DNA of 64,000 bases from Rickettsia typhi (GTDB lineage: Bacteria; Pseudomonadota; Alphaproteobacteria; Rickettsiales; Deianiraeaceae). The notes beneath the pieces were generated by a model, which did not search any database, was not told where the DNA came from, and saw only the letters and a list, made by a program, of their open reading frames with translations. The position numbers and the translations under genes are program-made. Positions within the stretch are counted from its first letter, which is position 1; each line of letters begins with the position of its first letter. This document shows, piece after piece, positions 1 to 64,000 of the stretch. The stretch spans positions 223 through 64,222 of the forward strand of contig CAMDBF010000003.1 in NCBI GenBank assembly GCA_945889175.1. Reading direction: 5' to 3'.

Positions 1-140
1 ACATTCAATAGATTGTCAACAATGCTTGCACCTATTCCGCAACATTTTAAATCTTGATTGATTGTAATAAAATTATTAGAGCTAGTAGTAAAATGATTTA
101 CCAAGTTAAGTGTGGCACTTTTAAGGCTCTTTAAAAACAT
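1..140 (-). CDS. 5' end of an unidentified CDS running off the window start (partial)
   Basis: Reverse-strand ATG at 138-140 opens a stop-free frame to position 1 (MFLKSLKSATLNLVNHFTTSSNNFITINQDLKCCGIGASIVDNLLN...). Only about 46 codons are visible and no family was recognised. Confidence 0.25.
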   Translation of the reverse strand, partial: MFLKSLKSATLNLVNHFTTSSNNFITINQDLKCCGIGASIVDNLLN

Positions 141-299
141 AGCAAAATAGCAATAAATATTTTTCTATTTTGCAGTATAAAGTCTTAGTTGCAAGAAATA
201 ATATAAAATTAGATTTATTTTTTGACTTTTTATAAAAATGCTTTACACTCACTGGAGTCTTTAATTTGACTTATTGTAATATATTTTATTTTGATTTTT

Positions 300-1031
300 A
301 TGTCAGGATCCCACCATAATCCAATGGATCAATTTAAGATTAAAAAAATCTTTGAGTTTAATTTTGTTGGTCTTGATGTAAGTTTTACAAATTCATCCTT
401 ATTTGCATTAATAATTTTAATTGCATTTGCTGGATTTTTTCTACTTTCAACTCGCAAAAAAGCAATGATACCATCTAAGTCTCAAGTACTGTGCGAAGGT
501 GTCTATAACTTTATAGCAAAATTAGTTGGTGAAAATATTCCTCATGGCGGACTTAAATATATGCCTGTAGTGTTTAGTATTTTTGCTTTTATTTTATGTG
601 CAAATTTACTCGGAATGATTCCTTATACCTTTACCATTACAAGTCATATAGCAACAACCTTAATCATTGCAATGTTTGTATTTTTTGCAATAGTTATCAT
701 AGGGGTTTCAAATCAGGGCATTGCTTACTTCTCTCACTTTTGCCCTAAAGGGGTACCAATGTTTGTTGCCCCATTAGTTTTTATTGTTGAGCTATTCTCG
801 TTTCTTGTTAGACCTTTTGTTTTGGCACTTCGTCTTTCAGCTAATATGACCGCGGGACACACTGTCCTAAAGGTAATAGCTGGATTTGTTGCTCCGATGG
901 CTTTTTTTGGAATTGTTCCTCTTGTATTTCTTTCAGTTTTAACGGCCTTTGAGTTATTTATAGCGTTTTTGCAAGCTTATATATTTTCGCTTCTAAGCTG
1001 CATATATATAAGCGAGGCTGTATCTCATTAA
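300..1031 (+). CDS. atpB: F0F1 ATP synthase subunit a
   Basis: Polytopic membrane protein with the subunit-a signature 'LALRLSANMTAGH' and C-terminal 'FLQAYIFSLLSCIYISEA'. The ORF track starts at TTG 291; the first ATG is at 300. No atpE or atpF follows. Confidence 0.9.
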   Translation: MSGSHHNPMDQFKIKKIFEFNFVGLDVSFTNSSLFALIILIAFAGFFLLSTRKKAMIPSKSQVLCEGVYNFIAKLVGENIPHGGLKYMPVVFSIFAFILCANLLGMIPYTFTITSHIATTLIIAMFVFFAIVIIGVSNQGIAYFSHFCPKGVPMFVAPLVFIVELFSFLVRPFVLALRLSANMTAGHTVLKVIAGFVAPMAFFGIVPLVFLSVLTAFELFIAFLQAYIFSLLSCIYISEAVSH

Positions 1032-1045
1032 TACAATATAGTAGA

Positions 1046-1747
1046 ATGAAAAAAAAGCTAAATAAATGGCTTTACTGGATTGTAAAATCCACCATTGTCG
1101 TGTCAGCATTAATATACTTATATAAAACCGCCGAATTTAACCAAACAAGTATAACATTCAATATTTTAAATTACAAAGTCTACACAACATCTGGTTTTGT
1201 TTTGGCTTTTTTTGCAATTTTATTCTTCATTTTCATTAAAACTTTAGTTACAACCTTAAGGCTGAGATATATATTTAAAACAAAAAATGCTATAAATCTT
1301 TACAAAACTATAATCAAGCAAATTCGTAATCAAGATGATAAAAAACTACTATCAGAATATTTAAAAAAAATTGACAAAAGGGGATTTTTAAAAACCTTTA
1401 ATCAACATTTAAAAATTGAAAATATTCGTTATTACGATCTTTACATCAAAAATATTTCAGTTCAAAAACAATTAAAAATCGCTCTTGCTCTTTATAATAA
1501 AAATAAAACAAACTCTACCGCATGCTACATTTACTCTAAGGCTCTATTTGCAAATAGTGATTTTGCAAATGCTAAGGCGATACTAACTGACTTTATTGAT
1601 TATAAATCAATTTTAATCGAAAATGCAAAAACAATGTACCTTATGTCAAAGTTAATTATAGAATGCGAAAGTAAGCTATCAGAGAGCTTTGACTTTGTAC
1701 AAAAATACTTAGATTATATAGAAACATATGAGAAGAACGCTGGGTAG
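1046..1747 (+). CDS. hypothetical membrane protein (two N-terminal TM helices; possibly the N-terminal half of a HemY-like protein)
   Basis: 233-aa ORF with N-terminal hydrophobic segments (WLYWIVKSTIVVSALIYLY, GFVLAFFAILFFIFIKTLV) and a helical remainder. No motif was recognised with certainty. Confidence 0.4.
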   Translation: MKKKLNKWLYWIVKSTIVVSALIYLYKTAEFNQTSITFNILNYKVYTTSGFVLAFFAILFFIFIKTLVTTLRLRYIFKTKNAINLYKTIIKQIRNQDDKKLLSEYLKKIDKRGFLKTFNQHLKIENIRYYDLYIKNISVQKQLKIALALYNKNKTNSTACYIYSKALFANSDFANAKAILTDFIDYKSILIENAKTMYLMSKLIIECESKLSESFDFVQKYLDYIETYEKNAG

Positions 1748-2228
1748 TTTATTTAAAGGAGCCGTCTTTTATCACAAAAGGAAAAGGGATGAGCATAACG
1801 AAAAGCTAACTCAATACAAAACAAAAGAACAATTTATTTTTTTAAGTCAACATTACATTCTAGAGAGTTTTATTTTTATTTGCGAAAGTTTTAAAAATGG
1901 TTTTACTTTTGTAAAAAACAGAATTAACGAAATCAAGTTAGCTTCCAAAGATATTCTAAACTCCAATCTTAGGTGTGCAAAGGTTCAGTTAGAAAATGGT
2001 AATTTTTTCGACGCAGAACTTAGACTTAAAACTATCCTGATATTTAGCAAAAATAATTTTGATGCCCTTTTAATGCTGGCTTACCACTACTATAATATTG
2101 TAAAATACGATAAAAGTTTAAAATATTTAAATACAATTAAAGCTTCAAAGCAGCAAAATACTCCAGTGGAAGTTGATTACATGATTAATGATATTAAAGA
2201 AAAACAATCTGTAAAACGTGATTTTTAA
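1728..2228 (+). CDS. hypothetical TPR-like protein (possibly the C-terminal half of the preceding gene)
   Basis: 166-aa ORF overlapping the previous ORF by 20 nt in another frame. It has TPR-like helical repeats ('AELRLKTILIFSKNNFDALLMLAYHYYNIVKYDKSLKYL'). Confidence 0.35.
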   Translation: MRRTLGSLFKGAVFYHKRKRDEHNEKLTQYKTKEQFIFLSQHYILESFIFICESFKNGFTFVKNRINEIKLASKDILNSNLRCAKVQLENGNFFDAELRLKTILIFSKNNFDALLMLAYHYYNIVKYDKSLKYLNTIKASKQQNTPVEVDYMINDIKEKQSVKRDF

Positions 2229-2264
2229 TGAATATAGTATAAAAAAGTAAAGTAAAATTAAATA

Positions 2265-3254
2265 ATGACAAATAGAAAAAAATTGTATAACATATTTCAG
2301 TTCTTATTTAATATGTTACTTGGTATAAAAATGAAGATTTCAAGATATTCTATTGTAAACATTACTCTTTTTACAATCCTTTCTGTAACTTGGGGATTTA
2401 CTTGGCTTTGTGGCAAGTGGCAGATTAACAATGTGATAATACCAGAATTCGCAGTATTTTACAGGTTTATTATAGCATCCTTTACTATCTTTTTGTATCT
2501 TTTAATTTCGAAAAAATACAAAAAATTATTAATATCTAAAAAAGAATTTAGAATCGTGTTCATATACTCGGCATTTGCATTTTCAGCCAATTTTATATTA
2601 TTTTATTATGCAGCATTACATTTTGTAACAGGCTTTAGTGCCATAGTGTTTTCTTTTAGCATCATTCTTAGTTATGTTATAGGTAATTGGTTCTTTGATT
2701 TTAAAAATAAAATAGGGAAAAAACTTTATATATCAGCTGCACTAGGTATTATTGGACTAGTTTGTGTTATGTGGCCAAACTTACAAAACATCACCAATCA
2801 ATCAGGCGTCACTAAAGGGTTTTCTTTATGCTTAATTGCAACACTATCTTTTGTAATAGGATCCGTATTTTACGAGAGTAAAACAAAAATCATCAAATCA
2901 AACTTTATTATTATATTTTTTTGGTGCCTAGTTGTCGGTGCCTTTTGGTCGCTCACATTTGGTACAATCCACACACTTATTGATAACCGTGAGTTTGTAG
3001 TTATTCCTGTTATTAATAAATATTTCGTAATAACGCTTCTCTATCTAGCTATTCCATCGAGTGCCTTAGGTTACCTGTGTTTTACCGTTTTAATAAAAAG
3101 AATAGGCTCCGTAAAGGCATCTTACTCAAGCTTAATTTCACCGATTATCGCAATAGCTATGTCCTCTTCTTTCGAAAATTACAAAATAGGAATCTACACA
3201 TTTATAGGCGTGGCTTTTGTTACTTTAAGTAAGTTTATTATGTTTAAAAAATAA
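2265..3254 (+). CDS. EamA/DMT-family permease
   Basis: About 10 predicted TM helices in two similar halves, typical of the drug/metabolite transporter superfamily. An alternative ATG at 2331 (MKISRYS...) is plausible. Confidence 0.7.
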   Translation: MTNRKKLYNIFQFLFNMLLGIKMKISRYSIVNITLFTILSVTWGFTWLCGKWQINNVIIPEFAVFYRFIIASFTIFLYLLISKKYKKLLISKKEFRIVFIYSAFAFSANFILFYYAALHFVTGFSAIVFSFSIILSYVIGNWFFDFKNKIGKKLYISAALGIIGLVCVMWPNLQNITNQSGVTKGFSLCLIATLSFVIGSVFYESKTKIIKSNFIIIFFWCLVVGAFWSLTFGTIHTLIDNREFVVIPVINKYFVITLLYLAIPSSALGYLCFTVLIKRIGSVKASYSSLISPIIAIAMSSSFENYKIGIYTFIGVAFVTLSKFIMFKK

Positions 3255-3280
3255 ATTTTTTACCATTATTTTACTCACAT

Positions 3281-4213
3281 ATGGATATTAAACAAAAAAT
3301 CTTTGATTTAAAAGTTAAAAAAAATATCACCATCCTAGCTCACTATTATCAGGCCGAAGAAATTCAAGAGGTAGCTGATTTTATAGGAGACTCACTTGAA
3401 CTTTCGCGTATGGCTCAGTCAACAACATCAAAAATTATAGCTTTTTGTGGAGTCAAATTTATGGCCGAAACAGCAAAAATACTGAATCCTTCAAAAATAG
3501 TAATTCTACCAGATATCAACGCTGGATGCTCACTTGAACAATCTTGTAGGCCAAAAGAATTTGCAGCATTTAGGGAAAAGAATAAAGATGCAGTTGCAAT
3601 TACTTATATAAACTGCTCTGCTGAAATAAAAGCCCTTTCGGACATCATTTGTACATCCTCAAATGCTGAAAAAATAATAAATTCAATACCGCAGGATAGA
3701 CAAATAATATTCGCACCAGACAAAAATCTTGGAAAATATCTTGAGAAACAAACTGGACGCAAAATGATATTATGGGATGGGGCATGTATAGTGCACGAAA
3801 CATTTTCGGCAAAAGAACTTACAAAGCTAAAAGTGAGGCACCCACAAGCCTTAACAATGGCACACCCAGAATGTACCGAAAACCTATTAAGCGAAGCTGA
3901 CCATGTAGGTTCAACCTCTAGACTACTTTCTCTCGTATCTAGCCTAAAGGATGTTAAAAAATTTATTATATTAACCGAACCCGGTATATTATATAAAATG
4001 AAGCAAAGCAGACCAGATGCAACATTTATAACCGTTCCAGGGAGTCAAAAAGACAGTCCAGACTGCATCAATTGTAACAACTGTCCGTTTATGAAGCTTA
4101 ACACCCTAGAAGCCCTCTATAAATCAATGCTAAATCTAGAACCGCAAATTGATTTATCGCCAGAGCTTATCAGTGCAGCATCAAAATCTTTATTAAAAAT
4201 GCTTGAGATTTAG
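3281..4213 (+). CDS. nadA: quinolinate synthase
   Basis: N-terminus 'ILAHYYQAEEIQEVADFIGDSLELSRMA', then 'FCGVKFMAETAKIL' and 'MAHPEC', with a C-terminal Cys cluster. It is collinear with NadA. Confidence 0.9.
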   Translation: MDIKQKIFDLKVKKNITILAHYYQAEEIQEVADFIGDSLELSRMAQSTTSKIIAFCGVKFMAETAKILNPSKIVILPDINAGCSLEQSCRPKEFAAFREKNKDAVAITYINCSAEIKALSDIICTSSNAEKIINSIPQDRQIIFAPDKNLGKYLEKQTGRKMILWDGACIVHETFSAKELTKLKVRHPQALTMAHPECTENLLSEADHVGSTSRLLSLVSSLKDVKKFIILTEPGILYKMKQSRPDATFITVPGSQKDSPDCINCNNCPFMKLNTLEALYKSMLNLEPQIDLSPELISAASKSLLKMLEI

Positions 4214-4217
4214 TGTT

Positions 4218-5099
4218 TTATCTTTTGACAAAAACCATTCCAGGATTTTGCCTTTGAAGCTCCTCTTTAATGCAAACCTTCAAGCCACATCCACATACCT
4301 TACCTTTATCTTGCTCCTTGGCTTCGGTTTTTACATTCTCTTTAATTTTTTGCTTGCTCATGGTATCCGTGTTTTCACTTTTAATATTAAAGCCTTTGTC
4401 TAAATCATGCTCTTTGTTTGGACTTAGATTTTGCTTGGGTACTCTTTGAACCTCTGGCTCCTTAGCTTTAAACTCCTCTTTGTACTTCACTCTATCTTTT
4501 ACTACCTCGTGTTCTCTATCTTTTTGCCTCGATTCTTGATTGTATTTATTGCCCTCAACTGCCTTAAAAGCAACCATCTCATTTGTGATGCCATGCTTTA
4601 GTAAAATTTTAAAATGATCATAAAGACTTTTATTGCTTAAAATACTAGGGCCCTTAGCTAAGGCAAGGTCAGATATACATTTAATATTTAGCTTTAATTT
4701 TTTTACAAGATTGTACAAATGCCTTAATCTACCCCTTCCGTAAGAGCGGTACTCACTATTCAAAAAATTTGAGGAATTAAAAACATCCTCAAGTTCCGAT
4801 GGCAAATCATTTAAAAAGTTCAATGAGTATTCGTTACAAAACTCCCTTACAAACTCACTATCATTATTGAGTTGCCTTGCTAAAGGTACATCATTAAAAA
4901 TGGAGTATAAAAATGCAAATAAATTTTCCTGCCCGTCGTAACCATCGATAAGATCTAAAAGTTTTGCAATTTGTTTATTTTGTGCAAGTTTGCAAGCGAT
5001 CATGAAGTCCTCTTTTTTAAAATTTTCAAAAACATCAAGAGATTGGCTTGCTTGTTTTGGTATTTTGTAGGCAATATTCAGTTCTAAGTCTTTAATCAC
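4218..5099 (-). CDS. hypothetical protein (Lys/Glu-rich C-terminal half, C-terminal CGCG..C)
   Basis: 293-aa ORF overlapping the ybeY stop by 8 nt, suggesting translational coupling. No domain was recognised. Confidence 0.45.
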   Translation of the reverse strand: MIKDLELNIAYKIPKQASQSLDVFENFKKEDFMIACKLAQNKQIAKLLDLIDGYDGQENLFAFLYSIFNDVPLARQLNNDSEFVREFCNEYSLNFLNDLPSELEDVFNSSNFLNSEYRSYGRGRLRHLYNLVKKLKLNIKCISDLALAKGPSILSNKSLYDHFKILLKHGITNEMVAFKAVEGNKYNQESRQKDREHEVVKDRVKYKEEFKAKEPEVQRVPKQNLSPNKEHDLDKGFNIKSENTDTMSKQKIKENVKTEAKEQDKGKVCGCGLKVCIKEELQRQNPGMVFVKR

Positions 5100-5640
5100 A
5101 ATCGTTTTGCAAATAGGGGTTTAAAATAAAATATTTTTTAAGAATCTTAACCTCCAATGCCTCCATGGTAACGGCATCTTTTTCTTCAATATGATCGTAG
5201 CCAAGCAAGTGTAAAATGCCATGTAAAATAAGATGTCTTAAATGGTCGTAAAAATCTTTACCTTGATCGATAGCCTCTTTTGATATAGTTTGAAAAGCAC
5301 AAAAAATTTCTCCAAGATAAAAGCTACTTTTATTCTCGTTAATGCAGTATGAAAAAGACAGAACATTTGTAGAGCCTTCTTTTTTTCTGTAATTGTAATT
5401 AAGCTTTGACATAGCCTTGTCGTTAATAAAGCTAATTAAAATTTTAATATCGCAACCAAAATTCTTAAGTTCTATAAAAGATTTTTTTTCAAGTATTTGA
5501 TCGTAAAAATATATATTTTTTTTGCGTGATATTTTTAAAATTAAATTTAGTAATTCTGGATTTATAAAATTTTTAAATACCGATGAATTTAACTTGCTTT
5601 TCCAAAGATCATCTTCAATGTTAACACTAATTTTAAACAT
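5092..5640 (-). CDS. ybeY: rRNA maturation endoribonuclease YbeY
   Basis: Metal-binding motif 'HLILHGILHLLGYDH' (H-x3-H-x5-H) and the appropriate size. Confidence 0.85.
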   Translation of the reverse strand: MFKISVNIEDDLWKSKLNSSVFKNFINPELLNLILKISRKKNIYFYDQILEKKSFIELKNFGCDIKILISFINDKAMSKLNYNYRKKEGSTNVLSFSYCINENKSSFYLGEIFCAFQTISKEAIDQGKDFYDHLRHLILHGILHLLGYDHIEEKDAVTMEALEVKILKKYFILNPYLQNDCD

Positions 5641-5655
5641 AAGTTACATTTAATC

Positions 5656-7056
5656 TTAAGTATTTTTTAACAAGCTCTTAGCTCTTTGTATTTGCATTTT
5701 TACTTGAGATCTCGCAGTTCCACCGTAGCTTTTTTTAATGTCAACCGAATTTTCCAATCCAATAACTTTATATACCTCGTCGCTTATCCTAGGATCGATA
5801 AGATTAAAGTCCTCAAGGCTCAACTCCCAAAGATTTACTCCTTTTTGACTCGCTAACTTAACAAGAGAGCCAGTTGTATGGTGAGCCTCTCTAAATGGCA
5901 AGTTAAATGTTTTTACAAGGTAGTCAGCTATATCAGTTGCAACCGAATGCCCGAACATTGCTGCCTGCTGCATGTTTGCAACATTAACTTCAAAATCCAA
6001 AATCATTCCCTTAGTTGCCTTAAGGCATAAAGATATAGTGTCCAAGCTATCAAAAACAACCTCCTTATCCTCTTGCATGTCCTTAAAGTAAGCAAGAGCA
6101 AGACCCTTCATCGTTGTCATTAAAGATGTTAAGTTGCCAAACAACCTACCTGTTTTACCCCTTATAAGCTCAGCAGCATCTGGATTCTTTTTTTGTGGCA
6201 TCATCGAACTACCTGTCGAAAATTTATCACTAAATCTAATAAATCCAAAGCTTGAGTTTGACCAAATTACAAACTCCTCCATCATTCTCGACAAATGAAG
6301 ACCAACACTAGCTGCATTAAATAAAAAATCAATTGCAAAATCCCTGTCCGAGACTCCATCTATAGAGTTTGAAGTAGGCTCTAAAAAACCAAGCTCTGTT
6401 GCAGTCAAATGTCTATCGATATCATAAGATGTTCCAGTTACAGCTCCAGAACCAAGTGGACATGTTGTTATGTGCAAAAGCTGAGATTCAAACCTCTGCT
6501 TGTCCCTGTAAAGCATTTCAAAATAACATAGCAAGTGATGAGCTAAAACTGTTGGCTGAGCATTTTGTAAATGAGTATAGGCTGGCATAAAAATATCAAT
6601 ACTTTGCTCCGCTCTTAATGTTATGGTATTTAACAAATCGCTTAGCAAACATAAAACCTCTTTAACTGAATCTTTGACAAAAAGTTTGAAATCTGTTGCA
6701 ACCTGATCGTTACGAGACCTTGCGGTATGAAGTCTCTTTGCAGGTTCACCAATTAAATCATAGAGCCTTGATTCAATATTCATATGAATATCTTCAAGAG
6801 ATGTTTTAAACTCAAAATCACCATTTTCTATTTCTTGCTTGATTTGAATTAAGCCTTTTTGTATTTCGTTAAAATCTTGATTTGTTATAATGCTTTGTTT
6901 TGCTAACATTTTAGCATGTGCTATTGAACATTGAATATCTTGCTTATAAAGCCTTTTATCAAAGGAAATAGATTGGTTAATCTCAATCATTAAACCATCC
7001 TGTGTTTGACTAAATGCACCGCCCCAAGAGCTATTGATGTTATTTTTCATTTTCAT
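5656..7056 (-). CDS. argH: argininosuccinate lyase
   Basis: Fumarate-lyase superfamily signature 'GSSMMPQKKNPD', N-terminal 'WGGAFSQ' and 'TELGF'. Start moved to ATG 7056 (MKMKNN...) because the ORF-track extension overlaps murC. Confidence 0.9.
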   Translation of the reverse strand: MKMKNNINSSWGGAFSQTQDGLMIEINQSISFDKRLYKQDIQCSIAHAKMLAKQSIITNQDFNEIQKGLIQIKQEIENGDFEFKTSLEDIHMNIESRLYDLIGEPAKRLHTARSRNDQVATDFKLFVKDSVKEVLCLLSDLLNTITLRAEQSIDIFMPAYTHLQNAQPTVLAHHLLCYFEMLYRDKQRFESQLLHITTCPLGSGAVTGTSYDIDRHLTATELGFLEPTSNSIDGVSDRDFAIDFLFNAASVGLHLSRMMEEFVIWSNSSFGFIRFSDKFSTGSSMMPQKKNPDAAELIRGKTGRLFGNLTSLMTTMKGLALAYFKDMQEDKEVVFDSLDTISLCLKATKGMILDFEVNVANMQQAAMFGHSVATDIADYLVKTFNLPFREAHHTTGSLVKLASQKGVNLWELSLEDFNLIDPRISDEVYKVIGLENSVDIKKSYGGTARSQVKMQIQRAKSLLKNT

Positions 7057-8518
7057 TTGTATAAATTTTTTTAATTTCAGCCTCAAGATGTTTTGCGTAA
7101 TAAGAGGAAAGACCAGCCCCAATAAAAACTATAGCCGCTGTCTTGCAAGGCTCTAAATCATCCTTTACAATTTTATAAATTTCATTATAGAGATTTTGAT
7201 TCGAGGTTCCGCAAATAATGTGTCCATCACTATTTGTAGCTATGTCTTGATAGAGAGTTTCCTTTGTTATATTCGTAGTCAATCCACCAGCTACTCCAAA
7301 AATATCCATAATATAGACAAATTTAGAATTTTTAAATGTCTCAATAAAATCTTGATAGACCGAGGCTAATCTTGTGTATTTATGAGGTTCAAAAACAATT
7401 AACACCTTATCCCAATTCTTTTGAGAGTTAAGCGAGTCTATTACCGCCTTAATCTTTGCTGGATTGTGAGCGTAGTCGTCAATAATATCTATGTTTTTAA
7501 ATTTACCAACTGGCATAAATCTTTTGTCTATTCCCTTAAAACCTTCAAACATGTTAGGGTGAAAAAGATCTGCTTTTTTACCATTAAGAATAAAGGCAAG
7601 AGCGAAGGCACCAGTAAGATTAAATATGTTGTATTCACAAAAAGAAGGAAATTTGAAATTTTTAACAACAATCTCACCCTTAAAACAAATATCCAAAATA
7701 GTATCTAAGCCCCTATGGTTAATATTTGATGGAAAAAAATCTGCTTCTGTTTTGTTTAAAGAGTAGGAAAAAATATTTTCACGAAACTCTGTAAATTCGG
7801 CATCTTCTCTTAAGCTAAAAAAGAGCTTGTGGCTTGCTTCGGTATCTATTCCAATAACCAAGTAACCATTTTGTAGAATAATTTTTTTTGCAAAATTTTT
7901 AAACGATTTTTTCAATAAATCAAAAGAGTCATTATAAAACTCAAGATGGTCTTTGTCGATATTTGTAATAATGCCATGATTGAGCAGCATTTTTTCAAAG
8001 CTCGCATCGGATTCGTCGGTCTCGTAGACGGCGTACTCAGAATCTCTTTCAAAAGAATTTCCACTCATCTCACCATCCCGAACTGAAGAGCCTAAAAATA
8101 AAGATGGCTTTAATTTTAGGGCAGTAAGGAACTTCCATAAATAAGCCGTAGTTGTAGTTTTACCGTTTGAACCAGCAACGCCGATATTAACTTTATAAAA
8201 TTGAGAGAGATAATTGAGTACCTCGTACCTTTCAATGATAGGAATGTTTCTAGTCCTAGCTTCTATAAGTTCTGGATTTTCATATGGAACCGTTGATGTT
8301 TTAACTACAACCTCAGTATCCAATGGTAGATTTTGCGATTTGTGACCATAGTTAACTAACATACCTTCATTTTGCAAAGACTTTGTTAAATCGGTGGAAG
8401 ATGTATCGGAGCCGCTAACTTTATAACCCCTTGCGAATAAAGCTCTCGCAAGACCAGACATACTTATACCACCAATGCCTATAAAGTGAAATTGTTTTGC
8501 AATCTTAATATCCTGCAT
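7040..8518 (-). CDS. murC: UDP-N-acetylmuramate--L-alanine ligase
   Basis: 'HFIGIGGISMSGLARAL' N-terminal Rossmann motif, 'GVAGSNGKTTTTA' P-loop and 'IDDYAHNP'. Confidence 0.9.
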   Translation of the reverse strand: MQDIKIAKQFHFIGIGGISMSGLARALFARGYKVSGSDTSSTDLTKSLQNEGMLVNYGHKSQNLPLDTEVVVKTSTVPYENPELIEARTRNIPIIERYEVLNYLSQFYKVNIGVAGSNGKTTTTAYLWKFLTALKLKPSLFLGSSVRDGEMSGNSFERDSEYAVYETDESDASFEKMLLNHGIITNIDKDHLEFYNDSFDLLKKSFKNFAKKIILQNGYLVIGIDTEASHKLFFSLREDAEFTEFRENIFSYSLNKTEADFFPSNINHRGLDTILDICFKGEIVVKNFKFPSFCEYNIFNLTGAFALAFILNGKKADLFHPNMFEGFKGIDKRFMPVGKFKNIDIIDDYAHNPAKIKAVIDSLNSQKNWDKVLIVFEPHKYTRLASVYQDFIETFKNSKFVYIMDIFGVAGGLTTNITKETLYQDIATNSDGHIICGTSNQNLYNEIYKIVKDDLEPCKTAAIVFIGAGLSSYYAKHLEAEIKKIYTNENEK

Positions 8519-8535
8519 GACTCAATTATAGAAAA

Positions 8536-9135
8536 TTAAAAATAAAGTTTTGCGTGTTTTTTGAAATACGGTATTTGTAAAGCAAAAAAAAGCATCATCA
8601 ATGGCATGGCAACAAAAACCTTATAATCTACCCACACTTGGGTTGAAAAATTACGCCAACAAAACTCGTTAACAACAGCCATAAAAACAAACATAAAGAA
8701 TAATCTTTTGTCAATTTTTAACCAAAATTCATCTGCCATTTCAACCTTGCCATCAAAAATAGTTTTAACAAAAGACTTCTTTTTAACAAGACAAAAAATG
8801 TAAATAAAAATTGCACAAGATGAATTAATAATTGTAATTTTTATTTTAATAAAATTTGGATTATTAAAAACAATTGTCAAAGAGGCGAAAAGAACAACTA
8901 TAAGAGAGGAATAGAAGTTTAATTTGTTAATTTTTATTCCGCAAAGTTTCGACACTATTAAGCTTGCAAATGTAGCAATACCAAGAATCATGCTGGCAAA
9001 AATAATTGGTTCTTTATCTGCAAAAAATCCAGTTGTTGGGTAGAATTTAAAAGATATAAAAAATAATAATAATGGTACAAAATCTAAAGCTAGCTGAACA
9101 ATGGCAGAGGAAGGGTTTTGATTATTTTTTTGCAT
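8536..9135 (-). CDS. yciB: intracellular septation protein A (YciB/IspZ family)
   Basis: Five-TM protein with 'LDFVPLLLFF', 'FIKIKITII' and 'VWVDYKVF', matching the remembered E. coli YciB blocks (DFLPLVVFF, FIKWKVTVI, IWVNFKVF). Confidence 0.75.
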   Translation of the reverse strand: MQKNNQNPSSAIVQLALDFVPLLLFFISFKFYPTTGFFADKEPIIFASMILGIATFASLIVSKLCGIKINKLNFYSSLIVVLFASLTIVFNNPNFIKIKITIINSSCAIFIYIFCLVKKKSFVKTIFDGKVEMADEFWLKIDKRLFFMFVFMAVVNEFCWRNFSTQVWVDYKVFVAMPLMMLFFALQIPYFKKHAKLYF

Positions 9136-9136
9136 T

Positions 9137-9553
9137 TTATTTTACATAATTAACAGTTTTTTTTACTAAACTCAGTAAGTCTTCAAGATGCTTAATTACA
9201 TAATCATCTTGATCGTTAGATTTTACGGCAATCTGAGATTCCAAAACCTTTGTAGCAATCTCGTCCTCAATAGTAACCTGCTGCGCTTTTGAATGATCTA
9301 TTGCATCCTTATTCATATCATTTGTTTTTCCAATCGTTTTTAACCTATCCTGCATTATAAATATTTCGTGAATAAGCTCAATTGCAGTACTTAGAAGGAT
9401 ATATTCGTTTGATTGAGTTTTTAGTCCGTTAGTTGAAATTGTAAAATTAACTCTTTTATTAAGCTCGTTTGCAAGGTTTCTTACGGTATTTTGAATGCTA
9501 ATATCTTCTGGACATGGTATATCGTATATACCCCTTCCTACTGCAACCTTCAT
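9137..9553 (-). CDS. ZapA-like cell-division protein
   Basis: Small soluble protein. The N-terminus 'VAVGRGIYDIPCPEDISIQNTVRNLANELNKRV' resembles the ZapA core and is followed by a coiled-coil tail. Confidence 0.45.
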   Translation of the reverse strand: MKVAVGRGIYDIPCPEDISIQNTVRNLANELNKRVNFTISTNGLKTQSNEYILLSTAIELIHEIFIMQDRLKTIGKTNDMNKDAIDHSKAQQVTIEDEIATKVLESQIAVKSNDQDDYVIKHLEDLLSLVKKTVNYVK

Positions 9554-9554
9554 G

Positions 9555-10010
9555 CTACATCATTGCACTAACTGCAACCAGCCTCAACTGATAAAAAGAC
9601 TGACCTATTAGGTAGGTACAAAAAATTGCAATGACAAGAGATAAAAATAAGATAGTATAGCTACTTTTTTTAGCTAAGGATAAATCAAGCAAATATCCAC
9701 AGTCCCACAAAAAGTGACGAACTAAAGTCATAAAATAAAATACATTAGCAAATAAAAGGCAGCCGACAAAGAATAAGGAAAGACCAAAGACTAAGCTTGA
9801 TGCACTAAGTAGACTATGCTCAACAATGGTTTTGGTTAAGCCGTAAGATCCAAAAATATCAAACATCATAAGCCAAGCAAGAGAAATAACAGTTGCAAAA
9901 GATACAAAACCACAAGCTCTACCAAATATTGATACAAACATGTTAATTTGAAATTTATAAACCTGTAAGTGTGGAGATGTTGGTCTCGTTTTAGCATTTA
10001 ATTTTGACAT
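9555..10010 (-). CDS. sdhC: succinate dehydrogenase cytochrome b556 subunit-like protein (orphan, heme-ligand His not evident)
   Basis: 'RPTSPHLQVYKFQINMFVSIFGRACG' and 'VRHFLWDCGY' match SdhC blocks (RPTSPHL.IYK..., S-I-L-H-R, IRH..WD.GY). No sdhD, sdhA or sdhB is adjacent. Confidence 0.6.
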   Translation of the reverse strand: MSKLNAKTRPTSPHLQVYKFQINMFVSIFGRACGFVSFATVISLAWLMMFDIFGSYGLTKTIVEHSLLSASSLVFGLSLFFVGCLLFANVFYFMTLVRHFLWDCGYLLDLSLAKKSSYTILFLSLVIAIFCTYLIGQSFYQLRLVAVSAMM

Positions 10011-10094
10011 ACCTTATAAAGCAAAAATATATTAATTTTTATTAATTCTAAACAAATAAATTTTATAGTAAAGTTTTTTATTAAAAAAAACATT

Positions 10095-13000
10095 TTATTT
10101 TAAATAAGATTGCAATTCCAACCAAATACACTCACTTAAATGAGGTAAAAGAGGGGCTACAATTTTACAAAAATTAAAAAGAACAGTGTAAAGTGTATTG
10201 TAAGCGTTTTGTTTGTCGTTATCTTTTTGCGACTTCCAAAACCTATCCTTGTTTCGTCTTATATACCAATTATTTAAGACATCAACAAAAGCGGTAATTT
10301 TTTTACAAGCATCAGGTGTATTGTAGGCGTCCATTGCAAGCCTTACATCGATAGTTAAAAGGCTTAATTTAGACAAAATATAAATATCCATTGCATTGCT
10401 TGATTCAAAACTTTCTTGAGCTTTTATCTCGTCTGCTTTTGAATATATTTTGAAAAAAGTATAAGCATTATTTATTGGCTTTAAAACGAGTCTTGCAACA
10501 TCCTTAATCTCCTGTCCGTTTGCACTAACCAACAAGTCACCACCTTGCATTACAGGACTTGATACAACAAACCACCGCATCGCATCGCTTCCAATTTCGT
10601 CAAAAACTTGCATGGGGTCAGGATAATTCCTTAATCTTTTGGAAAGCTTTTGCCCCTTTGAATCAAGTATAACACCGTGACAAATACAGTTTTTAAATGG
10701 TGCTGTATCAAATAATGCGGTACTTAAAACCATCAAAGTGTAAAACCATCCTCTAGTTTGAGCTGCATACTCAACAATAAAATCTGCAGGATAATTTTTT
10801 GGCTTTAAAAGCGATGGGTCAAGGCTATCTTTGTTAAACGGATAATGCACAGAGGCAAAAGGCATAGATCCAGACTCAAACCAGCAATCAAGAACATCAC
10901 TAACCCTTGAATACTCCTCGTTATCTTTAACAATCTTAATATCGTCAATAAAAGGTCGGTGTAGGTCTTGTATTTTTTGTCCACTCGCTTTTTCAATCTC
11001 TTCAACCGAGCTGAACACTAAAATTTTACCAGTTTTTGATTTCCAAACTGGTATAGGACAGCCCCAATAACGATTGCGACTAATTGACCAATCCCTAGAG
11101 CCCTCAAGCCATTTACCAAACTGCCCATCCCTGATATGCGAAGGTATCCAGTTAATTCCCCTTGGATTATAATGTAAGTAAGATGGTCTGTTTAACTCGT
11201 AGCAATATTCCTCATAATATTTTGTTTTGCTGCCTTTTGGATTTTGCGATATTTTTTTTGCAACAAGGTTAAACCTATGCTTTATTGCAATTTTTTGAGA
11301 AACAACATTATCCGAAATAGTATTAAGGCCAATTTTTTGTATTGGATAGTTACTAAAAGCAAGATTAATAATTTCATCAAGAGCTTCAGTGCAGTAGCCA
11401 TTGCCCTGCATGTTTTTTGAAACCATGTAAGAAACCTCAATTAAACCTTTTTCAAAAGATTCCAAAGCTGGATCGTAAAAACACAGACCAACAAGACCAA
11501 TAAAGCTATCTTTGTTTTGGGGCTTGCCTTTTTGAAACAACATGTAGCGTGGCAAATTGTGCTTTTCGAGTTGAAGATTATAATATATTATAGAATCTTC
11601 AACTTGAGACCTCGTCATTACTTGGTTGTCGGCAAAGTAATAGTATTTTCTTACCTCTTCGTTACCCAAGATGCACTCAAAAAGCAAATCAACATCATCC
11701 ATGCTAACAAGCCTTCCTTCAAGCCTTTGCGTATTAAATCTCAAACCTCTGTTGAGTTCAATCATTCTATTTTTGATTAAAGGATTTGTAACCTCAACAT
11801 ACCAAGAGGAAACGGCTTTATAAATAAGAGGGGTATCCGTTCTCCAGCAATGGGGATAGTTATGGATAATTTGCTCCGTTTTTAACCATGAACCATTTAA
11901 TTTAAGATATCTTATAATATCGTCATTAACACCATCGTAATTTTTTGTACCTTTATCACTAAGGCACTCCTCCAGTACACATCTAGATTTCAGGCGTAAA
12001 GTAAAGTCTGCTATTTTTAAATCTATCAACCTTGAATCATGAAAACACCCAGCATCGTCAATTGGACAAATAACTGATATGCCATTTTTTTCGCATACAA
12101 TCTGATCCTCTTCACCAAAAGCTGGAGCAAGGTGAACTATACCGGTTCCATCTTCGGTAGTAACAAAGTCAGCGGTTAAAACTTTAAAAGCATTTTTAGC
12201 CTCTTCGTCGTTTTTAAAATAAGGGAACAGTGGTTCGTAAGAGCTATTTTCAATATCGGAGCCCTTAAAGGTAAGACTTAAAGGATTAATGCTCTTAAAA
12301 TTTGATGACTCAAGGCTCATTTTTTTATAACTTACTGCCCCTTCTTGAATGATTTTGTCGCTAAAAACAAATCCAAGTTTAGTATAAAATTTTTCAATAG
12401 CAATCCCCCTGGTATCAGAGTTCTCGCCGTAATAAATTAATGGCGATGCCCAAGCTTTAGTAACCCCTTTGCTAAAGTAGAGTTCTAAAATTCCAGATAA
12501 AATTTTAAGCCCAAGTCCAAGACCTCTAAAGCCTTCAATTATTGCAAGGCGAGAAATAGTTATTTCGCTAGCTTCATGTAAAACCCTAATAGTTGCAATC
12601 GCCTGACCGTTGTTGTATATTAGATAATGCTCGTAATCCACATCCGTAACATCCCAAGCAAAGGTTTTATTGAGATTTTTCTCTTTAACAAATACTTCAT
12701 CGCGAATATGTTTTGAGGTATCAAACATTTGATCATTTTCACATTTTTGTATAAAGCTTAAATCAAAACCATCAAGTTCTTTTTTATACTTTGAAATAAG
12801 ATTTTTTGCCAAAATACATTTTTCAGTCGCAGAGCTAAGGCATACATAATCAATATCCTTTCCAACGGCTATAGCAAGATTAGATGGGAGGGTCCAAGGT
12901 GTCGTGGTCCAACCCAGTGCCCTTGCACCAATGTACTTACCGCTTGTTAATATAAATTTTACAGTTGCAGTTTTTGATTGTTTTTCCCTGTAGGCGTTAT

Positions 13001-13598
13001 CAAGTTTTGTTTCAAAGTTTGAAAGAGGCGTTTGACACTTCCATGAGTAAGGCATAACACGGTATTTTTCGTACAAAAAGCCTTTTTTGTGAAGTTCACC
13101 AAAAGCCCAAATCACGGATTCCATGTAAGACTTGTCCATAGTTTTGTAGTCGTCTTTAAAGTCAACCCACCTACCAGATTTTGTAATGTAATCTTGCCAC
13201 TGCTCGGTATATTTCATTACCCCAGTTTTGCAGGCTTGGTTAAAGTTATGTATGCCGTATTTTTCAATAGCAACTTTTCCGCTAATACTTAGTGTTTTTT
13301 CTGTTTCCATTTCAGCTGGTAGCCCGTGGCAGTCCCATCCAAATCGACGCTTAGTTTGATTGCCAAGCATTGTTTGATATCTAGCAAAAATATCTTTAAC
13401 AAAGCTTGTTAAAAGATGACCATAATGTGGCAGTCCATTTGCAAAGGGTGGACCATCATAAAATATAAAATTACCTGTTAAATTAGAATTGTTGACTGAT
13501 TTTTTAAAAATATCGTTCCTTTCCCAATGTCCACGAATTGATTTTTCAATATTGGCAAAATTAAAACTTGAATCATTCATATCTTTTTTAAAAATCAA
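10095..13598 (-). CDS. ileS: isoleucine--tRNA ligase, type 2, carrying two inserted GNAT acetyltransferase domains
   Basis: Motifs in order: HIGH 'PHYGH', 'FGWDCHGLP', editing-domain 'TTTPWTLPSN' and 'GTGIVHLAPAFGEED', 'YPHCWRTDTPL', 'DWSISRNRYWGCPIP', 'DCWFESGSMP' and KMSKS 'KLSKR'. Two GNAT-like segments lie at aa ~275-435 and ~617-814. Confidence 0.9.
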   Translation of the reverse strand: MIFKKDMNDSSFNFANIEKSIRGHWERNDIFKKSVNNSNLTGNFIFYDGPPFANGLPHYGHLLTSFVKDIFARYQTMLGNQTKRRFGWDCHGLPAEMETEKTLSISGKVAIEKYGIHNFNQACKTGVMKYTEQWQDYITKSGRWVDFKDDYKTMDKSYMESVIWAFGELHKKGFLYEKYRVMPYSWKCQTPLSNFETKLDNAYREKQSKTATVKFILTSGKYIGARALGWTTTPWTLPSNLAIAVGKDIDYVCLSSATEKCILAKNLISKYKKELDGFDLSFIQKCENDQMFDTSKHIRDEVFVKEKNLNKTFAWDVTDVDYEHYLIYNNGQAIATIRVLHEASEITISRLAIIEGFRGLGLGLKILSGILELYFSKGVTKAWASPLIYYGENSDTRGIAIEKFYTKLGFVFSDKIIQEGAVSYKKMSLESSNFKSINPLSLTFKGSDIENSSYEPLFPYFKNDEEAKNAFKVLTADFVTTEDGTGIVHLAPAFGEEDQIVCEKNGISVICPIDDAGCFHDSRLIDLKIADFTLRLKSRCVLEECLSDKGTKNYDGVNDDIIRYLKLNGSWLKTEQIIHNYPHCWRTDTPLIYKAVSSWYVEVTNPLIKNRMIELNRGLRFNTQRLEGRLVSMDDVDLLFECILGNEEVRKYYYFADNQVMTRSQVEDSIIYYNLQLEKHNLPRYMLFQKGKPQNKDSFIGLVGLCFYDPALESFEKGLIEVSYMVSKNMQGNGYCTEALDEIINLAFSNYPIQKIGLNTISDNVVSQKIAIKHRFNLVAKKISQNPKGSKTKYYEEYCYELNRPSYLHYNPRGINWIPSHIRDGQFGKWLEGSRDWSISRNRYWGCPIPVWKSKTGKILVFSSVEEIEKASGQKIQDLHRPFIDDIKIVKDNEEYSRVSDVLDCWFESGSMPFASVHYPFNKDSLDPSLLKPKNYPADFIVEYAAQTRGWFYTLMVLSTALFDTAPFKNCICHGVILDSKGQKLSKRLRNYPDPMQVFDEIGSDAMRWFVVSSPVMQGGDLLVSANGQEIKDVARLVLKPINNAYTFFKIYSKADEIKAQESFESSNAMDIYILSKLSLLTIDVRLAMDAYNTPDACKKITAFVDVLNNWYIRRNKDRFWKSQKDNDKQNAYNTLYTVLFNFCKIVAPLLPHLSECIWLELQSYLK

Positions 13599-13600
13599 CT

Positions 13601-14563
13601 TTATATTGTTGCCTTAGGCTTTGAATTAGCCTTTAAGCTTGACATAACTATTGATGCAATAAAAATTATAAAAGATATTAAAAGCACAGACCAAGAGGGC
13701 ATAAACTCACCAAAAAATACAGAAAGGCAAAGCTTGATACCTATAAGCAAAAGAACTATAGCAAGTCCAAATTTTAAATATTTAAATTTATCAACAAAGC
13801 TGTCAACAACAAAATACAAAGACCTGAGCCCTAGTACGGCAAGTATGTTAGATGTGTATATAATGTAAGCATCCTTGGTAACTGAAAATATTGCAGGGAT
13901 TGAATCAACAGCAAAAATGACATCAGCAAAACAAATAAAAACAAGAACCAAGAATGCTTTTGAGAAATGAAATTTATGTCCATACATTACGAAAAATCTG
14001 TCACCATGATAGTTTGGGGCTATTGGTAAAATTGCAGATAAGATTTTTAATAAAGTCGATTGAGATATATCCTCTTCCTCCTCTTCTCCCTTTAATGATA
14101 TGTAAAGTATCTTTAAGGCCGAAAGAAGAAGTACGATACCAAATATAAGTAAAACCCAATGAAACTTATGAACAATACTGACGCCTAAAAAAATGAATAT
14201 ACCCCTTAGTACAAAAGCACCTACGACTCCAAATAACAATATCTTTTGCTTTGCGGCATTTGAGGATTTGAAAAAATCAAATATTAAAATAAAAACAAAA
14301 ACATTGTCAACACTAAGAGCCATTTCCAAAAAATAACCCGTTGTAAAGTCAAAAAATTCTTTTGAAGAATGTTTAAAATAAACCCATACCCCAAATAACA
14401 TAGCTAAAAAGACGTAAAAACAAACTCTTTTTAATGCTGATTTTATTGATATACGATCATCTTTATTGGACTTGGAAGAGAAAAAACCATTATCAAAAAG
14501 TACAACAGCCAATACACCAAGAGTGAAAAATACAAGTTCAATAAAGTCCTGTCTAGCAAGCAT
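13601..14563 (-). CDS. TerC-family integral membrane protein
   Basis: 'YFLEMALSVDNVFVFILIF' and the second-half repeat 'ADVIFAVDSIPAIFSVT' are the duplicated TerC signature. Confidence 0.8.
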   Translation of the reverse strand: MLARQDFIELVFFTLGVLAVVLFDNGFFSSKSNKDDRISIKSALKRVCFYVFLAMLFGVWVYFKHSSKEFFDFTTGYFLEMALSVDNVFVFILIFDFFKSSNAAKQKILLFGVVGAFVLRGIFIFLGVSIVHKFHWVLLIFGIVLLLSALKILYISLKGEEEEEDISQSTLLKILSAILPIAPNYHGDRFFVMYGHKFHFSKAFLVLVFICFADVIFAVDSIPAIFSVTKDAYIIYTSNILAVLGLRSLYFVVDSFVDKFKYLKFGLAIVLLLIGIKLCLSVFFGEFMPSWSVLLISFIIFIASIVMSSLKANSKPKATI

Positions 14564-14575
14564 GTTGTTAAATTA

Positions 14576-15832
14576 TTAATTACAAAGCGATAAAATTTCC
14601 TCAGCGGTTTTTAGATAAGACTGAGATTTTTTGTCAACAAAATGCTTAGCATTTAGAGCATATTCGTTGTATCTTGATTTATTCTGAAATAATACAGAAA
14701 CCCCTTTTACCAAATCCTCAGCAGGCAATACGATTACAGCATCCTCAAGGCGCATAGCAGAAACTATATCCTGAAAATTTTCGTTATAATTGCCTGTTAC
14801 CGTAGGTCTTTCAAGGTAAGCAGGCTCGAGTATATTATGACCGCCAATCCCATCAACAAAACTACCACAGACCAAAGATACCTTTGTGGCAAGACAAACA
14901 TCTGCAACCAAACCCATTGAATCCAGTATTAATACATCATCTTCATTTGTAATCGTTTCGTTTTTTGAATAAATTTTATATTTTAAGTTAAATTTAGAAA
15001 TATTTGCAACAACTTCATCAATGCGATTCAAATGCCTTGGAGCTATTATAAAAAAGGTATTTGGAACTTTATTTTTCAATTCTCTGAGGGCGGTAAAAAT
15101 TATACACTCCTCATCGGCATGGCTACTGATTACAAATATGGAATTTTTTGATGCAAGGCTATAGCCATCTTCGCACATAATTTTAAAACCACCACTTGCC
15201 TTTACAGAAGTTGCCGAAGAGTATTTTAGGCTATCAATAAGATTGTAGTTAACATTTAAAGATGTAAAAACATCTACACCTTGTTTTTGAGTTGATGTGT
15301 ATATAGCATCAAACTTATTAAGCAATTTTACAAAATGCTTTTTATGTTGTAACCATTTGTTAATTGATTTTTGAGAAAATTTTGCATTTAAAAATACAAG
15401 CTTTAAACCACTACTTTTCGATACCGATATTAAATTTGGCCAAAACTCACTTTCAACTAAAATAAGAGCTCTTGGTTTAAAATGATTAATAAATTTCTTA
15501 ACAACTATAGGGGAGTCAAGAGGTGCAAATTGATGAATGGCTCCGGATGGCAAAAGATTTTGCATAGCCTGAGAAGATGTAAGGGTTCCGGTTGTTATTA
15601 AAATTTTGTGACCTTTTTGAATTAAATAGGTAATGATTGGCAAAACAGACTTGCTTTCGCCAAGGCTAGCAGCATGAAACCATAAGACATTTTTATGATC
15701 ATTTATCTTATATATTCCAAGTTTTTCATTAAATCTTACTGGATCTTCTTTGCCCTTTTTAACTCTAACCTTAAGATAAAAATATAAAAAAGGATGAAGT
15801 AAAATCCAAGCTAAATTATACAAAAATAACAT
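14576..15832 (-). CDS. waaA: 3-deoxy-D-manno-octulosonic acid (Kdo) transferase
   Basis: N-terminal anchor, 'VLWFHAASLGESKSVLPI' (the W-x-H-x-x-S-x-G-E motif of WaaA/KdtA) and a C-terminal GT-B half with 'GGHNILEPA'. Confidence 0.85.
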   Translation of the reverse strand: MLFLYNLAWILLHPFLYFYLKVRVKKGKEDPVRFNEKLGIYKINDHKNVLWFHAASLGESKSVLPIITYLIQKGHKILITTGTLTSSQAMQNLLPSGAIHQFAPLDSPIVVKKFINHFKPRALILVESEFWPNLISVSKSSGLKLVFLNAKFSQKSINKWLQHKKHFVKLLNKFDAIYTSTQKQGVDVFTSLNVNYNLIDSLKYSSATSVKASGGFKIMCEDGYSLASKNSIFVISSHADEECIIFTALRELKNKVPNTFFIIAPRHLNRIDEVVANISKFNLKYKIYSKNETITNEDDVLILDSMGLVADVCLATKVSLVCGSFVDGIGGHNILEPAYLERPTVTGNYNENFQDIVSAMRLEDAVIVLPAEDLVKGVSVLFQNKSRYNEYALNAKHFVDKKSQSYLKTAEEILSLCN

Positions 15833-15849
15833 ATAAAAAGAGCAATAAT

Positions 15850-16473
15850 TTAATTTGTTTTGACACCATGTCCAGTTTTAATACCCCGAACAATCTCAAG
15901 AGAGTCTTCTTTTTTACGCAAAACTTGCTGCGATATGTTTTGTCTTTTTTCAAAATCAGCTTTTTGCATAGCACCACTGGATGCAATTAAATAAATAATA
16001 CCAACCATTGTGGCAAACAAAACAAGACCACAAAGCTGAAAAATTACAAAATATTTAGTGTACAAAACCAATCCTAAATTTAAGACATCAGAAGACTTAT
16101 CTGTAATGAAACTTGAATAAGCTGCATTAGCATTAAAGGCTGTATTGATAAAAGTTTTTTTTGCAAAAATAGCAATTGCAAATATAATAATTAAGCCAGC
16201 AGTAAGAGTTGGGAAAAATCTTGGTGCCCTTTCTTTTTTTTGATCAAGCATCATAACTACAAACAAAAATAATGTTGCAATGGCCCCAACATAAACTATA
16301 ATTAAAAGCATTGCAATAAACTGTGCTGACAGAAGAAGATATATCCAAGCTGCAGAAAAAAAGCCAACAACAAGCCACAGAACTGCTTGAACACTTTGTC
16401 GAGAAAAAACTGACATTAGCAAAGAAGATACAAGCCCAAAACTAAAGACTCCAAAGCAAAAATTGATAAGCAT
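15850..16473 (-). CDS. nuoJ: NADH-quinone oxidoreductase subunit J
   Basis: 'AQFIAMLLIIVYVGAIATLFLFVVMML' is the NuoJ/ND6 core, with a five-TM layout. No other nuo gene is adjacent. Confidence 0.8.
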   Translation of the reverse strand: MLINFCFGVFSFGLVSSLLMSVFSRQSVQAVLWLVVGFFSAAWIYLLLSAQFIAMLLIIVYVGAIATLFLFVVMMLDQKKERAPRFFPTLTAGLIIIFAIAIFAKKTFINTAFNANAAYSSFITDKSSDVLNLGLVLYTKYFVIFQLCGLVLFATMVGIIYLIASSGAMQKADFEKRQNISQQVLRKKEDSLEIVRGIKTGHGVKTN

Positions 16474-16562
16474 AATACAATTTTATTAACAAACTACCCT
16501 ACAATAAAAGCTTAAACCTTATTTTGTATTTGTAAAGAATTTCTTGATTAATAATAAAAAAA

Positions 16563-16638
16563 TGGTGCCGCAAAGGTGAATCGAACACCCGACCTACTGG
16601 TTACGAATCAGTTGCTCTACCATCTGAGCTATTGCGGC
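16563..16638 (-). tRNA. tRNA-Thr (anticodon CGU)
   Basis: The reverse complement GCCGCAATAGCTCAGATGGTAGAGCAACTGATTCGTAACCAGTAGGTCGGGTGTTCGATTCACCTTTGCGGCACCA folds by hand into a cloverleaf. It has a 7-bp acceptor stem, GCTC/GAGC D stem, anticodon loop TTCGTAA, TTCGATT T-loop and an encoded CCA. Confidence 0.85.
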
Positions 16639-16650
16639 TTTATAAAAAAG

Positions 16651-17952
16651 TTAATATCTATATGAATCTGACTTAAAAGGACCTTCAGCATCAATCGACA
16701 TATAATCAGCCTGTTTTTTACTAAGAACATCAAGCTTAGCCCCAAGCTTATCAAGATGAAGTCTTGCAACCTCTTCGTCAAGTTTTTTTGGCAGTGTGTA
16801 GACTTGATTTTTGTATTTACCTTTATTGGTGTAAAGTTCTATCTGGGCTAAAACCTGATTTGTAAAACTCATTGACATAACAAAACTAGGATGCCCCTTT
16901 GCACATGCTAGGTTCATAAGTCTTCCCTTAGCAAGAACAATTAATCTTTTGCCGTTTGCAAAGGTTACTATATCAACTTGAGGTTTGACCTCATTCCACT
17001 CTAAGTGGCGAAGGGATGCTATATCTATCTCGCTATCAAAATGACCTATGTTTGATACTATCGCCATATCCTTCATTTTACACATGTGGCCGTAGTTTAT
17101 AACATCAATATTGCCCGTAGCAGTTACAAATATATCACCAATTTCACAAGCATCATTCATTTGAACAACCTCGTAACCAAGGCTTGCAGCTTGTAAAGCA
17201 CATATTGGATCAACCTCCGTTACGATAACTCTGGAACCCTGACCTCTAAATGCCTCAGCACATCCTTTGCCAACATCACCAAAACCAACTATTGCAACAA
17301 CCTTACCCGAAAGCATCACACTTGTAGCTCTCTTTATTCCATCTAAAACTGACTCCTTACAGCCAAAAATATTATCAAATTTTGATTTAGTAACAGAATC
17401 GTTGACATTAATAGCTGGAAATTTTAAAAGCCCTTCATTAAATATTTTATACAATCTTTTAATGCCAGTTGTAGTCTCTTCACTTACTCCAAAAATTGTA
17501 GAATGATCAATATCGGCATCATCAATAATAAGCTTTGTCAAATCACCGCCATCGTCAATTATCATGTTTGGTCTCCAAGATGAACCATCTGGCTTATAGG
17601 TTTGCTTAAGACACCACTCGTATTGTGCATCAGTCTCATTCTTCCAAGCAAAAACAGGTATTCCAATTGATGCAATGTATGCGGCTGCATTATCCTGAGT
17701 TGAATATATATTGCACGACGACCATCTAATTTCAGCACCCAAAATGTGCAATGTTTCAATTAAAACGGCTGTTTCGATTGTCATATGTAGACTTCCAGAA
17801 ATTCTCGCACCTTTAAGTGGCTTTGTTTTTGAGTATCTCTGCCTTAAGGTCATTAAACCCGGCATTTCATGTTCCGAAATTTTAACCTCGCTACGACCAA
17901 AATCAGCCAAGGAAATGTCTTGAATCTTGTAATCGTTAAATTGTTTTTTCAT
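16651..17952 (-). CDS. ahcY: adenosylhomocysteinase
   Basis: '[18 protein letters not shown]', NAD site '[10 protein letters not shown]', '[11 protein letters not shown]' and the C-terminal 'YRY'. Confidence 0.92.
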
Positions 17953-17958
17953 AAGTAA

Positions 17959-18309
17959 TTAGTTTGCGCTAGAATTAAAATTGCGATTAACAGCTGGAAT
18001 CTTAATAACAGAACCATCCAAATCTCCAGTAACAATAATTTGACAACCAAGTCTAGATGTAGGAGTAAGTCCAAAAGCAAGATCGAGCATGTCTTCCTCG
18101 TCCTCACTTGGATCTGGGAGGTTGTCGAAATGTGCAGACTCAAAAATTACATGGCAAGTAGAGCAAGCAAGCGATCCCTCGCAGGCACCCTCAAGGGGAA
18201 GTTTGTTTCTGTGCATTAATTCAAGTATGGATATGCCAATTGGAGCATCAAGAACAATCTCTTTAAGATCTGGCAAAACAACGGTAATTTTAACACTTTC
18301 AGCTGTCAT
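17959..18309 (-). CDS. 2Fe-2S ferredoxin, adrenodoxin type
   Basis: Cluster ligand pattern 'CEGSLACSTCHV' plus the downstream 'LGCQI'. It ends 6 nt upstream of ahcY. Confidence 0.85.
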   Translation of the reverse strand: MTAESVKITVVLPDLKEIVLDAPIGISILELMHRNKLPLEGACEGSLACSTCHVIFESAHFDNLPDPSEDEEDMLDLAFGLTPTSRLGCQIIVTGDLDGSVIKIPAVNRNFNSSAN

Positions 18310-18462
18310 TAGAATATATAGACAAATAGCAATAAAGATAATTATTTTACAAAAGCTTAAATGACTATTTTTTTATATTCAAATATTTTTTCTTTATTTA
18401 TCTTGAATATAAAAGACATGACGTTAAATTTGTAGAATGTTTTATATATTATTATAAATGCA

Positions 18463-19410
18463 ATGAGCAAGAATCTTAGCCTAGAATCAATAATGGAACT
18501 ATTCAATAAGCCATTTTTGGACATTGTTTTTGAAGCCGCGAGCTTACACAGAGCTAACTTTACTGCAAACGAAATTCAAATATCAACCCTCTGCTCTGTT
18601 AAAACGGGGGGCTGTCCTGAAAACTGCAAATACTGCCCACAATCGGCACATTATCAAACAGGAGTGCAAAAAGATCCATTTATGGATGTTGAAGAGATAA
18701 TTTCTCATGCAAGGCAAGCTAAGGAGCAAGGCTCGGATAGATTTTGCATGGGTGCTGCATGGCGAAGTCTGCACGACAGAGACTTACCAAAGGTTTGCGA
18801 AATTATTACAAAAATTAAATCACTAGGACTCGAAACATGTATGACTCTTGGCATGGTAACAAAAACTCAGGCGGAGGCAATGAAGGAAGCTGGACTTGAC
18901 TTTTATAATCACAACCTTGACTCATCAAGAGAGTTCTACGAAAAGGTAATATCAACCCGTAGCTACGACGAAAGACTTGAGACTTTGCAAAATGTCTCTG
19001 ACAGCGGTTTAAAAGTTTGCTGCGGCGGAATACTTGGGATGGGCGAGAGCGTTGAAGATAGGGCAAAAATGTTACTAACATTAACCAACCTTCCTAAGGA
19101 GCCAGAGTCTATACCAATTAACATGCTTGTTCAGGCAAAGGGTACTCCTCTTGAAAATCAACCAGACATGGATCCAATAGATTTTATAAGAATGATAGCA
19201 GTTACAAGAATTATATTTAATAAGTCTTGGATTAGGCTTTCAGCTGGTAGATTAAAAATATCACAGGAGGCTCAAGCTATGTGTTTTTTAGCTGGTGCAA
19301 ACTCTATCTTTTTTGGTGAAAAACTTTTAACAACCCAAAATAATGAAAAAACTGAGGATATAATAATGATAGAAAAACTTGGTCTAAAACCAATAAGTAA
19401 CAATTTGTAG
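18463..19410 (+). CDS. bioB: biotin synthase
   Basis: Radical-SAM 'CPENCKYCPQS', 'FCMGAAWR', 'YNHNLDSS' and 'CCGGILGMGE'. Confidence 0.9.
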   Translation: MSKNLSLESIMELFNKPFLDIVFEAASLHRANFTANEIQISTLCSVKTGGCPENCKYCPQSAHYQTGVQKDPFMDVEEIISHARQAKEQGSDRFCMGAAWRSLHDRDLPKVCEIITKIKSLGLETCMTLGMVTKTQAEAMKEAGLDFYNHNLDSSREFYEKVISTRSYDERLETLQNVSDSGLKVCCGGILGMGESVEDRAKMLLTLTNLPKEPESIPINMLVQAKGTPLENQPDMDPIDFIRMIAVTRIIFNKSWIRLSAGRLKISQEAQAMCFLAGANSIFFGEKLLTTQNNEKTEDIIMIEKLGLKPISNNL

Positions 19411-19420
19411 TTTAAAAAAT

Positions 19421-20836
19421 ATGTTTAATGTAATCTCTTCAAAATTTAGCAATGCAGTTGCAGGTTTAATTTATGGCAAGCATTCTTTTACCGATGAAAA
19501 ACTCGAAGAGCTAGCAAGAAACCTAAGAGTAACATTGCTTGAGGCTGATGTATCTCTACCTGTTGTTAAAAAGCTTATTGATGAATTAAGAGCTGATTTA
19601 ATAGGTAAAGAGGTGTCTAAAAAAGTTGACGCCGCTGATTATATAATGAAGTGCATTTACGAAAAAATCATTGATCTTGTAGGTAAAAACAAGGCGGAGA
19701 TTAATTTTAACGAATCTGCAAAACCAAATGTAATATTAATGATAGGTCTACAAGGTGCTGGTAAAACCACCAATACTGTAAAGCTTGCAAGACTTCTTAA
19801 GCAAAAATTTAATCGTAAAGTGCTAGTTGCATCAGTCGATATATATCGACCAGCCGCACAAAAACAGCTTGAAATTAACGCACAAAAAGCCGAGATACCA
19901 TGCCTTGAAACAATCGAAGGTCAAAAACCTCTCGATATAACAAAAAGAGCCATAGCAACTGCAAAAGATGGTGGATACGACTACTTAATTATTGACACAG
20001 CTGGTAGAACAAACCTTGACCAAAACCTAATGCAAGAACTTGAGGATATAAACAATCTTTCAAAACCAAGTGAAAATATATTAGTTATAGACTCGCTTAT
20101 TGGTAGAGAGTCACTGAACATCATTCAAAACTTTAACAATAGGATAAAAGTTACAGGACTTATAGCAACAAGGGTCGATGGCGACACGAGAGCTGGGGTG
20201 ATATTAAACGCAAAATCGGCAACTGGGGTTGATATTAAATTTTTGTCAAACGGTGAAAAATTAGATGACTTTGAAGAATTCATGCCAGATAGAATTGCAG
20301 GTTTAATTATTGGCATGGGGGACATTAAGTCCGTAGTTGAAAAAATTGACAAACACATAGACAAGGATGAGAAAACCAAGATGGAGAATAAAATTAAGTC
20401 TGGCGATCTCGACTTTAACGACATACTAACCCAACTTGAAATGGTTGGTAAAATGGGCGGTATTGAAAAACTCATTTCGTTTTTACCCTTTGCGGGAAAA
20501 TTTAAGGAGATGCTTGACAACAACAAAGACCTTGCAAATACAACTAAGCAAGTTGCAATAATTAAGTCAATGACAAAAAAGGAAAGAGCAAATCCAAATA
20601 TTGTTAAAAATTCATCTTCACGCAAAAAACGAATTACCGATGGCAGCGGAACAAAGCTTGTTGACATCAACAGACTACTTAAAAAACTCGAAGAGACAAA
20701 ACTTATGACAAAAAAGCTTCTTAAAGGTGGGGGCGGAATGGACAATGATAGCATAATGAAGGCAATGCAAAGCGAAATGGAGGCAGCCGGCGGAATGGAC
20801 AAAATGGATTTTTCAAAATTTAAAAATTTAATGTAA
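19421..20836 (+). CDS. ffh: signal recognition particle protein Ffh
   Basis: N domain, G domain 'GLQGAGKTT', 'DTAGR', 'TRVDGDTRAG' and a Met-rich M domain at the C-terminus. Confidence 0.92.
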   Translation: MFNVISSKFSNAVAGLIYGKHSFTDEKLEELARNLRVTLLEADVSLPVVKKLIDELRADLIGKEVSKKVDAADYIMKCIYEKIIDLVGKNKAEINFNESAKPNVILMIGLQGAGKTTNTVKLARLLKQKFNRKVLVASVDIYRPAAQKQLEINAQKAEIPCLETIEGQKPLDITKRAIATAKDGGYDYLIIDTAGRTNLDQNLMQELEDINNLSKPSENILVIDSLIGRESLNIIQNFNNRIKVTGLIATRVDGDTRAGVILNAKSATGVDIKFLSNGEKLDDFEEFMPDRIAGLIIGMGDIKSVVEKIDKHIDKDEKTKMENKIKSGDLDFNDILTQLEMVGKMGGIEKLISFLPFAGKFKEMLDNNKDLANTTKQVAIIKSMTKKERANPNIVKNSSSRKKRITDGSGTKLVDINRLLKKLEETKLMTKKLLKGGGGMDNDSIMKAMQSEMEAAGGMDKMDFSKFKNLM

Positions 20837-21004
20837 ACTCAGGATACTGTACGATTCACTGTTGCCATCTTCAATTAAAGGATTAATCTATAATGTTTGC
20901 AAAAATATTCTTTAACATCAAACATATACCCAAATATAAACCTAACCCCTTAACAATAAAAAGCTATAAACCAAGCTCTCTGCAAAACTAGCCTAAGAGT
21001 ATTT

Positions 21005-21208
21005 CCCATTCGCTATAGTCAACCAAATATCTCTCGCTCTCTTTATAAAATATCCTTACAATCCCACCTATCTGTAATAGCAAGGCAGGCAAGACTTGCC
21101 TATTGGAGTTTTTCTTGAGGGTGGGATGGTTAAAGTTTAGACTTTTTAATTATAGAATATATTTTTGCAAAATTACAGGTTAAGAGATATTTGGTTAACT
21201 ATGGGGAT
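21005..21208. repeat. about 200-bp palindromic (MITE-like) intergenic element with nested inverted repeats
   Basis: Outer IR: 21015-21034 ATAGTCAACCAAATATCTCT versus the reverse complement of 21183-21202 ATAGTTAACCAAATATCTCT (19/20). Inner IR: ATCCCACC / GGTGGGAT. Central palindrome: AGGCAAGACTTGCCT. The ends carry TTCCCAT/ATGGGGA, as in the 30.3-kb element. Confidence 0.5.
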
Positions 21209-21252
21209 GTTTTTAGAGCTTTTTTATTATTAACTTAAAAGTTGATTTGGTA

Positions 21253-21696
21253 TTAATTTTTTATAAAAATATGATTACCATTAATCGTAACCCAATGACC
21301 AGATTCTCCGTTTGAATTGTGTTCAAATTCTTTAGGCGAGTCTGCTTTTAATCTAAGTCCGCCATTTCGTAATGTATCTGCAACATTTTTACCATTGCTA
21401 TCATTTTTTGCATTTGGCTGACTACCAATTTTACGACCAACGGCATTATTATATTGGTCTTTTGCTTTTTCATGCGGATGGTTATTTAGTCTTATTTCAT
21501 TTATGTTTCCAAGCTGTCTAGCGCCCCAATTGCCAGCTATCTGAAATGTGTTATTATTTATATCCGTTGTTAATTTTGCTGATACATATGCATGAGTATA
21601 AGCATTAAATTCTTCGTATGTTGGTTGCCTGCCAAAATTTTGAACAAATTGATCTTTGGCCTCTTTTTCGTAAGGTTTTGGATTAAAGGGGTACAT
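21253..21696 (-). CDS. hypothetical protein with mobile-element-like motifs
   Basis: The ORF-track start at 21720 is TTG; the first ATG is at 21696 (MYPFNPKPY...). Contains 'NAYTHAYVSAKL ... DQYNNAVGRKIG' and the C-terminal 'GHWVTINGNHIFI'. It is the last gene of the minus-strand string downstream of dnaK. Confidence 0.5.
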   Translation of the reverse strand: MYPFNPKPYEKEAKDQFVQNFGRQPTYEEFNAYTHAYVSAKLTTDINNNTFQIAGNWGARQLGNINEIRLNNHPHEKAKDQYNNAVGRKIGSQPNAKNDSNGKNVADTLRNGGLRLKADSPKEFEHNSNGESGHWVTINGNHIFIKN

Positions 21697-21778
21697 AAAA
21701 TAAAAATACAATAATAACAATAAATAATTAATTTGCCATTATATTAAGTTATTATCTTTTATCACGGAAGCAGAAATT

Positions 21779-22012
21779 CTATTTTTTATCGTAACATTTA
21801 ATATTGCATTCTGCTTCTATCATTTTATTGCTATTAATGCAGCTATGCTCGCACTTTGTTTGCTCATTTTCCTTAAGTCCATCTAAATATATTTGTGTAA
21901 ATACACAAAATACAAACAATAGCATTGGTATTGCAAAAATATAAGTCAAAATAAGAGATGTTTTGCACCAAATGTGCAATAGTTTTTTAAAAATTTTTAT
22001 AACCTTTTTCAT
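21779..22012 (-). CDS. small membrane-anchored twin-CX3C protein, copy 1
   Basis: MKKVIKIFKKLLHIWCKTSLILTYIFAIPMLLF is identical to copy 2 (basic N-terminus plus TM). The C-terminus has C-EHS-C-x10-C-NIK-C. Confidence 0.6.
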   Translation of the reverse strand: MKKVIKIFKKLLHIWCKTSLILTYIFAIPMLLFVFCVFTQIYLDGLKENEQTKCEHSCINSNKMIEAECNIKCYDKK

Positions 22013-22173
22013 TTTTATGTCAATAAATGTGTTGTGCGTATGGTGTTTATATATGGCGCAATAATACTATTCAACAACATATCACTTTAAATCTATTAAG
22101 AGTTTATTAATAGTCAAGGTTATGGAATGGGCCTGTTATGAAAATCATTGTCTTTTATCGCGGAAGCAGAATT

Positions 22174-22401
22174 TTACATCATTGTATCATAACATGACTT
22201 AAAACATACAGATTCTTTTTCTTCGTCACGATTAAAACATTGTTTTCTACACTCTTGGTTTACATGTTCGCTATAGCCTATCTCGATTAACATCAATAGC
22301 ATAAACAATAGCATTGGTATTGCAAAAATATAAGTCAAAATAAGAGATGTTTTGCACCAAATGTGTAATAGTTTTTTAAAAATTTTTATAACCTTTTTCA
22401 T
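22174..22401 (-). CDS. small membrane-anchored twin-CX3C protein, copy 2
   Basis: Same 33-aa N-terminus as copy 1. The C-terminus has C-RKQ-C-x10-C-FKS-C. Confidence 0.6.
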   Translation of the reverse strand: MKKVIKIFKKLLHIWCKTSLILTYIFAIPMLLFMLLMLIEIGYSEHVNQECRKQCFNRDEEKESVCFKSCYDTMM

Positions 22402-22524
22402 TTTTATGTCAATAAATGTGTTGTGCGTACGATATTTATATATGGTGCAATAATACTATTCAACAACATGTCACTTTAAATCTATTAATAGCTTATTTGA
22501 TGTCAATTTTTAAGGAACGAAATA

Positions 22525-23289
22525 TTAAACTTTTAAATACAAAAATAAAACATAAACACCAAGAGATATAAAAAATGGCGGAACCAATGGAACAACAAAC
22601 ATTGTAAAAACATCCGAAAGATTGTTTATATAAAAAAAGCTTTTAAACCATTTTTTAAAACACTTTGAAAGTTCTTTTGTCCAAATCCAAAGATTTTTTA
22701 TCCAAATTGGCATCAAAGGTTTTTCAATAAGCCAAGTAGGACAGTCGTGAAAAATAAAATGTAAGGCCTTGAAGATATAGCTTACAGGATTATTTTTCAA
22801 TGAGTAATGAATGTCGTAAAAATCTGGAAAGGTTATTTTTAAAAAATTATCTTTTTGCTTTCTTAAAATTTTTTGCTCCTGTTTAGTTTTTTGTTTTATA
22901 TTAAGCCAATCTTGAATATTGTAAAAATTAAAACTCTCATTGACAGCAAGATAGGATGTTTCAATTAGTAAAGATTCATAAATTGTATTTATTAAAACTA
23001 AAGCTATAGATTTATTTAACATTCCAGCTTTGTAATATCTAACAAGCTTATTACTAGCAGGACTCGCTAGTCTTGTTGCAATAATTTTACACTCCTTCGC
23101 GGTTTTACATGCTGCAAACTTAAACATAGCTTGATTTATCTCGTCCTCTATCTCTACGGCTCTGTCGGTATTTTGGTGATATATTTTAAGTCTATCTGAA
23201 AGGCTTAAAAATCCAAAGCCAAAAAAGGATAAAATTGATGTTATCACTCCTAAATTATCAAGGGTAAAAACATTCATTTTTTCAAACAT
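22525..23289 (-). CDS. hypothetical membrane protein (one N-terminal and one C-terminal TM helix)
   Basis: 254-aa ORF. Its start overlaps the stop of the upstream 68-aa ORF (TAATG), suggesting translational coupling. No family was recognised. Confidence 0.5.
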   Translation of the reverse strand: MFEKMNVFTLDNLGVITSILSFFGFGFLSLSDRLKIYHQNTDRAVEIEDEINQAMFKFAACKTAKECKIIATRLASPASNKLVRYYKAGMLNKSIALVLINTIYESLLIETSYLAVNESFNFYNIQDWLNIKQKTKQEQKILRKQKDNFLKITFPDFYDIHYSLKNNPVSYIFKALHFIFHDCPTWLIEKPLMPIWIKNLWIWTKELSKCFKKWFKSFFYINNLSDVFTMFVVPLVPPFFISLGVYVLFLYLKV

Positions 23290-23495
23290 TAATGAGACTT
23301 ATGTTCTTGAGACTTTGAATTACCTATCGAAGGATCGGAATCTTGAATTATTTTCATTACCCTTGCCATTGTTCTTACGATGTCTGGAAAAGGGGGGGTA
23401 AAATCATTTATTGTAGAATCTCTTTGATTATTACCTTGCTTTAAAGATGCTTGCTTAACACCATTCTTCAAATCTTGATAGATATTTTCTGACAT
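23289..23495 (-). CDS. hypothetical small hydrophilic protein
   Basis: 68-aa ORF, coupled to the downstream 254-aa ORF. No family was recognised. Confidence 0.35.
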   Translation of the reverse strand: MSENIYQDLKNGVKQASLKQGNNQRDSTINDFTPPFPDIVRTMARVMKIIQDSDPSIGNSKSQEHKSH

Positions 23496-23518
23496 AATAT
23501 ATCATTAACAATAAATTT

Positions 23519-23803
23519 CTAACTATCTTGCTTTGTCTCAATTTTATCATTTACGATAGTATTGTCAAACGTTTTATCTTGATCTGAAGAATTTGATGTT
23601 AATTTAAGTGATGTTAATTTAAGAACATTAGAATAAGCTCGATCACTTCCTTGTTGACTATTAAAACTAGACAATGTTATCCCAATGCCTTTACACTCCA
23701 CTTTTGCTGTTACAACGGGATTTATTATTCTAGTATCATTTGCCTCCTGCACTGCAGAAGGCTCTTTTTGCTGCTCTTTTTGTTCCATTTTTGCAACAAA
23801 CAA
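23519..23803 (-). CDS. hypothetical small protein immediately following dnaK
   Basis: 94-aa ORF whose first ATG abuts the dnaK stop codon. An alternative start is MEQKEQ. No hairpin lies between dnaK and this ORF. No family was recognised. Confidence 0.3.
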   Translation of the reverse strand: MFVAKMEQKEQQKEPSAVQEANDTRIINPVVTAKVECKGIGITLSSFNSQQGSDRAYSNVLKLTSLKLTSNSSDQDKTFDNTIVNDKIETKQDS

Positions 23804-25744
23804 CTACTTCACATCCTTAAAGTCGGCGTCTTTAACATCGGCATCTGGGTTTGTGTTGGATGATGAATCTGTAGCCGAAGAGCCATCGGTGTTACTAGCC
23901 GTAGAGGATGCAGCATCTTGCTCTGCCTGTGCTTTATACATAGCCTCGCCTAGCTTCATTGAAGCAGTTTGTAGCTCGTCTACAAGTTTTTTAAGCTCTT
24001 CAGCAGAGGTTTCCTCTTTTGCAAGAGCCTCTCTTACTTCGTTCAGCTTTGCTTCAATAGCGGTCTTATCTTCGGCAGGTATCTTATCGCCGTGCTCTTT
24101 AAGTGCCTTTTCAGTAGAGTAGACAGAGTTGTCAGCATCGTTTTTTACCTTTGCTTTTTCTGCTCTTTCTGCATCTTTTTCGGCGTTAGCTTCAGCCTCT
24201 TTAACCATTTTTTCAATATCAGCATCGCTTAAGCCACCAGAGGACTTAATTTGAATGTGCTGCTCCTTGTTTGTAGCTTTGTCCTTAGCCGAAACCTTTA
24301 CTATACCATTTGCATCAATGTCAAAGGTTACTTCAATTTGAGGCATTCCTCTTGGTGAAGGCGGTATGCCATCTAAGTTAAATTCACCAAGCATTTTATT
24401 GTCCGATGCCATTTTTCTCTCACCCTGAAACACTCTAATTGTAACTGCATTTTGGTTGTCGCTTGCAGTAGAAAAAGTTTGAGACTTTTTAGTTGGAATC
24501 GTAGTGTTTCTTTCAATAAGCGGGGTCAAAATTCCACCAGCAGTTTCAATACCAAGAGTCAAAGGGGTTACATCAAGTAGCAATACATCCTTAACATCGC
24601 CTGTGATAATACCGCCCTGCACCGCAGCTCCAATTGCAACAACCTCATCTGGATTTACACCTTTGTGTGGCTCTTTACCAAAGAAGTCTTTAACAATTTG
24701 CTGAACTTTTGGCATACGGGTCATACCCCCAACTAAAACAACCTCATCAATGTCTTTTTTGTCAATGCCTGAGTCGGCAAGAGCTTTTTTGCAAGGCTCA
24801 ATTGTTTTTGTAATTAACTCATCAACTAGTTGTTCGAGTTTTGACCTACTAAGCTTTACCTGTAAGTGCTTTGGGCCAGTTGCGTCTGCCGTTATGTAAG
24901 GCAGGTTAATTTCGGTCTCGGTAGTTGAAGATAGCTCAATCTTTGCCTTCTCAGCTGCCTCCTTAATACGCTGAACCGCAAGTTGGTCTTTAGAGATATC
25001 CATGCTAGGATTTTGTTTTTTAAACTCTTCAACTATATAGTTTTGAACCTTCATGTCAAAGTCAGCCCCCCCTAAAAATGTATCACCATTTGTAGCCTTT
25101 ACTTCAAAAACGCCATCGCCAATTTCAAGGATTGAAACATCAAAAGTTCCGCCCCCTAAATCGTAGACTGCAATTTTTTTGTCCCCTTTTTTGTCAAGCC
25201 CGTAAGCAAGAGCGGCAGCTGTTGGTTCGTTGACAATACGCAAAACATCAAGTCCAGCAATTTTACCGGCATCCTTTGTCGCCTGTCTTTGCGAATCGTT
25301 AAAATAGGCAGGAACCGTAACAACAGCTTTTGTGACAGCTTTACCCAAAAAGTCTTCAGCCGTTTTTTTTAGGTACCTTAAAACCTCAGCCGAAATTTGT
25401 GCTGGGGCAAACTGTTTGCCATCCTTATCTACAACCCAAGCATCGCCAGATGATGCTTTAATAATTTTGTACGAAACATGGGAGATATCTTTTTGAACCT
25501 CAGCGTCCTCAAACTTTCTCCCAATCAGTCTTTTAACCTCAAAAAAAGTGTTTGACGGGTTTGTAACCGCCTGTCTTTTAGCCGAACCACCAATTAAGGT
25601 TTGCCCGTCCTGAGTAAAAGCAACTATTGAAGGGGTCGTTCTGCCACCTTCGGAGTTTGGAATGACTATTTGTTTGCCATTTTCGTATATTGAAACACAA
25701 GAATTTGTAGTACCAAGATCTATACCTATAACCACTTCGGCCAT
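23804..25744 (-). CDS. dnaK: molecular chaperone DnaK (Hsp70)
   Basis: '[12 protein letters not shown]', '[12 protein letters not shown]' and '[13 protein letters not shown]', full length. Start set at ATG 25744 ([11 protein letters not shown]) rather than the ORF-track 25768. Confidence 0.95.
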
Positions 25745-25872
25745 AAAAATTAATTTATAAATAAACAAAATATAATAAAGTTATAGATGGGATGTTATCA
25801 CCATCAACATAGAATTCATTTAGTTTTAACTAAGCAAAAATTCAAGCCCCCAGTAAAAAAAGATAAAACAGC

Positions 25873-25901
25873 TTGCAAGGCTTTGTGTTTTTTGATATAA
25901 T
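25873..25901 (+). promoter_or_regulatory. sigma70-type promoter for the 25942 gene
   Basis: TTGCAA (25873-25878), a 17-nt spacer, then TATAAT (25896-25901), about 40 nt upstream of the ATG. Confidence 0.5.
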
Positions 25902-25941
25902 GATTTTTGAAGTTTTTTATGTAAATTTTTAATATTACCTT

Positions 25942-36612: not shown

Positions 36613-37041
36613 TGTGTAAAAAATAATTTTCTCTTCTTTTGCAGACGAACAGATTCTTGACTACCTGAAAGTGTTGAATTAGTGTATTTAAAAATCAGAG
36701 TCTAATGAAATTGCGTGACTACAGCAATCATATGTCATAAGTTAACATCCCTTGTTGAATCTTGCATATCTTAAGTAATATTTTATAATCGTTTCCATGA
36801 ATGCAACGATATTAAGTTTTAATTGCACACAAAGAACTTTCTTTCTTAAAATAATAATGTAATCTATAATTAAGTAGAAAATTCTAAAATCTATTTAATA
36901 AAAATGCTAATGTTGTGTAATTTTGATATGACGAATAAAAATGTCAAGGAAAAATTACAAATAAAAAAGCAAAACATTGAATATAAATTATATTTAAAGC
37001 CTATTTTTTGTTTTATTTTTTTTAATTTTTAATTGTTTTTT

Positions 37042-37404
37042 ATGAATGCTCGTAATCTTAAAAGCGATGATCTTAGCACACTTATTAAAATGTGCAACAA
37101 CGATGAAAACGAAACTAACTCGCAGGATGAGGACTATCAAAATATATACCTAACTGCAATGCTTGATAATAAAAAAGTTGGCAGCCTACTTAAATCTATA
37201 AGACTTATAAAATCAATGACCCTTGTTGACATTGAAACAATTACTGGTATTTCGTATCAGCAAATTAAAAAGTACGAGGACAATAAAAGTAGAATAAGTA
37301 TTGCCAACCTTAATAGAGTTATTACGGCTTTAGGTCTTAAAGCAGAACTAGTGATAGTAAGCAACCCTATAAAAAAAGATGCCAAAGTTGAGCAGGAGAG
37401 TTAA
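37042..37404 (+). CDS. XRE-family helix-turn-helix transcriptional regulator (paralog A)
   Basis: HTH_3-like 'VGSLLKSIRLIKSMTLVDIETITGISYQQIKKYEDNKSRISIANLNRVITALG'. The first ATG is at 37042. It is about 67% identical over the HTH to the 51412 gene. Confidence 0.7.
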   Translation: MNARNLKSDDLSTLIKMCNNDENETNSQDEDYQNIYLTAMLDNKKVGSLLKSIRLIKSMTLVDIETITGISYQQIKKYEDNKSRISIANLNRVITALGLKAELVIVSNPIKKDAKVEQES

Positions 37405-37463
37405 AAGATTTTTAAACGCATGTAATAACGCATGTAATTTTTATTAAACATTTAGAATGATTG

Positions 37464-37508
37464 TAATAATGCGGATAAAAGGCTTTCAAACTCTAATCCG
37501 CATTATTA
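37464..37508 (+). terminator. 13-bp perfect hairpin downstream of XRE paralog A
   Basis: TAATAATGCGGAT (37464-37476) pairs with ATCCGCATTATTA (37496-37508), with a 19-nt loop. There is no clear T-tract, so its function is uncertain. Confidence 0.3.
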
Positions 37509-37628
37509 AATAACACTTTAAATATTTTTTTGTACTTATTTTATAGTAATTTTTTAAATAATCTTTAAAAGTGTTGACTAGAGATCAAAACTCTTTAAAA
37601 ATCTATATCATTAAATTGTGCTTGATAT

Positions 37629-38537
37629 ATGTTTTTAAAAAATCTTAAGGAGCAGTCTTCTGTTTTAATATCCGAGAGGTACAGATTTGCTTCCACATTT
37701 TTAGAGTCGGTAAAATCAATTGGCTTTACTCTTGTCGACTTTTCGCTACTGGAGCCAAGTGAAAACAATCCTAGTAAGTCATTTAATTACAATGTAACGA
37801 ATTCCATTTCAGGCGAAACATTTGTCCTTCGCTCCGATTTTACTTGGCAGATATCAAATCTTGTTTCCAACTTTTCACCAGAGGAAGTAAATAGACAAAT
37901 TAAATTTGCCTATTGCGGTGATGTTGTAAAAGTAAGTAAGCCTTATAAACAAAAATCTCGAAATACATTTTGCTGTGGCCTTGAATTGATATCACATTTG
38001 CAGAATGACATTTCAAATCAGTTTGAAGAATTAATAAGTTTAACGAAAAAACTAATACCAAAAACTAAATATGGTTCGATCTTGGAAATCCAGTCTTCTT
38101 TGTTGAATGATATTGCAACAAGTTATCAATTAACTCAAGAGGATTTTAGAGCAATTGAAATTATGGATTTTAACAACGCAAATCTCAAGCAAAAATTACC
38201 AAGATCAATTATACAATTACTCAAATTATCTTTCAATAACGATTTTGATTTTGTTTTAAATAATGTAATAAATCCATTGGTAACTCAAGATAGAACAGAT
38301 AAATATCTTTTTGACCAATTGACCAAGTCTGTTAAAAAGAATTTTGACAACATCACATTCAATGTTTCGCAGTCTTTTTTACCAAGCAAATATTACCTTG
38401 TAAGTTTTTCGATATTCTGTGCAAAAACAGGAACTGAAATTGCAAAGGGCGGAATATACAAGATAGACAATAAATATAGTTCTCAGCCTCTTGTTGCAAT
38501 GGGAATTACTTTTTATGTTGATAATTTTGTTATTTAA
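37629..38537 (+). CDS. HisZ / class-II aaRS-like (HisRS paralog) protein
   Basis: 'RYRFASTFLESVKSIGFTLVDFSLLEP', 'FVLRSDFTWQISNLV', 'IKFAYCGDVV' and the C-terminal 'AMGITFYVD' resemble the HisZ/HisRS catalytic-core blocks. No hisG is nearby. Confidence 0.4.
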   Translation: MFLKNLKEQSSVLISERYRFASTFLESVKSIGFTLVDFSLLEPSENNPSKSFNYNVTNSISGETFVLRSDFTWQISNLVSNFSPEEVNRQIKFAYCGDVVKVSKPYKQKSRNTFCCGLELISHLQNDISNQFEELISLTKKLIPKTKYGSILEIQSSLLNDIATSYQLTQEDFRAIEIMDFNNANLKQKLPRSIIQLLKLSFNNDFDFVLNNVINPLVTQDRTDKYLFDQLTKSVKKNFDNITFNVSQSFLPSKYYLVSFSIFCAKTGTEIAKGGIYKIDNKYSSQPLVAMGITFYVDNFVI

Positions 38538-38544
38538 TAAAACC

Positions 38545-39255
38545 ATGTCGCATCTTTTGCTATCTATCGTATTTTCAATAGGGTTTTTATTTGAAAGCAT
38601 TTTTGGCTTTGGAGGTGGAATAGTCTCCTATTCGATTTTAGCATTTTTTTACGACATAAAAGATCTGGTGGTTGTTGCGATGTATGTTGGAACAATTTCA
38701 ACATTAATTATACTAGTTACAAGCCTTAAACACATTAAGATAAAACTTATATTTAGCTCAATACCATTTATTATGTGTGGTGTTGCGGTTGGTACACTTT
38801 GCTTTAAGTACATACCCTCTGGTATTTTGATTAAAATTTATAGCATTACTTTAATACTTATAAGCCTTAGAGCCTTGCTGTTTAAAGAGCTAAGCTTGCC
38901 AGCCTCAGCCTCAAAGGCAATACTTACAGTGGGTGGATTTATTCAAGGGGTTCTTGGTATAGGAGGTCCATTTTTTGTAGTAGGATTAAAGTCGGTTATT
39001 AGCGACAAAACAATATTAAGAGCAAATCTTGCAGTCTTGTTTTTATTGGCAAACATCTACAGATATATACAGATGGTTTCAAGTAATATTATAGAATGGA
39101 ATTATTTTATAAAGTATTGGTTCATAATAATTCCAGTTATTTTTGCATTATGGCTTGGATACTTAATCCACAAAAAAATTCCACAACATGCTTTTGATAA
39201 ATTTATTTATGCTGGAATATTAATATCTGCAGTTGGTTTTTTGATTTTATTTTAA
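38545..39255 (+). CDS. TauE/SafE-family (DUF81) anion exporter-like membrane protein
   Basis: Polytopic protein with the repeated Gly motifs 'FGFGGGIVSY' and 'GVLGIGGPFFVVGL'. Start set at ATG 38545. Confidence 0.6.
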   Translation: MSHLLLSIVFSIGFLFESIFGFGGGIVSYSILAFFYDIKDLVVVAMYVGTISTLIILVTSLKHIKIKLIFSSIPFIMCGVAVGTLCFKYIPSGILIKIYSITLILISLRALLFKELSLPASASKAILTVGGFIQGVLGIGGPFFVVGLKSVISDKTILRANLAVLFLLANIYRYIQMVSSNIIEWNYFIKYWFIIIPVIFALWLGYLIHKKIPQHAFDKFIYAGILISAVGFLILF

Positions 39256-39337
39256 AACAAGAATAGTTTAGTATTGACTATTCTTTTATATCAAAATAGA
39301 TTTAATATGATTTGTTCAGTCCTTTAATTAAAATTTT

Positions 39338-40795
39338 ATGTTTAACTTTTTAAAGAAAATAAACCAGCATCACTCTAAAAGATGCCTTGTAGTTGGCGAT
39401 ATTGTTATCGACTCTTATATTTATGGTAAAATAAACAGGATGTCATCGGAGGCACCGATTCCGGTTGTAGATGTATCTTACAATAAAGAAGAGATTGGAG
39501 GAGCTGGAAATGTAGTAAAAAATTTAAAAGCCTTAGGTTTTGATGTAAAAGTAATCAGCATTGTTGGCAATGATGATGGTGGTGAAAAAATTTTAGAATC
39601 CCTTAGTAACTTAGCGGTTGATGCAAGGATTAGGGTATCTGGTACAAAAATTACATCAAAAAAAAATAGATTAATGGTTGATAAGCATCAAATTGCAAGA
39701 TTTGACTACGAAAGTCATACCAACGAGGATTCTGGATTTATGGAAACCCTTAAAAATGATTATTTAGCAATGATCGATGTAGTTGATATTGTTGTAATAT
39801 CCGATTATGATAGAGGTGTTTTAGAGTACAATTTTACAAGATTTATAATCGAAGAGGCAATTAAAAGAAATAAGCCAATTATTTGCGATCCAAGAGTAAA
39901 AGATTTTACAAAATACTCTGGAGTGACTACAATTACACCAAATTTAAAAGAGGCTAACAATTCTATTTTTGCAATAAAAAATGATAAAGATATTGAATCT
40001 GCCTTATTAAAACTGCACTTTGAATGTAAAGTGGCTGAGCCTGTAATAACACTTTCCGAAAGAGGTATAGCTTATCTTGATAAAAACAATAAACTTGCTA
40101 TAGAAAGTGCCCTTGGTGGAAATATCATAGATGTAACAGGTGCAGGAGACACTGTGGTTGCAGCCTTTTGCTTAGCAAAAGTTTCTCAGCTTAACCAAGA
40201 AGAGTCATGTATTCTTGCAAACATGGCTGCATCGATAGTTGTTGAAGTTGTTGGTACGTCGGTAGTTTCAATTGAAGAGATAAAAAATCGTTTTGGCGGT
40301 AATCAATACAAAAATACTAACGCAACTCAATTTGTTCAAAAAATTAAAACAAAGCAAGAGATGATTGATGTCATGGAAGGTGATAGAAATAAATCTTGGG
40401 TTTTTACAAATGGATGTTTTGACATTATTCACACTGGTCATCTTGATGTAATCTCAAGAGCAAAAAATTGTGGTGACTTACTAATCGTTGGATTAAACTC
40501 CGATGCTTCAGTTAAAAGACTAAAAGGTCAAACTAGACCTGTCAATAATGAGCTCACAAGAGCTAGTGTTCTTGCTGGCCTTGAGTTTGTTGACTTTGTG
40601 GTAATTTTTGAAGAAGACACTCCTGAAGAAATCATTAAATTTTTAAGACCAAATGTATTGGCAAAGGGCATAGATTACATAGCAAACCCTCAGGACTTAC
40701 CAGGTGCAAAATATGTTGATAGAATTGAAATTTTAGGTACCAAGCTTGATAGTACAACCGAAATTATAAACAGAATATTAGATAAAAATGTATGA
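39338..40795 (+). CDS. hldE: bifunctional D-beta-D-heptose 7-phosphate kinase / heptose 1-phosphate adenylyltransferase
   Basis: N-terminal ribokinase-like half ('VVGDIVIDSY', 'DVTGAGDTV') and C-terminal cytidylyltransferase half ('FTNGCFDIIHTGHL'). Confidence 0.9.
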   Translation: MFNFLKKINQHHSKRCLVVGDIVIDSYIYGKINRMSSEAPIPVVDVSYNKEEIGGAGNVVKNLKALGFDVKVISIVGNDDGGEKILESLSNLAVDARIRVSGTKITSKKNRLMVDKHQIARFDYESHTNEDSGFMETLKNDYLAMIDVVDIVVISDYDRGVLEYNFTRFIIEEAIKRNKPIICDPRVKDFTKYSGVTTITPNLKEANNSIFAIKNDKDIESALLKLHFECKVAEPVITLSERGIAYLDKNNKLAIESALGGNIIDVTGAGDTVVAAFCLAKVSQLNQEESCILANMAASIVVEVVGTSVVSIEEIKNRFGGNQYKNTNATQFVQKIKTKQEMIDVMEGDRNKSWVFTNGCFDIIHTGHLDVISRAKNCGDLLIVGLNSDASVKRLKGQTRPVNNELTRASVLAGLEFVDFVVIFEEDTPEEIIKFLRPNVLAKGIDYIANPQDLPGAKYVDRIEILGTKLDSTTEIINRILDKNV

Positions 40796-41370
40796 AAATA
40801 TTTCTACTCTCCTCCCTACTACTTTTAACTCAAGCATGCACAACGGGCTTGGCGATAGGCACAATAAGCTCTTCTTATTTAGTAGCAAGAGATAAAAAAC
40901 TTAGTGAAACAAAGCAAGATTTCAAAATTCTATTAAAAATTAAAGATAACATTATTGCAAGTGATTATACTATGACTATGATGTCCGTGGAAATAGATGT
41001 ACACAATAAAAATGTATATCTAATGGGAAGAGTGAAAACAAATGAAGCCAGATTGTTCTTGCTCGCAAGTGCAGAAAAGGTCGAAGGAGTAAAGAAAATC
41101 TACGATGAAATAGTTGTCAACTCCTCAGCCTCTTGGCCTAGGTCTTTAGCAACTTTCGCGAGGGATGCAATCGTTACTGCCGAGGTAAAATTGCGACTTA
41201 TGATGTCAAAAAATATTAAATCTTTCAACTATTCTATTGAAACATTCAATGGTTCGGTCTACATCATAGGTAATTCTTTTAACAAAAATGAGGCTGAACA
41301 TGTATCAGTAGTTGCCTCACGAAGCCTTGGAGCCTCAAGAATAGTCAACTATTCAACAATTATAGAATAA
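40792..41370 (+). CDS. BON-domain lipoprotein (DolP/OsmY-like)
   Basis: Lipobox 'LLTQAC' and two BON-like repeats ('VYLMGRVKTNEARL', 'VYIIGNSFNKNEAE'). Confidence 0.65.
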   Translation: MKIFLLSSLLLLTQACTTGLAIGTISSSYLVARDKKLSETKQDFKILLKIKDNIIASDYTMTMMSVEIDVHNKNVYLMGRVKTNEARLFLLASAEKVEGVKKIYDEIVVNSSASWPRSLATFARDAIVTAEVKLRLMMSKNIKSFNYSIETFNGSVYIIGNSFNKNEAEHVSVVASRSLGASRIVNYSTIIE

Positions 41371-41397
41371 GTTTTATTTGTGTTTGTTTTTTAAAGT

Positions 41398-44070
41398 GTG
41401 TCTATATTGTCAAAACTAAATCTTTTTAAACCTAGAAACGAAAGATTACTTAATGGTTACAAAGTTCTTCTTGCAAAAATTAATACTCTTGAAGCAAGAT
41501 ATCAAAGCTTAACAGACGAAGAATTAAAATCAGAATTGTTTCGTTTTAAGCAAAAGGCAATTCAAATTAAAACGGAAATCATCAAAAAAGATCCAACAAA
41601 AGATCATGAAATAATAACTAATTGTTTTGCAATAACAAGAGAGGCATCAAAAAGAGTATTAAACATGAGGCATTTTGATGTTCAGATAATTGGCGGACTT
41701 GTATTAAACGATGGTAGAATTGCTGAAATGAAAACTGGAGAAGGTAAAACTCTAGTCGCAACCCTGCCTGCGGTATTAAATGCAATTTGCCAAAACTCAG
41801 TTCATGTTGTAACAGCAAACGACTACCTTGTAAAAAGAGATAATGCTTGGATGGGGAGGCTTTATGAATTTTTAGGTTTAAGTCTTGGCTTCATAAACTC
41901 AGAAGTTCCTCTTGAAGACAGAGACACCATATACATAAAAGACATAGTCTACGCCACAAACAACGAAATAGGATTTGACTACCTTAGGGACAACATGAAA
42001 AATCATGAAACCGCTCTTATTCGTAGAGGTTTTGACTTTGCAATTGTAGATGAAGTGGATTCAATATTGATAGACGAGGCAAGAACACCTTTAATTATAT
42101 CTGGTCCAGTTGATGTTGCACTTAACCTTTATAAAATATGCGATAAAATTGTTAAATCCTTAGAAGACAATTGTTATGAAATTGATGAAAAATCAAAAAG
42201 AATTCACCTTACCGAAAAAGGTTATGATGCTGTAGAGGCGGAGTTAAAAAAACACAAACTCACAAACGAAAAGGAGTTTATATACGGTGGGGTAACTAAT
42301 CACGACCTTAGCTACGACACGGATCCAGAGTTTTTACACAAGGCAAGCAAGATGACAAACTGCATCGAGCAGTCACTCAAAGCAAATAAACTTTTTAAAG
42401 AAAATGTTGATTACCTTATTAAAGACGATAAAGTTCTTATCGTTGACGAATTTACTGGCAGAATAATGGATGGTAGAAGGTACTCAGATGGCTTACATCA
42501 AGCAATTGAGGCAAAGCATAACTGTTCAATTCAACAGGAAAGTCAAACTTTGGCATCGGTGAGTTTTCAAAATCTTTTTAGACTTTACTCAAAACTTTCG
42601 GGAATGACGGGAACTGCAAAAACAGAGGAGGATGAGTTTATATCAATCTACAGGCTTGATGTTGTGTCGATTCCTACCAATAAAGCTTTGCAAAGAATTG
42701 ACAATGACGATCTTGTTTTTGCAAGTGAGGATGAAAAATTTAATGCAATTGCAAAAAAAGTAAAAGAATTGCACGAAAAAGGTCAGCCAGTTTTAGTTGG
42801 TACAGTAAGTATTGCAAAGTCCGAAAAGCTCTCAAAAGCCTTTACCGAGGCTAAAATAAAACATGTTGTTCTTAATGCCAAGCATCACGAAAAGGAGGCT
42901 GAAATTATCTCTCAAGCGGGCAGATATCAAGCTGTAACAATAGCTACAAACATGGCTGGCCGTGGTACAGATATAGTTCTTGGTGGCAGCATTGAGTCTA
43001 CAATTAACGAATTAAAAGAACTTGATAAAGTAGAGGAGGCTGAAAAACTTCTTCTTAGTCAAAAAGAAGAGTGTGAAAAAGTTAAATCACTTGGTGGACT
43101 CTTTATAATTGGCTCTGAGAGACATGAATCAAGAAGAATTGACGATCAGTTAAGAGGTAGAGCTGGAAGACAGGGTGATGTTGGTCAATCACAATTTTAT
43201 CTATCACTTGAAGATGATTTATTAAGAATTTTCGGCGGCGATTTTATCAAAGGACTACTATCAAAACTTGGGCTTAAAAAAGATGAGGTAATTAATCACT
43301 CAATGTTAAATGTGGTTATCAAAAGAGCTCAGGCTAAAGTTGAAAATCATAACTTTGAAATCCGTAAAAACTTACTTAAATATGACGATATAATTAATGA
43401 GCAAAGAAATATTTTTTATTCCCTAAGGTCGGCATTTTTAAAGGATTCAACTCAATCAATTACAACAATTGAAACATATTGCAAGGAGCAAATAGAAGCC
43501 GTAAGAGTACAAATGCAATTACTTACAAGCCAAGGAGCTTCTTACGACACTTATATAAAAAGCTGCGTAACATTTGTCCCTATATTGCATATTTATAACG
43601 AAAGCGAATTAGATAAATTTAAATTACTTTCCGCAACTGATTTTTTTGCCTTAACCGAGCAAAGATTACTTTCTATAATTGATGACTTTAAGGAGTTTTG
43701 CGGTAATATTGAAGGATTTAGAAGGTTTGAATCCCAAACAAAAGATGCCCTCTTTAAAGGTTTGCAAGTTCAGGTTGAAGGTACTGATGAGCAAAAAACT
43801 AAAGTTCTTAAAGTTCTTGAGGCTTTAACTGGCTTAAACTTTGTATTACTTCACCATCTGGACTTAGGCTGGAAGGAGCACCTACACTCAATTGACTCAC
43901 TAAGAAACGGAATAAACCTTAGATCTTACGCTCAAAAAGATCCTCTTAACGAGTATAAAATGGAATCCTTTATGTATTTTGAATCAATGTTTGAAAGGTT
44001 TAAAAAACAAAGTTTAATATCATCCATAGCATTTATGAAGGATTTGTTAAATGACCACAAAAAATTATAA
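41398..44070 (+). CDS. secA: preprotein translocase ATPase SecA
   Basis: 'MKTGEGKTLVATLP', 'DEVDSILIDEARTPLIISG', 'TNMAGRGTDI' and 'RGRAGRQGD'. It uses a GTG start. Confidence 0.95.
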   Translation: MSILSKLNLFKPRNERLLNGYKVLLAKINTLEARYQSLTDEELKSELFRFKQKAIQIKTEIIKKDPTKDHEIITNCFAITREASKRVLNMRHFDVQIIGGLVLNDGRIAEMKTGEGKTLVATLPAVLNAICQNSVHVVTANDYLVKRDNAWMGRLYEFLGLSLGFINSEVPLEDRDTIYIKDIVYATNNEIGFDYLRDNMKNHETALIRRGFDFAIVDEVDSILIDEARTPLIISGPVDVALNLYKICDKIVKSLEDNCYEIDEKSKRIHLTEKGYDAVEAELKKHKLTNEKEFIYGGVTNHDLSYDTDPEFLHKASKMTNCIEQSLKANKLFKENVDYLIKDDKVLIVDEFTGRIMDGRRYSDGLHQAIEAKHNCSIQQESQTLASVSFQNLFRLYSKLSGMTGTAKTEEDEFISIYRLDVVSIPTNKALQRIDNDDLVFASEDEKFNAIAKKVKELHEKGQPVLVGTVSIAKSEKLSKAFTEAKIKHVVLNAKHHEKEAEIISQAGRYQAVTIATNMAGRGTDIVLGGSIESTINELKELDKVEEAEKLLLSQKEECEKVKSLGGLFIIGSERHESRRIDDQLRGRAGRQGDVGQSQFYLSLEDDLLRIFGGDFIKGLLSKLGLKKDEVINHSMLNVVIKRAQAKVENHNFEIRKNLLKYDDIINEQRNIFYSLRSAFLKDSTQSITTIETYCKEQIEAVRVQMQLLTSQGASYDTYIKSCVTFVPILHIYNESELDKFKLLSATDFFALTEQRLLSIIDDFKEFCGNIEGFRRFESQTKDALFKGLQVQVEGTDEQKTKVLKVLEALTGLNFVLLHHLDLGWKEHLHSIDSLRNGINLRSYAQKDPLNEYKMESFMYFESMFERFKKQSLISSIAFMKDLLNDHKKL

Positions 44071-44071
44071 C

Positions 44072-45487
44072 ATGAAAAATAATTTTAATTTAAAAGCTCT
44101 TTTAAACCTTCGATCAAAAGGTTATAAATTTTGCATAGATACCAGAACTCTTGGCTTTGAAGGTGATATTTTTATTGCACTAAAAGGCTTAAGGGATGGA
44201 CACGATTTTGTACTTAATGCCTTTGAAAAAGGGGCTAAGTATTGCATTGTAAAAAATGACTTTAATTTAACAGACTTAACGACTGATAAAGATTTAATTA
44301 CAAAGCTTGAACCAAAATTAATTTATACAGAATCTCAAGATACCCTTGAATCCATAACTGAAATTGCAAAACAAAAAGCGAACTACCTTAAACAAAACAA
44401 TGCAAAAATTATCAGTGTTACTGGCAGCTTTGGCAAAACGACGGTAAAAAATTTAATTTACTTTTTGTTGAACAAATCGGGAATAAAAGAGGAACAGATT
44501 TATAAAACTTATAAAAATTACAACAATCACATAGGGGTTCCGCTAACGCTATTTAACTGCGAAAATGATATTAAATACCTTGTTTGCGAAATAGGAATGG
44601 ACCACTCTGGCGAAATAGAACATTTAGCAAGGATATTAAAGCCAGATGTTGCAGTTATTACAAGCATAGCTGAGGTTCATTTTGTAAATTTTACAAATAT
44701 AGAGCAAATAGCAAAAGCAAAGGGCGAGTGCATAAAACATAGTAGCGTAACAGTGTTAAACAAAGAGTCAAGATGCATAAATGTTTTACTTGAGGAGGCA
44801 TTAGCTGTTAAAAAACCAACAAGCATTGCAACAATTAATGATATAACAGACTACGAATATAAGAAGGACACATTAACATTTACACTTTACAATAAGTATA
44901 AATTTATAATAAATAAATTTTTAACTAAGGAATACTTGATAAATCTATCCTTAGCTTCAAAAGCCATTGAAAGTTGTGGAGTATCTCTTAGTTTTTTACA
45001 CAACGCCAATCTGGATGAATTTTTTAATTCAGATGACATGATAGGCAGGGGAAGAGAGATAAAAACTAAACAAGTAACCATAATAGACGAAGTGTATAAT
45101 TGTAGCTTGGAATCTTTAACTAATGCCATTAAAAATCTTGCAAGTAAAAATGGTAGCAAGCTTGCTATTATTGGTGATATGCTTGAACTTGGAACGGTTT
45201 CACGGCAAAAACATGAGGCAATTTTTGATATACTGCAAATGGAAAATATTAATAATGTTGTTATGATTGGCAAGGAAATGATATTTTTATATAATAAATT
45301 CTTGCAAATTACAACTTTAGATAGCAAAATAGATATATATTATTATGCAAATCTTAGTTGCTTTTTAAAACAACACTTACATAATGCTAAGCTAGTTGGC
45401 TTTAAAAAAGACTATGATTACATTTTATTAAAAGCATCCAATTCCATGGGCTTCGATAAAATTATCAAGGCACTTGTTAATTGTTAA
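44072..45487 (+). CDS. murF: UDP-N-acetylmuramoyl-tripeptide--D-alanyl-D-alanine ligase
   Basis: 'VTGSFGKTTVK' P-loop, 'NNHIGVPLTL', 'EIGMDHSGEI' and 'IIGDMLELG'. ATG 44072 was chosen over 44051, which overlaps the secA end. Confidence 0.85.
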   Translation: MKNNFNLKALLNLRSKGYKFCIDTRTLGFEGDIFIALKGLRDGHDFVLNAFEKGAKYCIVKNDFNLTDLTTDKDLITKLEPKLIYTESQDTLESITEIAKQKANYLKQNNAKIISVTGSFGKTTVKNLIYFLLNKSGIKEEQIYKTYKNYNNHIGVPLTLFNCENDIKYLVCEIGMDHSGEIEHLARILKPDVAVITSIAEVHFVNFTNIEQIAKAKGECIKHSSVTVLNKESRCINVLLEEALAVKKPTSIATINDITDYEYKKDTLTFTLYNKYKFIINKFLTKEYLINLSLASKAIESCGVSLSFLHNANLDEFFNSDDMIGRGREIKTKQVTIIDEVYNCSLESLTNAIKNLASKNGSKLAIIGDMLELGTVSRQKHEAIFDILQMENINNVVMIGKEMIFLYNKFLQITTLDSKIDIYYYANLSCFLKQHLHNAKLVGFKKDYDYILLKASNSMGFDKIIKALVNC

Positions 45488-45514
45488 TGTATTTTAAAAT
45501 TGTTTTGATAAAAA

Positions 45515-47809
45515 ATGGAACTCGAACTTGAAGTAAAAGATTTAGACTTAACAGAGAATATAATATCATCTCTTAATAAAAGACAAAGGGAAGCTGTACT
45601 AACAAACAATAGCCCATTGTTAATTCTTGCAGGAGCGGGAACTGGAAAAACAAACACAATAACAAAAAAAATAGCCTACATTATAGCTTCAGGCTTTGCA
45701 AGCCCATCTCAAGTGCTTGCCGTAACCTTTACAAACAAGGCCGCAAACGAAATGCGCGAAAGAATCATAAAGGTTGTCAAAAATGGTCAGGATGTCAACA
45801 TAGGCACTTTTCACTCCATCTGTTTAAAAATGCTCAGATTTAATCACTCTGCGATAGGGGTTGAGAAAAATTTTGTTGTAATAGACGCTCAAGATCAAAA
45901 AGATATTCTAAAGGCAATAGCAAAAGAGATTGGGATTTGCACAAAGACATACTCGGTAAAAAACTTATCATCCATTATATCAAAGGCAAAGGATGCTGAT
46001 TTAGACGATTTTGAAAAAGCAAAATTCGTTCCAGAAGCCATGCGTGGCATATCTTTAAATATATTATTAAGCGAGTATAACAAAAAGTTAAAAGCCCTTA
46101 ATGCCTTTGACTTCGACGATCTTTTACTCAGAACAGTAAGAATGCTTCAAGACAATAAAAATATCCTTGAATATTACCAAAGTAAATACAAGTACATAAT
46201 GGTTGATGAATATCAAGATACCAACACAATACAGTATAAATTAATCAAACTTTTAACTGGCTCAAACTCAAATATTTGCGTTGTTGGTGACGACGATCAA
46301 TCTATATACGGATGGCGTGGTGCGGACATTGAAAACATTTTAAGGTTTTCAAAAGAATTTAAGGGTGCGAAAACTATTAGACTTGAGGACAATTATCGTT
46401 CAACACCAAGCATATTAAATGTTGCAAACTCTCTTATTAACAACAATTCTAACAGGCTTGGTAAAAATTTAGTTTCAACTAAAAAACATGACAAGCCGGT
46501 TGTAATCCGTCAACACATTGACGAAAGAAATGAAGTTACCTTCATAATCAATCAAATAATGCACATCAACCAAATCAATGGAGTACCGCTATCGCAAATT
46601 GCTATATTATTAAGATCCTCTGCTCTTTCAAGGTATCTTGAGGAAAGTTTAATTAAGTCTAATATAGCTTATAAAATTATTGGTGGACTGAGGTTCTATG
46701 AAAGAAAAGAGGTGAAGGATGTCATATCCTATCTTAGAATACTAGGTAATGACATGGACTTTATATCATTTAAAAGAGCAATGTCAAACCCTAAAAGAGG
46801 CATAGGCGATGCAAGTTTAGATAAAATAGAATCCTTTGCAACCCAAAACAACTTAGGCATTACCGAAACTTTAAAAATCATTTCTGAAGATGGATTTTTC
46901 TCTGGAACCAATCTTAACTTAAGGCTAGTGTCAAAGGCGAGGGAGGCAATAAATGATTTTTATATAAAGCTTCAAAGATGGCAAAGTATCATTAATACCG
47001 AAAATTTAAGACTTGATTTTGTCGCCGAAGAGATAATGAGTGACATATCTTACGAGGAATTTTTACGCTCTGAAAGTGAAGACACAAGAGAGTTTGAAGC
47101 GAAAAGCGAAAACCTAAGAGAGCTTTCAAGATTGCTATCTGACTTTAGATCTATAGGTGACTTCCTAGAGTACTCAAGTCTTTCGAGCGACGAAACAGGT
47201 CTGTCAAAAAACGGGCAGGAGACAAAAGAATCTCTCTCTATAATGACAATCCATGCCTCAAAGGGTCTAGAATTTGAAGCAGTTTTTGTACCATTTTTGG
47301 AAGATGGAATTTTTCCAAATCAAAGAGCAATAGATGAATCAAAAACAGGTGATGTAGAAGAGGAAAGAAGACTTGGTTATGTTGCTGTTACTAGGGCAAT
47401 GAGGTATTTGTATTTAACTTTTTCAAAACACAGGTTTTTTGCAGGCTCCCTTGTACCAACAACAAGATCTAGGTTTATAGATGAAATTACCGCCGTTCAA
47501 ACTGATTCTTTTGAATTTTTAAAACAAGAGTTCTCACCTCTTTTTAATCAAAAAAAATCCAAATCAAGCTACGAAGAAGACGATACTACTAAGCCAAAAT
47601 CTAAAAATTCTGGCTACAGTCCAAATCCAAAAAGAGCCGTTAGACTTAACCAAGGTTTTGCAAAAAATCTCAGTATAGGCACCCCAGTAAGTCATAAAAT
47701 ATTTGGAACCGGTAAGGTGCAAAAAATCGATGGACTGTTTTACGAAGTCATTTTTGATAACGACAGTCAAAAAAGAAGTATAAGAAAAGATTTTCTAGAA
47801 TCTATATAA
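45515..47809 (+). CDS. uvrD: UvrD/Rep/PcrA-family ATP-dependent DNA helicase
   Basis: 'AGAGTGKT', 'VTFTNKAA', 'IMVDEYQDTN', 'VGDDDQSIYGWRGA', 'TIHASKGLEF' and 'VAVTRA'. Confidence 0.9.
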   Translation: MELELEVKDLDLTENIISSLNKRQREAVLTNNSPLLILAGAGTGKTNTITKKIAYIIASGFASPSQVLAVTFTNKAANEMRERIIKVVKNGQDVNIGTFHSICLKMLRFNHSAIGVEKNFVVIDAQDQKDILKAIAKEIGICTKTYSVKNLSSIISKAKDADLDDFEKAKFVPEAMRGISLNILLSEYNKKLKALNAFDFDDLLLRTVRMLQDNKNILEYYQSKYKYIMVDEYQDTNTIQYKLIKLLTGSNSNICVVGDDDQSIYGWRGADIENILRFSKEFKGAKTIRLEDNYRSTPSILNVANSLINNNSNRLGKNLVSTKKHDKPVVIRQHIDERNEVTFIINQIMHINQINGVPLSQIAILLRSSALSRYLEESLIKSNIAYKIIGGLRFYERKEVKDVISYLRILGNDMDFISFKRAMSNPKRGIGDASLDKIESFATQNNLGITETLKIISEDGFFSGTNLNLRLVSKAREAINDFYIKLQRWQSIINTENLRLDFVAEEIMSDISYEEFLRSESEDTREFEAKSENLRELSRLLSDFRSIGDFLEYSSLSSDETGLSKNGQETKESLSIMTIHASKGLEFEAVFVPFLEDGIFPNQRAIDESKTGDVEEERRLGYVAVTRAMRYLYLTFSKHRFFAGSLVPTTRSRFIDEITAVQTDSFEFLKQEFSPLFNQKKSKSSYEEDDTTKPKSKNSGYSPNPKRAVRLNQGFAKNLSIGTPVSHKIFGTGKVQKIDGLFYEVIFDNDSQKRSIRKDFLESI

Positions 47810-47818
47810 ATTAATAAA

Positions 47819-49150
47819 ATGTTTACAAAAGGAATTGTATTTTTTTTAACGACATTAAGTACTCTAATCTTTTTTTTAGAGAGCTTTGCGTCTTGTAAAA
47901 ATGCAGCTCTTATAATTCCAAATGCAAGCCACATAACAATAGGTGCAACACTTGATAATTATGATATTCAAGTTGCCTGTAGCATAGTAAATGGTACCGA
48001 ATATATTAACCCAGAAGGAAATAAGATTTTTAAAGTACTTTGCATAAATGGAACATGGAACAAAAAAACACTGCACTCATGCAACATCCCTCCAGCTAAG
48101 CCAATATACGGTGGGCGTAAAAACTTTAATTGCAATACTGACTACCTAAATATTGCAAATGCAACTTTAAAATTCAACAACACTACAATTACAAATCCAA
48201 TCACCGTAGCAAATGGAGCACAAATTGCTGTAACATGCAATGTTGGATATTTTGCCTCAATGCTTGCAAAAAACCCAGATCCCACAGAAGATGCGGACCC
48301 CAAAGCAGTTGTACCAATTGGATCTTACGCCGTTACCTGCGATAACGGAGTTTTTACCAATGTTAAAAACTGCACGCCAATTTGCAGCATCGACAGTTTA
48401 CAAACTTTTATGAGCAACCTAGGTGAAAGTATTACTATTTTAAACGACAATGTTGTTACTCTTGCCAGTGGTTCAAAAGTTGCCACGGTTGACTCTTCCG
48501 TAAAAGTAAAGTGTAACCAAGGCGGAATTAAAGAGATAGGATCTGACACTTACAACCTTAAATGTGTATATGCTACAGTATGCTACGACGACTCAAAAAC
48601 AACTTGTGAATTACTTTCTTATTTTAAAATTAATGACCCCAATTTACCAGAGGCAAACATTATTAATGCCGACATGAATAATGCAGAATCAGAGGTTTAT
48701 TTTAAAAGTTTTCCCAGATGCAGTGCTGAATATAAATCTTGCAAAAAAAGTGATATAGATTCAGCTATAACAACAGGACTACTTGACTCTTACGATATAA
48801 CTGACAAATATATCAAAACAGGAACAACAATAAGACTGACATGTGACGATAGTATTTTACGGTCTCAAGCTTCCAGTACTGCAAATGTCGACGGTCAAAA
48901 TGTTGGACTTTATAGCGACTCTACATCAGTTACATCAAATGCAACCCCAACAAGGATAGTTACCGACACAACGAGTGTTGACACAAGTCAATATAATGTT
49001 TTCAATACAAATGGAACCAATATAGTAACAGCAATTAAACTTGATTCCGATGGTAGACAATACTCTGATATTACCTGCAGAGACGGCAGCTGGGAGCCAA
49101 GTGTTGCAGTATTGCAATGCCCTGGGGAAACCAAATCGCCAGCGGTATAA
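47819..49150 (+). CDS. secreted Cys-rich protein built of Sushi/CCP-like modules
   Basis: Signal peptide, then four 4-Cys modules. Three end in a CCP-like motif: 'CINGTWNKKTLHSC', 'CDNGVFTNVKNC' and 'CRDGSWEPSVAVLQC'. Earlier 'C..G(Y/G)' strands are also present. Confidence 0.5.
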   Translation: MFTKGIVFFLTTLSTLIFFLESFASCKNAALIIPNASHITIGATLDNYDIQVACSIVNGTEYINPEGNKIFKVLCINGTWNKKTLHSCNIPPAKPIYGGRKNFNCNTDYLNIANATLKFNNTTITNPITVANGAQIAVTCNVGYFASMLAKNPDPTEDADPKAVVPIGSYAVTCDNGVFTNVKNCTPICSIDSLQTFMSNLGESITILNDNVVTLASGSKVATVDSSVKVKCNQGGIKEIGSDTYNLKCVYATVCYDDSKTTCELLSYFKINDPNLPEANIINADMNNAESEVYFKSFPRCSAEYKSCKKSDIDSAITTGLLDSYDITDKYIKTGTTIRLTCDDSILRSQASSTANVDGQNVGLYSDSTSVTSNATPTRIVTDTTSVDTSQYNVFNTNGTNIVTAIKLDSDGRQYSDITCRDGSWEPSVAVLQCPGETKSPAV

Positions 49151-49262
49151 AATTTAACTATTTTAAAAAAATGATTGATAAAAAAAATGATTGATTTAAC
49201 CTAGTATAAAGTTAAAGTTTTTTTTAAAAAACAAATCAAAGTTTTATAAGGCTGAAGCATTT

Positions 49263-51116
49263 TTGATCTACCAGATCTTATCTATTTTTATTATGGCAGG
49301 AGGAGCACCAGAGCAAGACAAGGTTTTAAGATACTTTAAAAACTTGGTTGTATTAAGTATTTTTTATGGAATAATCCTAGGATTTTTCTATTTTGCAAAC
49401 CTTCTATCAATTATTGCAGTTGTCGAATCCGTCGATAGAGTTATCAGCATCCTGCATTACGACCCTAAATTATATGCTAAACTAGCTATCGAAAGAACTC
49501 TTTACTACTGGTCTTTTTGGTTAAAATACAAAAGTACAATAAATTACTCTTATCATCACTTTTTTGTTATAAAGCTTTTTGCATTAACAATATCGCCTAC
49601 AATTTTATTAATGCTGTACATAAAAACTAAATGGCAAAGCATTAAAGAGTTTGTACCTTATAAGCCAGGGGAGGCTTTACACGGGGATGCCCATTGGGCA
49701 AGTTATTCTGAGATTAAAAAAATCGGTCTCTTTGCTAAGGATGGAATGCTTCTTGGCGAATACAAGCCTTCTAAATATTTTATTATAAAAGACTACCAGC
49801 ATGTACTACTCTTTGCTCCAACTGGATCTGGTAAGGGTGTTGGCTTTGTAATACCAAATCTATTATTTTGGAAAGAGAGCGTACTTGTTCATGATATTAA
49901 ACTTGAAAACTACGAACTTACAAGCGGATATAGATTTAATGTTTTAAAGCAAAAGTGTTACACTTGGGCTCCTGCTGATCCAGAAGGATACTCCCATTGT
50001 TACAATCCACTTGACTGGATAGCAACTCAATCTGGTAAAATGGTAGATGATGTTCAAAAAATTGTAAAAATTGTTATGCCAAAGCAAGAATTTTGGGAAA
50101 ACGAAGCTCGAAGCATGACAGTTGGGGTTATTTTGTTTTTAATAGCCGACGAAACAAAGCCCACAACCTTTGGAGAGGTTGTTAGAACACTAAGAAGTGA
50201 CGATGTAACTCAAACCCTAGCCGTTGCACTTGATACTCTTGGTGACAAGATTCACCCAGTTGGATATATGAATCTTTCTGCTTTTTTACAAAAAGCTGAA
50301 AAGGAAAGATCTGGTGTAATATCTACTGCAAACTCTGGACTTGAGCTTTGGTCAAACCCACTTATCGATAAAACAACATCACGAAGCGACTTTGACATAA
50401 GGCAGTTTAAAAAAGATTTGACAACCGTTTATGTAGGACTAACTCCCGATAACATTGAAAGACTAAGACCTCTAATGTCAATGTTTTACCAGCAGGCGAC
50501 AGCTTTTTTAGCATCTAAAATTCCACAAAAAGATGAACCATATGGCGTTATGTTTATGATGGATGAGTTTCCTACCGTTGGAAAGCTTGAACAATTTTTA
50601 TCTGGTATCGCTTATTTTCGTGGTTACCATGTTAAACTTTTTTTAATCGTACAAGATACTCAGCAATTAAAGGGTACATACGAAGACTCTGGTATGAACT
50701 CATTTTTATCAAACTCTACCTACCGTATAACATTTGCAGCCAATAACATTGAGACGGCAAAGTTAATATCCGAGCTTGTTGGTAACAAAACAGCCGTCTC
50801 AGAATCAATGAACAAGCCAAAGTTTTTAGATCTGAACCCTGGTAGTAGATCAGTCCACATGTCTCATACCCAAAGAGCTCTGCTTTTACCGCAGGAGGTT
50901 ATAGGATTGCCAAAAACAGATCAAATTATTCTTATCGAGGCATCACCACCAATAAGATGTAAAAAAATTAGATACTTTAAAGATAAATTTTTTACAAGGA
51001 AACTTCAAAAACCAATACCAATTCCAAAACAAAAACCTTATACTCCAAAAAGACAGACTCCAAAGCCACAAAATTCAGAATCAAATGCAACATCTTCCAA
51101 TGCGGCTAACAATTAA
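49263..51116 (+). CDS. virD4: type IV secretion coupling protein VirD4/TraG
   Basis: N-terminal TMs, Walker A 'FAPTGSGKGVGFVIPN', 'MFMMDEFPTVG' (Walker B) and 'FLIVQD'. The start is TTG 49263 or ATG 49293. Confidence 0.85.
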   Translation: MIYQILSIFIMAGGAPEQDKVLRYFKNLVVLSIFYGIILGFFYFANLLSIIAVVESVDRVISILHYDPKLYAKLAIERTLYYWSFWLKYKSTINYSYHHFFVIKLFALTISPTILLMLYIKTKWQSIKEFVPYKPGEALHGDAHWASYSEIKKIGLFAKDGMLLGEYKPSKYFIIKDYQHVLLFAPTGSGKGVGFVIPNLLFWKESVLVHDIKLENYELTSGYRFNVLKQKCYTWAPADPEGYSHCYNPLDWIATQSGKMVDDVQKIVKIVMPKQEFWENEARSMTVGVILFLIADETKPTTFGEVVRTLRSDDVTQTLAVALDTLGDKIHPVGYMNLSAFLQKAEKERSGVISTANSGLELWSNPLIDKTTSRSDFDIRQFKKDLTTVYVGLTPDNIERLRPLMSMFYQQATAFLASKIPQKDEPYGVMFMMDEFPTVGKLEQFLSGIAYFRGYHVKLFLIVQDTQQLKGTYEDSGMNSFLSNSTYRITFAANNIETAKLISELVGNKTAVSESMNKPKFLDLNPGSRSVHMSHTQRALLLPQEVIGLPKTDQIILIEASPPIRCKKIRYFKDKFFTRKLQKPIPIPKQKPYTPKRQTPKPQNSESNATSSNAANN

Positions 51117-51411
51117 GTTTATCAAAACTACAGATATGCAGCAATAATGCTGGTTAATTGTCAGTATTCAATAAAATATACTCGTTTAAGTTGTACTTTA
51201 TATAAAAATAGATTTATTTGTACAACTAAAGTCCACAAACCTTACAATTACGCTAATAATAACAATTTTTTTACAATATTTATAAAATAAATTTGCATTT
51301 TGAAAAAATAAAAGATTATATTTATATTATAACAAAATGATTTTTACAACCTAGTATAAAATTATTTTGTATTTTGTTTATAATTTATCATTTAATTTGA
51401 GTATTTTGCGT

Positions 51412-51765
51412 ATGCAAATAAAAAAAAGTAAGAATTTAAGAGGTAGTAGTAACAACTTATTAAATGTATTGTTGCAAAGCAATGGTGATAACGATGGTAA
51501 TTTTAATGTTACTCTGGAGCTTGATAATGCAAAGATTGGATCTTTTTTAAAGTCAATGAGATTAATTAAGCTTATGACTTTAATGGATATTCAAAATGCG
51601 ACAAAAATTTCATATCAACAAATCAAAAAATACGAAGAAAATAAAAGCAGGATAAGTATCAACAACTTAGCATCTATTCTTGAGGCTCTTGGACTTTATT
51701 CCTCTCTTCAGATTACCACTGGAATATTTAAAGAAAATACTAAAATGATAAAAAATAAGCTTTAA
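51412..51765 (+). CDS. XRE-family helix-turn-helix transcriptional regulator (paralog B)
   Basis: 'IGSFLKSMRLIKLMTLMDIQNATKISYQQIKKYEENKSRISINNLASILEALG'. The first ATG in context is at 51412. Confidence 0.7.
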   Translation: MQIKKSKNLRGSSNNLLNVLLQSNGDNDGNFNVTLELDNAKIGSFLKSMRLIKLMTLMDIQNATKISYQQIKKYEENKSRISINNLASILEALGLYSSLQITTGIFKENTKMIKNKL

Positions 51766-52000
51766 AAACTTGCAAAATAGAAATATTACTTTAGATTATT
51801 TTTGCGAAGTCAAACTTTGGAGCTGGTAATAATATAATAAATAATGCAATCGTTTTTCATTTACATTGCATTACAAAATCAGCGAGCTATTTATAATTGT
51901 ATTTATAATAAGTATTACAATCCCTCCATTGTATTTTTCATATTTATTATAAAAATTAACAATATTACCTAGTAGTCAAAAAATAATATTTTGTTCAAAA

Positions 52001-54082
52001 ATGCTTGTAAAACATATATCGCTGAGCAAGTTGATTAAAAATATCACAAAGAAAACATATTATTACACATCAGTAAAATTAAAAGCCTTTTCGTTAATTG
52101 AAGTTGCAATTGCAATTGTACTTGTTGGCATAGTAACATTCCCTCTTATATCTATTACAACTGGCTTTTTAGAGAGGGCAAAGATAGAAAAGACAAACAA
52201 ATCGATAGCCGTCATTAAGGAGTCTTTGGTTTCATATTTTTTAATGAATAAAGCTCTACCCTGCCCAGCCGATCCAACTCTCAATCCAAATAACCCAAAC
52301 TATGGCAGCTCGCAATCTTCTTGTTCTTCAATTAAAGGAACCGTTATAGGTTCGCTACCAGTTGACGCTCTTGGACTTAGTAGAGATTTTATACTTGATG
52401 GTTACGGTCGTAAATTTGCTTATGCCGTTCCAAGCTTTTTAACAACATCAGGAAATGTGCGTTTTTATAAAGATAGAGCAGAAAAAACAATCATTGCATA
52501 TGATGGAAAGGAGCAACTATCTGCTGACAAACAAATTACACTAAATTCATCGGGCGGTACATTAATTGCAAGCGATGTATTTTTTATCATTAATAGTTAT
52601 GGCAAGGATGGGGTTGGTGCCTATCTTGAAAACGGCTCCAGACTTAAAACAACCAACATAAATGCCTCTGTTACCGCCGGAATGGCGTCTTACACAAGCT
52701 CCTTTACCTTGTTTTCAAAAAACGATATCACTGGAGATGATGTTCTGCAATATGGATCGTTTAAATCTATATTAAGCCTATTGCAAGACTACGGGTATGT
52801 AGAATGTCAAGATATAAAAGGTAACAACTCAAGCTTTACGGATATAAACTCTTTTACCTTTCCAAAAACTTCGGCAAATACAACAATAACTGCTAGTGCA
52901 TTAAGTTGTCCAAACGGTACAGCTTTACTTCAAACACCCACTGCAACTTGCTCGTCAAGCGGAGACTGGATAAACTTCAAACCTCAAGAATGTGGGTATT
53001 ATAATAAAGATGTTATTTACGGAACTATTACCTTTGGCGATGTTGGTACCGCAAGTGGTGCAGTTACTTCAACTGGACCAATACTCGCTGCTATCAAAAC
53101 ATTAGATGTCACAGGAGCAACAGCTATAGAAGTTTTAGTCGATAACCTAGGCGGAACCGACTACAGGGTTCAGGCTACATTAAAATCGAACGATGCTAAG
53201 GATGTAAACACTGTAAGCACGCCAGTTATCAAAATTATCGATAGCAGTAAGTTTCATATCCTATTAAAGGACATAGGAATTGCAACTCAAGATCCAAGCT
53301 TTGGAGTATCACTTGTTATAACAAGTCCTTTAAAAGCATCTAACCAACTAGATGCAACATTATATCCTGGCATGCCTCTTTGTACAATAGTAGCTCTGTA
53401 TTCAGAAACGATACCAGATGGATGGAAGCTTTGCGACGGAAAAAACTTGACGACAACTGATACGTGTGATAAGAATTTACAAACATACTGCGGACTTACA
53501 TCTACCGCACCAGACTTGAGAGGTCTTTTTTTAAGAGGTCTTGACAAAGGAAGAGGCATGGATCCAGAGTATTCAACCTCAAGATACAATCCACTAGATT
53601 CAGTCGCCAAAACAAGTGTTACAAAAACAACCACATCAAATGCAATAGGCAGTATACAAGATGAAGCTATTATAGCCCACGCCCACTCCCTTGCAGCAGT
53701 AAAAGCAACCCTAAAAGGAACTGCAACAACAACCATAACTCCACCTGCAACTGGAAATGTTTTACTCTCTGGGACGAGTACAAATGCAATCCTTATCTCT
53801 ACAACTACAACTGCACCTACTGGAACTAGCAGGCTCTTCCAGTTGCCAGGTAACACGCCAGCCTTAGCTGTTGCAGGTCTTAGTGCCTTAAGCTGGCCAG
53901 CCGTTACAAATATTACTGGCATCACTGTTAGTGTTACAGCACCTTCCGTAGTGGGATCAATAGACACTTCATCCGAACAAGACGCAACTACCAGCGGAGA
54001 TATCACAACCGAGACAGCGATGGCAACCAACGAGGTAAGACCTAAAAATATTGCGGTAAATTACATTATAAGATGCAAGTAA
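52001..54082 (+). CDS. chimeric surface protein: prepilin-type N-terminus and pilin-like domain fused to a phage tail-collar/tail-fibre-tip-like C-terminal domain
   Basis: 'KAFSLIEVAIAIVLVGIV' is near-consensus for the N-methylation site (Ala at -1, Glu at +5) and is followed by the pseudopilin-like 'LPCPAD...GSLPVDALGL...DGYGRKFAY'. The C-terminus has 'IPDGWKLCDG...APDLRGLFLRGLD.GRG.D...QDEAIIAHAH...NEVRPKNIAVNYIIR'. Confidence 0.6.
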   Translation: MLVKHISLSKLIKNITKKTYYYTSVKLKAFSLIEVAIAIVLVGIVTFPLISITTGFLERAKIEKTNKSIAVIKESLVSYFLMNKALPCPADPTLNPNNPNYGSSQSSCSSIKGTVIGSLPVDALGLSRDFILDGYGRKFAYAVPSFLTTSGNVRFYKDRAEKTIIAYDGKEQLSADKQITLNSSGGTLIASDVFFIINSYGKDGVGAYLENGSRLKTTNINASVTAGMASYTSSFTLFSKNDITGDDVLQYGSFKSILSLLQDYGYVECQDIKGNNSSFTDINSFTFPKTSANTTITASALSCPNGTALLQTPTATCSSSGDWINFKPQECGYYNKDVIYGTITFGDVGTASGAVTSTGPILAAIKTLDVTGATAIEVLVDNLGGTDYRVQATLKSNDAKDVNTVSTPVIKIIDSSKFHILLKDIGIATQDPSFGVSLVITSPLKASNQLDATLYPGMPLCTIVALYSETIPDGWKLCDGKNLTTTDTCDKNLQTYCGLTSTAPDLRGLFLRGLDKGRGMDPEYSTSRYNPLDSVAKTSVTKTTTSNAIGSIQDEAIIAHAHSLAAVKATLKGTATTTITPPATGNVLLSGTSTNAILISTTTTAPTGTSRLFQLPGNTPALAVAGLSALSWPAVTNITGITVSVTAPSVVGSIDTSSEQDATTSGDITTETAMATNEVRPKNIAVNYIIRCK

Positions 54083-55677
54083 TTAAAAACTTTTTAAAAA
54101 AATTAAGCTCAGTATCATTAAGTCTAAGCTTAACGCAAATTAACCTTGCGATAGCTTTTGCTGCAATCAGTCTCACTTTACACTCTTCGCCTTTAGTAAG
54201 TTTTGTAGTAAAAAATACATCTACAGCCAAGATTGTAATTTTATCGCAAGTTTTGGTTTTACAATTTTTAGTTATAGCTTTTTTTTCAAATTTACTTTGC
54301 ATAATTTTTTATAAGCATACAAAAATTTTAAAATCAATACTAATCTTTATTTGCCTTGCAAACTCTATTGCAATTTATTTTGTCAACACATTTGCAACAA
54401 TTCTTGACAAGGCAATGTTTAGCAATGTTTTTAACACAAAATACAGCGAGGCATCGCAGCTTGTAGGCTTTAGCTTAATATATTACATATTGCTTTACGG
54501 CATTGTTCCAAGTTACTTACTTGCAAAAATAAAAATTACCAAAAGTAGCTTTGCAAAAAAAATCCTTAGCTTAGTAATATACTTAATACTTACAATTGTC
54601 ACAGGCTTTGCAAATTCCAAAAATTGGCTCTGGTTTGACAAACATGCAAAACATCTAGGCGGACTCGAAATGCCTTTTAGCTACATAATAAACTCAGTAA
54701 GAGGCTACAAGATGCTTCACCAAAAGCCAAAGATTTACAAGGAGCTTGAACTTGCAACATTTACTGGTGGTAAAAATAAAACCTTGGTGGTATTAGTTAT
54801 TGGCGAATCGGCAAGAATGCAAAACTTTTCACTCTATGGTTACAGTCAAAATACAAACCCCCTGCTCTCAAAGGATGGGGTTGTTGCCCTTCAAAATCCA
54901 AGCTCCTGCACAACTTACACAACTGGCTCCATAGAATGTATGCTTAGCAATCTAAGTTCCCGATCTTCACATCGTACAGATTTTGAACCTTTGCCAAACT
55001 ACCTATTAAAACATGGTGTAAGCGTAATTTGGCGAAGCAACAACTGGGGACACCCAAGTATACAAACAAGCCTATACAAAGAGATAAAGGATATACAAAA
55101 AGAATATACCGTAAGGCAAAATATTAATTACGACGAAGTGTTGCTTGAGGGGCTCGAATTAGATATCGCAAAATACCAAAGCTCGCAAAATATTTTTGTT
55201 GTTTTGCATCAAGCTGGTAGCCACGGGCCATCTTACAACCTTAAATACCCAAAAGAGTTTGAAAAATTTACCCCAGTTTGCAATAGTGTTGAAATACAAA
55301 AGTGCTCAAAACAAGATTTAATTAATGGATATGACAACACAATTTTATACACAGATTTTATTTTGCACTCTTTAATTGCAAAATTAAAACAAATTAAAAA
55401 TAGAGATGTTTTAATGATATACACATCAGACCATGGAGAATCACTAGGTGAAGATGGATTTTATTTACACGGCACGCCTTATAGCCTTGCCCCAGATTAC
55501 CAAAAAAAAGTGCCTATGATACTTTGGTTTTCAGCAGGATTTGCAAACAAGCATAAAATAGATATTGCAAAACTTAAGGCAAGACAAAATAACTCACATG
55601 ATTTAATCTTTCACACTATAACATCTTCATTTTGGCTTAAAGATGGAGCGGTAGAACAAAAATACTCTTGCATTTAA
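54073..55677 (+). CDS. eptA: lipid A phosphoethanolamine transferase (EptA/MCR family)
   Basis: Five N-terminal TMs and a sulfatase-fold domain with 'VLVIGESARMQNFSLYGY', 'HQAGSHGPSY' and 'TSDHGESLGEDG'. It overlaps the previous gene by 10 nt. Confidence 0.85.
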   Translation: MQVIKNFLKKLSSVSLSLSLTQINLAIAFAAISLTLHSSPLVSFVVKNTSTAKIVILSQVLVLQFLVIAFFSNLLCIIFYKHTKILKSILIFICLANSIAIYFVNTFATILDKAMFSNVFNTKYSEASQLVGFSLIYYILLYGIVPSYLLAKIKITKSSFAKKILSLVIYLILTIVTGFANSKNWLWFDKHAKHLGGLEMPFSYIINSVRGYKMLHQKPKIYKELELATFTGGKNKTLVVLVIGESARMQNFSLYGYSQNTNPLLSKDGVVALQNPSSCTTYTTGSIECMLSNLSSRSSHRTDFEPLPNYLLKHGVSVIWRSNNWGHPSIQTSLYKEIKDIQKEYTVRQNINYDEVLLEGLELDIAKYQSSQNIFVVLHQAGSHGPSYNLKYPKEFEKFTPVCNSVEIQKCSKQDLINGYDNTILYTDFILHSLIAKLKQIKNRDVLMIYTSDHGESLGEDGFYLHGTPYSLAPDYQKKVPMILWFSAGFANKHKIDIAKLKARQNNSHDLIFHTITSSFWLKDGAVEQKYSCI

Positions 55678-55726
55678 CATTACAACATATAGGATAGCTT
55701 TTTAATAATTAGCTTGGTGAGTGTTT

Positions 55727-56749
55727 ATGAAAAAAATCTGTTTTTTTAAATTTTTATTAATAATACTAATAAATCTGCATTTTAACCAGTCCTTTGCTAC
55801 TCAGCAAACAGATTCTAAAAATGTCAACAAACAAGTCAATAAAGAGCAAAATCAAACAAAATGTGTTTTTCACTTTAACAAGCCTTCCACACAAAATACT
55901 GACAATAATTGTACCGAGGTTAAAATAGGCTTAGAGTTTTCAAATCTTAATTACAACATGCTTACAGCTGCTGACTCGGTATTAAGATGGGCAGACTCTA
56001 GAGGTTCAGGAGCTAATATCGAGCTTACACAAAATCTAAACCAAAAATATAAATTTGCCTTTAGATTTTCAAGACAAAACCTAAAAGGCGGTAGCATGAT
56101 GGACGATGACATTCAAAACCATGGCGGAATATTTAGTCAGTCCGATTCAATGAGTGGAAACTACACTAAAATACAAGCCTTGGTTTTTAAAAAACTTGAT
56201 TACCAATTCAATCCAAAATTAAAGTCTTTTTTTATTTTTGGTCTCGAGCAAAAAAAATTAAATCTATATCCAACAAATGGATATCAGCTTACCTTAGGTC
56301 ACAACGATATACCCGCTAATACTTACTATTTAGACAAAAATACTCAAACAGCAAAAATGCTAGCCAAAGGTTTAAATATAGGACTAAACTACGAGCTTGA
56401 ATTATCCAATGTCAACACAATAGGACTTGAAATTGTAGCATTTTTACCACTACTTATTGAAAGCTCTCAGCATGACTGGGGATACAACAATACAAATGGA
56501 TTTGATTGGCAAATGCGATTAAGCGGACTAAAAGCTTTAAAAAACAGCAGATCTTACGCTATAAAAATAGAGGAAAAGCACAAAATTAACGATAATTATT
56601 GGCTAAGTGTTTATGTGTTTTCGGAGGTAATGAAAATTAACAATCCATATGAAATTGATAGAAAAAATAACAAAGTTGTTAGAACGTACAAATCCCAAAA
56701 TATAGAATTTTTTAATTTTGGAATAGGAACCTCTTTATCAATAAAATAA
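55727..56749 (+). CDS. omptin-family-like outer-membrane beta-barrel protein
   Basis: Signal peptide (…NQSFA). 'GGSMMDDDIQNHGG' compares with OmpT 'GGNMVDQDWMDSSNPG', 'IESSQHDWGY' with 'VESSDNDEHY', and the C-terminal 'NIEFFNFGIGTSLSIK' with 'IENYNFITTAGLKYTF'. The OmpT sequence is recalled from memory. Confidence 0.5.
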   Translation: MKKICFFKFLLIILINLHFNQSFATQQTDSKNVNKQVNKEQNQTKCVFHFNKPSTQNTDNNCTEVKIGLEFSNLNYNMLTAADSVLRWADSRGSGANIELTQNLNQKYKFAFRFSRQNLKGGSMMDDDIQNHGGIFSQSDSMSGNYTKIQALVFKKLDYQFNPKLKSFFIFGLEQKKLNLYPTNGYQLTLGHNDIPANTYYLDKNTQTAKMLAKGLNIGLNYELELSNVNTIGLEIVAFLPLLIESSQHDWGYNNTNGFDWQMRLSGLKALKNSRSYAIKIEEKHKINDNYWLSVYVFSEVMKINNPYEIDRKNNKVVRTYKSQNIEFFNFGIGTSLSIK

Positions 56750-57474
56750 TGTCAACACAAAACAAATCACAAGAGCCAATTTTTTTATTAGCAAGCTCTT
56801 CAATCTCTCGCTTGCATCTATTAGCTAAGCTTGGCTATAAAATTGACGCAATCCTATCCCCTGACATAGACGAAGCTCCTTTAAAAACCGAAACGCCAAA
56901 ATTGTTATGTAAAAGACTAGCCATAGAAAAAGGCAATGAGGTTGTAAAAACGATTTTTATTAACGATAAGCTAAACTCTAAGATAAAATTTATTAGCGAA
57001 GATTTTGTAAATCTATCTTCAGATTTAAAACTGCAAGCCTTTAAAACAAGACCAATAGTATTTTTAAGTGCAGATACAGTTGCGGCAGTCGGCAGAAGAA
57101 TTCTGGAAAAAACATTTGACAGAACGATTTGCGAGAATTATTTAAAGCTTCTTTCGGGACGCAATCATCTTGTTTATACCTGCGTCTGCACGGGTCTTGT
57201 TAGTTACGACAATTTAACAAAAAATGTTTTTGTTAAAAATCAAGCTTGCAAAATTGTTGAAAGCCGTTTAAAATTTAAAAACCTCACTAACAAAGAGATA
57301 GAATCTTTTTTAAATACAAATCAGTGGCAAGGTAATGCTGGAGGATATACTATCTCTGGTTATGCTGAAAGATTTGTAATTAAAATTATAGGCTCCTATT
57401 CTTCAGTTATAGGATTACCTAGTTATCAAACAGATTGTTTGCTATCAAGGTTTTTAGTTAGTAGCAGCATTTAA
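56749..57474 (+). CDS. maf: Maf-family nucleoside triphosphate pyrophosphatase
   Basis: 'LLASSSISRLHLLAKLGY', 'PDIDE', 'SADTV' and 'GGYTISGYAERFVIKIIGSYSSVIGLP'. Confidence 0.85.
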   Translation: MSTQNKSQEPIFLLASSSISRLHLLAKLGYKIDAILSPDIDEAPLKTETPKLLCKRLAIEKGNEVVKTIFINDKLNSKIKFISEDFVNLSSDLKLQAFKTRPIVFLSADTVAAVGRRILEKTFDRTICENYLKLLSGRNHLVYTCVCTGLVSYDNLTKNVFVKNQACKIVESRLKFKNLTNKEIESFLNTNQWQGNAGGYTISGYAERFVIKIIGSYSSVIGLPSYQTDCLLSRFLVSSSI

Positions 57475-57517
57475 TAATCTGCTAGTCTTTCTGTTTATAA
57501 AATAATGGGGGTTAAAA

Positions 57518-60010
57518 ATGTTTAATGGACTTAGTCTTAACAGGCATAAATCAAAAAAAAGAGGGGTAGCTAAATACGAATACTCAACTTCAAACTTCAT
57601 ACCATACTCCCGACATTACAACGGTAAAACTATAGTTACAAAGGACGGTGAACTTATAAGTGTTATAAAAGTATCTGGCTTTTCTTTTGAAACTGCCGAT
57701 GACGATGACCTAAATTTAAAAAAAGACGCAAGAAACAACTTATTAAAAGGCTTTGCAACGGGTCAGTTTGGAGTGTACTTTCATACTATACGAAAAAAAC
57801 ATCAGGCCTATCCAGATGGTAAATTTAGCGACTTAATTTGCAAAGGTATAGACGACGAATGGAGACTGAGGCATGAAAAAGATTATACATTTATCAACGA
57901 GCATTACATTACAATACTACGAAAGAGTAATAAAATTGAAGAGGGCTTTGCTAAGCTATCTAAAAAAATTGCAAGTCGCAAACGCAAAAATAACGATGCA
58001 CTTGACGATGACGAGATAGATGAGGAGGTTCAAAAAGAATTAGCTAAAGTGGAAGAAGAAATATTAAAAGAAAACCACTCTCAACTTGAAGAGGTAAGGG
58101 ACAGAATCTACAATTCACTTTCGGGTTATCAGCCTGAAATACTTGAGGCAAAAAAAACAAGTGATGGCTTTTACTGCCCAATGCTGGAATTTTTATCTAG
58201 CATATCAAATTGCTGTCAGGTGCAAAAGGTTTTGGTTCCCAATATTTCACTAGATAAATACTTGCAAAGAGTAAGGCTTTATTTTAGTGGCAAAACTGGT
58301 GAATTTATAGCGCCAACTGGCGAGAAAAAATACTTTGCAATGGTTAGTTTAAAGGACTATAGAAATACCACGCATGCTGGACTTATGGATTCTTTTTTGC
58401 AGCTTCCATTTGAATTTGTAATTTCACAATCTTACTTCTTTATAGATAAGATGATTGCAGTCAACAAGCTACAATTACAACAAAGAAGACTTATACAATC
58501 AGAGGATGTTGCCATCTCTCAAATTGCCGAAATTAACGAGGCCTTGGACTCTTCAATGTCAGGTAGATTTGCTTTTGGTAATCACCACATGACAGTTATG
58601 TGCATAGGTGACAGCATAAAGGAGCTTGATTCAAATGTATCGCAAACGGTTGTGGAATTTTCGAGCGTTGGTATTAATGCAACGAGGGAAAGATTTAACT
58701 TAGAGCCAGCATTTTGGTCTCAGCTACCAGGTAACCAGTCTTTTATAGGTCGTAAGTCAATTATAAACAGTATGAATGTAGCATCCCTTGCTTCGCTACA
58801 CAATCATCCATCGGGCAAGCGAAAAGGCAACCATTGGGGCGATGCGGTTACGGTTTTTAATACAACATCTGGTACCCCTTATTTTTTTAGCTTTCATGTA
58901 AGAGATGTTGGGCATACAATGATAGTTGGTCCAACTGGTGCCGGTAAAACGGTTTTAATGAATTTTTTATGTGCTCAGGCACAAAAATTTAATCCAAAAA
59001 TATTTTTCTTCGATAAGGACAGAGGTGCCGAGATATTTGTAAGGGCAATAGGTGGTAAATATATTTATCCATCAGCATCCGAATATTCTGGCTTTAACCC
59101 ATTGCAACTTGCCGATACTTATGATAATAGAATTTTTCTTGAAGGATGGTTTGTTGCAATGCTAACATCGGCAGGCGAAAGTCTTGCCGCAGAGGATTAT
59201 GCAATTATCAAACAGGCAGTAGATGGCAACTACAAACTACCAAGAGATCAAAGATGTATATCCAATGTGTCAGCTTTTTTTGGAATGGAAAAAGTTGGTA
59301 GCCTTGCAAACAGACTTGCAAGATGGCACGGACAGGGCTCAAAAGCAAAACTTTTTGACAATCCTGAGGATAGCATTGATTTTTCCCATGGAAGAGTCTT
59401 TGGCTTTGAGATGGGTGATTTACTTAAGGATAAAATATCGCTACCAGCAACCCTTGAATATCTTTTTCACAGAATATCAGGCTCGCTTGATGGTAGTCCA
59501 ACAATGATAGTTTTAGACGAGGCTTGGGCATTGATAGATAACCCTGTTTTTGGACCTAAAATTAAGGATTGGCTCAAGGTATTGCGTAAGTTAAATGCTA
59601 TGGTTGTTTTTGCAACCCAATCAGTTGAAGATGCTACAAAAAGTAACATAAGCGACACATTGGTTCAGCAAACAGCAACTCAAATATTTTTACCAAATCT
59701 TAAGGCAACAGAAGAATACAAAAGAACCTTTATGCTAACCGATAGAGAGTTTAATCTTGTTAAAACAACCGACCCCGGAACAAGGTTTTTTTTAGTAAAA
59801 CAAGATAGCAACGCAGTAATTACAAGAATTAGCCTTGCCGGCATGGACGATATTATATCAATACTCTCAGGAAGAGTTGAGACCGTTGACCTCTTGGATA
59901 AAATTAGAGCAAAAGTGGGCGACGACCCATCCGCTTGGCTACCAATTTTTCTTGATACACTTCATCAGGAGAAGCTAAAGAAAAAATCAGAAAAATCAAC
60001 CGATGTGTAG
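57518..60010 (+). CDS. virB4: type IV secretion ATPase VirB4
   Basis: N-terminal 'FIPYSRHYNGKTIVTKDGELISVIKVSGF', Walker A 'GPTGAGKTV', 'MIVLDEAW' and 'VFATQS'. No virB3 lies upstream and no virB6 downstream. Confidence 0.9.
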   Translation: MFNGLSLNRHKSKKRGVAKYEYSTSNFIPYSRHYNGKTIVTKDGELISVIKVSGFSFETADDDDLNLKKDARNNLLKGFATGQFGVYFHTIRKKHQAYPDGKFSDLICKGIDDEWRLRHEKDYTFINEHYITILRKSNKIEEGFAKLSKKIASRKRKNNDALDDDEIDEEVQKELAKVEEEILKENHSQLEEVRDRIYNSLSGYQPEILEAKKTSDGFYCPMLEFLSSISNCCQVQKVLVPNISLDKYLQRVRLYFSGKTGEFIAPTGEKKYFAMVSLKDYRNTTHAGLMDSFLQLPFEFVISQSYFFIDKMIAVNKLQLQQRRLIQSEDVAISQIAEINEALDSSMSGRFAFGNHHMTVMCIGDSIKELDSNVSQTVVEFSSVGINATRERFNLEPAFWSQLPGNQSFIGRKSIINSMNVASLASLHNHPSGKRKGNHWGDAVTVFNTTSGTPYFFSFHVRDVGHTMIVGPTGAGKTVLMNFLCAQAQKFNPKIFFFDKDRGAEIFVRAIGGKYIYPSASEYSGFNPLQLADTYDNRIFLEGWFVAMLTSAGESLAAEDYAIIKQAVDGNYKLPRDQRCISNVSAFFGMEKVGSLANRLARWHGQGSKAKLFDNPEDSIDFSHGRVFGFEMGDLLKDKISLPATLEYLFHRISGSLDGSPTMIVLDEAWALIDNPVFGPKIKDWLKVLRKLNAMVVFATQSVEDATKSNISDTLVQQTATQIFLPNLKATEEYKRTFMLTDREFNLVKTTDPGTRFFLVKQDSNAVITRISLAGMDDIISILSGRVETVDLLDKIRAKVGDDPSAWLPIFLDTLHQEKLKKKSEKSTDV

Positions 60011-60191
60011 CTAAAGTTTTTAAAATTTACATTCTAAAGTTAAAAAACATAAATTAATATTGACTTTATTTTTTTATTTGAAATAATTTGCAATATCCTA
60101 AAATACTTTTTGCAACATTTAAAGACCCAATTTTACAATGTGGTTTAGCTGTTTATTCAAAAAATAATAATATTCAGTTTCACTTTACAAT

Positions 60192-61142
60192 ATGAACAAA
60201 ATGCTACAAAAACAAAAATTCAACACCAGCGTTTTACTTGGATTGCCAAGACGATTCTTTTCGTATATTCGTGCCGAGAATTACGATATTGACGATTCGA
60301 AAAAGATTTTACAAACTCAACATCACAGCCTAAGTATCGTTCCTTTAATGGAAAATAATACAAGTCATTACAATCTTTATAAACACATCATTACAAAGGT
60401 TGGAGTTTTTAACACTTCAAGTTGGATAATGGGTGCTTTTGGCAAAGATGTATTAAATATTAAAGACCAAAAAAAAGCAGATGAATTTTTTAAAAGCCAA
60501 GAACATATTATTTTGCAGCAGTACAAAGCACTCACAAAATACAATGTAAGCCATCAAGCTGGATACTATACTATTATTAAAGATGGAACTATAGTTGGAG
60601 GTTCTGGACTTATTCCAGTCGGGATTAACCAAACAGTAAATAAAGTTTATTCTTGCGATTTAGCCCTTCATATATTGCCAGATTTTCAAAAAAATGGCTA
60701 TGGCAAGGATCTAACTTTATCATTTTTAACCTTTGGATTCGATAGTGAAAAAGGACTTGATTTACAAACCATTGTTGGAACTTCTTTAAAATCAAACTAC
60801 GGAACCTCAAATCTTTGTCAGCAATTTGGAATGGTTATAAAAAGCAAGGAGGATTTAAAGTATTACTATATAAATAGAAAAATGTGGGATATTTTTATAA
60901 ACAACAAAGACAATCAAGAAAAGACAGCCCTTGGCAATGTTTTTTTAAACAATAAAGAAGAATCAAAGCAAGGCGAAATGCTAAAACTAGATTTTAATCC
61001 ACAATCAGACTCCGCCTCGAATATTGGAATTAATACCTCAGATATTAGAATTGAGTTTAAGCGCGAAGATGAAAATATTGAAAAAACCCTTATTTCTCAA
61101 TCGAAAGATCCTTCAAAACAAGATCAATTAATCTTTCGCTAA
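60192..61142 (+). CDS. GNAT (RimJ/RimL-like) acetyltransferase-domain protein with a C-terminal extension
   Basis: 'LSIVPLMENNTSHYNLYKHI' and the acetyl-CoA motif 'LPDFQKNGYGKDLTLSFLTFGF', then 'SNLCQQFGM'. About 80 aa of low-complexity tail follow. The 3' end overlaps the convergent LysR gene by 53 nt. Confidence 0.55.
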   Translation: MNKMLQKQKFNTSVLLGLPRRFFSYIRAENYDIDDSKKILQTQHHSLSIVPLMENNTSHYNLYKHIITKVGVFNTSSWIMGAFGKDVLNIKDQKKADEFFKSQEHIILQQYKALTKYNVSHQAGYYTIIKDGTIVGGSGLIPVGINQTVNKVYSCDLALHILPDFQKNGYGKDLTLSFLTFGFDSEKGLDLQTIVGTSLKSNYGTSNLCQQFGMVIKSKEDLKYYYINRKMWDIFINNKDNQEKTALGNVFLNNKEESKQGEMLKLDFNPQSDSASNIGINTSDIRIEFKREDENIEKTLISQSKDPSKQDQLIFR

Positions 61143-62013
61143 TGCCTTTTATCATTTCGCCCTTTCTTACTAAAAAACAATATTTTATAGAAGGCGACAA
61201 ATGGTAGACTTTTCTTACATCAATATTTTCATCTTGCACGACATAACTCTCGTGCATAATGGTTACACCCAAACCTTGTTTTACAAGTTCTTTTAAAATT
61301 TCCCAATTACCATTTTCAATTATTATGTCACTTTTAAGTGTACCATGAGATACTCTGTCTTTTTGTATTTGCGAAATTGCATAATTTGCAGTGTGTAAAT
61401 AATTGTATTGAGAAATATCTGCAAATCTAATTTCATTATCTTTGTACTTAGACAAAGGATGCTCTTTTGGCATAATACACACCGGTCTATAAGGCATGGC
61501 TTCGATAACTTTTACATCATGAGGAATATTTTCACCAGATTCAATTGGATACATTGCAAAATCAATCTCGTGTTTTGTTAGTTTTTGTAAAGCCTCTTCT
61601 TTTGTTATGTATAAAAGCTCTATTGTAGGTTGATTAAATTCTTTGTATATCTTTTTAAGATATTTGGGTAATATCAAGCTAAATACCGAATGATGACCCG
61701 CTATAGAAACATATCTGTTTTTTCGCTCTTGCAATTTATCATTAAATTTTTCGTACAAAGATTCTATGGCGTTAAAAGCAGGTAAGGCATGTCTGTAAAA
61801 TTGCAAACCTTTTTTAGTCAACTCCATTGAATCTTTTTTGTAAAAAAACAACTCAAACCCCAAATCTCTCTCAAGTGTACTAATTTGCTTTGAAACCGAA
61901 GATGGACTTAAATTTATACTTTTAGCTCCCGATGTAACTCCGCCGCTTCTAACAGTTGCAAAAAAACCCCTAAGCTGTTGAAGTCTATTGTTTTTGTAGA
62001 TAAAACTTTGCAT
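61090..62013 (-). CDS. LysR-family transcriptional regulator
   Basis: N-terminal wHTH 'LQQLRGFFATVRSGGVTSGAKSINLSPSSVSKQISTLERDLGFELF' followed by a LysR substrate-binding-type domain. Confidence 0.85.
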   Translation of the reverse strand: MQSFIYKNNRLQQLRGFFATVRSGGVTSGAKSINLSPSSVSKQISTLERDLGFELFFYKKDSMELTKKGLQFYRHALPAFNAIESLYEKFNDKLQERKNRYVSIAGHHSVFSLILPKYLKKIYKEFNQPTIELLYITKEEALQKLTKHEIDFAMYPIESGENIPHDVKVIEAMPYRPVCIMPKEHPLSKYKDNEIRFADISQYNYLHTANYAISQIQKDRVSHGTLKSDIIIENGNWEILKELVKQGLGVTIMHESYVVQDENIDVRKVYHLSPSIKYCFLVRKGEMIKGISERLIDLVLKDLSIEK

Positions 62014-62206
62014 ATATTGCTTTAAAGTTATTAAATCATGAGTTTCTTAAATACTAAAAGTATATTTTTAAAGAAAAAAAATGCAATTTAATTAAAAAAG
62101 AATTATTACTTTTTTTATAGAGGTAAAGCATAGCTTTTAAAAAAGTTAGAGAAGTTTTTTAAACTTTAAAGTTTAGAATTGTTGTCATTTTGATAAAAAT
62201 ACACAT

Positions 62207-62283
62207 TGGCGTATCCGGTGGGAATTGAACCCACAACCTTTACCTTCGGAGGGTAATACTCTATCCAATTGAGCTACGGATAC
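62207..62283 (-). tRNA. tRNA-Arg (anticodon CCG)
   Basis: The reverse complement GTATCCGTAGCTCAATTGGATAGAGTATTACCCTCCGAAGGTAAAGGTTGTGGGTTCAATTCCCACCGGATACGCCA folds by hand into a cloverleaf. It has anticodon loop CTCCGAA, T-loop TTCAATT and an encoded CCA. Confidence 0.85.
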
Positions 62284-62411
62284 AAGATAAAAGAATTTTC
62301 TACATTTTTTTTTATTTTTACAAGCCTTAGATTAAATTTTAAAAAAAAGCTTGACAATAAATTAAAAAAACTTACATTTATATCAATTGCTTTAGTACAA
62401 ACAAGCTACTA

Positions 62412-62486
62412 AGCGGGTGTAGCACAGTGGTAGTGCGCAACCTTGCCAAGGTTGAGGTCGTGGGTTCAAGTCCCATCACCCGCTCC
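62412..62486 (+). tRNA. tRNA-Gly (anticodon GCC)
   Basis: GCGGGTGTAGCACAGTGGTAGTGCGCAACCTTGCCAAGGTTGAGGTCGTGGGTTCAAGTCCCATCACCCGCTCCA folds by hand into a cloverleaf. It has anticodon loop TTGCCAA, T-loop TTCAAGT and an encoded CCA. Confidence 0.9.
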
Positions 62487-62611
62487 AAATAAAATTTTGG
62501 AGCTTTACATTAATATTCATATCGTAAAAAATCTTAAAAAATCTTGCAATTAAAAGTTTTTTAATATAACTCTAAATCAAAAAATAAAATTATATATTAG
62601 TATTTACAGAC

Positions 62612-64000
62612 ATGACTGCAAAAACGCTTTATGATAAAATTTGGGAACAGCACAAAATACAAACAAACAACGACGACTCACTTATTTACATCGACAGGCA
62701 ACTGATACACGAGGTAACAAGTCCACAAGCTTTTGAAGGCTTAGAACTATCAGGGCGTAAAGTAAAAAATCCTAACTTTAACCTTGCGGTTGCCGATCAT
62801 AATGTTCCAACAGATGGCCACTGGAGAAGCGGCGGAATTAAAGACAAAGAATCCAGAGAGCAAGTTACAGCTCTTGAGGAAAACTGCCAAAAACATGGTA
62901 TAAAAGTTTTTTCTCTTGGACACATCAACCAAGGAGTTGTGCATGTTGTTGGCCCTGAGCTTGGCTTTACACAACCGGGAATGACAATAGTATGCGGCGA
63001 CTCACACACATCAACCCATGGCGCCTTTGGTGCTTTAGCCTTTGGAATTGGAACGAGTGAAGTTGAACATGTTCTTGCTACCCAAACTTTAAGACAAAAA
63101 AAGTCAAAAAACATGCTAGTTAAAATCAACGGCAAACTGCAGAACGGAGTCAGAGCAAAGGATGTTGTTATGGCAATAATAGGTAAGCTTGGCACAGCTG
63201 GCGGCACTGGTTATGTAATAGAATACTCAGGCGAGGCAATAAGAGATATGTCTATGGAGGAAAGAATGACAGTTTGCAACATGACTATAGAGGCTGGTGC
63301 AAGAGCTGGTTTAATTGCAGCTGACGAAACAACTTTTGAGTACTTAAAAAATCGCGAAATGTCACCAAAAGGCAAGGCTTGGGACGATGCTCTTATGTAT
63401 TGGAAGAGCTAAAACACAGATGAAAATGCAATTTTTGATGCTACAATCGAACTTAATGCTCAAAACCTAGAGCCTCAAATAACATGGGGCACAAGTCCAG
63501 AGGATGTTTGCTCGATCAATAGCTTTGTACCAAATGCTTCTAACTATATAAATGAAGGTCGTAGAGAGTCTTTTAAGAGATCTTTAGCTTACATGGGTAT
63601 AGCCGAGGGTCAAAAAATTACAGATATAACAATTGACAAAGTTTTTATAGGCTCTTGCACGAATGCAAGAATTGAAGACTTTAGGGACGCTGCAAAGCTA
63701 GCTGATAAACTAGTAAAACAAGGTAAAAAAATTGCACCAAATATAAAGCTTGCAATGGTAGTGCCTGGTTCCGGACTTGTCAAAATACAGGCCGAAAAGG
63801 AGGGTCTTGATAAGATTTTTATCGCAGCAGGATTTGAGTGGCGAGAACCTGGGTGTTCAATGTGCCTAGCTATGAACAACGACAGACTAAGTGATGGAGA
63901 GAGATGTGTATCAACTTCGAACCGAAACTTTGAAGGTAGACAGGGTCGCGGTGGTAGAACTCACCTTGCAAGCCCCCTTACCGCTATAGCTTGTGCCTTT
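62612..64000 (+). pseudogene. leuC: 3-isopropylmalate dehydratase large subunit with a single in-frame TAA (partial at window end)
   Basis: Collinear with LeuC throughout ('[14 protein letters not shown]', '[34 protein letters not shown]', then after the stop '[10 protein letters not shown]', '[14 protein letters not shown]', '[12 protein letters not shown]', '[12 protein letters not shown]'). TAA at 63410-63412 sits where E. coli LeuC has Leu in 'YWKTLQTDEG'. The frame is unchanged before and after. Confidence 0.85.

Follow-up and report, generated by a model that had tools for sequence, protein, structure and literature searches.

As a rule, bacterial aminoacyl-tRNA synthetases (aaRSs) are minimal enzymes, and it is very rare for catalytic accessory domains to lie inside their catalytic body. 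The isoleucyl-tRNA synthetase (IleRS) encoded in the 64,000-nucleotide stretch of DNA analysed here (the window) carries two domains of the GNAT acetyltransferase type, and the second of these (GNAT2) lies in the catalytic body itself. Is this domain real, does it look like a complete enzyme, and what could it do for a synthetase? With a probability of about 0.9, we regard GNAT2 as a complete GNAT of the RimL/PA3944 class, forming an in-frame insertion in the turn of the CP2 hairpin of a working-looking IleRS, lineage-specific and selected, and part of a wider habit of GNAT insertion into IleRS and LeuRS; its predicted function is considerably less certain.

The host synthetase

The open reading frame was identified as IleRS by TIGR00392 (814.9 bits against a cut-off of 621.4) and contains the Pfam domains tRNA-synt_1 and Anticodon_1. 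It belongs to the type-2 (eukaryote-like) class, the best Foldseek matches being the IleRSs of yeast and Candida, IleRS2 of P. megaterium and the IleRS of T. thermophilus, and it stops directly after the anticodon-binding domain, the C-terminal PF19302 domain being absent. The homologue set includes the same protein (P0001) with the start assigned to an ATG six codons downstream, which gives 1161 aa. The HIGH and KMSKS signatures and the catalytic motifs of the editing domain, which flank the first GNAT (GNAT1), are conserved in an alignment of 93 sequences (Table 1). The neighbourhood of ileS consists of housekeeping genes (sdhC, TerC, murC), and no antibiotic or immunity genes were found beside it. 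From its sequence, and with gene copies judged within the window, the protein looks like a functional housekeeping enzyme from a Rickettsiales-like bacterium.

Table 1. Features of the IleRS gene and of its GNAT inserts; positions are counted from the first nucleotide of the window
Feature	Residues	Position	Strand	Basis
Host IleRS gene	1167 aa	10095..13598	(-)	TIGR00392, Pfam, Foldseek
HIGH signature, HYGH	58-61	13416..13427	(-)	H58, G60, H61 invariant, Y59 at least 90% (93 sequences)
Editing-domain catalytic motifs, flanking GNAT1		12105..12908	(-)	Alignment of 93 sequences
Editing motif TTTPW	231-235	12894-12908	(-)	T231-233, W235 invariant, P234 at least 90% (93 sequences)
GNAT1, Acetyltransf_1/7/10 type, within the CP1 editing domain (site A)	~296-452	12243..12713	(-)	Pfam; AF2 pLDDT ~90
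Editing motif GTGIVH	484-489	12132-12149	(-)	G484, T485, G486, V488, H489 invariant, I487 at least 90% (93 sequences)
Editing residue D498	498	12105-12107	(-)	Invariant (93 sequences)
CP-core strand and first CP2 helix, YKAVSSWYVEVTNPLIKNRMIELN, directly upstream of GNAT2	593-616	11751..11822	(-)	AF2 model, 6ldk alignment
GNAT2, Acetyltransf_3, in-frame insert of 198 aa	617-814	11157..11750	(-)	Pfam, profile, AlphaFold, Foldseek, translation
Family-specific aromatic cluster RKYYYFA, a1-a2 loop	650-656	11631..11651	(-)	Consensus VRKxYYF
Glu721 on b4 (insert E105)	721	11436..11438	(-)	Invariant in 25 inserts; aligns with PA3944 Glu102
CoA pyrophosphate-binding loop (motif A), QGNGYC, b4-a3	731-736	11391..11408	(-)	Sequence match to motif
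Ser767 at the start of a4 (insert S151), motif N764-x-x-S767	767	11298..11300	(-)	At least 90% of 25 inserts; aligns with PA3944 Ser148
Second CP2 helix region, INWIPSHIRDGQFGKWLE, directly downstream of GNAT2	815-832	11103..11156	(-)	AF2 model, alignment, translation
KMSKS signature, KLSKR	984-988	10635..10649	(-)	Invariant (93 sequences)

Position and fold of GNAT2

The initial annotation had described a second GNAT, of about 197 aa, interrupting the IleRS body just before the INWIP block. The translation agrees with this description: an exact segment of 198 aa, running from RGLRFN to HYNPRG, separates N616 of IKNRMIELN from I815 of INWIPSHIRDGQFGKWL, all peptide strings quoted in that annotation are present, and Pfam places the earlier of the two GNATs in the editing domain. 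In relatives that lack the insert the sequence is MVELNQGINWIP, and just two residues occupy this point. In the alignment with the Candida IleRS (6ldk) the junction falls near residue 440, inside CP2 (427-461), which in that enzyme has been described as "a pair of anti-parallel helices". The full-length AF2 model has a strand (593-601) and a helix (606-617) ahead of GNAT2, and on the other side of the insert all 93 aligned IleRS sequences share W817, P819, G825, F827, G828 and W830. The insertion site is the surface turn of the CP2 helical hairpin.

A Pfam scan of the segment assigned aa 627-776 to Acetyltransf_3 (PF13302), as had been suggested; the score of 56 bits (E 8.9e-15) is well above the gathering score, which is 25.4. 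AlphaFold gave the segment a pLDDT of about 90 in the full-length model, and of 94.7 (pTM 0.89) when modelled alone, as a discrete domain with the canonical GNAT topology b1-a1-a2-b2-b3-b4-a3-b5-a4-b6-b7. The proposed RimJ/RimL type stands as far as the Acetyltransf_3 class and the top Foldseek match, RimL (1s7l), are concerned; by sequence, the closest solved relative of the inserts is instead PA3944, a polymyxin/NANMO acetyltransferase of P. aeruginosa (PDB 6EDD). Thus, a profile built from 25 inserts matched the solved GNATs PA3944 (E 2.6e-17), 3fbu, 2fck, SpeG, YdaF, RimL and MccE, the last two weakly (E 2.8e-4 and 3.3e-4), and weak matches to the NCBIfam models of RimL, RimJ and RimI were obtained. 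The top structural neighbours were RimL, SpeG and PA3944, the last with the highest TM score (0.77); the Foldseek probability was 1.0 for these three and for MccE, which appeared at rank 41.

Predicted active site

E105, G118 and K157 are shared by all of 25 divergent inserts, and S151, N148, Y108 and P171 by at least 90% of them. The acetyl-CoA-binding positions are thus kept, in agreement with the initial annotation, and so are the catalytic ones. The pyrophosphate of CoA is bound in GNATs by backbone amides of the b4-a3 loop. The Q-x-x-G-x-G motif that had been reported for this loop is correct in part: the CoA loop is there and its central glycine, G734 (insert G118), is invariant in 25 of 25 inserts, but the sequence is QGNGYC, with Cys at the last position, where most homologues have Ala or Gly (the general motif is defined as Q/RxxGxG/A, PMC5370406). 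Glu721 and Ser767 align with two residues of PA3944, of which Glu102 contacts the acceptor amine and Ser148 is essential to catalysis, the S148A mutant being inactive (PMC8072286); the Ser148-type serine has been equated with Ser141 of RimL and Ser553 of MccE (PMC4964394). The aromatic cluster RKYYYFA aligns with the acceptor-site residues F43/F44 of PA3944. In GNATs the a1-a2 loop, where this cluster lies, lines the acceptor site. In MccE, residues 453 and 466 are reported to stack against adenine (PMC4964394). Taken at the level of sequence, GNAT2 looks catalytically equipped.

Reality, distribution and selection

The source is a metagenome-assembled genome (MAG), and nothing else speaks for a chimera or a mis-joined contig. 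The identical 1161-aa protein was found in independent ENA (megahit) and Logan assemblies and at NCBI, both junctions are crossed by an unbroken reading frame at uniform GC, a 69%-identical orthologue shares this domain arrangement, and dozens of diverged homologues show the same junctions. The assembly artefact, which the initial annotation had named as a danger, is rejected, its probability being negligible. An intein was likewise rejected, the insert starting with RGL, ending with PRG and followed by Ile815 at +1, without splicing residues. So was a mobile element, as terminal direct or inverted repeats are of chance size only and the GC content of 0.32-0.36 is like that of the rest of the gene.

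The insertion point is shared by other IleRSs: an insert at exactly this site is present in 37 of the 120 best homologue clusters, and all attributable ones come from Rickettsiales MAGs, including five in GTDB. A search with a 9-sequence core alignment gave at least six GTDB loci, a lower bound because the search ran via a single peptide pattern. The inserts are scattered patchily over the IleRS tree. Comparison of close pairs showed equal conservation of insert and IleRS body (95/97, 88/87, 91/92, 94/91 and 90/88%); by these identity ratios, used because orthologue pairs with DNA are too diverged for dN/dS, GNAT2 is under purifying selection.

Other GNATs in the same enzymes

Site A, which harbors GNAT1 in the window, is also filled in P0002, P0003, P0004, P0005, P0024, P0037, P0040 and P0064. 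GNATs related to GNAT2 occur at two further IleRS sites (three in all), and as many as three or four GNATs, belonging to different subtypes, occur in a single synthetase. A sister MAG has GNATs in LeuRS as well as in IleRS, and PF13302 was detected in about 28 of 120 LeuRS clusters; several of the IleRS and LeuRS inserts lie in or beside the editing domain. Similar loops of other members contain DUF559/Vsr-like endonuclease or NUDIX domains, and one LeuRS possesses an additional NUDIX domain, which has the fold of a nucleotide hydrolase. The insert profile also matched Acetyltransf_3 domains inside a GMP synthase (GuaA) and in a 9x array. A word-indexed profile search listed just 16 GNATs, all of them stand-alone, and an exhaustive search of representatives was needed to cover the IleRS inserts; some stand-alone relatives, which sit between rpmA (encoding L27) and tig, are 50-58% identical to certain inserts of the GNAT2 site (site C). 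Within the window, hmmsearch of all six-frame ORFs with the insert profile revealed GNAT insertions in the IleRS only, plus one weak match at 60171-61139.

Possible function and its rivals

We tentatively propose, at somewhat less than even odds and by analogy with characterized GNATs, that GNAT2 is a tethered N-acetyltransferase of aminoacyl-type small molecules. The QGNGYC loop would bind acetyl-CoA, and Ser767 and Glu721 would support N-acetylation of a primary amine, as Ser148 and Glu102 do in PA3944, in an acceptor pocket formed by the family-specific a1-a2 loop (RKYYYF) and the b6-b7 hairpin. As the most plausible acceptors we propose small molecules of the aminoacyl type by which class Ia synthetases are poisoned or burdened: either non-hydrolysable mimics of aminoacyl-adenylates (aa-AMP), like the substrates of RimL and MccE, or non-cognate or toxic amino-acid analogues activated by the synthetase and released by its editing site. 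Capping of the alpha-amine would leave such molecules unable to rebind or to be re-activated, and tethering would place GNAT2 where they concentrate. RimL and MccE discriminate little between aminoacyl groups and accept a wide range of aminoacyl-adenylate analogues, whose alpha-amine they acetylate (PMC3817062, PMC4964394), and the GNATs at the two other IleRS sites and in LeuRS fit a broad function on aminoacyl compounds for this reason (PMC3817062). The inserts in or beside the editing domain and the NUDIX domain of one LeuRS also speak for the proposal. That mimics of Ile-AMP might be acetylated at the target itself, as the initial annotation suggested, is a conjecture within this proposal. 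An inhibitor tightly bound in the synthetic site would be out of reach of a tethered domain, which makes the gain from fusion doubtful, and since stand-alone relatives exist beside rpmA and tig, tethering would be dispensable for the function.

Further observations may speak against a small-molecule aminoacyl substrate. The genes beside ileS include none for antibiotics or immunity. The nearest solved GNAT by profile is PA3944, a polymyxin acetylator, and not RimL or MccE. Position 170 of the inserts, next to P171, is Asn or Tyr; by a hand count in which RimL F150 is taken as insert F160, the proposed general base on b6 of RimL, Glu160 (Glu572 in MccE), would fall there, whereas the invariant Glu of the inserts is on b4.

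Might GNAT2 instead modify proteins? It could acetylate the N-alpha group of a ribosomal or translation protein, or lysines of IleRS itself at N-epsilon as an acetyl-CoA-sensing brake, the insertion serving to express the domain together with the translation machinery and to place it there. The presence of RimL among the best structural neighbours, the RimJ/RimL-like profile matches including the weak NCBIfam ones, and the location of stand-alone relatives between the L27 gene and tig are in keeping with such a role, as is the activity of Rim enzymes on translation proteins, RimI being reported to acetylate EF-Tu as well (PMC9079301). However, this explanation accounts neither for three or four GNAT subtypes in one synthetase nor for their occurrence in both IleRS and LeuRS, no target could be identified, and enzymes of the RimL type work as dimers which clamp L12; we consider it unlikely, if by no means far-fetched. 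Alternatively, GNAT2 may be a passenger. The CP1 and CP2 surface loops of class Ia synthetases in these reduced genomes would then tolerate in-frame insertions, which would be kept since excision would break an essential gene, or for some generic activity that has nothing to do with IleRS. IleRS has three or four such hot spots, and the same loops hold DUF559/Vsr-like or NUDIX domains elsewhere. Subtypes at the GNAT2 site are incongruent with the IleRS body (body/insert identity of the window protein is 60%/51% with P0008, 65%/25% with P0003 and 68%/25% with P0005), and the patchy distribution points the same way. Together with the profile-matching domains in GuaA and in the 9x array, these foreign domains suggest permissive loops rather than chemistry specific to IleRS. 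Yet the catalytic and CoA-binding residues are kept, the insert is constrained like the essential body in close pairs, its borders show neither terminal repeats nor a compositional shift nor an intein signature, and a GNAT is not known to have a mobility function; we consider a mere passenger only slightly less likely than a protein acetyltransferase.

Action on charged tRNA is very unlikely. GNAT2 would then acetylate Ile-tRNA or mischarged tRNA, in the manner of ItaT and AtaT, or transfer isoleucine from Ile-tRNA or Ile-S-CoA, in the manner of ErdS. ItaT is reported to be a GNAT that acetylates Ile-tRNAIle (PMC6125619), GNAT-fold enzymes can use aminoacyl-tRNA donors and a fusion of AspRS with DUF2156 exists (PMC8913301, PMC12945691), a latent activity of IleRS as an AA:CoA-SH ligase has been documented (PMC5370406), and the inserts are located in CP1 and CP2. 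Nevertheless, GNAT2 is an ordinary single Acetyltransf_3 domain with an intact CoA P-loop and not a double GNAT of the Fem/DUF2156 type, and the toxins AtaT, TacT and ItaT are all missing from its top 50 Foldseek matches; where such toxins would have an antitoxin gene beside them, the neighbours of ileS are TerC and sdhC. The inserts have a pI of 5.5-8.4 and a net charge of -5 to +2, so that they are no obvious RNA binders, and a basic tRNA-binding module finds no support in these values; constitutive acetylation of Ile-tRNA would moreover be toxic. We give still less credence to a coupled machine in which isoleucine activated by IleRS, as Ile-tRNA or Ile-S-CoA, would be passed to the GNAT and onto an acceptor amine, amounting to non-ribosomal amide-bond formation, or to its milder version, acetylation-based proofreading or self-defence in class Ia synthetases.

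Comparison with known systems

Composites of IleRS and GNAT have already been recognised by annotators, as indicated by the existence of the NCBIfam family NF040702 ("ileS_w_GNAT"), which likewise describes an IleRS polypeptide with a GNAT domain. However, this model has a cut-off of 1999 bits, and the window protein reaches only 280.6 bits and eight homologues with GNATs only 286-313 bits. The approximately 175 extra positions of the model lie between positions 288 and 552, i.e. in the CP1/editing region, and positions 552-618, which span the GNAT2 site, leave no room for an insert. The low scores and the placement of the extra positions therefore make NF040702 a separate lineage, in which one GNAT is inserted at another point. 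The resistant enzymes MupA and MupB resemble our protein in concept, resistance being seated in the target enzyme, and the host IleRS is of the same type-2 class as the mupirocin-resistant IleRS2 of P. megaterium; in MupA and MupB, however, resistance is due to active-site architecture without an added catalytic domain, and the window protein reaches only about 550 bits where the cut-off is 1900. Scores below the cut-offs rule out membership in NF040702, MupA and MupB.

GNAT2 shares the Acetyltransf_3 fold class and the active-site serine with RimL and the C-terminal domain of MccE, but RimL is free-standing and the MccE domain is fused to a biosynthetic enzyme, whereas GNAT2 is embedded in a synthetase. 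PA3944 is also a stand-alone enzyme, and its sequence identity to GNAT2 in the Foldseek alignment is only about 15%. ErdS-type proteins, in which AspRS is joined to a GNAT-fold DUF2156 module that acts on the product of the synthetase (PMC8913301), differ in being terminal fusions with a tRNA-dependent double GNAT that has no acetyl-CoA chemistry, whereas GNAT2 is internal, single and of the CoA type. We found no description of the present architecture in the literature on IleRS or aaRSs with GNAT or acetyltransferase domains, on Rickettsiales or on Deianiraea; it is conserved and apparently unstudied.

Implications

As far as can be predicted, an essential IleRS harbours an apparently active acetyltransferase in CP2 and a further GNAT in its editing domain, and the theme extends to LeuRS in sister genomes. 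If aa-AMP mimics or non-cognate amino acids are indeed acetylated, GNAT2 would be the first case of a drug target that physically contains an activity for resistance or quality control, and it would bear on antibiotics that inhibit aaRSs, such as microcin-C-like compounds, aminoacyl-sulfamoyl adenosines and compounds of the SB-203207 type. If GNAT2 is a passenger, the CP1 and CP2 loops of Rickettsiales synthetases would display an unusual tolerance of whole domains (GNAT, NUDIX, DUF559 endonuclease), which would be of interest to aaRS engineering and to the evolution of multidomain synthetases.

A GNAT domain spliced into the CP2 hairpin of IleRS

Four independent measures (Pfam, an insert profile, AlphaFold2 and Foldseek) identify aa 617–814 of IleRS as a GNAT domain. 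Pfam detects Acetyltransf_3 over aa 627–776 (E-value 8.9e-15, 56 bits; gathering score 25.4 bits), while the profile built from 25 inserts at this position (site C) matches solved GNATs, with PA3944 as the best match (E-value 2.6e-17), then 3fbu, 2fck, SpeG and YdaF, and more weakly RimL (2.8e-4) and MccE (3.3e-4). The AlphaFold2 model of the isolated domain (pLDDT 94.7, pTM 0.89) exhibits the canonical order of elements, b1-a1-a2-b2-b3-b4-a3-b5-a4-b6-b7, and the segment retains a pLDDT of ~90 inside the full-length model; its top Foldseek neighbours are RimL (1s7l), SpeG and PA3944 (TM 0.77), with MccE at rank 41. The initial annotation, which had claimed a second GNAT just before the 'INWIP' block, was thus right in the structural part of its interpretation; the domain is indeed the second one, since it is preceded by another GNAT identified by Pfam (GNAT1). 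The latter is flanked by the editing motifs TTTPW and GTGIVH (pLDDT ~90 in the AlphaFold2 model), at a site filled in about 10 homologues.

The 198-residue insert lies between N616 of 'IKNRMIELN' and I815 of 'INWIPSHIRDGQFGKWL'; insert-free relatives ('...MVELNQGINWIP...') possess only two residues there. In the full-length AlphaFold2 model the insert is preceded by a strand (593–601) and a helix (606–617) and followed by short helices (820–823 and 826–832). Alignment of the insert-deleted segment places the junction near residue 440 of the Candida albicans IleRS (6ldk), within CP2; the GNAT thus interrupts the CP2 helical hairpin at its turn.

Coordinates of the domains, insertion sites and genes discussed (window positions, unless a reference protein or a locus is named)
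Feature	Position	Strand	Remarks
IleRS ORF, 1167 aa	10095-13598	minus	TIGR00392 814.9 bits; Pfam tRNA-synt_1 and Anticodon_1
GNAT insert, aa 617-814	11157-11750	minus	198 residues, exact translation 'RGLRFN...HYNPRG'
GNAT1, aa ~296-452	12243-12713	minus	Acetyltransf_1/7/10 type, inside CP1 editing domain
IleRS start region	13580-13598	minus	TTG at 13598 opens the longest ORF
IleRS 3' end	10095-10200		no C-terminal PF19302
Site A	reference ~300-318		editing domain; mostly Acetyltransf_1-type GNATs, including GNAT1
Site B	reference ~395-399		either Acetyltransf_3 GNATs or a DUF559/Vsr-like endonuclease domain (the latter in four proteins)
Site C	CP2		198-aa insert
681-aa ORF	25942-27987	plus	no Pfam match at E <=1e-5
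VirD4	49263-51116		T4SS
693-aa ORF	52001-54082	plus	no Pfam match at E <=1e-5; among T4SS genes
VirB4	57518-60010		T4SS
316-aa ORF	60192-61142	plus	sub-threshold Acetyltransf_3 (22.1 vs 25.4 bits), aa 110-214
LeuRS P0150	L012 112-4044		three Acetyltransf_3 inserts
LeuRS P0333	L013 1001-4693		two GNATs
Stand-alone GNAT P0135	L009 271-810; L010 1885-2424; L011 271-810		

The host gene and the authenticity of the insert

The TIGR00392 score of the host protein exceeds the cut-off of 621.4 bits, and structure comparison places its full-length model nearest to the eukaryote-like type-2 IleRS structures. The HIGH-type (HYGH, 58–61) and KMSKS-type (KLSKR, 984–988) motifs and the editing motifs (TTTPW 231–235, GTGIVH 484–489 and D498) are invariant or at least 90% conserved among 93 aligned relatives. 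The adjoining genes are housekeeping ones (TerC, sdhC, murC, waaA-like); other genes of the window, a Rickettsiales-like chromosome with a GC content of 29–39%, encode SecA, DnaK, GroEL, UvrD and the T4SS proteins VirB4 and VirD4. By its retained motifs and housekeeping context the host IleRS looks like a working enzyme. It ends directly after the anticodon-binding domain, as do many ~820-aa insert-free relatives, which likewise lack the C-terminal PF19302 found in other Rickettsiales IleRS2 (1050–1135 aa). Translation more likely begins six codons downstream of the TTG, at the ATG with which the database entry P0001 opens (MNDSS...); the numbering used here keeps to the 1167-aa ORF, like that of the initial annotation.

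An identical protein is encoded on an ENA megahit contig, in a separate Logan assembly of run ERR5863109 and in NCBI, and homologues exhibit the same junctions; an assembly artefact was thus rejected, and the chimera against which the initial annotation had warned was not borne out. An orthologue (P0002/P0121, 69% identical) has the same two-GNAT architecture. As both proteins are supplied by one metagenome assembly (ERZ27280300, loci L001 and L014), two related species with double-GNAT IleRS co-occur in one sample. A survey of orthologues found exactly the same position occupied in 37 of the 120 best IleRS clusters (167–364 aa, mostly 185–210 aa), with stereotyped borders '...ELN-[S/R]G ... 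G-INW[I/V]P', and in the IleRS ORF of at least five GTDB species (MAGs whose titles read Rickettsiales or 'Rickettsia') between the same two flanking motifs; a sixth GTDB match lies at a contig end. The GC content of the insert equals that of the remaining ileS gene. A splicing element was rejected, as the borders exhibit neither intein residues nor terminal repeats above chance size.

Insertion hot spots and relatives in other enzymes

Mapping onto an insert-free 818-aa reference (P0048) revealed three main hot spots in IleRS and a fourth position (reference ~540) with shorter inserts of ~64–72 aa; some proteins carry three or four inserts (e.g. P0003, 1567 aa). The endonuclease domain (PF04480 and PF18741) sits in frame inside the editing-domain region of P0014 (130 bits for PF04480), P0029, P0032 and P0109, at site B, and of the LeuRS P0310. 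Compared with the window protein, body and site-C insert are 60% and 51% identical in P0008, 65% and 25% in P0003, and 68% and 25% in P0005, i.e. the insert subtypes do not follow the IleRS body. In a rough NJ tree inserted and uninserted IleRS are interleaved, which implies that a single site has gained, lost or swapped inserts repeatedly.

An exhaustive search of 1.84 billion representatives with the insert profile recovered the IleRS inserts and many single and double GNATs, as well as the LeuRS P0150, a 1653-aa GMP synthase (P0152) with at least three GNATs within ~1100 extra residues of its GATase half, and a 1754-aa protein (P0149) comprising nine tandem Acetyltransf_3 domains. Of the 120 best LeuRS clusters, about 28 contain PF13302, including one labelled Candidatus Deianiraeaceae, and some also carry NUDIX or DUF559. 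The LeuRS of sister Rickettsiales MAGs (P0333, P0150 and P0294) have two or three Acetyltransf_3 inserts, to which P0294 adds NUDIX; the MAG GCA_945881985.1 encodes both P0121 and P0333. Stand-alone GNATs of 175–194 aa (P0131–P0135), encoded between rpmA (L27) and tig on freshwater-metagenome contigs, share 50–58% identity with the inserts at site C of P0041 and P0032 and could be donors or descendants of the inserted domains. Within the window the profile search revealed no clear domain of this sort outside IleRS; the one weak match (E-value 1e-4), the 316-aa ORF, may be a divergent free-standing GNAT.

Conservation and the predicted active site

Although the 25 compared inserts are only 22–51% identical to that of the window, E105, G118 and K157 (E721, G734 and K773 in the full-length protein) are invariant, and Y108, N148, S151 and P171 (Y724, N764, S767 and P787) are at least 90% conserved. 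Of the Q-x-x-G-x-G acetyl-CoA motif reported initially, the pyrophosphate loop (QGNGYC) with its central glycine, G118, holds, but the last position is Cys here and Ala or Gly in most others. Three conserved family-specific blocks, VRKxYYF (a1-a2 loop), FYDPxxENFExG (before b4) and NxYPK...YEExYYEL (b6-b7), map to the elements by which GNATs form the acceptor site, and therefore suggest a defined, conserved acceptor. The residue presumed to be the general base, RimL Glu160 (MccE Glu572), would correspond to insert position 170, occupied by Asn or Tyr, by a hand count in which RimL F150 is matched to insert F160. In the profile alignment S151 and E105 match Ser148 and Glu102 of PA3944, whose S148A variant is essentially inactive and whose Glu102 touches the acceptor amine (PMC8072286); the PA3944-type active-site serine corresponds to RimL Ser141 and MccE Ser553 (PMC4964394).

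Constraint on the insert is strong: in close pairs, with insert/body identities of 95/97, 88/87, 91/92, 94/91 and 90/88%, it is conserved like the essential body. Between more distant proteins the insert diverges more rapidly than the body (48% vs 79% identity between the window protein and P0002).

Predicted function

The identity, position, conservation and distribution of the insert are observed directly, whereas its catalytic activity and substrate are predicted. The leading estimate (probability roughly 0.35–0.4) is a tethered acetyl-CoA-dependent N-acetyltransferase, which would cap the free amine of small aminoacyl-type molecules that are toxic to, or a burden on, class Ia synthetases. 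Its candidate substrates are aminoacyl-adenylate mimics, which RimL and MccE acetylate largely irrespective of the aminoacyl group (PMC3817062), or non-cognate or toxic amino-acid analogues set free by editing. Such an enzyme would cover the detoxification of Ile-AMP mimics proposed initially, a reasonable hypothesis, and agrees with the fact that both IleRS and LeuRS contain such domains, frequently within or adjacent to their editing domain.

Several observations argue against a tethered acetyltransferase of this kind: ileS is flanked by no immunity or biosynthetic genes, the sequence profile places PA3944, not RimL or MccE, nearest among solved GNATs, stand-alone relatives occur, the unrelated domains NUDIX and DUF559 are found in similar loops, and GuaA contains inserted GNATs. 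Or perhaps the insert acetylates proteins, in a Rim-like or autoregulatory manner, which seems rather unlikely; that it is a passenger domain in permissive loops is somewhat less likely still. Least probable is an activity that acts on, or uses, charged tRNA or Ile-S-CoA; the near-neutral charge of the domain and the lack of AtaT/ItaT-like structures among the top 50 Foldseek neighbours speak against simple tRNA binding.

Relation to known IleRS-GNAT composites

The NCBIfam model NF040702 ('ileS_w_GNAT') exists, so such composites have already been recognized by annotators, and some homologues received the name 'isoleucyl-tRNA synthetase/predicted acetyltransferase' from the JGI pipeline. Membership in NF040702 was rejected for the window protein and for eight relatives with GNATs (280–313 bits vs the cut-off of 1999). 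The extra positions of the model fall in the CP1 region (profile 288–552), and its stretch spanning site C (profile 552–618) is too short to contain an insert; the model describes another lineage and another insertion site. Thus, IleRS with a GNAT is already known, and the novelty here is the different site and the different lineage. The full-text literature search turned up no report of GNATs inserted into IleRS or LeuRS; the window insert is one case of a pattern, not described so far, that spans several sites and several enzymes in Rickettsiales-like bacteria.

Follow-up and report, generated by a model that had tools for sequence, protein, structure and literature searches.

A single unbroken open reading frame of 1167 codons (ileS, positions 10095..13598, minus strand, of the 64,000-nucleotide stretch of DNA that was analyzed, here called the window) encodes a short-form type-2 isoleucyl-tRNA synthetase (IleRS) of 1167 amino acids that carries two GNAT acetyltransferase domains, one (GNAT1) inside the CP1 editing domain and the other (GNAT2) at the tip of the CP2 helical hairpin. 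Both domains are real GNAT folds that have kept a CoA-binding loop and the catalytic residues of their families, and the aminoacylation and editing motifs of the host enzyme are intact despite both inserts. A first-pass annotation of this DNA had proposed a GNAT domain in CP1 (12294-12776, amino acids 275-435) and had read the locus as a fusion and not a disrupted gene. Both proposals agree with our results, but its picture of a single GNAT was incomplete, as it missed the second domain, from another GNAT family, in CP2 as well as the recurrence of such domains across the IleRS clade.

The assignment of the host enzyme draws on profiles, signatures, and structure. The 1167-amino acid protein scores 814.9 bits against the TIGR00392 IleRS profile (cutoff 621.4), and the top Foldseek matches of its full-length AF2 model (pLDDT 84.2, pTM 0.74) are the type-2 IleRS (IleRS2) of yeast, Candida, and P. 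megaterium. Its equivalog score, class I signatures, editing motifs, and nearest structures are those of a type-2 (eukaryote-like) IleRS. The C-terminal PF19302 domain is missing from this protein and likewise from its ∼820-amino acid relatives. Across 84 aligned homologues, both GNAT-bearing and GNAT-less, the HIGH, KMSKS, Thr-rich, and GTGxVH..D motifs are invariant or at least 90% conserved. In the HIGH signature HYGH (amino acids 58-61, 13416..13427; this and all following features lie on the minus strand), H58, G60, and H61 never vary and at least 90% of the sequences share Y59, and the KMSKS signature KLSKR (amino acids 984-988, 10635..10649) is invariant. Within the Thr-rich editing-site motif WTTTPWTLPSN (amino acids 230-240, 12879..12911), 9 of 11 positions are invariant and the remaining 2 are at least 90% conserved; in the second editing-site motif, GTGIVHLAPAFGEED (amino acids 484-498, 12105..12149), the invariant positions include G484, T485, G486, V488, H489, and D498.

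The start codon of ileS is listed as the TTG at 13598, and the database gene call (P0001, 1161 amino acids) implies the ATG at 13580. Genes for TerC, KdtA, and NuoJ lie upstream of ileS, with SdhC, an unnamed 138-amino acid open reading frame, and IspA downstream. The 1167-amino acid protein looks like the housekeeping enzyme of its host, a Rickettsiales-like bacterium; this designation follows the names given to related proteins and the presence of genes for VirB4 and VirD4 within the window.

Alignment with insert-free homologues places the first insert at approximately amino acids 274-442 (12273..12779), where three homologues of ∼810 amino acids (P0047, P0048, and P0053) have an 8-residue linker between 'KYKE' and 'TIKG' and yeast IleRS has just ∼9 additional residues. 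Because the Thr-rich motif flanks this insert upstream and GTGIVHLAPAFGEED flanks it downstream, the insert lies inside the CP1 editing domain. It scores 49.4 bits against the Pfam family Acetyltransf_1 (gathering threshold 20.7, E 6e-13) and 31.5 bits against Acetyltransf_7 (gathering threshold 27). Pfam, a PDB sequence search, AF2, and Foldseek delimit and identify the GNAT1 fold (amino acids 281-432, 12303..12758) as a divergent ElaA/YjcF/SACOL1063-like acetyltransferase domain. When GNAT1 was modeled alone by AF2 (pLDDT 92.6, pTM 0.87), its elements followed the canonical GNAT order (b1-a1-a2-b2-b3-b4-a3-b5-a4-b6-b7), which is repeated in the full-length model. The best Foldseek match of this domain is SACOL1063 with CoA (E 1.6e-12, TM 0.78/0.87), the best 50 of 602 PDB matches at E<=0.001 are GNAT acetyltransferases, and SACOL1063 is also found by the PDB sequence search at E 2e-9.

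The sequence of GNAT1 contains the motifs expected of this superfamily. Motif A, RGLGLG (amino acids 358-363, 12510..12527), is the predicted acyl-CoA pyrophosphate-binding loop; among 20 aligned relatives, some embedded and some free-standing, at least 90% share its R358 and G361 (domain positions R78 and G81). In FYTKLGF (amino acids 404-410, 12369..12389), F124, Y125, and G129 (domain numbering) are invariant among embedded and free-standing relatives. GNAT1 thus has the curated profile matches, the canonical fold, and the motif A (R/Q-x-x-G-x-G/A) expected of a GNAT. These data confirm that a long segment replaces a short linker of other IleRS, that it scores and folds as a GNAT, and that the two motifs quoted in the first-pass annotation are present.

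GNAT1 of the window belongs to a distinct subtype. Together with its three nearest GNAT1 relatives, it has EK, T-I-S-R, Y-K-K-M, and an extra 11-residue loop, whereas the remaining IleRS-embedded GNAT1s retain the canonical ElaA-like residues (VF..EQ, K-I-E-R, and H-x-K-M); the window domain therefore lacks the ElaA/YjcF signature residues. The subfamily-specific extra loop, PLIYYGENSDTRG (amino acids 386-398, 12405..12443), is modeled with lower confidence (pLDDT 70-76), and its ASPLIY stretch is invariant in all four sequences of the subtype (4/4). Given the EQ->EK, IER->ISR, and H->Y replacements, this subtype could have changed function or lost activity.

The closest known counterparts of GNAT1 are the COG2153-like proteins SACOL1063, YjcF, ElaA, and PA0115, which are its best sequence matches (E 2e-9 to 8e-3) and its best structural matches (TM 0.73-0.87, target-normalized) and which share with it the 'IR..VF', 'R..G.G', and 'FY..GF' signatures. 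Unlike GNAT1, these proteins are free-standing and ∼145 amino acids long, and their identity to it in structural alignments is 18-24%. Identity to the nearest free-standing database relatives is about 30%. The score of GNAT1 against the ElaA/YjcF model NF007644 (PRK10314), 30.3 bits, is below the cutoff of 171, although this is still its best NCBIfam GNAT match. A literature search on SACOL1063, YjcF, and ElaA found no reported substrate, so this resemblance gives no function for GNAT1.

The second insert (amino acids 618-812, 11163..11747), located from the alignment and the AF2 model, lies between the antiparallel helices H606-617 and H820-832 of CP2, a subdomain defined in C. albicans IleRS (PMC7191050). 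GNAT2 itself (amino acids 626-803, 11190..11723) is an Acetyltransf_3 (RimJ/RimL/PA3944-like) domain with canonical GNAT secondary structure in the full-length model, and amino acids 627-776 score 56 bits against Pfam PF13302 (gathering threshold 25.4). A profile of the GNAT2 family finds 3FBU (E 1.8e-11) and PA3944 (E 1.4e-10) as well as YdaF, a RimL-like protein, and RimJ, at E-values from 1e-11 to 5e-8. The Asn and Ser of SDNVVSQK (amino acids 762-769, 11292..11315) are invariant, and this Ser (S767) aligns with S148 of PA3944, which corresponds to RimL S141 and MccE S553 and is essential in catalysis (PMC8072286). Amino acids 720-738 (11385..11441) hold beta4 (IEVSY), whose invariant Glu is equivalent to E102 of PA3944, and motif A (QGNGYCTE). 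For members of the PA3944/RimL/RimJ/YdaF/MccE2 group, the acetyl acceptors are primary amines, on peptides and on aminoacyl-nucleotides (PMC8072286, PMC8323819). GNAT2 differs from them in being embedded in the CP2 of a synthetase and in having two invariant motifs, 'LPR[FY]' and '[YN]PK', that are not in the reference structures. MccE (3R95) is a weak match to the GNAT2 family profile (E 0.0035, rank 26) that covers the C-terminal half of the domain, with the nucleobase-binding region outside the aligned stretch. The sole other GNAT candidate in the window is a weak Acetyltransf_3-like open reading frame, below threshold, at 60192-61142.

GNATs are found in 62 of the 132 relatives that were retrieved, with one to five in each protein. 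These embedded domains come from two GNAT families and occupy three recurrent loops and one N-terminal site, and none of those in the 62 proteins is decayed, truncated, or interrupted by a stop codon. The GNAT architecture tracks host clades, GNAT identity correlates with the identity of the host cores (r = 0.67-0.95, 45-666 pairs), and the catalytic and CoA-binding residues are invariant in hosts whose cores share merely 55-65% identity. When the window protein is compared with its relative P0002, amino acid identity is 54% for GNAT1, 48% for GNAT2, and 75-81% for the core; the GNATs evolve about twice as fast as the IleRS core. In this comparison, GNAT1 has a dN of 0.31-0.38 and GNAT2 one of 0.51, and dS is at least 1.2-1.5 and saturated; with dS saturated or undefined in the core region, dN/dS can be used just as an upper bound and alongside relative dN. 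As judged from these alignments, purifying selection has acted on GNAT1 and GNAT2, which descended vertically together with the synthetase after GNATs were inserted long ago at permissive surface loops of IleRS. Their recurrent acquisition argues that a GNAT on IleRS has repeatedly been favored.

The GNAT-less forms of ∼820 amino acids are nested amid the GNAT-bearing ones in a crude neighbor-joining tree, and for this reason the GNATs appear dispensable for aminoacylation. A search with the GNAT2 profile returned free-standing GNATs of 165-322 amino acids alone and missed the known embedded ones as well. A contig scan found two IleRS, both from Bacteriovoracaceae, and the one that was read (L001) is without a GNAT.

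The IleRS-GNAT fusion appears to be catalogued but unstudied. The statement in the first-pass annotation that no synthetase with embedded GNAT domains had been described needs correction at the database level, where NCBIfam has a model for such a fusion (NF040702, 'ileS_w_GNAT', isoleucine--tRNA ligase, N-acetyltransferase domain-containing) and JGI labels relatives as 'isoleucyl-tRNA synthetase/predicted acetyltransferase'. Our literature search found no paper on GNATs embedded in IleRS, and a 2026 survey of 96,219 IleRS sequences leaves a GNAT fusion unmentioned. Amino acids 227-519 of the window protein, a stretch that includes the Thr-rich motif as well as GNAT1 and GTGIVH, are colinear with positions 242-540 of NF040702, and TIGR00392 sets the flanks of the first insert side by side; NF040702 therefore has an additional ∼170 positions at this point of the editing domain. 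However, the window protein scores 280.6 bits against NF040702, below the cutoff of 1999, and eight relatives score 253-325 bits. Isolated GNAT1 domains have no match to this model at E<=1, and its 1100 positions are too short to include the CP2 GNAT of the window protein. The window IleRS thus represents a lineage distant from NF040702, with a GNAT that was probably either independently acquired or strongly diverged.

Another fusion of this general kind is mycobacterial LysX, in which LysRS and an MprF-type aminoacyl-lipid synthase are joined end to end and the transferase uses aminoacyl-tRNA, not acyl-CoA. In LysX, as in the window protein, a synthetase is joined covalently to a transferase that might use or modify what the synthetase handles. 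Unlike the transferase of LysX, the GNATs of the window are nested in CP1 and CP2 and have kept an acyl-CoA-binding loop.

From the conserved residues and the models, it is likely that the two modules have retained acyl-CoA binding and catalytic activity, and GNAT1 and GNAT2 probably act as acyl-CoA transferases on an amine handled by IleRS. The explanation that we favor overall, with a probability of about 0.35, is that IleRS contains two old acyltransferase modules that guard against aminoacyl-type ligands. According to this proposal, the ElaA/YjcF-like GNAT1 in the CP1 loop and the RimJ/RimL/PA3944-like GNAT2 at the CP2 tip would bind acyl-CoA and acetylate the alpha-amine of a ligand bound to or leaving IleRS. 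The ligand in question could be a mimic of isoleucyl-adenylate, an amino acid that is toxic or non-cognate, or the adenylate of such an amino acid. Acetylation would bar it from the synthetic site of IleRS, and the drug target would thereby contain its own device for resistance or 'chemical proofreading'. The likeliest single mechanism, put forward tentatively and by analogy, is that a small aminoacyl-type ligand of IleRS is acetylated on its free alpha-amino group. The analogy is with the free-standing GNATs MccE2, RimL, and TfxH, which act in this way on other synthetase inhibitors; MccE2 (PMC8323819) and TfxH (bioRxiv 10.64898/2025.12.02.691738) each neutralize a synthetase inhibitor by alpha-amine acetylation.

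Several observations count against this explanation. GNAT2 is nearer to PA3944, 3FBU, YdaF, and RimJ than to MccE, the nearest relatives of GNAT1 are those for which no substrate was found, and the GNAT1 subtype carries residue replacements. In addition, selfish inserts occur in the same loops, GNAT-less forms of ∼820 amino acids exist, and a PADLOC defense-system search returned no match. A broader version of the guarding proposal, in which IleRS of the whole clade repeatedly recruited acyl-CoA transferases into loops beside their active sites to N-acetylate poisons on their target (mimics of isoleucyl-adenylate, toxic analogues of isoleucine, or amino acids activated by mistake), is a speculative one.

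The GNATs might, with low probability, regulate the synthetase. They could acetylate lysines of IleRS (e.g. within KMSKS or close to it) or of a partner bound to it, or they could sense acetyl-CoA allosterically, and either activity would make the rate of tRNA-Ile charging in an intracellular bacterium depend on the metabolic state of the cell. This is consistent with the intact CoA-binding motifs and with tethering, through which the surface lysines of the protein itself would be present at a very high local concentration. Lysine acetylation is reported to modulate several bacterial aminoacyl-tRNA synthetases, and domains that are dispensable for catalysis per se are what one expects of a regulator. 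However, neither GNAT specifically resembles a known protein lysine acetyltransferase, and up to five GNATs of two families would be odd for a regulator.

It is also conceivable, though rather improbable, that the domains are passengers, that is, largely neutral GNAT genes captured in permissive loops of an essential gene in intracellular bacteria with small populations. They would then persist through autonomous folding and the rarity of precise excision, and any activity would be unrelated to IleRS. Rickettsia palindromic elements are in-frame selfish insertions in essential genes, and sites A and B of three IleRS relatives (P0014, P0032, and P0109), whose hosts are also Rickettsiales-like, hold in-frame DUF559/Vsr-like endonuclease elements with flanking repeat-encoded peptides, as well as a solo repeat. 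Because the same loops take selfish inserts, simple permissiveness explains part of the pattern, and the faster evolution of the GNATs, their apparent losses, and their copy number of 0 to 5 fit a neutral origin. In contrast, the invariance of catalytic and CoA-binding residues between such divergent hosts, a dN well under the saturated dS, and the lack of any decayed GNAT in 62 proteins argue against neutrality. A footprint of mobility is also absent around the inserts of the window: unlike the selfish elements, these GNATs have no endonuclease, flanking repeats, or compositional signature, and they co-diverge with their host. No meaningful direct or inverted repeats were found at the insert borders, and the GC content of the first insert equals that of the rest of ileS; a recent insertion of the GNATs was rejected on the basis of these two results.

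The first-pass annotation had suggested that the CP1 GNAT could N-acetylate aminoacyl-tRNA or aminoacyl-adenylate analogues. Acetylation of Ile- or Val-tRNA-Ile visiting the editing site would resemble the action of ItaT, AtaT, or TacT and would give an N-acetyl-aminoacyl-tRNA barred from elongation. GNAT1 is located in the domain that takes up the aminoacylated 3' end, it shares the GNAT fold with these toxins, and the proposed substrate is chemically the product of IleRS. Acetylation of aminoacyl-tRNA is established for free-standing GNAT toxins (PMC7367177, PMC7595197). As small free-standing proteins, these toxins each have a partner antitoxin; no antitoxin gene is evident beside ileS among TerC, KdtA, NuoJ, SdhC, the 138-amino acid open reading frame, and IspA. 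Toxins of the ItaT/AtaT/TacT class are absent from the PDB sequence matches of GNAT1 at E<=1 and from the best 50 of its 602 Foldseek matches; on these grounds, ItaT-like membership of GNAT1 was rejected, and the analogy finds no specific support among nearest relatives that are of the ElaA/YjcF/SACOL1063 type. Furthermore, constitutive acetylation of its own product would be self-poisoning in an apparent housekeeping ileS, and as the editing site is fully conserved, no replacement of hydrolytic editing is needed. We consider acetylation of aminoacyl-tRNA unlikely.

The idea that a chimeric contig or an annotation artifact joined ileS to unrelated GNAT genes, for which the metagenomic origin of the DNA is the sole point in favor, can practically be dismissed, since an identical protein is present on four contigs (two of them from separate sources, ENA ERZ27280300 and Logan ERR5863109), a 69%-identical homologue from another sample, whose lineage is borne by an additional metagenome contig, has the same architecture, as do other loci, GC content is uniform, and both insert junctions are in frame inside one confidently folded AF2 model. 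With the same protein in independently assembled contigs, the mis-assembly that the first-pass annotation had allowed for does not account for the architecture of ileS.

Aminoacyl-tRNA synthetases are textbook enzymes that gain functions through appended domains, most of which have been described from eukaryotes and at protein ends. The protein described here is a bacterial class I synthetase with whole, motif-intact acetyltransferases nested in its editing domain and CP2 hairpin, and nesting of GNATs has happened several times in the IleRS clade. Mupirocin and several natural products target IleRS, and if the GNATs act on IleRS ligands, they would provide a new form of protection of an antibiotic target or a second, chemical layer of quality control. 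If target protection holds across the clade, the copy number of 0-5 and the two GNAT families would be the trace of an arms race between IleRS and its natural inhibitors. If instead the GNATs regulate IleRS, there would be a direct link between acetyl-CoA and charging. Should they turn out to be passengers, the three recurrent loops still map the tolerance of IleRS to insertion of whole domains, which would be useful in engineering.

The segment at 12294-12776 (aa 275-435) lies in an ORF that runs without interruption for 1167 codons on the minus strand (10095..13598) and encodes an isoleucyl-tRNA synthetase (IleRS; TIGR00392, 814.9 bits against a cutoff of 621.4; Pfam tRNA-synt_1 at E 2e-125, plus Anticodon_1). 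When a full-length AlphaFold2 model built from an 84-sequence alignment (mean pLDDT 84.2, pTM 0.74) was searched with Foldseek, the closest structures were type-2 (eukaryote-like) IleRS enzymes. The protein stops directly after the anticodon-binding helical domain (window 10095-10200), and PF19302, the C-terminal domain of longer type-2 IleRS, is missing from it and from its ~820-aa relatives. The listed start, TTG 13598, lies three bases beyond the point where the upstream TerC ORF ends (13601); in the database, the gene call for the same protein (P0001, 1161 aa) implies an alternative start at ATG 13580, six codons downstream.

The segment is the first of two GNAT regions in this protein, and the boundaries of both were set by alignment with three ~810-aa homologues that have no inserts (P0047, P0048, and P0053). 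Insert 1 (aa 274-442) stands opposite an 8-residue linker, whereas yeast IleRS has about nine extra residues at this position and no more. Since this insert is bracketed by the two hallmark editing-site motifs, the Thr-rich WTTTPWTLPSN (aa 230-240) and GTGIVHLAPAFGEED (aa 484-498), it is inside CP1, as the first-pass annotation had placed it. Insert 2 (11163-11747, minus strand; aa 618-812), located relative to the conserved CP-core Arg (CWRTD, R586), stands opposite nothing in the homologues and in the model occupies the tip of the CP2 helical hairpin, between helices H606-617 and H820-832. Compared with the same homologues, CP1 also carries a 13-residue extra segment, ECLSDKGTKNYDG (aa ~543-555; window ~11934-11972, minus strand), that is common to several GNAT-bearing relatives.

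The identification of the CP1 segment as a GNAT held under profile, model, and structure searches. In Pfam, aa ~303-430 score 49.4 bits against Acetyltransf_1 (gathering score 20.7) and 31.5 against Acetyltransf_7 (27), with Acetyltransf_10 under threshold. Both inserts have the canonical GNAT order of elements in the full-length model, and the first domain (GNAT1) modelled alone reaches pLDDT 92.6 and pTM 0.87. Its best PDB match in Foldseek is SACOL1063 with CoA (E 1.6e-12, TM 0.78/0.87), the best matches also including YjcF, CBU0801, a Lactobacillus GNAT, and ElaA, and a sequence search agrees (SACOL1063 2e-9, YjcF 5e-5, ElaA 3e-4). GNAT1 is a divergent member of the ElaA/YjcF/SACOL1063 group. 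Among 1.84 billion representative proteins, its sole strong match was the window protein itself; most others were free-standing GNATs about 145 aa long, at about 30% identity. When eleven IleRS-embedded GNAT1 domains were aligned with free-standing relatives, R58, R70, F124, Y125, and G129 were invariant and motif A was near-invariant. The window's GNAT1 belongs to a subtype in which EQ is replaced by EK, IER by ISR, and the C-terminal His by Y, and which has an extra 11-residue loop, 'PLIY.GE....R'. This subtype also occurs in the related proteins P0002 and P0004 and in the second copy of P0003, where a canonical ElaA-like copy and one of the window's subtype lie in tandem at the CP1 site, which suggests that the subtype arose by duplication. 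It is rare; a JGI metagenome scan found three loci, one in P0002's lineage and two others at 56% identity, of which one is on a contig equal in length to that of P0004.

The second domain (GNAT2; Pfam region aa 627-776) is of a different family, Acetyltransf_3 (56 bits against 25.4), and is RimJ/RimL/PA3944-like. A family profile of twenty such domains from the same CP2 site matched 3FBU (1.8e-11), PA3944 (1.4e-10), YdaF, a RimL-like protein, RimJ, and SpeG, whereas its match to MccE was weak (E 0.0035). The invariant Glu and Ser of this family align with PA3944 E102 and S148, the latter being essential for catalysis and the counterpart of RimL S141 and MccE S553 (PMC8072286). Elsewhere in the window, a 316-aa ORF (60192-61142, plus strand), adjoining a divergently oriented LysR-type regulator (61090-62013), has a weak, sub-threshold Acetyltransf_3-like region (22.1 bits against 25.4 in Pfam; E 1.8e-7 against the GNAT2 family HMM).

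The identical IleRS protein was found on four contigs. Two of these, from different sources (ENA ERZ27280300 and Logan ERR5863109), share the neighbors NuoJ, KdtA, TerC / ileS / SdhC, a 138-aa ORF, IspA, and MurC. P0002, from another sample and 69% identical to the window protein, contains both inserts, and a near-identical variant of it on metagenome contig L006 has GNAT1 at the same place. The GC content of the inserts equals that of the remaining gene, and no meaningful flanking repeats were found at them. From these results, mis-assembly, one of the refutations named in the first-pass annotation, is excluded for practical purposes, and the chance that the locus is an artefact is negligible.

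GNAT domains were present in 62 of 132 related proteins, a proportion in which GNAT bearers are over-represented because relatives were taken in order of their similarity to the query. In P0048 coordinates, they occupy three recurrent loops: site A (~300-310, CP1), with ElaA-like GNATs in eleven non-redundant aligned proteins and a RimL-like GNAT in one; site B (~395, CP1), with RimL-like GNATs or DUF559/Vsr-like endonucleases; and site C (~465, CP2), the commonest, with RimL-like GNATs. One protein has an N-terminal copy. GNAT-bearing enzymes contain one to five copies, with five in P0003 (1567 aa) and four in P0010 (1528 aa). The domains group by insertion site, their architecture tracks the clades of a tree inferred from the host-core columns alone, and their pairwise identities correlate with those of the core (r 0.67-0.95), although GNATs diverge at about twice the rate of the core. 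When the window protein is compared with P0002, identity is 75-81% in the core, 54% in GNAT1, and 48% in GNAT2, and dN is 0.16-0.19, 0.31-0.38, and 0.51, respectively, with dS saturated (1.2-1.5 or more). By these sequence comparisons, the inserts are old, vertically inherited, and under purifying selection. GNATs were acquired independently several times and seem to have been lost in some cases, the crude NJ trees leaving the number of events uncertain. Across 84 aligned proteins, both those that carry inserts and those that lack them, the synthetic and editing motifs are either invariant or at least 90% conserved, so the GNATs do not replace editing.

The window protein combines an intact IleRS with two intact, conserved GNAT folds. 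We infer that both GNATs bind acyl-CoA and are probably active, because of motif A in both, the invariant Tyr of GNAT1, the likewise invariant Ser and Glu of GNAT2, and purifying selection. Our tentative reading, at a probability of roughly 30%, is that they would acetylate a small aminoacyl-type IleRS ligand on its alpha-amine, for example a mis-activated amino acid, a toxic analogue, or a mimic of the adenylate. We favor it because GNAT2 relatives acetylate peptides and aminoacyl-nucleotides at primary amines (PMC8072286, PMC8323819), because the free-standing GNATs MccE2 (PMC8323819) and TfxH (bioRxiv 10.64898/2025.12.02.691738) protect other synthetases by alpha-amine acetylation, and because different GNATs were recruited repeatedly to one drug target, a pattern that selection explains more easily than chance does. 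Lysine acetylation of the enzyme itself or a partner, or sensing of acetyl-CoA, is a less likely role. It is similarly unlikely that the GNATs are neutral passengers in permissive loops, although the same loops hold what look like selfish DNA insertions in P0014 (aa ~436-587), P0032 (~383-554), and P0109 (~426-578 and ~290-335). Site B of all three carries an in-frame DUF559/Vsr-like endonuclease within the editing domain, with the repeat-encoded peptides 'SPL.GEG.GVRG' and 'TPHPNPLP.GEG' on its flanks, and P0109 also has a solo repeat copy at site A. The GNAT inserts, unlike these, show no such repeat or endonuclease footprint. The first-pass annotation was right about a real GNAT fused into CP1, but its analogy to ItaT, by which aminoacyl-tRNA would be acetylated, has no specific similarity behind it, such toxins being absent from the PDB sequence hits at E<=1 and from the top 50 Foldseek hits, and would have the cell poison its own product, making it quite improbable.

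The remaining window encodes a VirD4-like coupling protein (49263-51116) and a VirB4-like ATPase (57518-60010) of type IV secretion, both on the plus strand, accompanied by SecA, UvrD, DnaK, GroEL, and EptA-like genes; with about 33% GC, these are consistent with a Rickettsiales-like intracellular bacterium. Two large plus-strand ORFs, 25942-27987 (681 aa) and 52001-54082 (693 aa), had no Pfam match at E<=1e-5.

The architecture is not new to databases, contrary to the earlier impression that no synthetase with an embedded GNAT had been described. NCBIfam NF040702 is named 'isoleucine--tRNA ligase, N-acetyltransferase domain-containing', and JGI labels several relatives 'isoleucyl-tRNA synthetase/predicted acetyltransferase'. 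Residues 227-519 form a single colinear alignment with NF040702 positions 242-540, whereas in TIGR00392 the two flanks of insert 1 are directly adjacent, so NF040702 has a GNAT-sized insertion at the same editing-domain place. With a cutoff of 1999 bits, neither the window protein (280.6 bits) nor any of eight relatives (253-325 bits) is a member. Our literature search found no paper on GNAT-bearing IleRS enzymes, and the words GNAT and acetyltransferase are absent from a 2026 preprint on domain architectures of 96,219 IleRS sequences; the architecture is catalogued, yet it has apparently drawn no study. The window protein is a distant two-GNAT variant of this uncharacterized architecture, and it is of interest to synthetase specialists because the domains are nested, because a second GNAT is present, and because multi-copy forms recur.

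Follow-up and report, generated by a model that had tools for sequence, protein, structure and literature searches.

Tandem twin-CX3C membrane proteins beside a BteO-like DUF6973 gene: candidate periplasm-facing immunity proteins of two types

Introduction

What is the function of two adjoining small genes that start with nearly the same upstream flank and leader and end in different C-terminal halves built on the same arrangement of four cysteines? The two genes, called A and B here, lie within a 64,000-nucleotide stretch of contig CAMDBF010000003.1, referred to as the window. The explanation preferred here, held tentatively and given somewhat less than an even chance, is that A and B are periplasm-facing, disulfide-stapled immunity proteins of two specificity types, directed against a BteO-like DUF6973 toxin encoded downstream; as immunity proteins they would represent a type not described before. 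A first-pass annotation of the locus had already suggested protection against the neighboring 155-residue open reading frame, and this suggestion gains weight as the neighbor, judged by profile similarity, appears to carry a DUF6973/BteO-like toxin domain.

The tandem cassette and its flanks

Alignment of the two units confirms the proposed tandem cassette with conserved flanks. Both open reading frames are present. A stretch of 204 nt is directly repeated in the two units, at 21914-22117 in A and at 22303-22506 in B (94% identity, spacing 389 nt), and comprises about 105 nt of 5' flank and the first 33 codons (Table 1). The leader is indeed identical, the first 33 residues being the same in A and B, and occurs in exactly two copies in the 64-kb window. 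The same holds for the 21-nt box described downstream of both genes, which has no other copy in the 64 kb, where shuffled sequences lead to an expectation of 0, and which lies 2-3 nt past the stop codon of unit B. It can be extended to 33 nt with 85% identity between the units. In unit A, the box and a promoter-like GTGATA-16-TATAAT site ahead of the DUF6973 gene overlap.

Table 1. Position and strand of the features of the locus (window coordinates)
Feature	Position	Strand	Remark
DUF6973/BteO-like gene, candidate toxin	21253-21696	minus	147 aa from ATG at 21696
Unit A 3' box	21746-21778	minus	core 21755-21775
Gene A	21779-22012	minus	77-aa ORF
Unit A 5' flank	22013-22117	minus	upstream portion of 204-nt repeat
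Unit B 3' box	22142-22174	minus	core 22151-22171
Gene B	22174-22401	minus	75-aa ORF
Unit B 5' flank	22402-22506	minus	upstream portion of 204-nt repeat
254-aa membrane protein gene	22525-23289	minus	upstream of unit B, strain-variable island
68-aa gene	23289-23495	minus	no family match, between dnaK and 254-aa gene
89-94-aa gene	23519-23788/23803	minus	no family match, between dnaK and 254-aa gene

Regulatory signals within the repeat turned out to be less convincing. The TTGAAT-N17-TATAAA box pointed out earlier is present in both units, in the 5' flank of unit B next to a second promoter-like pair (TTGACA-16-TAGATT). However, the AT-rich region contains 19 promoter-like sites as compared to 16.2 +/- 4.3 in shuffles, and the box is not conserved in more distant relatives; as its frequency is not above chance, it was rejected as a meaningful signal. 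No significant RNA structure was found at the 3' box (z-scores -0.3, -0.3, -2.1 and -0.2). Two individual hairpins were considered and discarded: pairing of the 3' box with coding sequence, which yields a perfect 9-bp stem in unit A that is lost in B and in L012, and a terminator-like hairpin antisense to the leader (21963-21979, plus strand) that is not kept in B or other lineages.

Two small membrane proteins with a predicted disulfide-stapled hairpin

How would the two proteins be arranged in the cell? An N-terminus with a net charge of +6 precedes a transmembrane segment (residues 20-38, mean Kyte-Doolittle hydropathy 2.68), which is followed by an acidic ectodomain. This agrees with the topology proposed before, and A and B are predicted to be single-pass membrane proteins with the N-terminus inside and the C-terminal hairpin in the periplasm. 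A conserved leader followed by a divergent C-terminus on a cysteine framework also resembles families of secreted peptide toxins, and it could be imagined that the small proteins themselves are the active agents, bacteriocin-like or type I toxin-like peptides, with the DUF6973 protein being unrelated or protective. Such a role is improbable. The 17-residue basic N-region is followed by some 19-23 hydrophobic residues and no cleavage-type motif, so the hydrophobic segment resembles a signal anchor more than a leader that is cleaved off, genes for processing or export are not adjacent, and it is the DUF6973 family that is documented as a toxin. Synonymous divergence is lower in the leader than in the C-terminal half, which could reflect regulatory constraint at the nucleotide level, for example by an antisense RNA; against this stands that RNA structure is not conserved and that the antisense leader hairpin is missing from B and other lineages. 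The low value is attributed to homogenization within the genome, as discussed below.

Both C-termini contain the pattern C-x3-C-x10-C-x3-C (C54-x3-C58-x10-C69-x3-C73 in A), which is found in no other real gene of the window. The shared four-cysteine architecture had been recognized in the first-pass annotation and extends, with the same spacing, to A, B and all orthologues. The accompanying statement that the C-terminal cores cannot be aligned as DNA does not extend to the protein level, where A and B align with 28% identity in the ectodomain and share the pattern E-x5-C-x3-C-x-N-x5-E-x2-C-x3-C-Y-D. A helical hairpin, as had been expected, is also what AlphaFold2 predicts for A: helix 2-60, loop 61-65 and helix 66-74 at a pLDDT of 80, although confidence is only about 67 for the hairpin portion. 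Each of the two helices contains one CX3C, the N-terminal one falling in helix 1 and the other in helix 2.

Does the hairpin descend from the small Tim proteins of mitochondria, with which it had been compared? The CX3C-Xn-CX3C pattern, the helix-loop-helix predicted with one CX3C per helix, and the oxidizing compartment (the periplasm here, the intermembrane space there) are shared, and nothing further supports kinship. Beyond the cysteine pattern the comparison fails: A and B match neither zf-Tim10_DDP (PF02953) nor, except for a sub-threshold DUF6097, any other Pfam family at E <= 0.1, there are no NCBIfam matches, and Foldseek found no structure in the PDB that resembles the predicted model. 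Moreover, the spacer of 10 residues is short for small Tims, and unlike these soluble, hexameric proteins of about 10 kDa that serve protein import, A and B are predicted to be membrane-anchored and are linked to a toxin gene. That the hairpin is a bacterial relative of this intermembrane-space fold, which has so far been regarded as a eukaryotic invention, is considered extremely improbable, and a new, minimal class of immunity proteins against BteO-like toxins is the more probable explanation. The twin-CX3C cysteine pattern is also shared by the plant alpha-hairpinin peptides, and the likeness to small Tims is most plausibly explained by convergence toward a minimal hairpin stapled by disulfides.

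The downstream gene encodes a DUF6973 protein related to BteO

The open frame of the downstream gene reaches back to a TTG at 21720, which corresponds to the 155-residue frame noted earlier. The 147-residue protein matches Pfam PF22322 (DUF6973) over residues 18-109 (35.8 bits at a cut-off of 27, E=7e-9), and its orthologues are likewise flagged as PF22322. A search of the PDB with the family profile led to BteO (9UU0, E=1.9e-10), and the BteO fragment conversely matches PF22322 (E=5.5e-13). When the window clade is compared directly with a BteO fragment by hhalign, the match is weak (E=8.7e-4, probability 23%); the proposed kinship between the window protein and BteO depends mostly on the family profile as intermediary. 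A profile match to serum amyloid A (4q5g, E=0.016) was dismissed at an hhalign probability of 2%, NCBIfam contains no match for the DUF6973 protein, and its AlphaFold2 model, based on a 5-sequence alignment, was unusable (pLDDT 46).

BteO is an effector of the GA3 T6SS of Bacteroides fragilis, and its periplasmic targets are proteins of the OmpA family (PMC12541434; PDB 9UU0, 9UU1). It is toxic only in the periplasm and requires R143/H144, H167/E168, D187 and D191 for toxicity and OmpA binding, and its adjacently encoded immunity protein BtiO is a periplasmic mimic of the OmpA C-terminal domain equipped with a signal peptide (PMC12541434). The toxic head of BteO and the 147-residue protein are both DUF6973. 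The invariant positions of the family, onto which the residues needed by BteO map, are A32, H35, E67, D80, N83 and N84 in the numbering of the latter, and the histidine, glutamate and aspartate positions important for toxicity are kept as H35, E67 and D80, with E76 as acidic residue at the position of D187; R143 and H167 are replaced by T34 and N66. Unlike BteO, the window protein stands alone and lacks the N-terminal transmembrane helix. It consists of the DUF6973 domain and a 15-residue C-terminal motif only (GHWVTINGNHIFIKN; also written GHWVTINGNHIFI), carries no signal peptide and no T6SS, RHS, RTX or other trafficking domain.

Elsewhere, DUF6973 is found after the RHS end, before RTX repeats, and together with Hint, with the secretion-type N-domain Hydro_N_hd and with PG_binding_1 plus OmpA. 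The occurrence of one domain in RHS, RTX and Hint-containing secreted proteins is typical of polymorphic toxin systems (Zhang et al., 2012, PMC3482391). As in these systems, the small gene next to DUF6973 is unrelated in sequence from locus to locus (PMC3482391): small envelope proteins of differing families adjoin DUF6973 in the window, L018, L019, L022 and L023. Outside the window these are a lipoprotein in Duganella, encoded directly upstream within an HlyD/ABC export locus, and, in three other loci, a 125-136-residue multi-pass membrane protein upstream on the opposite strand. In contrast to classical polymorphic toxins, the window protein has no N-terminal trafficking domain and the candidate immunity gene lies upstream (PMC3482391). 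Full-text searches of one library of papers found no mention of DUF6973, and among the microbiology papers of this library BteO was confined to the BteO paper and a related T6SS paper.

Alternatively, the small protein could be a tether, regulator or export helper of an endogenous DUF6973 envelope protein that has no part in conflict between bacteria and might, for example, tune the connection between OmpA and peptidoglycan in the cell's own envelope. The tight, co-oriented pairing with the small gene first would suit such a partnership, and since BteO contains an N-terminal transmembrane helix in the same polypeptide, the two genes could encode its layout divided between a transmembrane and a DUF6973 protein. 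In addition, the host apparently has a small genome (1.285-Mb contig), in which toxins for competition may be less expected. Nevertheless, this explanation is judged unlikely. Without a signal peptide the DUF6973 protein would not meet a hairpin that is predicted to be periplasmic in the producing cell. Moreover, the reading frames of small gene and DUF6973 gene are offset differently in different lineages, which argues against a conserved fusion or frameshift; a single gene split by a frameshift was rejected on the same grounds. Tandem paralogues with distinct ectodomains are furthermore typical of immunity arrays, and the module's location in a strain-variable island, its shifting between genomic contexts and the allelic groove segment within one species, all described below, also speak against a partnership. 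A signal-less toxin combined with a periplasmic hairpin, as predicted for this locus, fits the layout of immunity to contact-delivered effectors that act in the periplasm.

A mobile pairing in a strain-variable island

Is the cassette a peculiarity of one assembly? The tandem order B-A was found again in contigs of three other samples (L001, L002, L024/L025); the pair thus occurs in independent metagenomes and is therefore not an assembly artefact. A small gene followed after 58-83 nt by the DUF6973 gene is present in three unrelated chromosomal contexts, between dnaK and ffh (window, L001-L003, L024), between OMP and purD (L004-L010, L015) and between nuoB/bolA and leuA (L012). In the window, the module is part of a strain-variable island. 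The 254-residue membrane protein encoded upstream of unit B has no family match in Pfam or NCBIfam, and only the 3' end of its gene is retained in strains L001 and L002. In place of the 68-aa and 89-94-aa genes strain L001 contains unrelated 100-aa and 209-aa genes; when the window is compared with L001 by blastn, 22893-23721 remains unmatched between flanks of 96-98% identity, and the variability of the island resides in 23289-23788. None of the three contexts has T6SS genes next to the module, which sets the window locus and its relatives apart from BteO-BtiO.

Could the module be a lysis cassette derived from a phage or gene transfer agent, in which holin- or antiholin-like small proteins release DUF6973 into the periplasm, where it destabilizes the link between OmpA and the cell wall and causes lysis? 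Expression of BteO leads to blebbing and lysis, and two similar small membrane proteins could constitute a holin-antiholin pair. Furthermore, the C-terminal motif G-[HRK]-W-V-T-I-[ND]-G-x-H-[VI]-F-I recurs in portal-fused and ART-carrying polyvalent proteins of phages, and one distant DUF6973 gene ends a prophage-like block beside a terminase. However, phage genes flank the module in none of the three contexts; neither the small proteins nor the DUF6973 protein nor the 254-residue protein has a match in PHROGs; no further copies of the small genes were found in IMG/VR, phage genomes or plasmids; and cysteine-stapled ectodomains are rare in holins. Since, in addition, two lineages have a single small gene and the types of small gene track the toxin alleles, which would be needless for a holin, a lysis function has a rather small probability. 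PADLOC yielded no match.

The small genes have no strong ribosome-binding sites, lie in an AT-rich region and encode proteins that form only four clusters at 90% identity among 5.8 billion proteins. They might be taken for frames open by chance, or for pseudogenes in decay, that lie in a duplicated piece of intergenic DNA, the cysteine pattern being a coincidence. This is very improbable, as frames and all four cysteines are kept across lineages at a dS of up to 1.75 and a dN of 0.17, as the genes were called independently by gene callers in several projects, and as they remain linked to DUF6973 in three contexts. More precisely, further copies preserve the cysteine spacing, all four cysteines being in place in eight of eight distinct sequences, including the B orthologues P0005, P0015 and the L012 copy; the A orthologues are P0002, P0003 and P0014. 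A scan of a genome collection found one locus, and a metagenome scan with the leader alignment, an alignment that is prone to unspecific AT-rich patterns, returned one locus, already known, among the matches listed.

The first-pass annotation had called the C-termini hypervariable and had considered diversifying selection, and in both respects it needs revision. Just two C-terminal types were found among the 5.8 billion proteins, and each type is conserved and under purifying selection among its orthologues (dN/dS of the C-terminal half about 0.03-0.24). For B, comparison with L012 yields a dN of 0.064 and a dS of 0.268, for A, comparison with L004 a dN of 0.168 and a dS of 1.75, and between A and its counterparts in L001 and L003 there is 1 nonsynonymous change to 5-6 synonymous ones. 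The leaders behave differently from the C-terminal halves. Between window A and L004 the dS of the leader is 0.36 as compared to the 1.75 of the C-terminal half, and the leaders of A and B in the window differ by 1 nt whereas those of A orthologues differ by 16 nt. Because leaders from one genome cluster together regardless of type, the near identity of the A and B leaders looks like concerted evolution within the genome. Tandem small genes with conserved, recombination-prone flanks are reminiscent of polymorphic toxin loci that carry extra immunity genes (PMC3482391).

Toxin alleles and their pairing with A and B

Variation in the toxin gene is concentrated in its central segment. Between strains of one species, codons 26-76 of the DUF6973 gene have a dN of 0.30 versus 0.016-0.024 at the ends, and the segment is mosaic between strains whose flanks are 96-98% identical, which recalls the recombinational swapping seen in polymorphic toxins (PMC3482391). 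The window carries a long allele, with an insertion of eight residues between H35 and N66-E67, and L001 the short one. Genomes with a single small gene combine an A-type gene (A') with the short allele and a B-type gene (B') with the long allele, and judging by this co-occurrence, seen in just two independent lineages with a single copy, type A seems to go with the short and type B with the long toxin allele. In both arrangements that have two small genes, these are A and B, and strains of the window's species combine the pair with a single toxin allele. Contig L003 has A and the long allele without B, which may have arisen when the 204-nt repeat was collapsed during assembly. With two immunity types and two toxin alleles only, the diversity is low for a polymorphic toxin system (PMC3482391).

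A possible mechanism and its implications

How could such small proteins confer immunity? A and B would insert into the inner membrane with the lysine-rich N-terminus in the cytoplasm, as charge and hydropathy suggest, and would display in the periplasm a hairpin of about 35 residues with two predicted helices, presumably stapled by disulfides C1-C4 and C2-C3. The signal-less DUF6973 protein would be exported from the producing cell by a dedicated pathway and, by homology to BteO, attack the envelope of a neighboring cell from the periplasm by binding to OmpA-C-like domains. There the tethered hairpin might block the conserved groove of the toxin (H35, N66-E67, E76, D80). Two toxin alleles, short and long, would circulate that are unlike in the groove segment, and a strain of the window's species would hold a single toxin allele next to a tandem of the two immunity types. 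Gene conversion or recombination would homogenize the promoter and leader half within a genome, while the 3' halves that determine specificity stay distinct.

Several observations are evidence against immunity. The order of the genes, with the small gene ahead of the toxin, differs from classical polymorphic toxin loci, in which it follows downstream. BtiO is unrelated to the hairpins, A and B being single-pass proteins of 75-77 residues with a twin-CX3C hairpin and not OmpA-C-like mimics, and T34 and N66 replace residues critical in BteO. Finally, the 147-residue protein has no trafficking domain, which leaves its export unexplained.

If A and B nevertheless act as immunity proteins, a 35-residue stapled hairpin on a membrane tether would suffice for immunity to BteO/DUF6973 envelope toxins, and this hairpin, far simpler than the OmpA mimic BtiO, would be a compact natural inhibitor scaffold for the toxin groove. 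BteO-like toxins would then reach from the T6SS of gut Bacteroides to free-standing genes of freshwater bacteria with small genomes. As these hosts are apparently without T6SS, the question of toxin delivery arises; unlike the Bacteroides host of BteO-BtiO, the window host is a freshwater bacterium with T4SS genes, and the secretion genes of the window are only scattered components, VirB4 and VirD4. The locus also offers a small and clean case of toxin and immunity bookkeeping at the population level, in which each strain has a single toxin allele but the two immunity types, and of paralogues that evolve in concert in their regulatory and leader half whereas their specificity half stays distinct. 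The Pfam family DUF6973, finally, gains a functional anchor in BteO and its structure 9UU0.

Tandem organization of genes A and B

Two small minus-strand genes, A and B, follow each other in tandem (see table), each within a unit of about 365–372 nt that is ordered as 5' flank, leader, core and 3' box, and 24 nt separate the two units. A 204-nt direct repeat reaches from about 105 nt upstream of each gene through codon 33, and a second repeat begins right past each stop codon, which agrees with the first-pass annotation of two units with near-identical 5' parts and a common 3' box. Across the 64 kb of the window, exactly two matches were found for a 35-nt leader probe and exactly two for the 21-nt 3'-box core, against zero expected from shuffles. 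The tandem is not an assembly artefact, since the order B-then-A was assembled independently in the compared contigs L001, L002 and L024/L025. Both proteins indeed share the cysteine architecture noticed at the outset, C-x3-C-x10-C-x3-C, and a six-frame scan of the window found this pattern in no other real gene.

Coordinates of the features discussed (window unless a locus is named)
Feature	Position	Strand	Details
Gene A	21779-22012	minus	ORF, 77 aa
Gene B	22174-22401	minus	ORF, 75 aa
Direct repeat, 204 nt	21914-22117 + 22303-22506		94% identity, 389-nt spacing
3' repeat, 33 nt	21746-21778 + 22142-22174		85% identity
DUF6973 gene	21253-21696	minus	147 aa, ATG at 21696
DUF6973 C-terminal motif	21253-21300		last 15 codons
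Variable segment of island	22893-23721		89-94-aa gene, 68-aa gene, most of 254-aa gene
Replacement in L001	3476-4382		100-aa zinc-ribbon/TM protein + 209-aa protein
Leader-only remnant, L012	9556-9693		ORF, 45 aa
Leader-only remnant, L011	32-169		ORF, 45 aa
Synthetase ORF	10095-13598	minus	1167 aa, class I aminoacyl-tRNA synthetase
Protein without family match	25942-27987	plus	681 aa
VirD4	49263-51116	plus	T4SS-DNA_transf, E=2e-138
VirB4	57518-60010	plus	CagE_TrbE_VirB

Two conserved C-terminal types behind a near-identical leader

Are the C-termini hypervariable? They had been described as not alignable at the DNA level and as suggestive of cassette exchange or diversifying selection; the picture of unalignable, hypervariable cores did not survive closer comparison. 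At the protein level the alignment is straightforward (E-x5-C-x3-C-x-N-x5-E-x2-C-x3-C-Y-D) with 28% identity in the ectodomain, which makes A and B old paralogues. Among 5.8 billion proteins searched, the whole family yielded only four clusters at 90% identity, representing exactly two types, each conserved among orthologues. For the C-terminal half of A, dN is 0.168 and dS 1.75 between the window and L004, and 1 nonsynonymous change stands against 5–6 synonymous changes in the comparisons with L001 and L003; for the C-terminal half of B, dN is 0.064 and dS 0.268 between the window and L012. These substitution patterns indicate purifying, not diversifying, selection on each type, and hence real coding genes under constraint, which leaves chance ORFs as a very improbable explanation.

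The leaders behave differently from the C-termini. Those of A and B differ by a single nucleotide in the window and likewise in L001, and the two leader copies of L012 are 2 nt apart, as compared to 16 nt between window A and its A-type orthologue in L004 and 9 nt between window B and the B-type orthologue in L012. The comparison thus points to near-identity of the 5' halves as a within-genome effect, the leaders clustering by genome and not by type, a pattern characteristic of gene conversion or of recurrent recombination across the conserved flanks. In L011 and L012 a remnant ORF, consisting of the conserved 33-residue leader and 12 unrelated residues, lies 2–5 nt upstream of the B-type gene and is the footprint of an older duplication or recombination at the leader.

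A predicted periplasmic hairpin

Residues 1–17 of the small proteins carry a net charge of +6, residues 20–38 are strongly hydrophobic (mean Kyte-Doolittle 2.68) and the last ~35 residues are slightly acidic. Both the hydrophobic segment and the N-region exceed the length expected of a cleaved signal peptide. The positive-inside rule predicts a periplasmic C-terminus, consistent with the originally proposed topology of a basic N-terminus, one TM helix and a hairpin outside the cytoplasm. An AlphaFold2 model (5-sequence alignment, mean pLDDT 80, ~67 in the C-terminal part) places the first CX3C in a long helix (2–60) and the second in a helix at 66–74 behind a loop (61–65), which agrees with a helical hairpin stapled by putative disulfides. 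The suggested likeness to small Tim proteins holds for the cysteine pattern and the predicted hairpin but fails for every other feature of membership. The proteins have zero matches in Pfam, NCBIfam, PHROGs and PADLOC and, by fold, none in the PDB, and a full-text search of a paper library for twin-CX3C proteins in the bacterial periplasm gave only mitochondrial papers among the best ten of 18 matches. A membrane-tethered protein of this kind could also serve outside any conflict, by anchoring or regulating one of the cell's own envelope proteins, which we consider unlikely; that the small proteins are themselves active peptides seems distinctly improbable.

The neighbouring gene belongs to the BteO toxin family

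Downstream of A lies a DUF6973 gene, preferably read as 147 aa; with a TTG further upstream as its start, this frame gives the 155-aa ORF. Its product lacks a signal peptide and reaches 35.8 bits on Pfam DUF6973 (curated threshold 27). Exhaustive searching of 1.84 billion representatives with a profile brought up distant relatives only (57 at E < 1e-3), whose alignment has invariant A32, H35, E67, D80, N83 and N84 within the motif [DN]-A-[FY]-x-H ... [NH]-E ... D-x-[WY]-N-N-x-x-G-R. The profile of this alignment matched one solved structure, 9UU0 (E=1.9e-10), which is BteO, a type VI effector of Bacteroides fragilis GA3. Its toxicity is reported to be confined to the periplasm, where affected cells elongate, bleb and lyse, and to be lost upon mutation of R143, H144, H167, E168, D187 or D191; the protein also binds OmpA-C-like domains (PMC12541434). 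These residues coincide with the positions conserved in the family motif, and most of them, though not all, are kept in the window protein (T34-H35, N66-E67, E76, D80). On PF22322 the BteO fragment that was matched reaches 49 bits. Full-text search of a paper library found 'DUF6973' in no paper.

Elsewhere DUF6973 follows the end of RHS proteins, precedes RTX repeats, occurs with Hint domains, stands behind the secretion-type N-domain Hydro_N_hd or is fused to PG_binding_1 and OmpA, and thus behaves as a secreted toxin module. In the 466-aa metagenomic protein P0107 it stands behind PG_binding_1 and an OmpA-family domain, a notable fusion as BteO's reported target and immunity mimic are both OmpA-C-like. 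Small envelope proteins also accompany other DUF6973 genes: in Duganella a lipoprotein gene lies immediately upstream, in an HlyD/ABC export locus, and three low-GC loci have a 125–136-aa multi-pass membrane protein upstream on the opposite strand.

Many stand-alone DUF6973 proteins, the window protein among them, end in G-[HRK]-W-V-T-I-[ND]-G-x-H-[VI]-F-I. This motif, noted also in P0033, P0048 and P0053, matches neither a Pfam nor a PHROG family. It recurs 2–5 times in giant phage-type polyvalent proteins (one a portal fusion with ART-PolyVal, one PARP-like and one of 2475 aa) and may act as a tag for packaging, delivery or processing. Such a phage link, together with the lytic phenotype of BteO, would suit a holin-like lysis cassette, which we nevertheless regard as rather improbable. 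Separately, the DUF6973-family profile aligned weakly with serum amyloid A-3 (PDB 4q5g, E=0.016) over ~80 residues including the H, E and N-x-x-G-R positions; hhalign against human SAA1 gave 2% probability, so that this kinship is currently unsupported.

A mobile module with two toxin alleles

The two-gene module, small gene then DUF6973 gene, is conserved and mobile, occurring in three chromosomal settings that are unrelated to one another: between dnaK and ffh (window, L001–L003, L024), between an OMP gene and purD (L004–L010, L015) and between nuoB/bolA and leuA (L012, a 1.285-Mb contig). In the window species it sits in a strain-variable island whose flanks are 96–98% identical to L001, in which unrelated genes replace part of the island. 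The island's first gene shares its initial ~20 residues (MEQKEQQK...) in both, placing the breakpoint inside a gene.

The DUF6973 gene is itself a mosaic within one species, dN between window and L001 being 0.30 in codons 26–76 (the groove segment, flanked by the His and Glu motifs) and 0.016–0.024 at the ends. Long and short alleles are distinguished by an 8-residue insertion. The L004 lineage combines a single A-type gene with the short allele, L011 and L012 a single B-type gene with the long one; B and A together accompany the long allele in the window and L024 and the short allele in L001 and L002. L003, a 1.2-kb contig, has A and the long allele without B, which may be a collapse as the contig junction falls exactly in the 204-nt repeat. 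The simplest reading of this small sample would be that A protects against the short and B against the long allele and that strains of the window species retain both.

Taken together, we tentatively favour, at somewhat less than an even chance, A and B as immunity proteins against an exported DUF6973 envelope toxin. The 147-aa protein would be exported and act from the periplasm against the envelopes of neighbouring cells; the tethered hairpin would occupy the toxin groove and neutralize incoming toxin. Two paralogues would cover the two circulating alleles, and the conserved flanks and leader would favour gene conversion and cassette exchange. The module would thereby resemble periplasm-acting effector-immunity pairs. 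Strictly speaking, it does not qualify as a BteO-BtiO system: T6SS genes are absent nearby in each context examined, an OmpA-mimic immunity protein is missing and the toxin has no TM helix.

Host and other genes of the window

The AT-rich window (GC ~33%) contains peptidoglycan-synthesis genes and also VirD4 and VirB4 genes; between these two lie unrelated genes, among them those for Maf and an EptA-like phosphoethanolamine transferase. Such scattering of T4SS genes is typical of Rickettsiales, and the T4SS is a possible export route for the DUF6973 protein. The window's sole relative among species-representative genomes is a lake MAG deposited as 'Rickettsia typhi'. On L015 (CAMCVL010000002.1), a lake MAG contig with hisB, purD, pyrF, enolase and the module, this name has almost certainly been misapplied to an uncultured relative from freshwater; the host is probably an uncultured lake bacterium of the order Rickettsiales and the deposited name a placeholder.

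The synthetase ORF has an unusual architecture, with GNAT acetyltransferase domains (Acetyltransf_1 ~309–411, Acetyltransf_3 627–776) apparently inserted between catalytic and anticodon-binding parts. The 681-aa protein, encoded in divergent orientation to dnaK and without family match, has a Ser/Thr/Asn-rich C-terminal third and is conserved in the sister strain (679 aa).

Follow-up and report, generated by a model that had tools for sequence, protein, structure and literature searches.

The window, i.e., the whole stretch of 64,000 nucleotides that was analysed, carries on its plus strand a gene (47819..49150) for a 443-residue protein in which a signal peptide is followed by four CCP/Sushi-like modules. 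It belongs to the CCP/Sushi proteins, as a divergent and so far unannotated bacterial representative and as one of a growing set in Rickettsiales, and is not a new kind of system. CCP/Sushi modules serve as protein-binding units in animal complement regulators, selectins and cytokine receptors. Our explanation as a whole, which we consider reasonably probable, is that the protein is a Sec-exported string of four divergent CCP/Sushi modules and likely a binding scaffold at the bacterium-host interface. Taken separately, the CCP fold of the modules is predicted with good confidence from structural models, and the role at the host interface is offered tentatively, at somewhat less than an even chance.

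Export signal and cysteine framework

A sequence-only reading of this DNA had proposed a secreted protein of 443 residues. In agreement with this, the open reading frame starts with ATG, and a Sec-type signal was found in all seven members of the protein family described below. The signal peptide comprises residues 1-24 (47819..47890, plus strand), with a probable signal peptidase I cut, assigned by eye, after A24 (SFA/SC). At the N-terminus, K4 precedes a hydrophobic core that reaches a Kyte-Doolittle maximum of 2.45 over 15 residues (at residue 6), and the AF2 model shows a helix at residues 2-21. This organisation is common to the whole family, A24 and the hydrophobic core being invariant.

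A lipoprotein attached through Cys26 was considered as another fate of the exported protein and was judged less likely. The lipobox criterion was a signal peptide ending in [LVI][ASTVI][GAS]C. The residues leading up to this cysteine read FASC here and in the family member P0005, LASC in P0009, which is canonical, and FAFC in P0007 and P0008, which is disallowed. Since Cys26 aligns with the first cysteine (C1) of the CCP pattern and the total number of cysteines, 18, is even, we infer that signal peptidase I is favoured over lipidation. Neither a membrane anchor nor an outer-membrane export signal was found in the 443-residue protein, so that a periplasmic location is equally possible. N-glycosylation sequons were not enriched (nine observed vs 7.9 expected), and a promoter and terminator scan at the gene gave nothing informative.

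Word-indexed and exhaustive searches of very large protein collections yielded few relatives, two with 93% and 88% identity, one with ~43% and two with ~28-32%; the DNA of homologues was available as loci L004 to L007. In the resulting seven-sequence alignment, in which P0001 is the 443-residue protein itself and identity falls to 27%, all 18 cysteines (residues 26, 54, 75, 88, 105, 140, 174, 185, 189, 232, 249, 255, 263, 301, 308, 342, 420 and 434) are invariant, as are W80, W425, N35, N114, the CN-G-Y motif of module 2 and a C-terminal C-P. That the cysteine framework is invariant down to 27% identity argues that the pattern is selected and not due to chance. It is also rare in the genome: in a six-frame scan of the whole 1.155-Mb assembly, 3 of the 3415 open reading frames of at least 60 residues matched C-x(1-3)-G-x-[WFY]-x(4-12)-C at least three times, namely 47819-49150 and two giant Cys-rich reading frames. 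When HMMs of the modules were compared with all six-frame reading frames, no paralogue was found in the protein's own genome, nor any link to the giant Cys-rich reading frames.

Four Cys-bounded modules, the third less clear than the others, had been described earlier. The motifs quoted in their support are all present in the protein (VACSIVNG, VTCNVGYF, LTCDDS, CINGTWNKKTLHSC, CDNGVFTNVKNC and CRDGSWEPSVAVLQC). Module 1 (residues 25-89; 47891..48085, plus strand) has the arrangement C-x27-C-x20-C-x12-C, formed by C26, C54, C75 and C88, with N35 and W80 invariant; two of its 65 positions vary among three close strains. It is followed by a Pro-rich linker (residues 90-104; 48086..48130, plus strand) that is invariant in the close strains. 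This linker lies within the 16 residues between C88 and C105, and its residues 92-101 are modelled with a pLDDT below 50. Module 2 (residues 105-185; 48131..48373, plus strand) is formed by C105, C140, C174 and C185 as C-x34-C-x33-C-x10-C. In this module TCNxGY is invariant, the 33-residue loop between C2 and C3 is variable, and the Trp is replaced by Phe179 (Leu in P0007). The linkers after C185 and C301, of three and six residues, are short and of the CCP type.

Module 3 (residues 189-301; 48383..48721, plus strand) is atypical. C189, C232 and C249 align with C1-C3 of CCPs, and the alignment covers C1 to C3 only; the module has no Trp and contains extra cysteines. In our reading, C4 is probably C301 (in FPRC) and an inserted beta-hairpin is probably stapled by C255-C263; the AF2 model has strands from 244 to 255 and from 263 to 271. 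Module 4 (residues 308-434; 48740..49120, plus strand) has C308, C342, C420 and C434 as C-x33-C-x77-C-x13-C, with W425 and CPGE invariant. Between its C2 and C3 lies a Ser/Thr/Asn-rich insert of low predicted order (residues 346-405; 48854..49033, plus strand; pLDDT 30-40), 14 of whose 60 positions vary among the close strains. The two most distant members of the family lack the 77-residue stretch from C342 to C420; P0005 and P0009, from which the insert is absent, have a compact module 4 (C-x33-C-x26-C-x13-C) that is nearer to CCP spacing. In CCPs, C1 is bonded to C3 and C2 to C4. In our module map all 18 cysteines would be taken up by nine disulfides, each of them a putative pairing.

Profile and fold comparisons with CCP/Sushi proteins

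The sequence-only reading had assigned the modules to the CCP/Sushi type, for which it named Pfam PF00084 and structure prediction as checks. The first of these gave no match above threshold. PF00084 did not match P0001 at E<=10, whether whole or as separate modules, and had no match in reading frame 47819-49150 in a six-frame scan of its own genome. More generally, no Pfam or NCBIfam family exceeded its threshold with the whole protein or with single modules, and this includes any known bacterial repeat family, to which the cysteine pattern might alternatively have belonged. Within the family, the best PF00084 scores were those of module 2 of P0005 (15.4 bits) and P0009 (13.6 bits), against a Pfam gathering threshold of 20.7 bits. 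PF00084 was the only Pfam family to recur among the members, always below threshold.

The CCP/Sushi assignment was supported by profile searches of PDB sequences. The module 1 profile matched CCP6-8 of factor H (E 3.4e-4) with C1, C2, C3 and Trp in register, and the conserved Asn that follows its C1 was matched to that of the N-G motif in CCPs. Among the 12 matches listed, all those with E <1.5 were factor H chains, and the sole non-CCP match was a haemagglutinin-esterase (E 1.9); the significance of the factor H match is the sum of three domains, the best single domain having an E of 0.61. With the module 2 profile, the leading match was Crry (E 2.9e-3), followed by vaccinia VCP (E 0.05) and then by SPICE, the CCPs of PAPP-A and CFHR2. 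The two modules also resembled one another when compared by hhalign (probability 83%, E 8.5e-6). A profile of the whole family had two matches only, both to CFHR2 (E 0.07), in an alignment that started at C3-C4 of module 2, crossed the 3-residue linker and ended with C1-C3 of module 3. No CCP was found in the PDB with the module 4 profile, and a single-sequence PDB search gave a weak match to C4BP-alpha at residues 326-360 of this module (E 0.6). VgrG, which appeared in this single-sequence search with an E of 0.19, was dismissed as a low-complexity Ser/Thr match.

Structure prediction, the second of the suggested checks, yielded CCP-like folds in two AF2 models. The model of the 443-residue protein had a mean pLDDT of 59.6 (65-79 in the modules, <50 in linkers and insert) and that of the compact homologue P0009 a mean of 59.8. 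When these models were compared with the PDB by Foldseek, the best 50 matches of each were all CCP proteins, with best E values of 2e-6 for the 443-residue protein, for which there were 21 matches at E<=1e-3, and 7.8e-8 for P0009. They included factor XIII B, MASP-1/2/3, C1r/C1s, beta2-glycoprotein I, factor H, CFHRs and PAPP-A, as well as CD46, CD55, CR2, factor B, C2b, C6/C7 and C4BP. Target-normalised TM-scores reached 0.4-0.5 for two-module targets; whole-chain TM-scores were low (0.12-0.2), as expected for flexible strings of modules, and leave the fit per module unquantified. Gammaherpesvirus complement-control proteins took the first five places among the Foldseek matches in the viral library.

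Could a lineage-specific Cys-rich repeat have converged on the Cys/Trp spacing of CCPs, non-homologous to them, with fold predictions that merely echo the pattern? The models rest on an alignment of seven sequences and have a pLDDT of ~60, so that AlphaFold may draw on the cysteine pattern itself, and convergence would likewise account for the missing Pfam and NCBIfam matches and for the weak single-domain E values against the PDB. The modules are, moreover, oversized (81-127 residues vs ~60), and a crude HMM made from the CCP modules found in other Rickettsiales reached an E of only 0.03 with the 443-residue protein, which ranked second in the genome. However, several independent searches, each with another part of the protein, were led by CCPs and not by other Cys-rich folds such as EGF or SRCR, and the aligned columns comprise the cysteines C1-C3, the Trp and the Asn after C1. 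The near-canonical spacing of the compact homologues and the exclusively CCP content of both Foldseek lists also speak against convergence, which we therefore regard as unlikely.

Homology with CCP/Sushi arrays, the reading that we prefer, is in line with the comparison of known systems, where such arrays (factor H, CFHR1/2, C4BP-alpha, Crry, CD46, CD55, beta2-glycoprotein I and factor XIII B) were the best and sole consistent match. The protein shares with them the signatures C1-x(4-5)-[LI]-x-[IV]-x-N, [IV]-x-C2-x-x-G-[YF] and C3-x-[ND]-G-x-W...C4, as well as short linkers and a beads-on-a-string layout. Four invariant cysteines at CCP-like spacing are found in modules 1, 2 and 4, which are longer than the canonical ~60 residues, and the Trp between C3 and C4 is present and invariant in modules 1 and 4. 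It differs from these arrays in being bacterial and below the Pfam cut-off, in modules that are swollen by loops of 33-77 residues, in the Phe that stands for Trp in module 2, and in a module 3 that lacks Trp and has an extra cysteine pair. In our explanation, modules 1 and 2 are recognisable CCPs, module 3 retains the first three cysteine positions and probably has a remodelled C-terminal half, and module 4 is most likely a CCP into which a long disordered stretch is inserted.

Divergence, gene neighbourhood and origin

The gene diverges quickly. Between two species of the genus, identity is 39% for the 443-residue protein vs 84% for the adjacent UvrD. In comparison with a close strain, its dN is 0.064, against 0.003-0.017 for secA, murF, uvrD and virD4; dS is raised as well (0.35 against ~0.1), and the resulting dN/dS of 0.18 indicates purifying selection. 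Among the three closest sequences, changes are concentrated in module 2, module 3 and the insert of module 4 (0.17-0.23 per site), and module 1 and the end of module 4 are nearly fixed (0.03 per site). On the basis of these sequence comparisons, the protein is to be regarded as functional, with a constrained scaffold and quickly diverging loops.

The gene lies between two genes on the same strand. Upstream, at a distance of 9 bp, is a uvrD/pcrA-type helicase gene (45515..47809, plus strand) with Pfam UvrD domains; downstream, behind a 112-bp spacer, is the gene of a virD4 coupling protein (49263..51116, plus strand; PF02534, E 2.2e-138). The sequence-only reading had stressed the position immediately upstream of virD4, which is correct for this genome. 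It is the uvrD neighbourhood that is conserved, however: the close strain (L007) keeps the order of uvrD followed by the homologue, and so does the genus's other species (L004 and L005), whereas virD4 lies downstream of the homologue in this genome and L007 only. In L004 the homologue is followed on its own strand by no reading frame of at least 100 residues, the next reading frames being on the opposite strand, and in L006 it stands between parA-like and hemN-like genes. Because the neighbours elsewhere differ while synteny with uvrD is conserved, the adjacency to virD4 appears, from gene order, to be incidental.

These data also bear on the idea that the protein serves the nearby T4SS (virD4, possibly virB4) in the periplasm, as an accessory or a structural partner, and does not face the host. 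That it precedes virD4 by 112 bp in the same orientation, here and in L007, would suit such a partner, as would a Sec signal in a protein that shows no obvious motif for outer-membrane export or anchoring. Against this, among the reading frames listed, there is no linkage to virD4 in L004 and L005, where the neighbour is uvrD, or in L006, where the neighbours are parA and hemN, and the protein diverges far faster than virD4. T4SS genes are widespread in the order, whereas the family turned up in just 2 of the 201 genomes that were sampled from it. No VirB or Rvh component is known to have CCP modules, and neither Pfam nor NCBIfam revealed any similarity to a VirB/Rvh family. Cytoplasmic substrates that VirD4 recruits would not be expected to carry a Sec signal peptide. 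We consider a T4SS partner improbable; given the Sec signal and a conserved neighbour that is uvrD, the 443-residue protein is, as far as can be judged from sequence, neither a T4SS component nor a VirD4-dependent substrate.

In the 201-genome sample, the family was found within the genus of the window only, apart from one broken, marginal match (E 5e-4). Sushi domains as such are more widespread in the order. PF00084 scored above its cut-off in 10 of the 201 genomes, against 0 of 14 control genomes, so that the earlier description of CCP domains as overwhelmingly eukaryotic needs qualifying. The reading frames concerned are Cys-rich and 650 to >960 residues long, and several have pseudopilin-like N-termini. 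A literature search on Sushi domains in bacteria or Rickettsiales found nothing relevant. The Sushi-like proteins of other Rickettsiales (loci L010-L015) resemble the 443-residue protein in being exported, disulfide-rich and built of C-x-x-G-x-W...C modules; they are 650 to >2800 residues long and often have pseudopilin-like N-termini or other domains, whereas the latter consists of nothing but its array behind an ordinary signal peptide. In the protein's own genome, two pilin-like proteins match Sushi below threshold, and giant Cys-rich reading frames of 1979 and 1622 residues carry C-x-N-G-x-W...C and have no Pfam match. A search for the ATP/ADP translocase TLC gave no match either, with a control search that was uninformative.

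Lastly, the sequence-only reading had raised the possibilities of mimicry of host adhesion or complement-regulatory modules and of transfer from host to bacterium; neither complement mimicry nor such a transfer found support. In this scenario a eukaryotic (host) CCP gene was captured recently and its product mimics a host regulator of complement or adhesion. The CCP fold is a typically eukaryotic one, and the best viral structural analogues are themselves captured four-CCP complement-control proteins. Like the 443-residue protein, these viral proteins (gammaherpesvirus ORF4/KCP-type, vaccinia VCP, variola SPICE) are small and secreted and have about four CCPs; they are recent captures from vertebrate hosts and highly similar to them, whereas the 443-residue family has no detectable eukaryotic donor. 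A search of 1.84 billion representative proteins gave four matches at E<=1e-3, all from the bacterial family itself, and no eukaryotic relative. Both GC (0.366) and GC3 (0.273) equal those of the neighbouring genes; this composition and the want of a eukaryotic relative in the search give no sign of recent acquisition. CCP-like modules occur, moreover, across many families of the order, often in pilin-like proteins, which suggests that they stem from an old pool in bacteria. Protists are not known to have a complement system. The described relatives of such bacteria are aquatic and associated with ciliates/protists or Hydra (PMC9352585), which also fits poorly with complement mimicry. Recent transfer from a eukaryote was thus rejected on library search and composition, and we consider capture of a host regulator very improbable.

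Proposed role and significance

In the reading that we favour, Sec export and removal of the signal peptide would leave ~420 residues to fold in the oxidising periplasm, where nine disulfides would hold together four modules of CCP/Sushi fold, presumably in a Dsb-dependent manner. Genes for DsbB and for two DsbA-like proteins are present in the genome, which makes periplasmic disulfide formation plausible. By analogy with other CCP arrays, the product would be an elongated, non-enzymatic scaffold that may bind protein or glycan ligands. Its site of action would be extracytoplasmic, probably at the cell surface or farther out, where it would face a (probably protist) host or some other external partner. 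The variable loops of modules 2, 3 and 4 would then be likely contact or antigenic surfaces, and the conserved module 1 and module 4 ends possible sites of anchoring or partner binding. Such an external placement would explain why loops and inserts change rapidly within a fixed framework of Cys, Trp and Asn residues.

A broader and more speculative proposal, which we think possible but doubtful, is that the CCP/Sushi fold underwent an old, bacterial radiation within host-associated Rickettsiales, one that also comprises giant secreted proteins and pilin-borne modules and in which this protein would be the smallest member. The fold would then not be a loan from eukaryotes, and this fast-diversifying toolkit would be the main means of attachment to, or recognition of, the surfaces of protist or animal hosts.

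The practical impact is moderate, as the organism is uncultured and similar modules recur in its order. The family represents a divergent bacterial CCP branch that is missed by current domain libraries, and a bacterial protein of ~420 residues, if made only of CCP modules, would be a compact and tractable entry point to it. The questions that it opens concern the topology of bacterial CCPs, their ligands, and whether Sushi-like surface proteins of uncultured Rickettsiales may serve as host-attachment factors.

Sushi-bearing ORFs in the order

In other genomes of the same order (G044, G061, G013, G050, G108 and G155, which supplied loci L010-L015), Cys-rich ORFs ranging in length from 650 to more than 960 aa matched the Pfam Sushi family (PF00084) above the Pfam cut-off and contained numerous C-x-x-G-x-W...C modules. 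Several of these ORFs begin with pseudopilin-like N-terminal regions.

Pilin-like and Cys-rich proteins of the same genome

Within the genome that carries the gene for the secreted Sushi-like protein (G000), a Sushi-like stretch (for example CPNGTALLQTPTATCSSSGDWINFKPQEC) was found in two pilin-like proteins, namely a 693-aa protein encoded downstream of that gene (ORF 52001-54082, with the stretch at 52901-52993) and its 444-aa paralogue on another contig (G000:C24:4385-5716, minus strand). PF00084 scored 12.7 and 15.3 bits on these proteins, both below the cut-off.

Two giant Cys-rich ORFs lie outside the window, one of 1979 aa with 83 Cys (G000:C10:2898-8834) and the other of 1622 aa with 62 Cys (G000:C27:7838-12703); they are loci L016 and L017. 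Both have several C-x-N-G-x-W...C motifs. A Pfam search of the pair returned no match, and the 1622-aa ORF was matched at E 0.002 by a crude Rickettsiales-CCP HMM. A DsbA-like gene (C10:9744-10214) is located directly downstream of the 1979-aa ORF.

Separately, a 1119-aa ORF truncated by the edge of its contig (G000:C52:996-4352, locus L019) showed strong matches to eukaryote-type Kelch repeats (PF24681, E 2.9e-36).

Homologue in a second species

A near-full-length homologue of the secreted protein is present in genome G117, which appears to be the source of locus L004 (CAMCVL010000007.1) and is placed in the same genus as the window's assembly. The L004 and window UvrD proteins are 84% identical. 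The title of the L004 record, 'MAG: Rickettsia typhi isolate ME-21oct19-56', gives a species label that looks wrong.

Spacer and eptA-like gene

The spacer between the Sushi-like gene and virD4 contains a tandem pair of the 15-bp unit AAAAAAATGATTGAT (49166-49195).

When compared with the close strain, the eptA-like gene (54073-55677) displayed dN and dS values of 0.080 and 0.47, respectively. As this divergence is far above that of secA, murF, uvrD and virD4, the data suggest that the eptA-like gene, part of the same gene string as the Sushi-like gene, is a second locus related to the envelope that evolves rapidly or recombines.

Follow-up and report, generated by a model that had tools for sequence, protein, structure and literature searches.

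The gene at positions 52001..54082 of the window, the whole 64,000-nucleotide stretch of DNA that was analyzed, encodes a 693-residue protein that is an unusual example of the known modular pilin design and not a new kind of system. The protein is most likely a strain-variable adhesin. Judged from sequence comparisons, it would with reasonable probability be a modular type IV pilin-like minor subunit adhesin of an AT-rich, small-genome, Rickettsiales-type alphaproteobacterium, with a probable trimer at the tip. The parts of the polypeptide follow one another in the order class III-type signal and α1 helix, LPCPA globular module, four-cysteine module and all-β spacer, and tail-collar domain, with a hypervariable insert inside the collar. 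The features are:

52001..54082, + strand: whole gene, stop codon included; modular pilin-like protein of 693 aa, ATG start, from the ORF listing
52001..52087, + strand: leader peptide, residues 1-29; hydrophilic, basic (7 K/R, 0 D/E), Ala at -1
52088..52249, + strand: mature N-terminus and long α1 helix, residues 30-83; FSLIEVAIAIVLVGIVTFPLI, with F1, E5 and G14
52250..52786, + strand: globular pilin-like module of the LPCPA family, residues 84-262; Cys88/Cys108 pair conserved
52787..53005, + strand: four-cysteine module, residues 263-335 (C269, C303, C317, C331; W323); conserved in P0002-P0006
53006..53335, + strand: all-β spacer, residues 336-445; strands only in the AF2 model, pLDDT 76-90
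53336..53695, + strand: tail-collar core, residues 446-565; PDLRGLFLRG at 504-513, HxH = H560/H562
53696..54025, + strand: hypervariable insert, residues 566-675; T 24%, A 14%, S 11%, low AF2 confidence
54026..54079, + strand: conserved C-terminal strand NEVRPKNIAVNYIIRCK, residues 676-693, which returns to the collar; aligns with the gp12 C-terminus

The sequence-only reading had described a chimera, a type IV pilin or pseudopilin N-terminus fused to a phage tail-collar domain, and this was confirmed, with all of the quoted motifs in place: KLKAFSLIEVAIAIVLVGIVTFPLI (residues 26-50), LPCPAD (86-91), GSLPVDALGL (117-126), DGYGRKFAY (133-141), IPDGWKLCDG (471-480), APDLRGLFLRGLDKGRGMD (503-521), QDEAIIAHAH (553-562) and NEVRPKNIAVNYIIR (677-691). 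It had also allowed that the ORF might be an assembly artefact joining two genes. The ORF was intact, with the same architecture, in the window contig, an ENA contig (P0002, 693 aa) and a 1.285-Mb JGI contig (P0003, 687 aa), and the order of the surrounding genes was identical in all three, so that an artefact is contradicted by an uninterrupted frame in three independent assemblies. The orthologs in the ENA and JGI assemblies were full length and 88% and 78% identical, and the indels that distinguish the strains were all in frame. AF2 monomer models of the full protein and of residues 336-693 had a mean pLDDT of ~60; the confident parts were the α1 helix, the β spacer, the collar core and the C-terminal strand, and no others. 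Foldseek with the full-length AF2 model returned nothing significant.

Domains of the protein

The prepilin signature claimed at residues 26-50 was upheld: a basic leader of 29 residues ends in Ala (-1), and the mature part begins with Phe (+1) and has Glu at +5 and Gly at +14. FSLIEVAIAIVLVGIVTFPLI has the ~21 hydrophobic residues after the cleavage site, the Glu at +5 and the long α1 of a class III signal; AF2 predicted a helix over residues 32-83, and residues 30-83 were 95-97% identical between strains. The leader, though hydrophilic and basic, is unusually long and has Ala instead of Gly as its last residue. Near the cleavage motif, the only alternative in-frame ATG, GTG or TTG was a TTG at 52031, which would give a 19-residue leader. 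Conservation of the leader extended to P0002 and P0003 and, in part, to P0004, a relative with Met in place of Phe at +1; a long leader and a +1 residue other than Phe are reminiscent of type IVb pilins. Ala at -1 can be tolerated in prepilin processing. The distant members of the LPCPA family had canonical G|F(T/S)L(L/I)E signals with Gly at -1, and many AT-rich members had Ala or Ser, some of them directly beside pilD; Ala recurred in L009, L109 and L108/L010, all of which adjoin the peptidase. Gly at -1 has been described as crucial to PilD processing, and Glu5 as required for filament assembly, not for processing (PMC6497953).

The Pfam check proposed in the sequence-only reading gave both of the anticipated matches, N_methyl (E=0.007) and Collar (PF07484, E=0.0043, 17.4 bits vs a gathering threshold of 24), but with the single sequence both were below gathering. 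The curated methylation models missed their cut-offs (PF07963, 16.3 vs 21.2 bits; TIGR02532, 11.1 vs 16.3 bits), and the NCBIfam GspG model matched residues 29-91 with E=1.6e-5. It was the homologs that made the weak N_methyl and Collar signals solid. L012 (25.0 bits), L017 (23.6) and L034 (21.4) passed the N_methyl/TIGR02532 cut-offs, and PF07484 was present in 40/40 homologs found by word search. L108 scored 26.3 bits in the N_methyl/TIGR02532 scan, a value that came from a neighboring prepilin-type gene at the locus.

The region that follows the helix had been likened to the globular domains of pseudopilins. The module is pilin-like, but it is not a generic pseudopilin and belongs to a distinct, unnamed family, here called LPCPA, with the motifs LPCPA, DGWG.R..Y, SHG.NG.GA and DD..Y. 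Invariant in 17 members were L-P-C-P-A, the second Cys, a P, the D of DGWG, a Y, the S.G of SHG and a D of DD. Against the PDB, the family profile matched only the α1 helices of pilins and pseudopilins (geopilin, TcpA, GspG, PilA and PilE; E=8e-7 to 1e-3). An invariant C88/C108 pair and strand motifs that we take to resemble those of GspG were present; the AF2 model was poor over residues 145-293 (pLDDT <50) and the globular pilin fold, an α/β-roll stabilised by a disulfide, was not recovered.

The cysteine spacing of residues 263-335 resembles that of a CCP/sushi domain, and a Pfam scan of these residues gave no match. The AF2 model suggests that residues 336-445 are probably an Ig-like sandwich; the Foldseek fold matches for this spacer were not significant. 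P0004 had the spacer, P0005 and P0006 did not, and the C-terminal half of the latter two had no Pfam, NCBIfam or PDB match.

The assignment of the last ~240 residues to the tail-collar family held. A PDB sequence search retrieved the T4 gp12 short tail fibre (E=7e-6, over residues 448-563 plus 673-693) and aligned AHAH with HKH of gp12. A representative library contained 2167 relatives at E<=1e-3, and the near-invariant residues of the family were all kept, G474, W475, C478, PDLRGLFLRG, H560, H562 and E.RP.N..VNYII, the last of these holding the E, R, P, N, V, N, Y, I and I that are near-invariant in the C-terminal strand. The pLDDT was >90 for residues 460-510 and 82-93 for residues 676-693. 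With the C-terminal half, the top Foldseek match was a 526-residue T4 baseplate chain (probability 0.94, E=2.4e-3), which we take from its length to be gp12; further, modest matches were the gp37 tip 2xgf and the short tail fibre 1pdi. These comparisons identify residues 446-693 as a true tail-collar domain homologous to T4 gp12, in which HxH would be expected to bind a metal ion on the three-fold axis of a homotrimer.

In tblastn searches of plasmids and phages only the collar core was matched, at 31-38% identity, and a recent phage origin of the collar was rejected on these grounds. No recent phage donor is evident, since the best phage matches were only 31-32% identical over ~110 residues. 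The matches that were annotated in phage and plasmid records were phage tail-fibre genes; those in the 72,556 plasmids searched covered the collar region only and lay in Rhizobium tail-fibre genes.

The LPCPA family and the gene neighborhood

In place of the collar, other LPCPA members bear FG-GAP, PA14/GLEYA, SUEL lectin or NHL modules, and the family is, from its domain architectures, a carrier of interchangeable binding modules. An LPCPA gene adjoined pilD at 13 distinct loci of related alphaproteobacterial MAGs (L010/L108 counted once), and the order pilD-secretin-X254-Y248, in which X254 and Y248 are conserved unknown genes, recurred wholly or partly in the loci of relatives. The secretins scored 94 and 116 bits vs PF00263, and no assembly ATPase was seen in these LPCPA clusters. 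The linked genes offer a compact system for studies of the processing and export of large modular pilins. The distant members in Rhodocyclaceae and Usitatibacter were at orphan loci among unrelated genes.

Because relatives adjoin a prepilin peptidase and often a secretin, and others bear adhesin or lectin modules, an adhesin on a pilus or pseudopilus, one of the two locations suggested previously, is the best supported reading. The other, the inner membrane facing the periplasm, is kept as a rival and is considered below.

The statement that pilB, pilC, pilD and gsp genes are missing from the window agreed with our searches, in which the tested parts of the 64 kb yielded no pil or gsp gene. 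Prepilin peptidase, secretin, X254, Y248, assembly ATPase and platform genes were not found in the 64-kb window or in the syntenic loci that were fetched. A search with a PilD profile had no match on the 1.285-Mb sister contig among the 120 matches listed of 1830, and a metagenome scan with the PilD of L009 gave many peptidases, none assigned to the window contig or to the sister contig. Type IV pili have been reported in some Rickettsiales, where they were linked with host attachment (PMC10847448).

The neighbors are housekeeping and type IV secretion system (T4SS) genes, with UvrD, Maf and EptA in between, and include no phage genes. The two nearest are:

51367..51765, + strand: small upstream HTH (XRE-type) protein; HTH_19 weak, HTH matching the N-terminal part of the Wmk model with E=8e-8
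54073..55677, + strand: EptA-type phosphoethanolamine transferase gene, overlapping the 3' end by 10 nt; NCBIfam EptA 541 bits vs a cutoff of 561

The HTH protein is a possible regulator. The 10-nt overlap with eptA that had been pointed out is real, and the two genes are probably co-transcribed; the EptA-type gene is itself strain-variable, with 85-95% identity. BLASTP of an upstream Cys-rich 443-aa protein against the 693-residue protein detected no homology. The idea that the gene is split in the P0004 lineage, its collar part being encoded further downstream, was rejected because the next gene is that of a Cys/Met PLP enzyme.

Variation between strains

UvrD, VirD4 and VirB4 were 97-100% identical between strains in which the 693-residue protein is 80-90% identical. 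The divergence of the gene was mosaic. The C-terminal strand, residues 676-693, was 100% identical across the three strains, while the insert at residues 566-675 had 44% identity to the JGI strain, in which VirB4 was 100% identical. The dN/dS of the whole gene was 0.25-0.41 between strains, compared with 0.00-0.10 for the neighbors; the value below 1 indicates purifying selection. In the insert the ratio was 1.40 vs the ENA strain, from small counts (15 N, 4 S). The insert, of 110 residues, presumably forms the head at the far end of the fibre tip, and its hypervariability between strains marks the likely specificity-determining region. The ten paired cysteines of the protein, together with the pattern of strain divergence, were counted as signs of an extracytoplasmic surface protein under selection.

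The variation is found between strains and paralogs, not within a clone. There were no long inverted repeats within 51000-56900 and no template repeat around the gene, and shufflon- or DGR-like variation was rejected for that reason.

Known systems and competing explanations

The statement that no pilin/tail-fibre fusion had been described proved to be overstated, because modular pilins have been described and pilin-collar architectures apparently tabulated; in addition, P0010 is a second, unrelated fusion of a pilin-like and a collar domain. Two InterPro entries are pertinent, IPR011083, which we take to be the tail-collar entry, and IPR030392, presumably the auto-processing chaperone domain of tail spikes and fibres. 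In Dataset S1 of PMC8179133, IPR012902 was combined with IPR011083 in two architectures, one protein each, and with IPR030392 in 29 proteins. The concept of the modular pilin, a pilin module joined to a C-terminal domain that is not peculiar to pili, is well established (PMC8179133), and the protein, with its N-terminal pilin module and collar domain, conforms to it in architecture. The PilB (vWA module) and PilC (lectin module) of Streptococcus sanguinis are modular pilins for which presentation at the tip was predicted (PMC8179133; PMC9934059). The protein shares with them an N-terminal pilin module and a C-terminal binding module. However, in place of a small pilin the carrier is the large (~230 aa), unnamed LPCPA module, two spacer domains separate it from the C-terminal module, the part grafted on is a phage receptor-binding domain of a homotrimerising type, the bacterium is of Rickettsiales type and the gene is an orphan outside a pil locus.

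Several other systems have partial likenesses. In the trimeric minor pilin CofB, a C-terminal lectin-like domain homotrimerises at the pilus tip (PMC6048534). As in CofB and TcpB (PMC6048534, PMC5207764), a pilin domain is followed by β-rich domains and a C-terminal domain, which in the present protein would likewise form a trimer at the tip, but there is no sequence similarity, the tail-collar is not an H-type lectin fold and the gene lies outside any T4b operon. The likeness to T4 gp12 and PF07484 (PDB 1OCY, 1PDI) extends over residues 448-563 and 673-693, with PDLRG.F.RG, HxH and E.RP.N..VNYII kept and a variable segment between HxH and the returning C-terminal strand; the protein differs in having no fibre shaft or phage context, and a pilin-like membrane helix in place of a baseplate-binding N-terminus.

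The PilV proteins of IncI1 and IncI2 thin pili have interchangeable C-terminal parts that fix target-cell specificity (PMC9045228, PMC5430464). They too have a constant N-terminal and a variable C-terminal part with T4SS genes alongside, but no sequence similarity was detectable in the plasmid search, there is no shufflon or recombinase, and the variation is of the between-strain and paralog type described above. Identity as an IncI-type PilV shufflon adhesin was rejected from the lack of PilV similarity and of long inverted repeats in 51000-56900. GspG, the major pseudopilin of the type II secretion system, was the best NCBIfam match for the helix region, and we take the motif order, with an aromatic-Gly strand, an S.G.DG loop and a DD..(Y/W) end, to resemble that of GspG. 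However, the score was 24.9 vs a cut-off of 88.85 bits (TIGR01710), the module, with its LPCPA disulfide motif, is twice as large as GspG, and there is no gsp operon. With the match confined to the helix and no gsp genes nearby, this identity was also rejected.

For the minor-subunit adhesin, the following steps can be envisaged: 1) the hydrophobic helix would insert the protein into the inner membrane, 2) a prepilin peptidase tolerating Ala at -1 would remove the leader, 3) assembly would place the protein, as one of the minor subunits, at the far end of a short type IV filament or pseudopilus running through a secretin, 4) the collar domain would trimerise three copies, with one metal ion held by 3 x HxH as in gp12, analogous to the tip trimer of CofB/TcpB, 5) the variable head would bind a surface glycan or LPS-like ligand on a host, prey or partner cell and 6) the binding specificity would diversify between strains via recombination and selection. 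Counting against the minor-subunit adhesin are the Ala at -1 and the long leader, the N_methyl and Collar scores below the cut-offs, the globular fold that AF2 did not recover, the negative searches for a peptidase, secretin and assembly genes in the window, in the syntenic loci and, for the peptidase, among the listed matches for the sister contig, and the lack of an assembly ATPase in the clusters of relatives. If the minor-subunit reading is true, the part of a phage tail fibre that recognises the receptor has been taken over by a bacterium and mounted on a pilus-type subunit of its own, which would be clear domain domestication and would link phage host recognition to bacterial adhesion. 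The protein would also be a candidate host-attachment factor in a Rickettsiales-type lineage that is uncultured and whose means of attachment are poorly known.

A broader proposal is more tentative. It is possible, though we doubt it, that the LPCPA family and the pilD-secretin-X254-Y248 cluster constitute a minimal type IV filament system, so far undescribed, in Rickettsiales/Holosporales-like endosymbionts and predators, whose subunits would carry interchangeable host-attachment modules, in other members an FG-GAP propeller, PA14, lectins or NHL. The module in the present protein would be a domesticated phage receptor-binding domain that forms a metal-clamped trimeric pilus tip and diversifies between strains, possibly in concert with the rvh genes.

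The strongest rival, which we regard as unlikely, is an uncleaved signal anchor in an organism that has lost the filament machinery, with the collar in the periplasm binding an envelope glycan such as nascent LPS, perhaps together with the translationally coupled EptA-type enzyme, which acts at the periplasmic face of the inner membrane. That gp12-type domains bind the LPS core counts in its favor, as do the negative searches for pil and gsp genes in the window and syntenic loci, the Ala at -1 after a 29-residue leader and the conservation of the 10-nt eptA overlap in all three strains (L002 and L026 besides the window). T4P genes have moreover been reported to be rare in crown Rickettsiales (PMC10847448). 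However, Glu5, which serves assembly (PMC6497953), Gly14 and the whole of α1 are strongly constrained (95-97%), family members with Ala at -1 adjoin pilD and a secretin, the pairing with eptA is absent at the P0004 and P0005/6 loci, and a hypervariable distal insert is difficult to square with a housekeeping role. Were the rival true, the finding would be a curiosity of genome reduction.

Less probable still is that the protein assists the rvh type IV secretion system as an adhesin that targets or stabilises contact for effector delivery, as the minor pilin PilV of the IncI thin pilus does for conjugation; this overlaps with the minor-subunit adhesin and differs from it only in the partner. 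In three strains the gene is located between virD4 (49263..51116) and virB4 (57518..60010), a P0004-type relative is directly downstream of virB4 in another lineage, and the variable C-termini of PilV recognise recipient LPS (PMC9045228, PMC5297154, PMC5430464). The proximity to virD4 and virB4 may nevertheless be due to chance, since the rvh genes are here dispersed between housekeeping genes. No T4SS gene lies near the third paralog, P0005/6, or next to the cluster-linked relatives, and neither sequence similarity to plasmid PilV nor shufflon-type repeats were found.

A prophage remnant or assembly chimera without function as a unit, to which the weak single-sequence Pfam scores and the tail-fibre annotation of the phage and plasmid matches might point, is very improbable in view of the uninterrupted ORF with only in-frame indels in three independent assemblies, the housekeeping and T4SS neighbors with no phage genes among them, the low identity of even the best phage matches (31-32% over ~110 residues), the overall dN/dS below 1 and the conservation of the junction domains in paralogs.

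The pilin-like/tail-collar gene and its product

The 693-aa protein was returned by the ORF listing as a single open reading frame with an ATG start, and all motifs quoted in the sequence-only reading were located at the residue numbers it gave. The 10-nt overlap with the next gene that it had claimed was also borne out, and that gene scored as an EptA-type phosphoethanolamine transferase with 541 bits (cutoff 561). The gene and the features around it are as follows.

47819-49150, + strand: 443-aa protein with a signal-like N-terminus and many Cys
51367-51765, + strand: XRE-type HTH gene, just upstream of the pilin-like gene
51896-51952: 25-nt AT-rich direct repeat, two copies 32 nt apart with internal dyad symmetry, 50-100 nt upstream of the start codon
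52001-54082, + strand: 693-aa pilin-like/tail-collar protein
54073-55677, + strand: EptA-type gene
55721-56749: OMP-like protein, 342 aa, no family

The protein was found at 100% identity on 2-3 contigs, and two further contigs encoded full-length orthologs, P0002 (ENA; 693 aa, 88% identical) and P0003 (JGI, contig of 1.285 Mb; 687 aa, 78% identical). All contigs bearing the gene had the order SecA, Mur ligase, UvrD, 443-aa protein, VirD4, HTH, pilin-like gene, EptA, OMP-like protein, Maf and VirB4. Since full-length orthologs occur in the same gene order on separate contigs, the chimera is real and not an assembly join. An artefact or prophage remnant is effectively ruled out. The host DNA is AT-rich (about 33% GC) with scattered vir-type T4SS genes, the tested remainder of the window carried housekeeping genes, such as GroEL and DnaK, and the nearest MAGs are labelled Rickettsiales or Holosporaceae. 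The host is, we infer, an endosymbiont of Rickettsiales type whose genome measures about 1.3 Mb.

A PDB sequence search matched residues 446-693 to T4 gp12 (E=7e-6), with the AHAH of the protein aligned on the HKH of gp12 and the last 21 residues on the gp12 C-terminus. In gp12, three chains each contribute an HxH motif to the binding of a single zinc ion, which lies on the three-fold axis, and the residues from HxH to the C-terminal strand make up the distal head; a 110-aa Thr/Ala/Ser-rich insert (residues 566-675) sits at this position in the 693-aa protein. In an alignment with the PF07484 proteins from a word-indexed search, the near-invariant collar residues were all kept (G474, W475, C478, PDLRGLFLRG, H560, H562 and E.RP.N..VNYII). 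AF2 modelled the collar core with confidence, as it did the C-terminal strand that returns to it, and the best Foldseek matches were T4 tail-fibre proteins, a 526-residue baseplate chain (probability 0.94) that we take to be gp12, 2xgf (tip of gp37) and 1pdi (short tail fibre).

An exhaustive phmmer search gave 2167 relatives of the collar part, and PF07484 was present in 40 of 40 matches from the word-indexed search, under the names tail fibre, phage tail protein and microcystin-dependent protein. Phage and plasmid records matched only the collar core, at 31-38% identity, so that no recent donor of the domain is apparent. Many of the best collar relatives (P0009, P0012, P0013, P0017 and others) were about 510-560 aa long and were matched 3-5 times by the query. 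P0009 has three tandem complete collar units, and these multi-collar proteins may be single-chain pseudo-trimers of a tail-fibre tip.

Between the two ends, four Cys spaced C-x33-C-x13-C-x13-C lie in residues 263-335, the last of them preceded by a Trp; judged from this spacing, the module, which has no Pfam support, resembles CCP/sushi. Next comes an all-beta domain that AF2 predicted with confidence (residues 336-445). Both are shared by a relative, the 439-aa P0004, which ends there with no collar ORF after it. Two others, P0005 and P0006 (601 aa), have the same N-module and Cys module and end in an unrelated domain of no known family.

The LPCPA family and a peptidase-secretin cluster

Single-sequence scores of the N-terminus were weak (N_methyl, E=0.007; GspG model, E=1.6e-5, residues 29-91). 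A pattern scan of GTDB genomes recovered 20 loci of a small but widespread family, LPCPA, of which the protein is a member. The family products have in common a prepilin-type N-terminus, N.RLPCPA and then a second invariant Cys, with G.VP...LGL....DGWG.R..Y, ISHG.NG.GA and FDD(I/L)V.Y as further motifs. In distant members the signal follows the textbook form, G|F(T/S)L(L/I)E, and some of these members exceed the curated N_methyl or TIGR02532 cut-offs. Among solved structures, the family profile matched only pilins and pseudopilins, and these in their alpha1 helices (geopilin, TcpA, GspG, PilA and PilE). The predicted mature N-terminus of the 693-aa protein, FSLIEVAIAIVLVG..., has F1, E5 and G14, and AF2 predicted a 52-residue helix there. 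Two features are non-canonical, the leader of 29 aa (or of 19 aa, should translation begin at the TTG at 52031) and the Ala at -1, a position where Gly has been described as crucial for PilD processing (PMC6497953).

At a locus in a Rickettsiales MAG (L009), two tandem LPCPA genes are transcribed divergently from the gene of a 243-aa A24 prepilin peptidase; each of the two products has Ala at -1. Using this peptidase as a probe and reading two further contexts revealed a recurrent compact arrangement, in which 1-3 LPCPA genes are transcribed divergently from pilD, and after pilD come genes for a secretin (PF00263 at 94-116 bits), a 254-aa multi-TM protein (X) and a 248-aa protein (Y). X and Y had no Pfam family; Y was up to 82% identical between MAGs. 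An LPCPA gene adjoined pilD at 13 distinct loci by tblastn (L010 and L108, which are one locus, taken once), and the pilD-secretin-X-Y block, full or partial, was present at about ten. The cluster was seen in Rickettsiales/Holosporales-like MAGs (L010/L108, L011, L027, L028, L035, L036, L038, L041, L109), and L008, L009, L031, L033, L034 and L037 were also listed for it. Ala at -1 occurred in several of its LPCPA genes, for example HA|FTFIELS and SA|FTLIELA (L109). This linkage to pilD and secretin is the strongest argument that LPCPA proteins are true peptidase substrates that leave the cell via the secretin. In the window and the syntenic loci, pilD, secretin, X and Y had no match. The cluster, inside which no assembly ATPase or platform gene was found, may represent a type IV filament system that is minimal and not yet described.

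Longer LPCPA proteins carried FG-GAP propellers (a Rickettsiales MAG and a Planctomycetota MAG), PA14/GLEYA (Holosporaceae 'Namur'), a SUEL lectin (Micavibrio) or NHL repeats, and a neighbouring pilin-like gene had a ConA-like lectin domain. As such modules typically bind ligands, LPCPA proteins form a modular adhesin family in which the tail-collar is one choice. Of the 150 best collar relatives, only two representatives had a prepilin-like N-terminus, P0002, from the protein's own cluster, and P0010 (L107 10001-15265, 1754 aa). The latter is a second, independent pilin-like/tail-fibre chimera in a chromosomal context, with an A|VTIVE prepilin-like signal, Cys-rich modules, two PTL_trimer and Collar units, a Peptidase_S74 chaperone domain (SDERAK) and a C-terminal TM helix.

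At L004 11072-14114 / L006 15890-16837, a further prepilin-type gene (309 aa) was noted 4 kb downstream of the 601-aa paralog. Its product has a canonical G|FSIVEIAV (N_methyl, E=0.0014), and the next gene encodes a 698-aa protein without a family. With its P0004- and P0005-type paralogs, this sister lineage thus keeps at least three prepilin-type genes in a small genome.

Strain variation and possible function

Amino-acid identity between three strains (window, ENA, JGI)
VirB4: 100%
UvrD, VirD4, Maf: 96-99%
Pilin-like/tail-collar protein: 80-90%
443-aa Cys-rich protein: 83-93%
EptA: 85-95%
OMP-like protein: 75-81%

The variable genes were the four of envelope type, encoding the 443-aa secreted protein, the pilin-like protein, EptA and the OMP-like protein (75-95% identity, dN/dS 0.14-0.41), as against 96-100% identity for UvrD, VirD4, Maf and VirB4. 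The dN/dS of the pilin-like gene was 0.25-0.41, compared with 0.00-0.10 for the housekeeping neighbours; dS was raised too in the variable genes. Within the protein, the helix was 95-97% identical, the last 18 residues 100%, and the insert 44% (window versus JGI strain). In one strain pair, the beta spacer was identical while the flanking segments differed, and the insert had a dN/dS of 1.4 on small counts. This mosaic divergence fits a combination of allele exchange and diversifying pressure on exposed envelope proteins, and recombination seems to have made the four genes a surface block that varies from strain to strain.

The protein is probably a modular minor pilin or pseudopilin. Its leader would be removed by an Ala-tolerant prepilin peptidase, the mature protein would sit at the end of a short filament that depends on a secretin, the collar trimer would clamp three copies, like the tip trimer of CofB (PMC6048534), and a surface glycan would be the ligand of the variable head. 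Some Rickettsiales are reported to have type IV pili, with a proposed role in host attachment (PMC10847448, PMC9352585). The main alternative appears unlikely; here the protein would stay uncleaved as an anchor in the inner membrane, with its collar domain in the periplasm, and would perhaps act together with EptA. A T4SS-accessory role, suggested solely by gene proximity, is quite improbable.

We take IPR011083 to be the tail-collar entry, an accession for which a literature search found no paper, and IPR030392 is presumably the auto-processing chaperone domain of tail spikes and fibres. The design principle of such a minor pilin is known from modular pilins, 1219 proteins with 264 architectures, and in Dataset S1 of that survey IPR011083 already appears in two architectures and IPR030392 in 29 proteins (PMC8179133). 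Three aspects appear to be new, 1) the LPCPA carrier family and its link to the compact pilD-secretin-X-Y cluster, 2) a trimeric phage receptor-binding domain as a grafted module in a Rickettsiales-type genome and 3) the strain-level hypervariability of the grafted collar module.

Adjoining genes

In each of the three strains the EptA-type gene shares 10 nt with the pilin-like gene, and the two vary together. The Neisseria enzyme PptA, which is related to this family, attaches phosphoethanolamine to pilin; that the EptA-type enzyme modifies the pilin-like protein is speculation. The Cys residues of the 443-aa protein lie in repeated 'C..G.W....C'-type endings similar to residues 263-335 and the P0010 modules. 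It gave no Pfam or NCBIfam match and no BLASTP similarity to the pilin-like protein; a CCP/sushi-like fold is possible from the Cys pattern.

The best NCBIfam match of the upstream HTH protein (E=8e-8, falling far short of the cut-off) was to the helix-turn-helix of Wmk, the male-killing protein of Wolbachia WO, and probably reflects just a common HTH type. The protein could be a local regulator, and the direct-repeat pair is a candidate operator, with a chance origin possible in AT-rich DNA. At the relatives' loci L005 and L003, a large ORF upstream of virB4, for which no Pfam family was found, was one 1905-aa gene in one assembly (L005 1434-7151) but split into 944 + 958 aa in another (L003 1436-7133), and may be a T4SS-associated giant protein or reflect a frameshift in one assembly.
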